From assembly GCF_037902255.1 (NCBI RefSeq), contig NZ_CP147990.1, forward strand, positions 630,001-662,000: a stretch of 32,000 nt of DNA. Reading direction: 5' to 3'. This document shows, piece by piece, positions 1-32,000 of this stretch. The notes under the pieces were generated by a model that had not been told where the DNA came from, ran no database searches, and worked only from the letters and a program-made list of their open reading frames with translations. The stretch is from Candidatus Electrothrix sp. GW3-4. Its GTDB lineage: Bacteria; Desulfobacterota; Desulfobulbia; Desulfobulbales; Desulfobulbaceae. The position numbers and the translations under genes were made by a program. Every line of letters begins with the position of its first letter. Positions within the stretch are counted from its first letter, which is position 1.

Positions 1-2
1 CG

Positions 3-514
3 GTGTACGAACAGGATTTTATCGAAAATTCGTATGGATTCCGGCCGTCACGAAGCTGCCATGACGCGCTCAGAGGTTTGGTAGATTCGCCGTTCAGAAT
101 GCCGTGAGAAGGGGGAAAAGGGCAGAGACGTTTGATTTTCTGGGCTTTACTCACTACTGCGGCACGAGGAGGGACGGTACAGGGTTTCGGATGAAGCGGG
201 TAACCGCCCGTAAGAAGTTTGTCGCCAAGGTGAAGATCTTTAAGGAATGGTTGAAGAAAGCCAGGATTTTAAAGACTGGGAAACTTTGGGCGATCGCCAA
301 GGCCAAATTGAGAGGTCATTATAACTACTACGGTGTAACCGATAACCTGGTTGGAATCGCAAGATTTTTCGAGGCGGTAAAGAGGCTGCTGTTTAAGTGG
401 CTGAACCGTAGAGGAAAGAGGAACTGTATCAATTGGGAAAAGTTCAATAAAATGCTGAAGCGATTTCCTCTTCCGAAACCACGGATTAGGGTCAGTATGT
501 TCGGGACACCGTGA
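3..514 (+). pseudogene. Group II intron-encoded reverse transcriptase/maturase, internally deleted and frame-broken (5' end off-window)
   Basis: Frame 3 (3-104) reads VYEQDFIENSYGFRPSRSCHDALRGL, an early RT motif typical of group II intron IEPs, and hits TGA at 105-107. Frame 2 (open from 65; ORF track 104-514) reads FGRFAVQNAVRRGKRAETFDFLGFTHYCG...LRGHYNYYGV...FKWLNRRGKRN (RT motif 7 plus maturase/X domain). The ~170 aa that normally separate these motifs, including the YADD loop, are absent. Confidence 0.7.
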
Positions 515-867
515 ATTGACTATGTGAGGAGCCGCGTGCGGCGGGGCGTAGTCTGAGACCTTTTATTGGGCTGTTTGGAGAAACCGGTCTACTCGACTTT
601 CTTTATCAAGGTACTCAGTTTCCCGTTAAATGCCAATTGAAAAAAAATCTGTCCCCTTTTTCGGTCTTCAGCTTTCCGTGGTTTGCCCGTTGATATTTCA
701 CTGCGTGCAAGGTATCATAGGTAAGTCTTTCTGTGTGGACCGGTTTTCTGCTGAAAAGATGAGCTCTTTTTTCTGTACCGGGTCGATCCTGCGGTGAGAA
801 CATAGATGTCTTCCGGCCTGTCTCAGGTCAATAGAATATTTTTGCCTTGTCAGGATTATATAATACG

Positions 868-1638
868 ATGAGTGAAACACCGGCCAAGGTGGTGGCTATT
901 ATTCCGGCTCGCTACCATTCCAACCGTTTTGAAGGAAAACCGCTGGCGCTGATAGCAGGTAAGCCCATGATCCAGCATGTGGTGGAGCGGGCCTGGCAGG
1001 CCAAACTGCTCTCCCGGGTTGTGGTGGCAACAGATGATGAACGGATAGCTGAGGCCGTTACCGGCTTTGGTGGTGAGGTGGTGCTGACTCGGTCCGATCA
1101 TGTCTCGGGCACGGATCGGCTGGCTGAAGCGGCTGAGCTGCTCCATATTGAAGAGCATAGTGTGGTGGTGAATATCCAGGGCGATCAGCCTCTGTTTCCC
1201 CCTGAGGTCATTGACCAGGTTGCGGGCCCCCTGCTGGAGGACCCGGCCCTGCCCATGTCCACCCTGATCTATAAGATTATCAGGCCGGAAGAGATCACGG
1301 ACCCGAATCATGTCAAGACCGTGTTTGATTGTGAGAGCAATGCCCTCTATTTTTCCCGCTCACCGGTTCCTTTTCAGCGCAACCCAGAGGAGGAGGTCCA
1401 GCCGACCTATTATAAACATCTCGGCTTTTATGCCTATCGCAAGGGTTTTCTCCTGACCTTTGTGGCCCTGCCGGAAGGGGAGTGGGAGCGCTTTGAAAAG
1501 CTGGAACAACTTCGGGCCTTGGAATACGGCTACCGGGTTCGGGTGGTCTTGACCGAGCATGACTCCATCGAGGTGGACACCCCCAAGGATGCCCAGCGGG
1601 TACAGGGGATGATCCAGAGCAGCAAGGTGAGCTTGTAG
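868..1638 (+). CDS. kdsB: 3-deoxy-manno-octulosonate cytidylyltransferase (CMP-KDO synthetase)
   Basis: AKVVAIIPARYHSNRFEGKPLALIAGKPMIQHVVERA, VVVATDDERI, NIQGDQPL and EKLEQLRALEYGY are classic KdsB motifs. The ORF track starts at a TTG at 847; the ATG at 868 (MSETPAK) is the more likely start. Confidence 0.9.
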   Translation: MSETPAKVVAIIPARYHSNRFEGKPLALIAGKPMIQHVVERAWQAKLLSRVVVATDDERIAEAVTGFGGEVVLTRSDHVSGTDRLAEAAELLHIEEHSVVVNIQGDQPLFPPEVIDQVAGPLLEDPALPMSTLIYKIIRPEEITDPNHVKTVFDCESNALYFSRSPVPFQRNPEEEVQPTYYKHLGFYAYRKGFLLTFVALPEGEWERFEKLEQLRALEYGYRVRVVLTEHDSIEVDTPKDAQRVQGMIQSSKVSL

Positions 1639-1745
1639 GGTTGTAGGGGCAGGTCCTGTGCCTGCCCGCTAAACCATTGAAAATGATGTTGGCTAGGAGT
1701 ACGGCGTACTGTCCTCCTACAGCGTAATTGCATAAAGGAAAAATC

Positions 1746-2672
1746 ATGAAGAAAAAAATTACGATAATCGGGGCGGGTAACGTCGGGGCCACAGCAGCTC
1801 ACTGGGCACTGACCCGCAACTTGGGCGATATCGTCCTGTTAGATGTCATGGAGGGGATCCCCCAGGGCAAGGCCCTGGATCTCTGGCAATCTGGTCCTCT
1901 GGATTCCTATGCTGGCACCGTGACCGGCACCAACGACTACGCAGACTCTGCCAACTCCGATGTGGTGATCATCACAGCTGGCTTGGCCCGTAAGCCAGGA
2001 ATGTCCCGTGATGACCTGCTGGCCAGGAACGTGGCTATCGTTAAATCCTGCGCCGAAGAGGCGGTCAGGCATTCACCGAATTGCTTTATGATCGTGGTCA
2101 CCAATCCCATTGATGCCATGGTGCATACGGCCTTCAAGGTCACTGGCCTGGATAAGAACCGGATTATTGGGATGGCTGGCGTGCTTGATTCGGCCCGCTA
2201 CCGGACCTTTCTTGCCGAGGCCCTGGGTGTGGCTCCGGCTGATGTTAACGCCTTGGTCATGGGGATTCACGGCGATAAGATGCTGCCGATGGTCAGATTG
2301 GCCAACGTGGCTGGGGTGCCGATCACCGATCTGCTTTCTGAAGAAAAGATTGCAGAAATTGTTAAGCGAACCCAGTTGGGCGGCATTGAGATCGTCAATC
2401 ATCTCAAGACCGGCAGTGCCTTTTATACGCCTGGCCTGGCGGCTGTGGAAATGGCAGAAGCCGTGCTCAGGGACAGTAAGCGGGTGCTTCCCTGTGCAGC
2501 CTATCTTGAGGGAGAATTCGGGGTTTCTGGTTATTTTCTTGGAGTTCCAGTGGTGTTGGGAGAGACGGGTGTAGAGCGCATCCTTGAGTTCACCTTAACG
2601 GACGAGGAAAAGGCCGCTTTACAGGATTCCGTGGACGCTGTGGCCGCTCAGATGCAGGCCACCGGCCTGTAA
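1746..2672 (+). CDS. mdh: Malate dehydrogenase, LDH-like (type 3) family
   Basis: [20 protein letters not shown] Rossmann start, [24 protein letters not shown] and GIHGDKMLP. The ATG at 1746 is preceded by AAAGGA; the track start at 1728 is a TTG. Confidence 0.92.
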
Positions 2673-2685
2673 GTGAGCAAAGGAG

Positions 2686-2701
2686 CCTGTCATCGGACAG
2701 G
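2686..2701 (+). terminator. Short GC hairpin after mdh (possible weak terminator, no U tract)
   Basis: CCTGTC-atcg-GACAGG lies 14 nt after the mdh stop. It is followed by ATAAAGC rather than a T run. Confidence 0.3.
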
Positions 2702-2827
2702 ATAAAGCATATCCAAGTATGGTTGAACCTATCGCGAGACAGGCTGAAGCATACTCTAAGTATGGTCGAACCTATCCTCGGAGAGGATAAACCGTATATC
2801 GGATATGGTTAAACGGAGCTTTGGGCA
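2700..2827. repeat. Three tandem copies of a 42-43 bp unit in the mdh / yvcK-like intergenic region
   Basis: Units are about 2700-2741, 2742-2784 and 2785-2827. The core AAGTATGGTTGAACCTATC (2715-2733) recurs as AAGTATGGTCGAACCTATC (2758-2776), 43 bp later. A degenerate third copy (GATATGGTTAAAC) lies at 2802-2814. GGATA/TATCC half-sites are scattered through all units. Confidence 0.75.
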
Positions 2828-2920
2828 GGCAAAACATGCAGCGGGAGACGAAGTTCGCATTCCGCGCAACAAAACCCCGTCCTGCTGTCTGAGAAAATAA
2901 CTTTGAACCCCTGACAAAGA

Positions 2921-5260
2921 ATGGCGGAAAATAGCATCAGCTCACTGCAGCACTTATTGGAGGGCGTGACCAGAAAAAAATTCGCCCCTCTTGATTTTAT
3001 AGGTAAGGGCAACCTGACAGAACGGGTCCTTGCCTTTGCCCTTGGTGAAGAACCTCCCCGTGATGTCCCCGGCTGCACTCAGGAGGCCTGGCGCCATCTG
3101 GCTACCGCTCTTCGGCATGTGGATGTGGAAAAGGTGCGGGTCGTGGTGCTGGGCGGAGGGACCGGGCTCTCCAATGTGGTTGGTGGCGATTCACGGCGTG
3201 CGGATTGGAAGGAAACGCCTTTTACCGGCTTAAAAGAGGTCTTTCCTCGTCTGCATTCGATTGTCTGTGTCACAGATGATGGCGGTTCAACCGGGGAGAT
3301 GCTTAAGGACTTCCCGCTGATTGGTTTGGGGGACCTGCGCCATGTCCTACTTTCCTCTATTCGCAGCGCTCATTTGAAAGAGCAGTATCAGCTGGATGAT
3401 GCCGCAGCCCTGGAAACCGCTGCTGCTCTGCATGGTTTTTTTAACTTTCGTTTCAATACGCCACCAAAGTCGGCAGAGCAGTTATGGGTCGAGAGTGGGG
3501 TGAGACCGGAGATGTTTCCACCGGCCTTGGCTGGCTATCTTGTTGATCTGGTGCATCGGCTGCTTGCGGATGAGCGTATGGCAGCTGCCTTGCGTCGTCC
3601 TCAATGTCTTGGCAATCTGCTCCTTGCTGCTGCTGTCTACGGGAAATTGCCTGCTTTTTTCCGCACTGCTGAACTGGCTGCCAATCAACGGCGGATGCAG
3701 ACCGCCATTATGGATGGGCTGGCTGACTTGTCTCAGGCTGTTGGCGTAGGTCCAAGGGCGGTGCTCCCCTGTACGGCGACCCTGTCGCAATTGCAGTTGC
3801 TCTATGCAAACGGGGTGCTGGTCACTGGCGAGCGCAAGGCTGGTGAGGCCAGGCGGGGCTATCCCGTGGAGCGAACTATGGTTCGTTTTGCCGATGAACC
3901 CTTATTACCGGATGCGGTCAGTCAATGCATTGCTGAGGCAGATATTATTATCCTGGCGCCGGGGAGCCTCTATTCTTCTCTTCTTCCCGTTCTGCAGGTA
4001 CCAGGACTGGCTGATCTGATCCGGCAAAACGAGAAGGCCCTCAAGCTCCTGGTCGCCAATATCTGGGTCCAGAAGGGGGAGACCGATGCAACCAGAGAGG
4101 CCCCGGAAAAGCGGTTTTACGTCTCAGATCTTATTCGTGCCTATGGCCATAATATTTCCGGCGGGATTCAGGGGTTATTTTCCCATGTGTTGACCCTGGA
4201 TCTTGCCGATATCCCAGGGTCTGTCCTGCAAAACTATATCCTGGAGAAGAAGGAACCGATTTATATTGATAGCAATAAGGTGCGGGAGCTGGGGTTTGAG
4301 CCCGTCCGGGCCTGTATTTTTTCTCGGAACCTCTTGCAGCGGCAGCGGGTTATTCAGCATGATCCCAATGCCCTTGCCCATGTTATCCGCAGTATGTGGG
4401 GATTACGTGAGGCCGGTTTTTTGACCTTGCCGCCCTTTGCAGAGACCAGTCTGCGCGGTCTGGAATTTTCAGTGCGGATTGCCCCGGATAAGCTGATTCC
4501 CTGTATGCGCTATGAACGAATAGCCCGGACTGTTGAGGGCCTGGAGTTCAGGTACCTTACCCTTGATGCGGATTTACCTGAGAAGATGGCCTCTGTCTTG
4601 CGTCGGGATATTGCCTCTGCTGTCCTTGAGATCCTCTGGCGTCATCCCGACATTCACCCGGATCATCTCCAATATCTCAAGGGGATTTGTTTAGTGGAGA
4701 CCAGATCCTGGAAGCGATGCCAACAATGGGATAATGTCTTTTCCTTTTATGATCCTGAAGATAGCTGTATAAAGATCCGCCAGGACCAGACAGCATCTTC
4801 AGAGCGTCTGGAGGTGGCCCTGCTGATCGCCTTAGGGCAGTCCTTGCTGGGAAATTATTGCCAGCAAAAGGGCATGGAGAATGTGTTTGTCCATGAGCGG
4901 CAGGTCGGTAGATTATATCGCCTGATTACAAGAAAACGGCAAGAGCTCAATTGCTTCCTCTCGCCTGAGGAACTGGATACCTATTTACGGCTCAGTCGCA
5001 TGTGTCCGACAGAAGGGGAAGAACGGTCTTATACCAGGTTAGTCAACGGCGAGGAAGGCTTTACGCCACCTGGGCTGCTCTTTGGCCTGGTCTTTGCCTG
5101 GTACCTTGACAATCGTTTTGTCTCCAATGTGGAATACAAGATGTCCGTCATGAAGAAGGTTCCTTCTGATTTGATTCCAGAGCAGGTCAGGATCATGCGC
5201 AGACGGGAAAAATTGATTCGTTTTTTCAGGGGACGTATTTTTCGTGATCAGTTTTCTTAA
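2921..5260 (+). CDS. YvcK/CofD (UPF0052, gluconeogenesis-factor-like) family protein with ~300-aa uncharacterised C-terminal extension
   Basis: VVVLGGGTGLSNVVGG, VCVTDDGGSTGEMLKDFPLIGLGDLRHVL, CLGNLLLAAA and ADIIILAPGSLYSSLLPVLQVPG...LLVANIWVQKGETD match YvcK/CofD signature blocks. Residues ~480-779 match nothing I recognise. Confidence 0.8.
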   Translation: MAENSISSLQHLLEGVTRKKFAPLDFIGKGNLTERVLAFALGEEPPRDVPGCTQEAWRHLATALRHVDVEKVRVVVLGGGTGLSNVVGGDSRRADWKETPFTGLKEVFPRLHSIVCVTDDGGSTGEMLKDFPLIGLGDLRHVLLSSIRSAHLKEQYQLDDAAALETAAALHGFFNFRFNTPPKSAEQLWVESGVRPEMFPPALAGYLVDLVHRLLADERMAAALRRPQCLGNLLLAAAVYGKLPAFFRTAELAANQRRMQTAIMDGLADLSQAVGVGPRAVLPCTATLSQLQLLYANGVLVTGERKAGEARRGYPVERTMVRFADEPLLPDAVSQCIAEADIIILAPGSLYSSLLPVLQVPGLADLIRQNEKALKLLVANIWVQKGETDATREAPEKRFYVSDLIRAYGHNISGGIQGLFSHVLTLDLADIPGSVLQNYILEKKEPIYIDSNKVRELGFEPVRACIFSRNLLQRQRVIQHDPNALAHVIRSMWGLREAGFLTLPPFAETSLRGLEFSVRIAPDKLIPCMRYERIARTVEGLEFRYLTLDADLPEKMASVLRRDIASAVLEILWRHPDIHPDHLQYLKGICLVETRSWKRCQQWDNVFSFYDPEDSCIKIRQDQTASSERLEVALLIALGQSLLGNYCQQKGMENVFVHERQVGRLYRLITRKRQELNCFLSPEELDTYLRLSRMCPTEGEERSYTRLVNGEEGFTPPGLLFGLVFAWYLDNRFVSNVEYKMSVMKKVPSDLIPEQVRIMRRREKLIRFFRGRIFRDQFS

Positions 5261-5345
5261 AAAAACGTTTATAGTAATAATTGGATAATTGGCGAAGTGA
5301 AGGAAGAACGGGTGTAAAGCTGATTTTTTTTGAGGTATATTCTCT

Positions 5346-5717
5346 ATGCGAAAAATACTGATTATAGATGATGACGAACAAATGCGCAATTTGCTCTGTC
5401 GGGCTATGGAGTATGCCGGATTTGAAGTAGAGGCGGCTGCTGATGGCCGGAAGGGGCTCCGCTTATTCGAGGAAAACTTCTACGATCTGGTGATTACGGA
5501 CTTGATTATGCCGGAGCAGGAAGGAATGGAGACCATTACCTTTCTCAGTAAGAATTATCCCGAGGTCAAGATCATTGCCATCTCCGGGGGGGGGCGGATC
5601 GGACCGGAAACCTATCTGCCAGCTGCCTTGGAACTCGGTGCAGATCGTGCCTTTGCCAAGCCCTTTCCTATTGATGATCTGATTAATGCGGTCAAAGAGC
5701 TGCTCGGCGCGTCCTGA
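5346..5717 (+). CDS. Single-domain response regulator (CheY-like receiver only)
   Basis: KILIIDDDEQMRNLL, DLVITDLIMPEQEGMETI (phospho-acceptor Asp), KIIAISGGG and AFAKPF (conserved Lys). There is no output domain. Confidence 0.9.
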   Translation: MRKILIIDDDEQMRNLLCRAMEYAGFEVEAAADGRKGLRLFEENFYDLVITDLIMPEQEGMETITFLSKNYPEVKIIAISGGGRIGPETYLPAALELGADRAFAKPFPIDDLINAVKELLGAS

Positions 5718-5740
5718 ATCAGGCCACCTGAATCAAGCCC

Positions 5741-6754
5741 ATGTATCTTGCCCGCTGTTTCTGCGATAACCGGGTCTGCTACCTCCTGCGCGAGTCTTTT
5801 TATGATGGCGAGATATACCGGAACCGGGACCTGCTTGAACTTGGAGAGGATCCTGGGCGCTACATTGTCTATCCTGGAGGCACCTCATTTTATATTGAGG
5901 ACCTGATCTTTGCGCGCTTGCAGGAGGGCGGGGTCGTTGCCGATTATGATACGGTTGAAGCGCTCTTTTGGCCTTTTCTTGATCCAGAGATTCGGGCCCG
6001 CCTTGAGGCCTTTTTTGGAAGAGAACAGGGAAGGGGGGATTGGAAGCCCCCGAATAAAGAGGAGCGACAGGATATCCTTGTCAAGACGCATGCTTTTGAC
6101 AGAAGAAGGCTCCATTTTCTCCGCTTCGGTCAGGTTGATCAGCGGGACCTGGACCGTTCCCCCTCCTTGTTCAGAATTCTCCTCCATAAATCCCGTGATG
6201 AGCTTGAGCAGCTCATGCTTGAACGGGAACAGGATCTCTCTCCTCATGAATATAAGACCTATATCTTTACCATCTTTGACCTGCAGCGTTCTTTTAATGG
6301 GGCCTTTGCCCAGGCAATGCCCTATGCCCTGAATAGCGACCAGCTGGATGCGTCTTTTCTCAAAGAGGTCTGTCGCCTGGACCAGGATCGCCTTTTTTGG
6401 CAGGGGTTGGAGAGAGATGAGGATCTGGTCTCCTATCTGGTCCGCTATGTGATCATGTTTTTTGATTACTCCTTCCCGCAGACCGAGGCAAGGTCTGAGA
6501 GGGCGCGTCATTCCTTTGGTCAGCAGCGGACAAGGCCGTATACCTCGCACCAGCCCCATATGGCGCAAAAAGAGGCTGCGAGTATTTTTGGGGTGAGTCA
6601 GGCTGAACTGGCTGCCATGAATAAAGCAGACGTGACCCGTTTGTATCGTAAGAAGGCCCAGGAACTGCACCCGGATAAAGGGGGTGAGCATGAAGAGTTC
6701 ATCGCCCTGACCTCCGCCTATAATGAGTTGCTCCGTAATACGCCTGATGATTAG
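5741..6754 (+). CDS. Protein with C-terminal DnaJ-type J domain and unknown ~270-aa N-terminal region
   Basis: The last ~60 aa read AELAAMNKADVTRLYRKKAQELHPDKGGEHEEFIALTSAYNELL, with an HPD tripeptide in J-domain helix II/III context. The N-terminal part has no recognisable motif. Confidence 0.75.
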   Translation: MYLARCFCDNRVCYLLRESFYDGEIYRNRDLLELGEDPGRYIVYPGGTSFYIEDLIFARLQEGGVVADYDTVEALFWPFLDPEIRARLEAFFGREQGRGDWKPPNKEERQDILVKTHAFDRRRLHFLRFGQVDQRDLDRSPSLFRILLHKSRDELEQLMLEREQDLSPHEYKTYIFTIFDLQRSFNGAFAQAMPYALNSDQLDASFLKEVCRLDQDRLFWQGLERDEDLVSYLVRYVIMFFDYSFPQTEARSERARHSFGQQRTRPYTSHQPHMAQKEAASIFGVSQAELAAMNKADVTRLYRKKAQELHPDKGGEHEEFIALTSAYNELLRNTPDD

Positions 6755-6813
6755 CTGCAGCTGGTGTTTTCCCCTTCAGCTGCTTCACTCCCCTCTTGTC
6801 CCAACCGAGAACC

Positions 6814-8631
6814 ATGACCTCATCTGAATCGGAACAGAACCATCCTCAAACTAAACCCTCTCTGGCGGTCCTCCTGACCCTCCTTAAGCCGATTTATGCC
6901 CGTTACCGTTCTCGGCTGCTGCTTGGTTTTCTGGCCCTGCTGGCAGTGGATTTCCTCCAGCTGACCATCCCTCTCTATCTGAAAGAGGCGGTTGATGTCC
7001 TGGAAAATGGAACAGCCACCTCCCAAGGGCTCCTGCGTCTTGGGGGCTTTCTCCTCCTTACAGCGGCTGCTATCCTGGCCCTTCGTTTTAGCTGGCGGAT
7101 GCTGATTATTGGTTTTTCCAGGCGCATGGAGGCAGACCTGCGTGCTCGCTTATTCTCTCATATCCTTACCATGGACAGGTCCTTTTTTGATCAGCATCCT
7201 CCTGGTGATATCATGGCCCATGCCTCCAATGATCTCTCTGCGGTCCAGATGGCCAGTGGCATGGGCATGGTTGCTGCTGCTGACGCCCTGGTTATTTCCG
7301 GGGCGGCTTTGGTGCTGATGATCTCTCTCAGCCCTTTTCTGACCCTGATGGCGATCCTTCCCCTGCCACTCCTCGGGTTCAGTGCCTGGTTTCTCTCTGG
7401 TCGGCTCCATACCCGCTTTGATCAGGTGCAGCATTCCTTTGGTTTGATCACTGAGTTTGCCCGCAACAGCATGGTCGCTATTCGTCTTATCAAGGGGTAT
7501 ACCAGGGAACAACAGCAGATAAAGGCCTTTAGTGAACTGGGAGAAAAATATGTCGCTGCCAACCTCCGGGTGGCCGTGGTCCAGGGCCTGCTTTTCCCGG
7601 TGGCGATCCTGGTGGGTAATCTGGGGATGCTCTTGATCCTCTATTACGGGGGGAGGCTGGTCATCAATGAGGTCATAACCCTGGGTGCGTTTGTTGCCTT
7701 TGTCCATTATCTCTACATGTTGATCTGGCCTATGATGGCGGTGGGCTGGGTGACCAATATCGCTCAGCGGGGGTTTACCTCCCTTGCCCGAATTCATCGC
7801 CTGCTGGCAGCCCGGTCCCGGCTTGAGAGCAGTCTCCAGGTATCTGAGCAAAGCAAAGTCGGGGGAAAGGATTTTTCAGCACGTTTTCTTGTCGATCCTC
7901 TGATTTCCCTCAGGGGATTGAGTTATTCCTATACTGGAGCGAGAGTTCCTGCTCTGACAGGGCTTGAGCTGGATCTCCGGCCAGGTATCCTTGGAATTGC
8001 GGGCAGGACAGGGGCTGGAAAATCCACCCTCTGCCGCCTGCTCACCAGACAGTATCCGCTTCAGGATGGGATGCTGTTCTTTGCCGATCAGGAGGTGAAT
8101 ACCCTTGCCCCATCTCTGATTCGGGACCAAATCAGTTATGTAAGTCAGAACCCGGTCCTTTTTTCCAGCACTATTGCAGAGAATATCAGCCTTGCGGCCC
8201 CGGATGCCTCCCCAAAGGAGATTGAGGCGGTTGCCGAGTTAGCGGGTCTGCATGCAGAGATCCTTGCTATGGAAAGAGGATATCAGACCAGGATCGGCGA
8301 GCGAGGCCTGCGTCTTTCCGGGGGCCAGAAGCAGCGCCTGGCCATTGCCCGGGCCCTGCTGGCCGACCGACCGGTCCTGATCATAGATGATGCCCTCTCG
8401 GCCCTGGACGTGGAGACCGAACAGCAGGTCTTTGCTGGTATTCGGGCCCGTGCTGCGGGCAAGATCGTCCTTATTGTCTCGCATCGTTTGAAATTATTAT
8501 CCGGCACGGATCAGGTCCTCCTGCTTGATCAGGGTCGGGTAGTGGCCCTTGATCGCCATGAACAGCTGTTACAGCAGCATGATGCGTTTTACCAAGCTAT
8601 GGCGCAGAAGCAACAGAGGAGGGCCAGCTGA
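6814..8631 (+). CDS. ABC exporter half-transporter (TMD-NBD), degenerate-site subunit
   Basis: A six-helix exporter TMD is followed by an NBD with Walker A GRTGAGKST, signature LSGGQKQR, Walker B LIIDDA (Asp replaces the catalytic Glu) and H-loop VSHRL. The track start at 6796 is a TTG; the ATG at 6814 is more likely. Confidence 0.9.
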   Translation: MTSSESEQNHPQTKPSLAVLLTLLKPIYARYRSRLLLGFLALLAVDFLQLTIPLYLKEAVDVLENGTATSQGLLRLGGFLLLTAAAILALRFSWRMLIIGFSRRMEADLRARLFSHILTMDRSFFDQHPPGDIMAHASNDLSAVQMASGMGMVAAADALVISGAALVLMISLSPFLTLMAILPLPLLGFSAWFLSGRLHTRFDQVQHSFGLITEFARNSMVAIRLIKGYTREQQQIKAFSELGEKYVAANLRVAVVQGLLFPVAILVGNLGMLLILYYGGRLVINEVITLGAFVAFVHYLYMLIWPMMAVGWVTNIAQRGFTSLARIHRLLAARSRLESSLQVSEQSKVGGKDFSARFLVDPLISLRGLSYSYTGARVPALTGLELDLRPGILGIAGRTGAGKSTLCRLLTRQYPLQDGMLFFADQEVNTLAPSLIRDQISYVSQNPVLFSSTIAENISLAAPDASPKEIEAVAELAGLHAEILAMERGYQTRIGERGLRLSGGQKQRLAIARALLADRPVLIIDDALSALDVETEQQVFAGIRARAAGKIVLIVSHRLKLLSGTDQVLLLDQGRVVALDRHEQLLQQHDAFYQAMAQKQQRRAS

Positions 8632-10472
8632 TGCGCAACTTTGGCTATTTCGAAGAGGGCAGTGTGGGTAAGGTCTCTGATCTTCGGATCTGGCAACGGA
8701 TTCTCGGCTATTGCCGTCCTTATAAGGCGGGTATTTTGGGGAGCATTATTTTATCGCTTCTCATTACCTTTTCTACCCTGGCCCTGCCACGCCTGATGCA
8801 GTTGGGCATTGACAGGTATATCGCTGTGACCGGTCAGGAAGCAGCTCTCCGCATTGCCGGGCTCACTCGACTCTCCCTCATGTACGGGGGGGCCGTGCTC
8901 CTTGCCTTTGGCGCTGGTTTTCTCCAGGTGGTGTTGCTGGAGTACATCGGTCAGGCGATTATGCATCGTCTGCGTAATAATCTGTACCAGCATCTCCTTG
9001 GGCTTGATCTGGCCTTTTTTCATCGCCACCCTGTGGGGCGGCTGGTCACCAGGCTGACGAATGATATCCAGAATATGCACGAGATGTTCACCTCGGTGAT
9101 GGTGACCCTTTTTAATGATATCCTTAAGCTCGTGGGGATTTTGGTGGTCTTGGCGCTCATTAATCTCCGCCTTGCTGCTGTGATGGGACTTTTTTTGCCC
9201 CTTGCCCTGGTCGTGACCCTGCTCTTTTCCCGCCTTGCCCGAGAGCAATTTCGGGCCGTGCGCAGTCAGCTGGCTGTGGTGAATTCCTTTCTCCAGGAAA
9301 ATATCTCTGCGGTGAACCTGATCCAGCTCTACGGAAGGGAGGGCGCGAGCAGGAAGCGCTTTAACCTGCTGAACCATGAGTTCATGCAGCGAACCCTGGC
9401 CCAGGTGCGTCTCTTTGCTTTTTTTATGCCCCTGAGCGAGTTTCTCTCCACTCTGGCCATGGTGGTCATCCTCTGGTACGGCGGCAGCGAGGTCCTGCAC
9501 CGTCAGTTGACCATCGGGGAACTGGTGGCCTTTTTTTCCTATATGCGCCTCTTCTTTCAGCCCATGCGTGAGCTTTCCCAGAAATATTCCATTGTCCAGT
9601 CGGCCCTGGCCTCGGCAGAACGGATTTTTCAGCTGCTTGATACGGGAGGAAATATTCATTCTCCTAAGGAGCCTGTCTGTATTGATGACATCAAAGGGGA
9701 AATTCGTTTTGAGGGCGTTGGTTTTTCTTATCAGGATGATGGGGCAGGGGAAAGAAATGGGGAAGAAGGAGAGCTGGCTGAACAGGATGTGCTTCGGGAT
9801 ATTGATCTGCATATCAGGGCCGGAGAAACCCTGGCCCTGGTCGGCGCCACCGGGGCAGGCAAGTCCACCCTGATCAGTCTCTTGGTCCGCTTTTACGATC
9901 CCAGTCAGGGACGGATCCTCCTTGATGGTCATGACCTGCGCAGCTTTGCTGTTTGCGATCTGCGCCGAAAGGTCGGGCTGGTGCTGCAGGAGGTCTTGAT
10001 AGAGCCGGATACTGTATTGGCGAACATCAGCCTGGAAACCGGCCTGGAGCGGATTGATGTTGAGTCAATATTGGCTTTAACCGGCCTGAGTGCTTTTGTT
10101 CTGGGTTTGCCCCAGGGACTGGATACCCGCATCGGGGAGGGCGGGCTTGATCTCTCTGCTGGGGAAAAACAGCTGCTGGCCTTTGCCCGTATCTTATGCC
10201 GCAAGCCAGCTGTGCTTATCCTGGATGAGGCTACTTCCTCGGTGGATACTGAGGTGGAAAATCTGTTGGAGCAGGCTATCGAGAAAAATTTTGCCGGGCA
10301 TACCTCTATTATCATTGCTCACCGCCTTTCCACGGTGCGGCGGGCAGATCGAATTGTGGTCATGGATCAGGGAAGGATTGTGGAGCAGGGGACACATGAG
10401 GAGCTGATGGCTCAGCAGGGGGGGTATGCGAATCTGATAGCCCTTGATTTACAGGGGGATAGGGGAGAGTGA
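8631..10472 (+). CDS. ABC exporter half-transporter (TMD-NBD), consensus-site subunit
   Basis: The ATG overlaps the upstream TGA by 1 nt (cTGATG). Walker A GATGAGKST, non-canonical signature LSAGEKQ, Walker B LILDEATS (Glu present) and H-loop IAHRL. Confidence 0.9.
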   Translation: MRNFGYFEEGSVGKVSDLRIWQRILGYCRPYKAGILGSIILSLLITFSTLALPRLMQLGIDRYIAVTGQEAALRIAGLTRLSLMYGGAVLLAFGAGFLQVVLLEYIGQAIMHRLRNNLYQHLLGLDLAFFHRHPVGRLVTRLTNDIQNMHEMFTSVMVTLFNDILKLVGILVVLALINLRLAAVMGLFLPLALVVTLLFSRLAREQFRAVRSQLAVVNSFLQENISAVNLIQLYGREGASRKRFNLLNHEFMQRTLAQVRLFAFFMPLSEFLSTLAMVVILWYGGSEVLHRQLTIGELVAFFSYMRLFFQPMRELSQKYSIVQSALASAERIFQLLDTGGNIHSPKEPVCIDDIKGEIRFEGVGFSYQDDGAGERNGEEGELAEQDVLRDIDLHIRAGETLALVGATGAGKSTLISLLVRFYDPSQGRILLDGHDLRSFAVCDLRRKVGLVLQEVLIEPDTVLANISLETGLERIDVESILALTGLSAFVLGLPQGLDTRIGEGGLDLSAGEKQLLAFARILCRKPAVLILDEATSSVDTEVENLLEQAIEKNFAGHTSIIIAHRLSTVRRADRIVVMDQGRIVEQGTHEELMAQQGGYANLIALDLQGDRGE

Positions 10473-10784
10473 TTTGGTGTGGAAATCCCGGTAACCGGGA
10501 ATGAGGCATACAGCATGCCCGACTTTACTGGTTCGGCGGTGAGCAGCTTGAGCATCACGGTAAATGAGTACGACGCCCTCTGGGAGATGATCCGCAATGA
10601 CTATAACGGCAGGCTGGTGGATATTCTGGATGTGGCGATGTAGTATCTCAGCGGGCAATCACCTTGTCATCAAGTAGAAAGCAGATAGCCCTGCCCTGAG
10701 GGGCGGGTATTAATAACTAAGGTTCCGATGAGACGCCGCAAGTAGCGGGGTGTCAGACCCGGAGTTTAGCAAAAAAAGGTTGGT

Positions 10785-11507
10785 ATGAAGAAGAGAACAC
10801 ATGTGCTGTCTATAATCTTGTGCCTTGGTGTCCTTCCCATAGCTTACGGGACAGGGCAAGCAGGATTTTATGTCATTCCCGTAGTTCGTGATTCTGCACC
10901 TGCAACCACATGTGCAAACGATGGTTATGAGGTGCTGTCAGACACAGGGCGATGTTGGATGGCCTTTAATTTGGGGGCAACACAGGTTGCTACAGCAATA
11001 GACGATGAAGCTGCATATGGAGATCTTTATCAGTGGGGACGCCCTGCGGATGGGCACCAACGGCGTGATAATCCGACGACAACAACTACGGACTTATCGA
11101 CAACAGACGCTCCGGGCTATAGAGATTTTATTACAGTAACGTCAGGGCCCTATTATGATTGGCGGTCACCAAGAAACGATTTTCTTTGGCAGGGCTTGAG
11201 CGGTATCAACAATCCTTGTCCCCAAGGGTTTCGGCTTCCCACCGATGCAGAGTGGCAGGCAGAGCTTGGCGAATATGGCACTAGTGCAGCAGCACTGTTC
11301 AACTCGCCCTTGAAACTTGTTGCAGCAGGTTCTCGCGGCAACGCCGCCGGTATACTCTACAACGCAGGCAGTGACGGCAACTACTGGAGCAGTACGATCA
11401 ACGGTGGTCACGCTGGTTTCTTGGACTTCGTGAGTGGTGGCAGCGACGCTTACCAGGGCTTCACCGTCCGTGCCTACGGCTTCTCTGTCCGTTGCATTAA
11501 GGATTAA
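10785..11507 (+). CDS. Secreted FISUMP-domain protein (Fibrobacter succinogenes major paralogous domain, TIGR02145-like)
   Basis: Signal peptide MKKRTHVLSIILCLGVLPIAYG, then CWMAFNLGA, YGDLYQWGR, CPQGFRLPTDAEWQAEL, GNYWSST and C-terminal GFSVRCIKD. Confidence 0.8.
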   Translation: MKKRTHVLSIILCLGVLPIAYGTGQAGFYVIPVVRDSAPATTCANDGYEVLSDTGRCWMAFNLGATQVATAIDDEAAYGDLYQWGRPADGHQRRDNPTTTTTDLSTTDAPGYRDFITVTSGPYYDWRSPRNDFLWQGLSGINNPCPQGFRLPTDAEWQAELGEYGTSAAALFNSPLKLVAAGSRGNAAGILYNAGSDGNYWSSTINGGHAGFLDFVSGGSDAYQGFTVRAYGFSVRCIKD

Positions 11508-11524
11508 CCCGGTTTCTTTTACCA

Positions 11525-11549
11525 TGCCCTCTGCTATATTCAGAGGGCA
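11525..11549. terminator. Perfect 9-bp hairpin between convergent genes (probable bidirectional terminator)
   Basis: TGCCCTCTG-ctatatt-CAGAGGGCA lies 18 nt after the FISUMP stop and 5 nt after the minus-strand ABC ATPase stop. There is no clear U tract on either side. Confidence 0.5.
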
Positions 11550-11553
11550 GTCT

Positions 11554-12330
11554 CTACTTTTCCTTCAGCGCCGCAATCACCTGCTGCATCTCCCAAGCCC
11601 CGGTCAGCTGGAGGAATATCTCTTCCAGGTCAATATCCTGCTCCTCCTTGCCCGCCTTTTTCCGAAGCTCCTCCATTGTCCCTATGATATGCAGGGTGCC
11701 ATTGGTGATGATGGCGATGCGATGACAGAGCTCCTCTGCGATCTCCAGGGAGTGGGTGGAAAGGAAGATTGTGCGTCCTTCCTCTGCCTTCTGCTTGAAG
11801 AGCTCCTTGACGATGCGGGCGGATTTGGGATCCAGGCCAACCATGGGCTCGTCAATGATCAGGAGGGGCTGGTCAAGCATGAACACCGAGGTCATGATCA
11901 GCTTCTGGCGCATCCCGTGTGAGTAGCTCTCAATGAGATGATCCTGCCATGGGCTGAGATCAAACATCTCAAGGTATTTCGGGGTTGCAGCGTTAAAGCG
12001 CTCTTCGGGGAGCTTATAGAGACTGGCCACAAACTTGAGATATTCCCCGCCAGTGAGCTTTTCAAAGAGCCAGGGCCGATCCGGGACATAGCCGGTATCC
12101 TGCTTGCAGACAAGGGGGTGCTCGGCTAAGGAATTGCCATTGATAGTGACTGTGCCGCTATCCGGTTGCAGCAGACCTGCCAGGATCTTAATGGTGGTGG
12201 TCTTGCCAGCCCCGTTCGGTCCCAGAAAGCCGAAGATCTCGCCAGTCTTGGCTTCAAGGCTGATTCCGTTGACCGCTGTGAAATCAGCAAAGGTCTTGCG
12301 CAGGTTGTTTATCTCAAGAATGGTTTGCAT
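11554..12330 (-). CDS. ABC transporter ATP-binding protein (ABC-2/DrrA-like), no adjacent permease
   Basis: FGFLGPNGAGKTTTIKIL (Walker A), SHGMRQKL (signature variant) and LLIIDEPMVGLD (Walker B). Confidence 0.9.
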   Translation of the reverse strand: MQTILEINNLRKTFADFTAVNGISLEAKTGEIFGFLGPNGAGKTTTIKILAGLLQPDSGTVTINGNSLAEHPLVCKQDTGYVPDRPWLFEKLTGGEYLKFVASLYKLPEERFNAATPKYLEMFDLSPWQDHLIESYSHGMRQKLIMTSVFMLDQPLLIIDEPMVGLDPKSARIVKELFKQKAEEGRTIFLSTHSLEIAEELCHRIAIITNGTLHIIGTMEELRKKAGKEEQDIDLEEIFLQLTGAWEMQQVIAALKEK

Positions 12331-12539
12331 GGGTTCAATCTTATTTAGAAAGAGAAGACGGATCTACTACGACATGCTTAATAAGTAGACTACTGCATTT
12401 CACAGCCTTATGAAAAGGAAAATAAGGACTCTCTGTTTTCATTGCCGAGAGGACAGGTTGTTTAGCAGGGGGGATGGTGACAGGAAGAAGAGAGAGGAGG
12501 TGGGATTCTGAAATATTAAGGTAAGACAAGCAGAGCCGA

Positions 12540-13520
12540 CTACTCTTTTTCCTCTTGAGCATAGGCCTGAATGATCTTCTGCACCAGAGGATGACGGACC
12601 ACGTCGCTGTGGTCAAATTGGCTGAAGCCAATGCCGTCAATCCCGTGAAGAAGTTTGCTTGCCTCAGACAGACCCGAGGCCTGCTTGCCAGGCAGGTCAA
12701 CCTGGGTGATGTCCCCGGTGATGACCGCCTTGGCATCAAAGCCGATGCGGGTCAGGAACATCTTCATCTGTTCGCTGGTGGTATTTTGTGCCTCGTCAAG
12801 GATGACAAAACCGTTATTCAGGGTCCTGCCGCGCATAAAGGCCAGTGGAGCAATCTCAATCACTCCCCGCTCGATGAGATCCGCAACCTTTTCGCTGCCC
12901 ATCATATCGTTCAAGGCATCGGTTAAGGGGCGAAGATACGGGTCAACCTTCTGGGCCATATCACCTGGCAGAAAACCGAGTTTTTCACCTGCCTCAACAG
13001 CAGGGCGGGTGAGGATAATGCGCTGGACCAGTTCCGAGGCCAGGGCAGAGACCGCCATTGCCACTGCCAGATAGGTCTTGCCGGTTCCCGCAGGCCCGAT
13101 GCCAAAAACAATATCGTTCTTGCGGATCGCCTCGATATAGTTTTTTTGGTGAACGCTTTTGGGAGAAATAACCCTTTTCTGGGCCGTGATACAGACCTTG
13201 TCGAGAAAGATCTCTGCCAAAGAGGCTGTTGGCGATGATTCCAGGATTTTGATACCAAAGACGATGTCCTGGCTAAAGACAGGATAGCCTTTACGTACAA
13301 GATCATAGAGCTGAGTGAGCAGGGAAGCCGCCAGATCCACAGCATGGCCCTTGCCTGTGATGTTCAGGGTGTTGCCCCGATCATAGATATGGACCCCGAC
13401 CGCCTGTTCAACGGTATTCAGGTTATGATTATGGACGCCGAACAGAACCTGAGCAACAGCAAAGTCGTCAAAGTCCAGGTTCTGTTCGCTCTCGCCGGTG
13501 AGTTTTTGAGAAGTACGCAA
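12540..13520 (-). CDS. phoH: PhoH-like ATPase (PhoH/YbeZ family)
   Basis: FGIGPAGTGKTYLAVAMAV, ILTRPAVEAGEKLGFLPGD, DPYLRPL, AYMRGRTLN, ILDEAQNTT and MKMFLTRIGF. It is collinear with E. coli YbeZ as I recall it. The start is a TTG (uncertain). Confidence 0.9.
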   Translation of the reverse strand: MRTSQKLTGESEQNLDFDDFAVAQVLFGVHNHNLNTVEQAVGVHIYDRGNTLNITGKGHAVDLAASLLTQLYDLVRKGYPVFSQDIVFGIKILESSPTASLAEIFLDKVCITAQKRVISPKSVHQKNYIEAIRKNDIVFGIGPAGTGKTYLAVAMAVSALASELVQRIILTRPAVEAGEKLGFLPGDMAQKVDPYLRPLTDALNDMMGSEKVADLIERGVIEIAPLAFMRGRTLNNGFVILDEAQNTTSEQMKMFLTRIGFDAKAVITGDITQVDLPGKQASGLSEASKLLHGIDGIGFSQFDHSDVVRHPLVQKIIQAYAQEEKE

Positions 13521-13540
13521 AGTTTGATGGGCTTATTCTA

Positions 13541-14401
13541 CTACTTCTTTGGGGCCAGTTCCTGATCAATCATCTCTTGGAGAACATTGGCTCCCCGGCC
13601 TTTGACCTGACGCCCATTGATAAACAGGGTGGGAGTCCCGCTGACGCCAGCCTTTCCGGCATCAATCATATCTTTTTTCAGCTTAGCCTGGATGGTCGGG
13701 TTGGCCAGATCTTTGTTGAATTTTTCTATATCCAGGCCCACATCCTTGGCAGCCTTCTCGATATTTTCTTTACTCAGCTTTTTCGCCGTAGCAAAAAGCG
13801 CATCATGCATCTGCCAGAATTTTCCCTGCTCATGGGCAGCGATAGCAGCCAGGGCAGCAGGCCGGGCCTGTTTATGCATCTGGAGCGGAAGATGTTTAAA
13901 AACGATTTTTACCTTATCCGGATTTTTTTTCAGGACCTCATCCAGGAGTGGCTGAATCTTGCTACAGAACGGACATTGGAAATCAGAGAAGACAACCAAG
14001 GTGACCGGTGCGTCCTCTTTGCCGAGAAACGGGGAGCCCGTGGTATCAATATCCTGGGCAAAGGAGATGTCCAGGGCGGTATAGTTCTTCTTACTGTCTA
14101 CCAGGAAGAGCATCTCACCACGCGGGGCAATGTCAATGCCAATAGTTTCCTGGGCAACCGGAACTGTCCCCTGCTCAACACCGTCAGTCGCAGAATAGAT
14201 ATGGACCTTACTGTCATCACCGAGAACAAAGACCAGCTTATTATCCAGAGACTGGGCAAAGTCAACCGGCTTGACGTTCATTTGCCAACTGGCTAGGGGG
14301 GAAGTAATTAGGGTGGCACTGGACTTTGCAGGCGCATCTTCAGCCAATACCTGGCTTGATGATAAGAGCAGCAGAGTGCATAAGGTTAACGTCTTTTTCA
14401 T
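13541..14401 (-). CDS. Secreted DsbA-family thiol:disulfide oxidoreductase with N-terminal ~85-aa module shared with the upstream gene
   Basis: Signal peptide MKKTLTLCTLLLLSSSQVLA. The thioredoxin-fold part has FSDFQCPFCSK (CxxC) and GTPTLFING. A strong SD (AAGGAG) precedes the ATG. The N-terminal module aligns with both repeats of ORF 14823-15443. Confidence 0.85.
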   Translation of the reverse strand: MKKTLTLCTLLLLSSSQVLAEDAPAKSSATLITSPLASWQMNVKPVDFAQSLDNKLVFVLGDDSKVHIYSATDGVEQGTVPVAQETIGIDIAPRGEMLFLVDSKKNYTALDISFAQDIDTTGSPFLGKEDAPVTLVVFSDFQCPFCSKIQPLLDEVLKKNPDKVKIVFKHLPLQMHKQARPAALAAIAAHEQGKFWQMHDALFATAKKLSKENIEKAAKDVGLDIEKFNKDLANPTIQAKLKKDMIDAGKAGVSGTPTLFINGRQVKGRGANVLQEMIDQELAPKK

Positions 14402-14448
14402 CTTTTCTCCTTTATGTTGGGTTGTTCAAGCAATCAGGATCAGTGCAT

Positions 14449-14512
14449 TCAGTCGTTTATTGCCTTTATTCTCCCTCTTTCTTGAACGAGAATAAAGGCA
14501 ATAACCGACTGA
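14449..14512. repeat. 25-bp inverted repeat (24/25 complementary) with 14-nt spacer, 48 nt upstream of the dsbA-like start
   Basis: Left arm TCAGTCGTTTATTGCCTTTATTCTC (14449-14473), loop 14474-14487, right arm GAGAATAAAGGCAATAACCGACTGA (14488-14512). There is no flanking T/A run on either strand. Confidence 0.85.
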
Positions 14513-14776
14513 TCGCTGCCGCCCGCAAGGTATTCAACAGCTGCGCAGGCTTCCGTCTGCGTTCAGTCGATAAGATGATTTTTCAACTTACCGCATCTGT
14601 TGGACAGTCATTGGGGGTAAATATACTCCCCGGTAACATATTATGCAAGAAAGGCACTTGCTTTTTCAGATGTTTTTCGTCATTTAATCAACGCTAGGAG
14701 AGCAGAGGATTTTTCCTGCTGGTAGCGAAGTGCTTATAAAATGCTTGTAACATCATCAATGGCTCCTCCATACTTA

Positions 14777-14803
14777 CGTAACCGTAACCGTAACCGTAAC
14801 CGT
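14777..14803. repeat. Hexanucleotide microsatellite (CGTAAC)x4.5
   Basis: cgtaac cgtaac cgtaac cgtaac cgt. On the minus strand it begins 19 nt after the stop (14823-14825) of ORF 14823-15443. Confidence 0.9.
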
Positions 14804-14822
14804 CATGGGAGAGCCTTGCCGC

Positions 14823-15443
14823 TTACCGTAATGGGAGTTGGATGGATTTGTAGGTTGCGTTTCGGTCAATAAGGCAGAGGGTTCTTTTTCGGGAAGGAAT
14901 GGTAATGGCAAGTGTGCCTGGGGCAACCGGCAATACTTTTTTTCTTTCTCCGGTGATGGAGTAAATATGCACTTGATTATCGCTTTCCAGGATAAAGGTA
15001 TATTTTTTATCAAAGGATTGTGCAATATCAAGAGGTTGGAATTCTGTTTTCCAGGTGTGTTTCACTGCCCAGTCCGCAATGGTGTCGTCTTTCTTCCTGT
15101 ACACGATTTCTATGGCAGTGTAGGTCCTGTCACTCCCGATGAGGTAGAGCATCCCGCCTCGCGGGGCAATGTCAATGGCAACGGTACTTGGAGAGACGTT
15201 GATAATACCCAATCGCTTGCCATTATAGGTGTTTGCATAGACACGCACCTTGTTGTCCTCTTCCAGGATAAATATTTTCTTTTTGTCAAAAGAGACGGCA
15301 AAGTCACGAGGAGCCGACGTGAGTGCCCATGTCTTTTTCTTTGACCAATCAATAATCTTGCTGACATTTTCTCCATGCGCAGCTGTTGCCAGTAGAGAGA
15401 AAAACAGGAGCAGGAGCAGGTAGCGCGCGAGTTTCTTTTTCAT
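14823..15443 (-). CDS. Secreted protein made of two tandem copies of the ~85-aa module also found at the N-terminus of the DsbA-like protein
   Basis: Signal peptide MKKKLARYLLLLLFFSLLATAAHG. Repeat 1 is IIDWSKKKTWALTSAPRDFAVSFDKKKIFILEEDNKVRVY...AIDIAPRGGMLYLIGSDRTYTAIEI. Repeat 2 is IADWAVKHTWKTEFQPLDIAQSFDKKYTFILESDNQVHIY...AITIPSRKRTLCLIDRNATYKSIQL. Confidence 0.75.
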   Translation of the reverse strand: MKKKLARYLLLLLFFSLLATAAHGENVSKIIDWSKKKTWALTSAPRDFAVSFDKKKIFILEEDNKVRVYANTYNGKRLGIINVSPSTVAIDIAPRGGMLYLIGSDRTYTAIEIVYRKKDDTIADWAVKHTWKTEFQPLDIAQSFDKKYTFILESDNQVHIYSITGERKKVLPVAPGTLAITIPSRKRTLCLIDRNATYKSIQLPLR

Positions 15444-15714
15444 TTTCGTTCTGAAGGAAAATGCCGTTGTTCGATAGTTGGGGATTTTTACACCAACTGC
15501 CAGTAAGAGAAGTAAAAATAAAAAGTTCGAAAATGATTATACACCTCTTCGTGGTATTGCGTCAAGATAAGCAAAGAGCTTTTGTTGGCAATGGTTGTCT
15601 GAGGAGCTTTTTTATGGGAATACAGGGAATGCTGGTTATAATCGATATTGCCTTTTGTACGCCTCAAGAACGCTTAATGAATACGCGTCACTGTCCTTTT
15701 TGCGCAACCCTCCC

Positions 15715-15743
15715 TTGACGAAGCGCGTTGCATTGATTATTAC
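15715..15743 (+). promoter_or_regulatory. Putative sigma70 promoter for tRNA-Leu
   Basis: TTGACG (15715-15720), a 17-nt spacer, then TATTAC (15738-15743). The mature tRNA 5' end is 17 nt downstream. Confidence 0.4.
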
Positions 15744-15759
15744 TATAGACTTGATGCGT

Positions 15760-15845
15760 GCGAGAGTGGCGGAACTGGTAGACGCACTGGATTTAGGATC
15801 CAGCGCACTACGTGCGTGGGGGTTCGACTCCCCCCTTTCGCACCA
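15760..15845 (+). tRNA. tRNA-Leu (anticodon UAG), type II with long variable arm, CCA encoded
   Basis: Cloverleaf drawn by hand. Acceptor GCGAGAG/CTTTCGC, anticodon stem CTGGA/TCCAG with loop TTTAGGA, variable arm GCAC-tac-GTGC, T arm GGGGG-TTCGACT-CCCCC, then ACCA. Confidence 0.95.
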
Positions 15846-15982
15846 TTTTTTTTATTATGCAGAGCTGAGTATTAATGAATAAAAGCAATGGCAAGAGAGC
15901 TGTGGAGATGTTCAGAGGCTCCTGGCCAGGATTGAATAAATCTGCCCAATGCAGGCAAAAAGGATAAAAGGAACTTGAGTCG

Positions 15983-17317
15983 ATGGATGTTGCGATTGAA
16001 GAAGTAAGCGAGCTGGCCCGGAAGGTAACTATTACCCTGCCTGCGGAGGATGTGCAAAAAGAGCTTGATAAAAAATACAACGAGCTGAAAAAAGAAGTCT
16101 CTCTGAAGGGGTTCCGTCGGGGAAAGGCCCCGATGTCCATCCTCAAGAAAAGCTTTAGAGATCGGGTTGAGCCGGAAGTCGCAGAAAAATTGGTGCAGGA
16201 GACCTATTTTGATGCGGTTGAAGAGAAGAAAATCAATGTCATTGTCCATCCTGAAATCCAGGAGACCACCTTTGCTGATGACGGTACCTTTACCTATGTT
16301 GCCATGGTCGAGGTCAAGCCTGAGTTTGAGCTGCAGGAATATAAGGGCCTTGAGGTTGAAAAGCCGAGCAGTGAGGTCACAGATGCTGAGGTGGAGAAGA
16401 AGGTTGATTCTCTTCGCCGTAGTAAGGCCGTGCTTCGCTCTGCGGAGGACGATCATGAGATCGCTATGGACGATATCGTGACCATTGATTTCCAGGGCTT
16501 CCACAACGAAAAGGCCCTGAAAGAGGTGCGCAACGAGAACTTCTCCGTTGATATGGGCACAGGGTACTTGGGAGAAGATTTTGAAGAGCGCCTGCTCGGG
16601 GTGAAAAAAGGCGAGACCATTCTTTATGAGAGCGATTTTCCTGCTGATTTTCAAAACCCTGTAATGGCAGGTAAGACCATTGAATTCAAGGTCGACGTGA
16701 AAGAAATCAAAGAGCGCCTCAAGCCTGAGCTGGATGATGAGTTTGCCAAAGATATTGATGAAAAATATGAGACCTTGGCTGACCTGCGGGACGCTATCTC
16801 CACAGAGCTGAAAGAAGAAAAAGAAGCTGCCCTTGAGGGCGATGTAAATGATCGCATTATGAAGAAGCTGCTTGCGATGAACAGCGAGTTCCCGATTCCT
16901 CAAAGAACGGTTGCCTATGAGATTCAGGAGATGATCAAGCAGACTGAGGAAAATCTGAAGCGAGCAGGACAAACCTTGGAGTCCGCTGGAATCAATAAAG
17001 AACAACTGTTTGAACATCACCGCGAGGCTGCTGAGAAGAGGGTGCGGGGTGACTTTATTCTGAAGAAGGTTGCCGAGCTTGAGGAACTTACCCTGACGGA
17101 TGAAGATCTTGAACAAGGATATAACCGGATTGCTGAGCAGTATAATATGTCTGTTGATGAAGTGAAAGGATACTTTAAACGTCGTGATGAGCTGATGCCC
17201 TTTATGGCCGAATTGCTGAACGAGAAAATCCTCAACTTCCTCCGAGATGCGGCAAAGCTTGTCGAAGTCGAGGCTGGGGCTGAAGAGTCCGGGGAAGAGG
17301 CAAGCCAAGACGCATAA
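15983..17317 (+). CDS. tig: Trigger factor (ribosome-associated PPIase chaperone)
   Basis: MDVAIEEVSELARKVTITLPAEDVQKELDKKYNELKKEVSLKGFRRGKAP is the characteristic N-terminus (GFRxGxxP ribosome-binding motif). It also has a central FKBP-like region and sits upstream of clpP-clpX-lon. Confidence 0.95.
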   Translation: MDVAIEEVSELARKVTITLPAEDVQKELDKKYNELKKEVSLKGFRRGKAPMSILKKSFRDRVEPEVAEKLVQETYFDAVEEKKINVIVHPEIQETTFADDGTFTYVAMVEVKPEFELQEYKGLEVEKPSSEVTDAEVEKKVDSLRRSKAVLRSAEDDHEIAMDDIVTIDFQGFHNEKALKEVRNENFSVDMGTGYLGEDFEERLLGVKKGETILYESDFPADFQNPVMAGKTIEFKVDVKEIKERLKPELDDEFAKDIDEKYETLADLRDAISTELKEEKEAALEGDVNDRIMKKLLAMNSEFPIPQRTVAYEIQEMIKQTEENLKRAGQTLESAGINKEQLFEHHREAAEKRVRGDFILKKVAELEELTLTDEDLEQGYNRIAEQYNMSVDEVKGYFKRRDELMPFMAELLNEKILNFLRDAAKLVEVEAGAEESGEEASQDA

Positions 17318-17343
17318 GCTGAATTTTTTTAAGGACGAGACAG

Positions 17344-17374
17344 CCGGACAGGAGCCCGTTCTGTCCGGTTTTTT
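17344..17374 (+). terminator. Rho-independent terminator/attenuator between tig and clpP
   Basis: CCGGACAG-gagcccgtt-CTGTCCGG followed by TTTTTT. Confidence 0.75.
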
Positions 17375-17393
17375 GTTTTGATGAGGAGAGAGT

Positions 17394-17996
17394 ATGAACC
17401 TGGTTCCAATGGTTGTTGAACAGAGTCCGCGCGGTGAGCGGGCCTTTGATATTTATTCGCGCCTACTCAGGGAACGGATTGTTTTTCTCGGAACCCCTGT
17501 GAGTGATGAGATCGCCAGTCTGATCGTGGCGCAGCTGCTTTTTCTTGAGGCAGATGACCCTGACAAGGATATCACCTTTTATATTAATTCACCGGGTGGG
17601 GTGGTGACTGCTGGTATGGCTATTTACGATACCATGCAGTACATTAACTGTGATGTCGCGACCCTCTGTATGGGGCAGGCTGCATCCATGGGGGCCTTTC
17701 TGCTTGCTGCCGGGGCAGAGGGGAAACGTTTCGCCCTCCCTAATTCACGGATTATGATCCATCAGCCGCTGGGTGGGTTTCAGGGGCAGGCCACGGATAT
17801 CGATATCCATGCTAAAGAGATTTTGCGAATGCGCAGCGATCTGAATCGGCTGCTCTCCCTGCATACCGGTAAACCGGTGAAGAAGATTGAGAGGGATACA
17901 GAGCGTGATAACTTTATGAGTGCCGAAGAAGCTGTAAAATACGGTTTGATCGACAAGGTGCTGGTACGCCGTGAGGATGCCAAGGAGGACGCGTAA
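17394..17996 (+). CDS. clpP: ATP-dependent Clp protease proteolytic subunit
   Basis: [52 protein letters not shown] (active-site Ser) and IMIHQPLGG (His). Confidence 0.97.
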
Positions 17997-19267
17997 TGAG
18001 TGATGAAGTTTCAGGCGGCTCTGCCGAGGTCTGTGTCTGTTCCTTCTGTGGTCGGGAGCAGGGAGAGGTGAATAACCTGATCGCTGGCCCTGATGTCTAT
18101 ATCTGTGACAGATGTATAGAACTCTGTAACGGTATGGTCAAGGAGCAGAGCGAAGGAGAGGGCGAGATTGTTGATGTCCCTTCTCCGGCTGTGCTGAAAC
18201 CAAAGGAAATTCATGCGCATCTGGATGACTATGTGATTGGCCAGGACTTTGCCAAACGCGTTTTATCTGTGGCGGTGCATAATCATTATAAACGGACAGA
18301 ATCCCGCCCGGAAGGTGTTGCTGATGATGTGGAGATTCAGAAATCCAACATCATTCTTATTGGCCCTACCGGCAGCGGCAAGACCCTGCTGGCGCAAACT
18401 CTGGCCAGGATTCTTAATGTTCCCTTTACCATAGCTGATGCCACTACGTTGACCGAGGCGGGGTATGTTGGTGATGATACTGAAAATATCTTGGTGAATC
18501 TGCTCCAGGCAGCGGATGATAATATTGAGCGGGCCCAGCACGGTATCGTCTATATTGACGAGATTGATAAGATTGCCCGGAAATCCGATTCTGCCTCCTT
18601 GACCCGCGATGTCTCGGGAGAGGGTGTGCAGCAGGCCCTGCTCAAGATTATTGAGGGCACTGTTGCCTCTATTCCTCCTAAGGGGGGGCGAAAGCATCCC
18701 CAGCAGGATTTGATTAAGATAGATACCACTAATATCCTCTTTATTGTCGGTGGCGCCTTTGTTGGGCTGGATCGGGTGATCAAGCGCCGCGCTGGAACAA
18801 AGGCCATCGGCTTTGGCGCCAAGATTGAAACCGGTCCAGAGAAGAGCGTGGGTGAATTGTTGACCGAGGTCCAGCCGGAAGATCTCCTTAAGTTCGGGCT
18901 GATTCCAGAGCTGTTAGGACGTTTACCCGTTATTGCTCCAATGAAAGAACTGGAGGAAGATGACTTGGTTCGTATCCTGAAAGAGCCGAAAAATGCCTTG
19001 ACCAAGCAGTACATTAAGCTGTTTGAGCTGGAGGGCATTACCCTACGCTTTACTGAGGGCGCGTTGAAAGAGGCGGCCTGCAAGGCTATGGCTCGTAATT
19101 CTGGAGCCCGCGGTTTACGTTCTGTCATGGAGGCAGCCATGCTTGACGTGATGTATGAGCTTCCTTCGGATGAACATGCTGTTGAATGTGTGATTAACGA
19201 GCAGGTGATCGCTGACGGCGAGTATCCTGTTATCCTCTATGATGCGGAAGATAAGAAAACCGCCTAG
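17996..19267 (+). CDS. clpX: ATP-dependent Clp protease ATP-binding subunit ClpX
   Basis: Zinc-binding N-terminus CSFCGR...CDRC, Walker [22 protein letters not shown] pore loop and IVYIDEIDK. The ATG overlaps the clpP stop (TAATG). Confidence 0.97.
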
Positions 19268-19280
19268 TCGACCTGTAATC

Positions 19281-19327
19281 AGGTGCGAAGATAACGGGGA
19301 GAAGGCCGTTTCTCCCTGTGCGCACCT
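19281..19327 (+). other. Extended stem-loop between clpX and lon (attenuator / processing or stabilising hairpin)
   Basis: The outer stem AGGTGCG (19281-87) pairs with CGCACCT (19321-27). The inner 10-bp stem 19294-19303 pairs with 19310-19319 (ACGGGGAGAA/TTCTCCCTGT, one G-U). It starts 14 nt after the clpX stop and has no U tract. Confidence 0.45.
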
Positions 19328-19363
19328 CTTCTCTCTCCCGCCCTTCCTTGATTATCTTTAATT

Positions 19364-21766
19364 ATGTTTGATGCTAATGTACAGCAATACCCTGTTATGC
19401 CCTTGAGGGATGTCGTGATTTTTCCTGGCATGGTTGCCCCCTTGGTCGTGGGCCGAAAAAAATCTGCTCGTGCCCTGGAATATGCCATGAAGGAACGCTC
19501 GCTGATTTTTTTGGTCACCCAAAAAGATGCTAGTATTGAAGAGCCTGGGTCAGAGCATCTCTACGAGTGCGGTGTGCTTGCCTCTGTCATGCAGTTGTTG
19601 CGCCTGCCAGACGGGACCATCAAGGCCCTGATTGAGGGCAAACGCAGAGCCATCGTGGAGGCGTATAGTGAAGATGAGGACTACTTGCGTGCCGAGGTCA
19701 GAGAGGCTGGGGATCAACATACCGAGAGTGTCGAGCTGCCTGTATACAATCGCGAGCTGAAACAGGTTTTTGAACGCTATGCCAAGATTGAAAAAAGTAT
19801 TCCGGTAGAGGTGCTTAAGTCGGTTACGGCCTTGGAAAATCCAGCCCTGCGGGTTGATTTAATCTGCTCACATCTCCGCCTCGGGACCGAGGAAAAGCAG
19901 GCGATTCTTGAGATTCTGCACTTGCCTGATCGTATCCGTCGAGTGTTGGAGATCTTGTACCGCGAGTTGGAACTGCATGAGCTTGAAAAAGACATCGACA
20001 TTCGCGTCAAGAAAAAGATGAACGAGAGCCAGCGTCACTATTATCTCAACGAGAAGGTCAAAGAGATTCAGACAGAGATGGGGCAGGCCGGAGATGACCT
20101 TGATGAGCTGCAGGAGGCATTAAAAGAAAAAGAGCTCCCGGAATCGGTGCGGGAAAAAGCAGACAGAGAGTTAAGTAAACTTCGGGCCATGCCACCAATG
20201 TCTGCGGAAACCACTGTGGTGCGCAATTATCTTGAGACGATTATTAGTCTGCCCTGGGTGGAGAAGGATGATGCGTCTATTGATATTGAAAAGGCTGAGG
20301 ATATCCTGAATGAGGATCATTATGGCCTGAAAAAACCGAAAGAGCGGATTCTGGAATACCTTGCCGTTCAAAGTCAGGTACAGAAGCTGAGAGGGCCTAT
20401 TCTGTGTTTGGTGGGGCCTCCTGGCGTGGGAAAGACCTCGGTCTGTAAATCCATTGCCAGGGCTATGGACCGGAAATTTGTCCGACTGTCGCTGGGTGGA
20501 ATCCGCGACGAGGCAGAGATTCGAGGGCATCGACGAACCTATATCGGAGCCATGCCTGGCAAGATCATCCATTCCATGCAAAAGGCAGAGGTGGTTAATC
20601 CGGTGTTCTGTCTTGATGAGGTGGACAAGATGAGCGTCGATTTTCGTGGCGATCCCTCATCGGCGTTGCTGGAGGTTCTGGATCCGGAGCAGAATTACGC
20701 CTTTAATGACCATTATCTTGATCTTGATTATGATTTATCCGAGGTGTTTTTTATCGCAACGGCCAATAATCTGCACGGTATTCCACTGCCTCTGCAGGAC
20801 CGCATGGAGATCATTCGCCTGAACGGCTACACTGAAGAGGATAAGTTGGAGATTGCTGAGCGATTTCTTGTTCCCAAACAGTTAGGGCTGAACGGCTTCC
20901 AAGAGGAGGATATTCTCTTTGCCAAGGAGGCTGTGCTGGAAATTGTCCGGCACTATACGCGCGAAGCTGGCGTACGGAATTTGGAGCGGACCATTGCTGC
21001 TGTCTGTCGTAAGATTGCTCGAGACCGCCTGAAAAGAAAGGAGCCGACCCGAAAATATCAGCTCTCAGATCAATCTGTGGACGAGTATCTCGGGGTGCCC
21101 AAGTACAGATTCGGCTTAGCTGAAGAGCGCGACGCCATTGGCCTGGTAACAGGTCTGGCCTGGACCGAAGTCGGTGGTGAGCTGTTACAGATTGAGTCGG
21201 TGTTGATGCCTGGGACCGGCAAGATGACGGTAACCGGAAAGTTGGGGGATGTTATGCAGGAGTCGGCCCAGGCAGCTCTCTCCTATGTCCGTTCCCGTTC
21301 CATGCGCCTCGGGCTGGAGGTGGATTTTTATCAGAAATTAGATATCCATGTTCATATTCCAGAAGGGGCCATCCCTAAGGATGGGCCTTCTGCGGGAATT
21401 ACTATTGCCACCTCCATTATTTCCGCACTCTTGAAATACCCTGTTGATCGACATCTGGCGATGACAGGTGAGATCACCCTGCGCGGTAGAGTCTTGCCCA
21501 TTGGTGGACTGACGGAAAAATTGTTGGCTGCTAAGCGAGGTAATATTACTCGTATCCTCCTCCCTGCGGAGAATAAAAGGGATCTGGAAGAGGTTCCTGT
21601 GCGGATCCGAGAAAGTCTTGATATCGCCTTTGTTGATCATGTCGACGATGTATTGCTTAAGGCATTGATCCTTCCAGGAGGGGAGCAACTTTTTAAAGAT
21701 GTCTCTATGGAGAGTATTTTGAAGGATGTTGCTTTGTCAGCGCATAATACAACGGTACAGCAGTAA
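19364..21766 (+). CDS. lon: ATP-dependent Lon protease (LonA)
   Basis: N-terminal LON domain ([23 protein letters not shown]), Walker [10 protein letters not shown], and protease domain [19 protein letters not shown] (catalytic Ser) with [14 protein letters not shown]. Confidence 0.97.
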
Positions 21767-21848
21767 CTCTTGTATCAGAAAAATATTTTTCTTCTTGTTG
21801 ATAATACGTTGTTCTCGATTTTTTGTCATTTAAAGTGTTCTTTTCTGC

Positions 21849-21877
21849 TTGACGCAGATTGTAAAAAATGATATAAA
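21849..21877 (+). promoter_or_regulatory. Putative sigma70 promoter for the tRNA-Val/tRNA-Asp pair
   Basis: TTGACG (21849-21854), a 17-nt spacer, then TATAAA (21872-21877). tRNA-Val starts 16 nt later. Confidence 0.5.
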
Positions 21878-21892
21878 TGGCTCAACGATTTG

Positions 21893-21968
21893 GGGCGAAT
21901 AGCTCAGTTGGGAGAGCATCGGCCTTACAAGCCGAGGGTCACAGGTTCGAGCCCTGTTTCGCCCACCA
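21893..21968 (+). tRNA. tRNA-Val (anticodon UAC), CCA encoded
   Basis: Acceptor GGGCGAA/TTCGCCC, D arm GCTC-AGTTGGGA-GAGC, anticodon stem TCGGC/GCCGA with loop CTTACAA, T arm ACAGG-TTCGAGC-CCTGT. Confidence 0.95.
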
Positions 21969-21978
21969 AATTACTTAC

Positions 21979-22055
21979 GGGGTCGTAGTTCAGCTGGTTA
22001 GAATGCCGGCCTGTCACGCCGGAGGTCGCGAGTTCGAGTCTCGTCGGCCCCGCCA
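21979..22055 (+). tRNA. tRNA-Asp (anticodon GUC), CCA encoded
   Basis: Acceptor GGGGTCG/CGGCCCC (one G-U), anticodon stem CCGGC/GCCGG with loop CTGTCAC, T arm GCGAG-TTCGAGT-CTCGT. Confidence 0.95.
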
Positions 22056-22064
22056 GTAGTTTTA

Positions 22065-22100
22065 GGGAGTTAACGGTTTTTCCGTTGACTCCCTTTTTTT
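22065..22100 (+). terminator. Rho-independent terminator after tRNA-Asp
   Basis: A 12-bp stem GGGAGTTAACGG / CCGTTGACTCCC (one G-U), loop TTTTT, then TTTTTTT. Confidence 0.85.
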
Positions 22101-22157
22101 GTGGGTTCCTTGTTGTTCATTCCTGGTGTCTTAAAAATCGCTTGAACATGATTCGAG

Positions 22158-22346
22158 GGGACCCGATTCTTGATCAAAATTCATTTCTTCGTCCTGCCAA
22201 ATAAAATGCTCAACCTGAAGGTGGCAAATGGCAGAGAAGTGTCTCTGACGGGGGCTTCTACAGAAAGGCTGGAAAAGAAAGAACGGTTTCATGAGGAGCT
22301 CTACCTTACTTTTCGGTGATTACTGTCTTGACAATGGGGTCCACTT
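22158..22346 (+). mobile_element. MITE-like, transposase-less derivative with IS3-type ends (~189 bp)
   Basis: The left end GGGACCC-GATTCTTGATCA (22158-) matches 15/20 with one gap to the left IR of the intact IS3-family element (TGGACCCCTATTCTTGGACA, 25851-). The right end CTTGACAATGGGGTCCA (to 22343) mirrors that IS's right end TTGACTATGGGGTCCA (to 27182). There is no ORF inside. Confidence 0.5.
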
Positions 22347-22348
22347 AA

Positions 22349-22510
22349 AAAGATTATGCATACACGGACGAAAACGGTTTCAAGATAGGGAGTAGTATAA
22401 AAAAGGTGCGTAGCAAGCTGGGAAACGGCGGGAAAAGTACAATCTCAGACAAAAAGAACGGGATCATCTATTGGCATGACGGAAAAAAGTCAAAAAGATT
22501 GTTTTGGTGA
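22349..22510 (+). pseudogene. Start-less 3' gene fragment abutting the MITE right end
   Basis: An open frame without a start codon reads KDYAYTDENGFKIGSSIKKVRSKLGNGGKSTISDKKNGIIYWHDGKKSKRLFW*. It looks protein-like but I cannot name the family. Confidence 0.25.
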
Positions 22511-22525
22511 AATCGCTCTCAGTAT

Positions 22526-22558
22526 AAAAACCGGGTCACGCGCTGCGCAGGCACCCGG
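22526..22558 (-). terminator. Terminator hairpin 5 nt downstream of the RelE-like toxin stop
   Basis: The minus strand reads CCGGGT-(16 nt)-ACCCGG followed by TTTTT. Confidence 0.6.
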
Positions 22559-22563
22559 CATAA

Positions 22564-22899
22564 TTACAAACCTAAACTTTTAATCATCTCACTGATATGA
22601 TTTTCTTTGATATCATTCTGTTTCGATTTTGCATAAACCGTTAATAGCAAGATCTCCTTGTCATTCAGGATGATATAATAAATCACTCTGAATCCGCCGC
22701 TTTTCCCTTTCTTCTGATCGGAAGAGGCTACACGGGCCTTGTAAACTTTGTTTTCAAAACCGGCAACAGCATCACCTATAAATTGACCGGATTCAAGCTG
22801 GTCCAGGAGAGGCAGGAAGTCTTCCCTGATATGCCGATACTTCTTTGCGAGTTTCTTGGTTTCCCTTGCAAAGGTGTCCGTAATTTTTACGCTGTACAT
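22564..22899 (-). CDS. Type II toxin, RelE/ParE superfamily (HigB/Gp49-like)
   Basis: 111 aa. The block YKARVASSDQKKGKSGGFRVIYYIILNDKEILLLTVYAKSKQNDI is the typical RelE/ParE-fold core. The start codon directly abuts the stop of the upstream antitoxin (TAAATG). Confidence 0.85.
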   Translation of the reverse strand: MYSVKITDTFARETKKLAKKYRHIREDFLPLLDQLESGQFIGDAVAGFENKVYKARVASSDQKKGKSGGFRVIYYIILNDKEILLLTVYAKSKQNDIKENHISEMIKSLGL

Positions 22900-23154
22900 T
22901 TACAGCTCTCTGTCGGAATCGGAAAGGAAGTCACGAGCGGAACAAAGCTCCTTTTTGCCGTCCTTATACGCCTTGACCTCTTTCAAAGCTTCAAATAAAG
23001 AGTCAATTGCGTTACCGGAACTTTCCCCTGTCCATCCTCCCAGCTTTTCCAATACATATTCTTTCATTGAAATCCCTTTAAGCAAAGCAGCCGCTTTGAT
23101 GGCGCGGTGCTGGGATTCGGGCAATTCAATAACGAGCCTTTTCATTCCGGGCAT
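22900..23154 (-). CDS. Ribbon-helix-helix (CopG/ParD-like) antitoxin
   Basis: MKRLVIELPESQHRAIKAAALLKGISMKEYVLEKL is an RHH beta-strand plus two helices. The C-terminal tail ALKEVKAYKDGKKEL is typical of toxin-wrapping segments. The ATG at 23154 is preceded by AAGGTG plus 6 nt; the track start at 23163 is a GTG. Confidence 0.8.
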   Translation of the reverse strand: MPGMKRLVIELPESQHRAIKAAALLKGISMKEYVLEKLGGWTGESSGNAIDSLFEALKEVKAYKDGKKELCSARDFLSDSDREL

Positions 23155-23233
23155 ATTAATCACCTTTGTATTTTTTGTGAATGTCGCAGGTAGCGCAGTG
23201 GAAAATCAGCTTCACAGGCTACACGCTACTTAT

Positions 23234-23262
23234 ACAATATGATAATATGTACATTTTGTCAA
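23234..23262 (-). promoter_or_regulatory. Putative sigma70 promoter of the RHH-RelE operon
   Basis: The minus strand reads TTGACA (23262-23257), a 17-nt spacer, then TATTGT (23239-23234). The spacer contains direct CATATT repeats (CATATTATCATATT) that could be an operator. Confidence 0.4.
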
Positions 23263-23572
23263 ATGAACATGAAAGGTGATTTGCAACCGCATCGGAGCAT
23301 AACTGCTGTCGACGGCGTTCATGACGGCCAAAAAGGGGAAAATGGGCAAAAAGGCGGGTTGGAGGGCCGTAAGAGGGCCTGTTTTGTGCGACTGGTGCGA
23401 CTCAGACCGTTTAAAACCGTCTAAAATGGTCTATTGTTTCCTGAGTCGGTCATTTTTCACGGCTTCTCACGCCGTAAACAGGGGCAGGAAATATACGCAT
23501 TAAGGTATCACAGCCCAAAATCGAACCGCACAGCTATGCTGGTTACAGGTCGGGGTCGCAGGTTCGAATCCC

Positions 23573-23655
23573 AAAGGCTGGAAAAGGAAGAACGGTTTCA
23601 TGAGGAGCTCTATCTTACTTTTCGGTGATTACTGTCTTGACAATGGGGTCCACTT
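23573..23655 (+). repeat. Second copy (81/83 identical) of the IS3-type right-end segment found at 22264-22346
   Basis: AAAGGCTGGAAAAGGAAGAACGGTTTCATGAGGAGCTCTATCTTACTTTTCGGTGATTACTGTCTTGACAATGGGGTCCACTT differs from 22264-22346 at only two positions. No matching left end lies nearby. Confidence 0.9.
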
Positions 23656-23790
23656 TAGTTGGCTTGAATGCACCCTTGAGGACAAAATCCCGGAGTACAA
23701 GGAGTGGATAACCGCAAGAAGGCTTGAAGATGCCGAAGGGCTAGAGCAGGAAAGAAAGATTGCGTGAAAATTACTTGCGGTTAATCAAAT

Positions 23791-23825
23791 AAAAACCGGG
23801 TTACGCGCGATAAGCACGTACCCGG
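23791..23825 (-). terminator. Terminator-like hairpin downstream of the YhaV-like toxin, homologous to the one at 22526-22558
   Basis: The minus strand reads CCGGGT-(18 nt)-ACCCGG followed by TTTTT, 54 nt after the stop. It shares ATAAAAACCGGGTnACGCGC and ACCCGGCA with the 22526 hairpin. Confidence 0.5.
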
Positions 23826-23878
23826 CAAATGACTATAAATCGCATGCCCCGAAGGGCAAAAAAACGATGAACTTTGTA

Positions 23879-24376
23879 TCACCGAACAGTGGGGTGTTGT
23901 ATTAGCTGTTCCTGGGTTAATTGCTCAATACTTCGAGAATCAAGTGGATGTTTTGAGGATAAAATTTGACCCGCGTAATCCTTTTCGTCTGAAGCGAACG
24001 CTTTCAAGAACACCTTGTAAGGATCACTTTTTGAACCGTCCTTTCTGAGAGTCTTTTCGTCATTCGTCCAGATATAACATATCAGCTTGCCTGTACCCTG
24101 AAATAAAAACAATAGCCGATATCGTCCAAGGTATTTTGCCCTGCGAAGTTGCTTCAGTTCTTTTTTAAGATAATATTGTCTTCTATTAGGGTTTTGCGGA
24201 ATGTCCGTCAAAATCAATCTGGTAATATGCTTCAGCCGTTTGTATTGTAAACTATTAGTGTAGTTTTCCGGGTCGTTTTTCTTTTGATTTTCAACGAGCT
24301 TTATCAAGTCCTCGAAAACTTTTTCAAACTCCTGATGCACATATAGTTGCCAGTCATTTACAACGTGAATCCCCAT
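23879..24376 (-). CDS. yhaV: YhaV-family toxin (type II TA ribonuclease family)
   Basis: VNDWQLYVHQEFEKVFEDLIKLVENQKKNDPENY, RAKYLGRYRLLFLF and ICYIWTNDEKTLRKDGSKSDPYKVFLKAF align block by block with E. coli YhaV as I recall it (NGWALYAHPCF..., DPENY, GRYRLFF, WMNDENTLRTYGKKTDAYTVFSKML). Confidence 0.8.
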   Translation of the reverse strand: MGIHVVNDWQLYVHQEFEKVFEDLIKLVENQKKNDPENYTNSLQYKRLKHITRLILTDIPQNPNRRQYYLKKELKQLRRAKYLGRYRLLFLFQGTGKLICYIWTNDEKTLRKDGSKSDPYKVFLKAFASDEKDYAGQILSSKHPLDSRSIEQLTQEQLIQHPTVR

Positions 24377-24395
24377 TTACCCCGTCGCCGCTTTA

Positions 24396-25268
24396 TTAGT
24401 TAAGAGCCTCTTGAGCCCTGTTGATTAAATCAACGTTCAAAGGAATCAAGTTACCCATCTCCACTTTTTTATCAATTTTTTCAAGCAGATCTTGGTATTC
24501 TGAATCGCGTGATTCAATTAAAATCTCGACAAAACCGTCTTCGATGCAATCAAGGTCTTGTGCCGTCAGTTGCTCGTTAATATCACACTCAAGGTCAATG
24601 ATTTCATCTTCTCGTAGATGAGCACAAAAGGTAAGCCTCCACCAGGATTCATCATCAATTTCTTCTTTGCTGACAGAATGTTTCACCCCTCGCATACCTT
24701 TTGAGCGCATTCTTTCGAACACTATATTCATCTTCAATTTAAAGCTATCCAGATCAAAACTACCGTCCTGTGATGCATCATAGATGGCTTGCAACCCTAC
24801 AAGGTTGGAGGAAATATGATTTTGACTTGACAGGAGCAACCCAGCGTGTTTTTGAAAAACCGAATGAGCCTCTTTTATGTAACCAGAAACTAAGGTTAGC
24901 GAAATAGCAGAGTGCAGATCTTTGAGCGCAGTTCGATCACTTTTTAGAAATGCCTCGTAGAATTTATCTGCGGCTTCTTTGACGAAAAGCATGTTCCACA
25001 GTGAAGCAGCGTAGTTTCCTATATAGAAAGCATCGCCCCCTGAATAAGCAATCGAATTCTTGTGACGACGGCGCATTTCGTTTTCATCGCCTTCGATAGA
25101 AGCGATGGCACCATAGATCATGTCACTGTCTGGAACAGATGCATTCCGAAGCTGCTGTGCATTTTGCTTAAATGATTGGAGCTGTATCAGGTTGACCTGA
25201 CCGCTCTCTGCAATTTTGGCAAGTGCTTCAACCAATTGCGTTGTTTTTTTCTCTGTTGCAAATTGCAT
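24396..25268 (-). CDS. Hypothetical 290-aa protein in the antitoxin position upstream of yhaV-like toxin (no recognisable family)
   Basis: A long uninterrupted ORF on the same strand, stopping 19 nt before the toxin ATG. It has protein-like composition and a highly acidic C-terminal third. I found no AbrB/PrlF, RHH, HTH or Phd motif. Confidence 0.7.
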   Translation of the reverse strand: MQFATEKKTTQLVEALAKIAESGQVNLIQLQSFKQNAQQLRNASVPDSDMIYGAIASIEGDENEMRRRHKNSIAYSGGDAFYIGNYAASLWNMLFVKEAADKFYEAFLKSDRTALKDLHSAISLTLVSGYIKEAHSVFQKHAGLLLSSQNHISSNLVGLQAIYDASQDGSFDLDSFKLKMNIVFERMRSKGMRGVKHSVSKEEIDDESWWRLTFCAHLREDEIIDLECDINEQLTAQDLDCIEDGFVEILIESRDSEYQDLLEKIDKKVEMGNLIPLNVDLINRAQEALN

Positions 25269-25325
25269 GGCGTAGTGTTGTCCTTTTTAAAGGGAGGTAG
25301 AATCAATCCGCATCTATAATCTATT

Positions 25326-25737
25326 TTATATATTTTTCAACTTAAATCCCACATTCAGCATACCCTCTATCCATTTCCAGAATATAATTTTTTCATATCT
25401 CCCACCCAACAGCTTCAGCAGACGCAAATGATGTTCATTTAAATTCAGGACCAGCTGTTGCATTCCGCCGACAAGCAGCAGGTGAATTCCTGAAAAAAAC
25501 TGAAATACCCAACGAGCAGTAGGGTTAGGGGCAGGTTTTCCTTTCTGGTTGGGAAATGTTTCATTATTTATTTCGAGCGCTTGTCTGATGCGATATTCCA
25601 ACGCGGCGTACACCAGGAGGCAAAGCGTCATAACCATCATCAGGGCCATGATACGTTTTCGGGATTTTAAAAAAAGCGTTGAAGCCATAAACATAGGATC
25701 TTTGAGGAAACGAAAACCCCGTTCAACCTTTTGCTGA
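25326..25737 (-). pseudogene. IS1634-family transposase, C-terminal piece
   Basis: Reads (QQ)KVERGFRFLKDPMFMASTLFLKSRKRIMALMMVMTLCLLVYAALEYRIRQAL...FPNQKGKPAPNPTARWVFQFF, the typical IS1634/IS4-type C-terminus. It is in frame with the N-terminal piece once 25738-27452 is removed. Confidence 0.85.
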
Positions 25738-25968
25738 GTAACCGTTCACCCCCCTCATTCCACACAAAAAAGAACTGGACAAAAAAGAGGATCACGATAG
25801 TTTAACGGTCACAACGTTTTTTACGAGATCTATCCACGTTCTGAGTATAATGGACCCCTATTCTTGGACAGCTATTTAAGGTAGATTTTTTTCTAAAAAT
25901 GCTGAATGTATTTTGGTGCGCTTGGCACGAGTCCGAAATTCATACAGCCACTACCGGAGAATCTACGC

Positions 25969-26247
25969 ATGTCACGTAAAAGAAGAGTCCACTCAGCTGC
26001 ATTTAAAGGAAAAGTTGCACTTGAAGCACTGAAAGAACTAAAGCCGATTAATGTACTGGCCTCCCAGTATGAGATTCAGCCAAACCAGATTAGCACCTGG
26101 AAAAAGCAGCTAAAAGAAGGAGTAACCGAAATATTCAGCCGAAAACGCGGTAAAGCAAAAGATGATTCCCGCAAGGCTGAAAAACGCTTATACGAAGAAA
26201 TCGGTCGTCTGAAAATGGAGCTGGACTGGCTTAAAAAAAAAGTCTGA
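25969..26247 (+). CDS. IS3-family transposase OrfA (HTH)
   Basis: MSRKRRVHSAAFKGKVALEALKELKPINVLASQYEIQPNQISTWKKQLKEG plus a leucine-zipper-like tail LYEEIGRLKMELDWLKKK. It ends in an A9 run. Confidence 0.85.
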   Translation: MSRKRRVHSAAFKGKVALEALKELKPINVLASQYEIQPNQISTWKKQLKEGVTEIFSRKRGKAKDDSRKAEKRLYEEIGRLKMELDWLKKKV

Positions 26248-27076
26248 GCCCTACTCGGATCCCCTTGATTTAATTGATTCTCAGCATAGGTCGATCAGCA
26301 TCCAGAGGCAATGTGAGCTGCTTGGCATCAGTCGATCCCGCTATTACTACAAGCCAGCGGTTGAGAGCGAACTGAACCTCAAATTGATGCGAATTATCGA
26401 TGAGATCTACACCGACTGTCCTTTTTACGGAAGCAGACGGATGGTCATCGAGCTGGAACGGCGTGCTTTTCATGTTAACAGAAAACGGGTTCAACGGTTG
26501 ATGCGCCTAATGGGGCTTGAGGCTATTTACCCGAAACCGAAACTAACTCATCGGAATATTGAACACAAAGTTTATCCATACCTTTTGAGGAACATCTTGA
26601 TTGATCGTCCCAATCAGGTTTGGAGCACTGATATCACGTATATTCCGATGCAGAGCGGTTTCATGTATCTGACGGTAATTATTGACTGGTACAGCCGATA
26701 CATCCTCAGTTGGCGTATATCCAATACGATGGATAACGATTTTTGTGTCGAAGCTCTTGATGAAGCATTAACTCATGGATTACCCGATATTTTTAATACA
26801 GATCAGGGAGTGCAATTCACAAGCAAGCAGTTTACACAACGCCTGACAGATGTTGATGTAAAAATCAGCATGGACGGCAAGGGCCGAGCACTGGATAATA
26901 TTTTTGTCGAGCGTCTTTGGCGTACAGTAAAGTACGAAAATATCTACCTGAAAGACTATCGAAATGGCAATGAGTTATACCACGGTCTGGAAGAGTATTT
27001 TTCGTTTTATAACACTCGACGTCCTCATCAGTCTTTGGGGTACAGATCTCCTGAAGATATTCATTATTGCTCATGA
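26240..27076 (+). CDS. IS3-family transposase OrfB (rve/DDE integrase core), expressed as OrfAB fusion
   Basis: SIQRQCELLGISRSRYYYKP, FYGSRRM, WSTDITYIP (D), FNTDQGVQFTS (D), MDGKGRALDNIFVERLWRTVKYE (E) and RPHQSLGY. The frame is open from 26213. The ATG-initiated ORF in the track starts only at 26384. Confidence 0.85.
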   Translation, partial: KSEPYSDPLDLIDSQHRSISIQRQCELLGISRSRYYYKPAVESELNLKLMRIIDEIYTDCPFYGSRRMVIELERRAFHVNRKRVQRLMRLMGLEAIYPKPKLTHRNIEHKVYPYLLRNILIDRPNQVWSTDITYIPMQSGFMYLTVIIDWYSRYILSWRISNTMDNDFCVEALDEALTHGLPDIFNTDQGVQFTSKQFTQRLTDVDVKISMDGKGRALDNIFVERLWRTVKYENIYLKDYRNGNELYHGLEEYFSFYNTRRPHQSLGYRSPEDIHYCS

Positions 27077-27188
27077 GATACAGTCAAACAAATATAGGAG
27101 GAAATCACCAGATAAGAGAGTTTGTTGTTAGCCCGAAATCTATCTTAAATTATGCTAAATTTTGTGTTGACTATGGGGTCCACTTTAG

Positions 27189-27416
27189 TGGCCCCTGACC
27201 AATAATGAGGCGGAGCAAGCGCTACGTCATTGGGTTATTGCGCGCAAATTAAGCCACGGTACCCGTAATGATCAAGGCAGTCGTGTGTTCGCCATACTTG
27301 CAAGTGTGATTGATACGTGTAGGAAGCGCAACGCCTGTCCGTGGAAATATCTCGCTGAGGTCATCACGGCTCGGCGCCAGGGTCTGGATGTGCCTCCTCT
27401 GCCTCTTGCTGCGTAA
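27189..27416 (+). pseudogene. IS66-family transposase (TnpC) C-terminal 75-aa fragment
   Basis: WPLTNNEAEQALRHWVIARKLSHGTRNDQGSRVFAILASVIDTCRKRNACPWKYLAEVI matches the conserved IS66 TnpC tail (TNNxAExxLRxxVxxRKxSxGTxSxxG...TC). The stop lies 28 nt before the IS66 right IR. Confidence 0.7.
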
Positions 27417-27444
27417 AAAAAATGAGAGAGGTCTGAACGGTTAC

Positions 27445-28726
27445 TTTGCTGATCTTTGTACACTTTCAAGAGTTCCTCGTCGGACAATTCTTCGCAGTCC
27501 AACTGATTCGTTGCAAGAATAAAACAGCTTTTTCGTTCCAACAATCGGGTTCTCTCCTGAAGCAGGGAGGCTGGGTTGCCTTCAATGCGGTAAACATAAA
27601 AGTCCGGTTTCTTGCCCTTGGCTGGCCGTCCTTTGCCCTTATGGCGAGGTAAAGCAACAACACGAGCGTCATGAATTGAGAGTATTTTCAGCTTTTTTTC
27701 AAAACGGGACAGTGCTTTCAATGCATCGGCCTCGCAGGCAAAATCCTGTTTGCACAACTTGTCGAATTGCTTGGACTCATTTCTGCTCAGCTTCAGACAT
27801 TTTTTGTTCACGGTCTTGCGTCCCCGTTGATATGCTTCAGGCGAATAGACAACCAACCAGCGCTGCCTGACATCGCCATAAACTACCCCGAGACTGCGAG
27901 ATGCTGCTTTTTCAGGATCCTGCATCAGATTTGAAGCTACTTCATGGATGATCTCCTGGGACAGATTCAATGTCTCCGGTACACGGGAAATCCACAATAT
28001 CATGCTCAGTTCTTTTAATGTTTGCGCTGTATAGAGCGCACTATCCGCAACCAGATATTCCAGGCTGAAATCGTTTTTCATCTGATCAATATGCGCTTGC
28101 ACTGTTTCCCGAAAATCTGTTTTATCGCTACTGTTACCACTTAACGGCTTCATCAGAAGCGGGATGCCAGCCTGTCGTTCGCAAATGAGCTGCAACACGA
28201 TCTGGTTCAGATCCGGACGATGATCACGGCTGTAGCCTTTTGTGATCCGAATAACACCTTCTTCCTCTTCTGATCCGTTGGCTGGATAGCGACCGTCGGT
28301 ATGAAAACTCGTTGAATCCAAGTGACCAAAACGTGCCAGCAGCCCTAGACGACCAATTGCCCTAGCTGCAAGCTGCGAATATAACTCTTCGGGATTATGC
28401 TCGTAAATCACTTCTAAGGCCCGGCCCAAAACAGTATCGTTCAGGTGCTGGGCCTCAATGCCTTCTCCGATGAGTCGATCTACCGGTTTATCCTGGAAAA
28501 AATGCGGGGTCAGATACAATGCCCGATTCGCAAAGCCCAACCCGTTAAGAACCATTGCCTTAACTGCCTGACCAACTGAGACAACTCGCTTTTCTTTATC
28601 CTGATGAATCAGACTGTCAATCAGCTCCCCAAGTCCGAGTTCGTCATACATACCCGCGACTAGGCCCAAGTGATTGAGGAGTTTACTTGAGCATTCCTGT
28701 GGTAAAATCGTTGTGTTGTTTTCCAT
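27445..28726 (-). pseudogene. IS1634-family transposase, N-terminal piece (427 aa)
   Basis: LNHLGLVAGMYDELGLGELIDSLI...VSVGQAVKAMVLNGLGFANRALYLTPHFF (DUF4277-type N-terminus) and HLDSTSFHTDG, up to ...LLKVYKDQQ. The last 57 aa of the 484-aa track ORF are read-through into the IS66 remnant. Confidence 0.85.
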
Positions 28727-28771
28727 ACCTGCTGCCTGGTTGATTTATTAAATGTCTTTTTGAGGCAGCAG
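28727..28771 (-). promoter_or_regulatory. 9-bp perfect inverted repeat abutting the IS1634 transposase start codon (possible RBS-occluding hairpin)
   Basis: CCTGCTGCC (28727-28735) pairs with GGCAGCAGG (28763-28771). On the minus strand the 3' arm ends 1 nt before the ATG (GGCAGCAGGtATG), so any SD lies inside the stem. Confidence 0.4.
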
Positions 28772-28931
28772 GTTATAAAATATTTTTTTATGTGTCAACG
28801 TGCGGAATGTGGGTTAAATCAAATTGCGAATAAAAAAACAGTGATCGAAAAAATGTACTCATTCAGGTGTAGCAGGACGTTTTTAAACCGCGCAGCCATG
28901 CGGGTTAGTAGCCAGGGGGCGCACTATTTAC

Positions 28932-30833
28932 TCACGAATCACCCTCAAAAGCGTGATCATTTCCCAGAGTAGAATAAATATTCATTAAACCCTGACTGTA
29001 TTCGTTATTACCGGATGTGGTAATAAGCAAATACTCCTGCGCCCTTGTCATGCCCACATACAGCAGACGAGCGGAATTCAGCCTGTGCTTTTCATCATCT
29101 TTCAACGCGCCGATTCCCATAATGATGACTCTTGAAAACTCAAGCCCTTTGCTGCTGTGGATCGTCGATAAGATCACCACATCGTCAGCAGGATTATAGG
29201 CCATCTTGCGTTTCTTCGAATTCATTAACAGGTGCGGTATCTGTTGCGTTTCCAATCGGGCCGCTAAGTCTTTGCCCTGATTTATCTTGCAGTACAGCAC
29301 CGCTATCTTGTTCCACGGCACCCCTCTTTGATGCCATGTTTCCAGGCACCGGGCCACATATGAAACTTCTTCGGAAAAATTAGCCTGCTGACAAACCACA
29401 GGGGGCAGCCCGAAAACACCGGCAGGTTCCGGCTGGATAAGCGGGATATGGTCGTCATCCGCATTTTGCGCGCTCAGGTAGTGCTCGGCAAACTTATAGG
29501 CAAATTCTAATATTTCGTGCGTGTTGCGATAATTCAGCCGTAAAATGGTTGTGCGCCCTTGCGCTTTCACGCCGACACTGGACAGGCTGAAATCAAGCCT
29601 GGAGCGGTTATCATAAATTGATTGGGCATCATCATAGAGCAGCAACAGAGAATTCGTTTCAGGGTCAACCATCTGGACAATAAGCTGAAGCCACTCTGCG
29701 GCGAAGTCATGCCCTTCATCGATAAGGATAGCACCATACTGTGCTCTGGGGATCAGGCCCTTATCTACAGAAGATATAACTGCCTCAACCTGTCGCTCAA
29801 AATAATTCCTGCATGGTTTCACCTCGACATGATATGTTTTCAGCTGCTGGCCGCACCAGTCGTGAAAATGATAGACCTGCACCTGGCCGCCTATGCCTTT
29901 GGCGGAAATAAAGGCCCTGATTTTTGCGGCTAAGGTAACATTGAAGCACAGAACCAGAATCGGTTTATCTGTCTCCTCTGTCAGATACTGGCACCGACAG
30001 CCCAGAATCATGGTTTTCCCTGATCCGGCGACCCCGTGAACCACCCTGTGCCCTTCACCGAGTCCCCGCGCCAACTTCTCCTGTTTAATATCCATGACCT
30101 TAACGAGGTCCTGAAAATCTTCGATAAACGGTGATGAGGTGTCTTTGTCAGGGCCGAAAAGTTCTTCTTCGGTGAATTGCTCATCAAGACGAATTTCCGG
30201 GAAAAGGTGCCAGCGGATACGGTCAATTTCCGGCATGGTCAGGGTACGGTTAAACCGATAGTGGAACATACCCCAAAGCTGTTCCTGAAATTTTTCCACA
30301 TCGGCACCCTCGTACATCTCATCCTTATAAATCATCAGGTGATCCGGCAGGAGGTTTTCGCGCCTGTCATCAGGTATCGCCTTTTCAACCTGCGTGCGGG
30401 TGATGTTTGTGAATACGCAGCCCCAGCCCCAGGTCATGATCGGCTTCCCCTGGTACTTTCCCTCTTTATTGCAGAGCATGGGATCGCGCTTGAGTTTATT
30501 TACGACCACGTATGTATAGTCGCGAGCCTGTTCTAAAGGATGCTGTACCTTCTGCAAGCCGGTATCAAGCAATAATTTAACGTATGAACTTGAAATAGTA
30601 CTTATGGTCGTCAGCTTCCAGTCCTTTATTTCAAGGCAGAGTATGCCACGGGACGGGTGAAGGATAATAAAGTCAGGGTAGCGTTGCTGCCTGCCTATGG
30701 GGATGTCGTACCAAATGGTATAGTCATCCTCAAGAAAGGTCTGTAATCGGCGCGCAAATCGAAGTTCTCCGGCAGTCATACGACTGATGGTTTGCGCATT
30801 AAGCGGCGGGATCATTTCTGCCATTATCGGCAT
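28932..30833 (-). CDS. NERD (PD-(D/E)xK-like nuclease-related) domain fused to SF1 UvrD/Rep-type helicase
   Basis: The N-terminus has RFARRLQTFLEDDYTIWYDIPIG...YPDFIILHPSRGILCLEIKDWK (NERD core D..E.K). Helicase motifs are GVAGSGKTMILG (I), ILIDEGHDF (II), LLLLYDDAQSIY (III), STIHSSKGLEFSRVII (V) and LLYVGMTRAQEYLLI (VI). Confidence 0.85.
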   Translation of the reverse strand: MPIMAEMIPPLNAQTISRMTAGELRFARRLQTFLEDDYTIWYDIPIGRQQRYPDFIILHPSRGILCLEIKDWKLTTISTISSSYVKLLLDTGLQKVQHPLEQARDYTYVVVNKLKRDPMLCNKEGKYQGKPIMTWGWGCVFTNITRTQVEKAIPDDRRENLLPDHLMIYKDEMYEGADVEKFQEQLWGMFHYRFNRTLTMPEIDRIRWHLFPEIRLDEQFTEEELFGPDKDTSSPFIEDFQDLVKVMDIKQEKLARGLGEGHRVVHGVAGSGKTMILGCRCQYLTEETDKPILVLCFNVTLAAKIRAFISAKGIGGQVQVYHFHDWCGQQLKTYHVEVKPCRNYFERQVEAVISSVDKGLIPRAQYGAILIDEGHDFAAEWLQLIVQMVDPETNSLLLLYDDAQSIYDNRSRLDFSLSSVGVKAQGRTTILRLNYRNTHEILEFAYKFAEHYLSAQNADDDHIPLIQPEPAGVFGLPPVVCQQANFSEEVSYVARCLETWHQRGVPWNKIAVLYCKINQGKDLAARLETQQIPHLLMNSKKRKMAYNPADDVVILSTIHSSKGLEFSRVIIMGIGALKDDEKHRLNSARLLYVGMTRAQEYLLITTSGNNEYSQGLMNIYSTLGNDHAFEGDS

Positions 30834-31096
30834 CCGTAGGGAGGTGTTTTTTTATGTTCGATAATCGTTCATTAGAAAGCGTTTGAATTCATTTATATAA
30901 AAATGATTTACGGAAAAAACAATAGAAAGATGGTGGGAGGTATGGAGTGTGGTATCACACCCCATTTTTAAACCGCGCAGTGATGGGGGATACAGAGAGG
31001 GCTCTAAGGTTCGAATCCTAAATACAGAGCAACAAAAAAACGGGTCGTACACTAAGTACAAACCCAGCAATCCTGATGATTTACCGGATACTCCTT

Positions 31097-32000
31097 TTAC
31101 AGCAAAAGAAAAAGGACACTCGGAAGGAATCTCGATACGGCAGATAAGCGATGATGCATAATGAGGCCTTGGTCTCCCACGGCAAAAACATCATTATGAG
31201 TTCCCCATATCGCATAAATATAAGAGCTGTAGGGAAACGAAATCTGAATTCCTATATCCATCTTTTTCCATACTTCACCATCATAATGCAAAATTGTATT
31301 GAGTCCAACTGCAAAAACATCGGTGCTGCTCCTGCCCCAGACAGCATTAAGAGAAGGGCCAGACGCCATATGAGTCCATACTGTACCATCATAATGCAGG
31401 ATCGATCCCCAGCGTCCTACGACAAAAATATCATTACCGCTCGTACCCCAGATTCCTTCAAGATTTTCCTGCGTTCCTGATACCATTGCACTCCAACCTG
31501 TACCATCATAATGCAGGATTGTTCCCTCTTCACCCACCGCAAAAACATCATTGTCACCGGCCCCCCAGATTCCGTTAAGTCGATTGATGCTCCCCGACAA
31601 CATAGGAGTCCAAGTAGATCCGTCGTAATGTTGTATGATTGCCTGCTGAGGCATGTAGTCATATCCCACCGCAAAAACATTACTATCGCTGGAGCCCCAG
31701 ACACCATTAAGATATCCGTCAGTTCCTGATGTCATGGGATTCCAGGCAGTGCCATCATAATGCTCAATCGACCCTCTGTCACCTACCGCAAAAACATCGG
31801 TACCGCTGTTACCCCAGACAGCATTAAGAGAAGGACCAGATTTCATAGGAGTCCATGCTGTACCATCATAATGCATGATAGAATTGATGGTACCAAAGAA
31901 CCACGAATCCCAATATCCCACCGCAAAGACATCAGTAGCACTACTACCCCAAATACCATAAAGAGGATACTCTGTTCCTGATGCTGTCATAGGCGTCGCT
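31097..32000 (-). CDS. Beta-propeller-type repeat protein (5' end off-window)
   Basis: At least seven ~36-44-aa blades with the pattern (I/L)xHYDG(T/S)xWxxMxSG...LNG(I/V)WG.S..DVFAVG. The frame stays open upstream of the M at 31990 (…ATPMTASGTEYPLYGIWG fits the repeat), so the gene continues beyond 32000. Confidence 0.8.
   Translation of the reverse strand, partial: ATPMTASGTEYPLYGIWGSSATDVFAVGYWDSWFFGTINSIMHYDGTAWTPMKSGPSLNAVWGNSGTDVFAVGDRGSIEHYDGTAWNPMTSGTDGYLNGVWGSSDSNVFAVGYDYMPQQAIIQHYDGSTWTPMLSGSINRLNGIWGAGDNDVFAVGEEGTILHYDGTGWSAMVSGTQENLEGIWGTSGNDIFVVGRWGSILHYDGTVWTHMASGPSLNAVWGRSSTDVFAVGLNTILHYDGEVWKKMDIGIQISFPYSSYIYAIWGTHNDVFAVGDQGLIMHHRLSAVSRFLPSVLFLLL

Follow-up and report, generated by a model that had tools for sequence, protein, structure and literature searches.

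A YhaV-family toxin gene paired with a candidate chimeric antitoxin, a PrlF-type tail on a TPR scaffold, in Candidatus Electrothrix sp. GW3-4

Within the window, the 32,000-nucleotide stretch of DNA analysed here from the cable bacterium Candidatus Electrothrix sp. GW3-4, two co-oriented genes on the minus strand encode a protein annotated as hypothetical, henceforth the partner, and a toxin of the YhaV family, arranged and spaced exactly as a preliminary description of the locus had it (Table 1). They lie in a tRNA-adjacent, low-GC island that also holds a second toxin-antitoxin (TA) pair, insertion sequence (IS) elements and a NERD-UvrD helicase. On the 5' side of the operon is an IS1634-like transposase fragment, interrupted by an IS3 element; terminal inverted repeats delimiting the IS boundary were looked for there and none was found, and a promoter scan detected no sigma-70-like promoter in the gap ahead of the partner gene. 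On the 3' side is a weak terminator-like hairpin, from a consensus scan in which such hairpins were no more numerous than in shuffled sequence. No plausible alternative small antitoxin ORF (of at least 20 aa) lies between or overlaps the two genes, and Rfam gave no RNA element at the locus.

Table 1. Features of the locus and parts of the partner protein, in window coordinates.
Feature	Position	Strand	Remarks
Partner (candidate antitoxin) gene	24396..25268	-	290 aa; P0001, 'hypothetical protein WGN25_03105', Candidatus Electrothrix sp. GW3-4
YhaV-family toxin gene	23879..24376	-	165 aa; Pfam match over residues 11-127 (window 23996-24346)
Intergenic spacer, partner to toxin	24377..24395	-	19 nt, TAAAGCGGCGACGGGGTAA; G-rich, RBS-like run 3 nt ahead of the toxin ATG
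Weak terminator-like hairpin, then TTTTTTT	23865..23884	-	Begins in the final toxin codons and overlaps the toxin stop; consensus scan only
Gap, IS1634-like transposase fragment stop to partner ATG	25269..25325	-	57 nt
Partner residues 1-167	24768..25268	-	N-terminal capping helices and TPR solenoid (profile, Foldseek, conservation)
Partner residues 168-251	24516..24767	-	Acidic alpha-beta-beta-alpha-beta domain: helix 173-189, strands 196-204 and 207-216, helix 220-236, strand 247-253 (AF2)
Partner residues 252-290	24399..24515	-	PrlF-type C-terminal segment; helices 256-270 and 279-289

The toxin belongs to Pfam family Toxin_YhaV (PF11663), scoring 107.4 bits where the cutoff is 35 (E 7.7e-31). 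It shares 39% of its residues with E. coli K-12 YhaV across a 126-aa alignment (E 3e-25), and the motifs by which it had been recognised, WQLYVHQEF, DPENY, GRYRLLF and WTNDEKTLRKDGSKSDPYKVF, are all present. It retains 22 of the 24 positions that are at least 90% conserved among 24 YhaVs compared, departing from them at W77L and F89L; those kept include R79, K81, R85, R87, W103, N105, D106, R111, D118 and Y120, and the conserved residues of the basic and catalytic region (RYRL, W-x-N-D-E-x-T-L-R, D-x-Y) are in place. Conserved arginines are reported to be required for YhaV activity (PMC5408214). As a YhaV-family protein the toxin belongs among the RelE/ParE-fold endoribonucleases, and the E. 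coli protein suggests that it would cleave mRNA on the ribosome. The C-terminal extension ascribed to it, put at ~35 aa, is by alignment ~18 aa, because 40 residues follow the last position aligned with E. coli YhaV, where the latter has 22, and YhaVs of related loci are 155-163 aa long; it falls within the generally variable YhaV C-terminus. PADLOC-DB 2.0 defence-system models give no match to the toxin, and a word-indexed homology search with it as query returned solely a frameshifted copy of the same locus.

The partner falls into no family of Pfam, NCBIfam or PADLOC, and the earlier observation that it lacks an AbrB, RHH, HTH or Phd segment holds in all three collections at E<=1. Pfam places neither a MazE or AbrB domain nor DUF4065 (Panacea/PanA) in it; residues 1-167, where PrlF would have its N-terminal swapped hairpin, are tetratricopeptide-type (TPR) instead, and searches of Pfam, NCBIfam and folds turned up no DNA-binding domain, the part through which type II antitoxins generically autoregulate. 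One PADLOC match, to Cas7d, covers 36 aa in the acidic segment at 18.7 bits and is chance-level; the relatives of the partner have no PADLOC matches. That the partner might be an orphan, as a word-indexed search returning only the protein itself would have it, was dropped once an exhaustive HMMER search revealed a family of ~110 relatives.

In its AF2 model (pLDDT 93.4, pTM 0.88) the partner is largely helical, as had been surmised, and has three parts. The first is a TPR solenoid: the family profile matches TPR proteins in the PDB with E between 3e-49 and 1e-10, residues G53, N85, S89 and L90 are almost invariant across the family, and the best Foldseek matches are peptide-binding TPR domains, for example KLC1, PilF, Pex5p and MalT-DIII, with Sgt2, CHIP and Hop-like TPRs also among the matches; probability reaches 1.0 for several domains, yet E only 5e-3 to 0.1. 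The second part is an acidic alpha/beta domain (net charge -12 over residues 166-255) for which Foldseek returned only weak matches, to the C-terminal dimerisation domains of CDF transporters and to OsmC (E 3e-3 to 1e-2); at such values this likeness was rejected as a basis for its function. The acidic C-terminus of ~70 aa noted earlier is indeed acidic, with 20 D/E against 5 K/R in the last 70 residues (net -15, pI 4.05), but most of it does not hang free: a large share of the acidity belongs to the confidently folded alpha/beta domain. Taken whole, the partner has a pI of 4.9 against 9.5 for the toxin, which makes the two complementary in charge, as a binding pair would be.

It is the third part that ties the partner to a described antitoxin family, since profile comparison shows its last ~38 residues to be homologous to the YhaV-specific segment at the PrlF C-terminus. 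HHalign of 15 family tails against the C-termini of 18 canonical antitoxins, namely those encoded upstream of YhaV genes, gave 95.9% (P 5e-9) over 43 columns that map to partner residues 252-289; the real score was 40.4, compared to 13.3 for reversed and at most 14.4 for shuffled controls, and the tails of the window subgroup alone gave 71% (P 3.6e-5). The window tail by itself reaches only E~1 against a PrlF C-terminal HMM, so the significance of the homology comes from profiles. A Pfam scan of three canonical antitoxins found PF15937 (PrlF_antitoxin) in all of them, at model positions 44-99; the whole window partner has no PF15937 match at E<=1, and its relative P0099, at 15 bits (E 0.029), stays below the cutoff of 32. 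The statement that the partner fits no known partner family consequently stands for its first ~250 residues but not for its tail, and a profile match to a described antitoxin family exists for the tail, not for the whole protein. The PrlF-like motif occurs in YhaV-linked antitoxins whose N-terminal parts are AbrB/MazE, short and unclassified, TPR only, or TPR plus alpha/beta, and the tail segment is the sole part common to every YhaV-linked antitoxin examined, from which we infer that it binds and neutralises YhaV. The window tail is without the acidic DEDLGD-type extension that closes most canonical PrlFs. AF2 monomer models predict its helices fairly confidently (pLDDT 75-90), so it may pack on the body of the protein rather than hang free.

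Genomic neighbourhoods of the relatives sort by tail. All six tail-bearing members with readable context (the window partner, P0003, P0041, P0050, P0043 and P0081, at the window locus and at L005, L003, L004, L009 and L030) are encoded directly upstream of a PF11663 gene, the two genes overlapping by 1 nt at the closest and standing 19 nt apart at the widest; identity to the window partner ranges from 17 to 39%. The window partner, like PrlF, is co-oriented with and immediately upstream of its YhaV gene. The pairing with YhaV proposed in the preliminary description is therefore conserved among homologues, and the antitoxin slot is the best reading of the position. The tail-less relatives precede ~128-aa HEPN proteins (3/3), so the TPR module must also be able to act otherwise, and family members with other tails precede Fic/Doc, a TumE-like toxin or a weakly matching ParE-like toxin. 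Contexts of relatives, at one locus each, are a phage genome (in a head-gene cluster), the flank of a CBASS-like operon and the inside of a type I-B CRISPR-Cas locus, and two structural relatives occur in uncultured siphoviruses. A genome-contig scan with YhaV toxins yielded 20 loci, none of them with a TPR partner; these supplied the canonical PrlFs used for comparison. Metagenome scans found nothing of the window subclade of the partner and four short contigs with the ~200-aa class of relatives; IMG/VR scans for relatives gave only the P0043 locus, and tblastn against annotated phages and plasmids gave no matches.

We consider it likely that the two genes form a type II TA operon with a chimeric antitoxin, in which a TPR scaffold devoid of any DNA-binding domain carries a PrlF-type tail. 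The two helices of the partner's final ~38 residues would bind and neutralise the toxin, and the ~40-residue PrlF tail would be a portable YhaV-neutralising cassette grafted onto a TPR platform, while the AbrB/MazE-type DNA-binding and dimerisation domain of PrlF would have been swapped for the TPR solenoid and the small acidic alpha-beta-beta-alpha-beta domain. These TPR and alpha/beta parts most likely act as a scaffold, possibly dimerising, and as an input for a protein or peptide that sets whether the tail holds or releases the toxin. With the DNA-binding domain absent, the antitoxin probably exerts no operator-based autoregulation of its operon.

Compared to E. coli PrlF-YhaV (PF15937/PF11663), the window pair has the same toxin family, the same antitoxin-first order and tight spacing, and a homologous antitoxin C-terminal segment; unlike PrlF, the partner replaces the AbrB/MazE swapped-hairpin domain with ~250 residues of TPR and alpha/beta, is missed by PF15937, has no acidic DEDLGD-type end and is not expected to autoregulate at an operator. 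In joining one antitoxin-side module to many unrelated toxin families, here YhaV, HEPN, Fic/Doc, TumE-like and possibly ParE-like, the TPR family is like Panacea (PanA, DUF4065; PMC8832971, and the NetFlax survey, PMC10440598), but its fold is unrelated and lacks DUF4065, so that the resemblance is one of function (promiscuity) only, and its toxin specificity apparently lies not with the common domain but with C-terminal tails that can be exchanged. The main texts of these two papers mention neither YhaV nor TPR. YhaV is not known with any antitoxin but the AbrB-type PrlF, and neither a 2025 RelE/ParE review nor NetFlax (PMC10440598) mentions another partner. The tail-less branch, with its small HEPN protein beside a TPR protein, is like the 'LA2681' HEPN family, likened by description and not by sequence (PMC3710099); the HEPN census that includes that family makes no connection between such TPR proteins and either YhaV or PrlF-type tails (PMC3710099). 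More generally, a common N-terminal module with a swappable, toxin-specific, neutralising C-terminal segment is the plan of modular type II antitoxins, whose N-module is of AbrB, RHH, HTH or Phd type, whereas here it is a protein-binding repeat domain. As a promiscuous platform for antitoxins, the TPR module has apparently not been described before; it may serve as a sensor.

That last prospect can be taken further, to a system of sensor-type abortive infection in which the TPR groove senses a protein of phage or stress origin and YhaV is set loose either by the binding itself or by proteolysis that depends on it; the primary role would then be anti-phage defence or conflict between elements, not addiction. 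This scenario builds on the chimeric antitoxin and is compatible with it, and we regard it as possible, though the less likely account. Consistent with it are the peptide binders among the Foldseek matches of the TPR, the near-invariance of N85, which we take to be the groove-facing Asn position of the TPR consensus, the lack of a DNA-binding domain match, the coupling of one input module to four or five different toxin outputs, and the mobile or defence contexts (CBASS-like neighbour, CRISPR locus, phage head-gene cluster, NERD-UvrD island, siphovirus relatives); yet PADLOC has no model for the partner, the contexts are anecdotal at a single locus each, and the TPR could equally be a passive scaffold. 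A related proposition, which we likewise put forward tentatively, is that TPR, with or without the alpha/beta domain, is an unrecognised hyperpromiscuous antitoxin input domain that may convert a protein-ligand signal, for instance from a phage or stress protein, into the freeing of toxins from at least four unrelated families (YhaV, HEPN, Fic/Doc and TumE-like), through exchangeable tails or, for HEPN, directly.

Whatever the family does elsewhere, the window copy might be a remnant, silent or in decay, within an island crowded with IS elements. Its expression is uncertain, given the IS fragment 57 nt upstream, itself IS3-split, the failure to find a promoter-like site in that gap, and an allele of the same locus in a sibling sample (SRR28154590), where a 1-nt insertion truncates the toxin at the W-x-N-D-E motif. 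Such a remnant is nonetheless unlikely: both window ORFs are intact, the toxin keeps its 22 of 24 conserved positions and the partner its pLDDT of 93, read-through from the co-oriented transposase gene could drive transcription, and a toxin-null allele is what would be expected of a toxin that is active and costly.

TPR proteins are often co-chaperones or adaptors, and it is conceivable, if improbable, that the 290-aa protein is an accessory (a chaperone, protease adaptor or localisation factor) beside a toxin otherwise controlled or intrinsically weak, as the Sgt2, CHIP and Hop-like matches and the HEPN-linked relatives without an identifiable toxin-binding tail could suggest, but no other ORF of at least 20 aa in the antitoxin position is a plausible antitoxin, Rfam gave no RNA element, the genes are tightly coupled and the PrlF-type tail is present precisely in the YhaV-linked members.

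Read as a TA operon with a chimeric antitoxin, the locus proposes, from comparison alone, where YhaV recognition sits within PrlF. It also brings to light a new putative antitoxin scaffold family that is absent from Pfam, NCBIfam and PADLOC, so that present TA and defence finders miss such pairs or label the toxin an orphan. The pair offers a tractable system for the regulation of an antitoxin without a DNA-binding domain, and for possible sensing of phage proteins by TPR antitoxins; and if the TPR does prove to be an input domain, it would represent a new class of sensor-antitoxin, with ligand control in place of transcriptional autoregulation.

The window of Candidatus Electrothrix sp. GW3-4, a cable bacterium, holds two co-oriented ORFs of 290 and 165 aa separated by a 19-nt gap, as claimed in the preliminary description, which read them as a YhaV toxin coupled to a non-PrlF partner; the larger product is identical to "hypothetical protein WGN25_03105" of the same organism. 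The pair lies inside a low-GC tract (GC 0.40-0.47, versus 0.50-0.56 upstream, with the shift from about 22 kb onward); the drop in GC fits insertion of an island at the tRNA genes, and the setting as a whole is typical of integration islands. Beyond the pair, an IS1634-like transposase (25326-28726) is in two pieces because an IS3-family element has inserted into it, and a gene of the NERD plus UvrD-like helicase type, frequent in defence islands, follows. The 297-aa ORF after it has ~40-residue repeats (…VFAVG……HYDGT.W..M.SG…) and no significant Pfam family, and looks like a beta-propeller.

Features of the tract surrounding the candidate toxin-antitoxin pair
Feature	Position	Strand	Remarks
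tRNA-Val and tRNA-Asp	21893-22055		low-GC tract starts directly after
Conventional TA pair adjoining the tRNA genes	22564-23163	-	ParD-type antitoxin, 87 aa (PF09386, E 7e-11), then RelE/ParE-type toxin, 111 aa
YhaV toxin ORF, 165 aa	23879-24376	-	ORF call
Partner ORF, 290 aa	24396-25268	-	ORF call
IS1634-like transposase, C-terminal fragment	25326-25694	-	
IS3-family element orfA	25906-26247	+	HTH_Tnp_1
IS3-family element orfB	26384-27076	+	rve
IS1634-like transposase, N-terminal part	27272-28726	-	DUF4277
NERD-UvrD protein, 633 aa	28932-30833	-	N-terminal NERD nuclease-related domain, UvrD-like helicase
Repeat ORF, 297 aa	31097-31990	-	

Judged by its sequence, the 165-aa protein is, as proposed, an ordinary YhaV-family toxin: it matches Pfam PF11663 (E 7.7e-31), aligns with E. 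coli K-12 YhaV at 39% identity over 126 aa (E 3e-25), and, of the 24 positions conserved at >=90% among 24 YhaVs, keeps 22, with the RYRL and W-x-N-D-E-x-T-L-R blocks among them. YhaV is described in reviews as a RelE-superfamily mRNA endonuclease, its activity requires conserved arginines (PMC5408214), and newer studies locate its cut at the A site of the ribosome. The C-terminal extension attributed to the toxin is present, but the ~35 aa first given is too long: 40 residues lie past the last aligned position versus 22 in E. coli YhaV, a difference of about 18 aa in a region that is variable in all YhaVs compared.

The partner returned nothing meaningful from Pfam, NCBIfam or PADLOC, none of which has a model for its family, and a word-indexed search found only the query itself. 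To this extent its description as belonging to no known family stands, but it is, on homology, not an orphan, for phmmer, run exhaustively against 1.84 billion representatives, yielded 110 proteins at E<=1e-3. One of these (P0003) is a full-length relative with 39% identity, while most others have ~180-300 aa and ~20-30% identity, the N-terminal half being best conserved, and the family profile matches TPR proteins of the PDB with E down to 3e-49. A very confident AlphaFold2 model built with a 108-sequence alignment (pLDDT 93.4, pTM 0.88) has three parts: a solenoid of helices that extends to about residue 167, then an alpha-beta-beta-alpha-beta unit (H173-189, E196-204, E207-216, H220-236, E247-253), and at the end a pair of helices (256-270 and 279-289). 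In a Foldseek search of the PDB the TPR part alone was recognised, and it matches the peptide-binding TPR domains of KLC1, PilF, Pex5p, MalT domain III, Sgt2 and CHIP. Residues 167-290, modelled separately (pLDDT 89), weakly resemble CDF-transporter C-terminal dimerisation domains and OsmC (E about 3e-3 to 1e-2), matches too weak for a function to be assigned. The tail helices have pLDDT 75-90 in the models and, when the protein is free, might lie packed against its body. In agreement with the initial reading, no method used found a recognisable DNA-binding domain. BFVD yielded two proteins of ~250 aa, A0A8S5PNB2 and A0A8S5NZ34, that come from uncultured siphoviruses and are structurally related to the partner over its full length (E 1e-8 and 5.5e-7, TM 0.65-0.78); the automatic annotation of one reads "type 4 fimbrial biogenesis protein". 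When annotated phages were searched by tblastn with family members, no match turned up.

The origin of the C-terminus emerged from comparison with 20 YhaV loci of named genomes (Acidobacteriota, Gemmatimonadota, Cyanobacteria, Pseudomonas, Photobacterium and others), where the upstream gene nearly always encodes 72-157 aa and none of the 20 has a TPR partner. Two of three antitoxins scanned are Pfam PrlF_antitoxin (E ~1e-13), and the third, a short one, scores 25 bits, below threshold. Whatever their N-terminus (AbrB/MazE type, a "TGNS" variant, or short and unclassified), these antitoxins share a C-terminal motif, DPV..FL.FL..D....P..i.PL......Ri..L..Gv.V, also present in E. coli PrlF. An HMM of this motif matches TPR-family members at their extreme C-termini only and always collinearly (E 1e-5 for P0099, 5e-5 for P0081, 6e-4 for P0043, 8e-4 for P0021), the window partner singly reaching only E~1. 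Homology of the partner and PrlF tails is settled by profile-profile comparison: the C-terminal 42 residues of 15 long members of the family, window included, align by HHalign with the profile of PrlF C-termini (probability 95.9%, P 5e-9, 43 columns, score 40.4), versus scores of 13.3 for the reversed tails and <=14.4 for 100 column shuffles, and the tails of the window's three-member subgroup give 71% (P 3.6e-5). The aligned window tail, residues 252-289 (ESRDSEYQDLLEKIDKKVEMGNLIPLNVDLINRAQEAL), is without the acidic DEDLGD-type end typical of most PrlFs.

Gene contexts, read for 11 family members and sorted by architecture, associate the tail with the toxin. Downstream of proteins with TPR, alpha/beta and PrlF-tail parts (~290 aa; the window partner, P0003, P0041, P0050 and P0043), and of P0081, which has TPR and PrlF tail without the alpha/beta domain (~200 aa), lies YhaV; downstream of tail-less TPR and alpha/beta proteins (~250 aa; P0007, P0015 and P0006) lies an overlapping HEPN protein of ~128 aa. 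The YhaV pairing is thus conserved in 6/6 PrlF-tailed members, versus HEPN in 3/3 tail-less ones (Fisher exact p about 0.012), and in every tail-bearing pair the two genes overlap by 1 nt at most or stand up to 19 nt apart. The module is reused with other toxins: P0065 (TPR and a "...H.ELW..L" tail, 186 aa) precedes a 131-aa Fic/Doc protein, a pair found on 10 contigs, with 6 places among the matches listed; P0056 (TPR, alpha/beta and another tail, 300 aa) precedes a TumE-like toxin; and at locus L042 a TPR protein with a "...LSYEEVFGG" tail precedes a weak ParE-like protein (E 0.0055). No conserved third gene accompanies the pairs in the contexts read. In a rough NJ tree, which carries no support values, TPR-linked YhaVs occupy several positions among PrlF-linked ones, a scatter consistent with repeated module exchange.

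Several relatives occupy mobile or defence settings. The P0043/YhaV pair (L009 5001-6351 / L038; IMG/VR UViG 3300032277_002987, 39 kb) belongs to a viral contig, where it follows a pRha-domain gene and is flanked by the genes for the large terminase (GpA) and the portal; it is moron-like cargo within the head-morphogenesis cluster. Tail-less P0006 and its HEPN gene lie directly downstream of a CBASS-like operon with an E1/E2/JAB fusion and a patatin effector (L008 1-6153). P0056 and its TumE-like toxin (L037 2914-4254) lie within a type I-B CRISPR-Cas locus, with cas1-cas2 and a SEC-C-motif protein on one side and cas6b-cas8-cas7 on the other; this toxin also matches PDC-M44B, a component of a PADLOC candidate system. 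P0065 overlaps its Fic/Doc gene (L031-L036 4001-4932), and the pair has an integrase and a UvrD helicase as neighbours.

Two features qualify the copy in the window. Only 57 nt separate the end of the IS1634-like fragment from the partner ATG, with no promoter-like site detected between them, and transcription may rest on read-through. The sibling run SRR28154590 has the same 1.66-kb locus, which over 1663 nt differs by nothing but a single inserted A (AATGAC[A]GAAAAG; L001 versus L002) at window ~24058-24059 (-), in toxin codons N105-D106-E107 of the conserved W-x-N-D-E motif; the resulting frameshift cuts the toxin to 117 aa and may reflect either a genuine allele of the population that lacks toxin function or a mistake in assembly.

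The window partner has the C-terminal segment and genomic position of PrlF but neither a whole-protein PrlF HMM match nor an AbrB domain, and is therefore a PrlF-tail chimera rather than a PrlF. The simplest account of the pair would be a type II TA operon, which we rate as non-canonical in its chimeric antitoxin, the toxin family itself being already known; neither the 2025 RelE/ParE review nor the NetFlax main text (PMC10440598) describes a TPR partner for YhaV. The TPR platform resembles the Panacea domain (PMC8832971) in promiscuity, although the folds are unrelated and specificity seemingly lies in the swappable tails of the TPR family. The PrlF-type tail, as the sole feature common to all YhaV-associated antitoxins examined, would be the toxin-recognition and neutralisation element, and the TPR and alpha/beta module would stand in the place of the AbrB domain; since no DNA-binding domain was found, operator-mediated autoregulation would be absent. 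The TPR part could serve as scaffold and/or ligand-binding input. That the module represents a novel class of antitoxins under ligand control is less likely than not, though a reasonable possibility. Asn85 is nearly invariant in the family, at what we take from the TPR consensus to be a groove-facing position, and this near-invariance, the several toxin outputs, and the mobile and defence contexts of relatives make a sensor role of the TPR module plausible.
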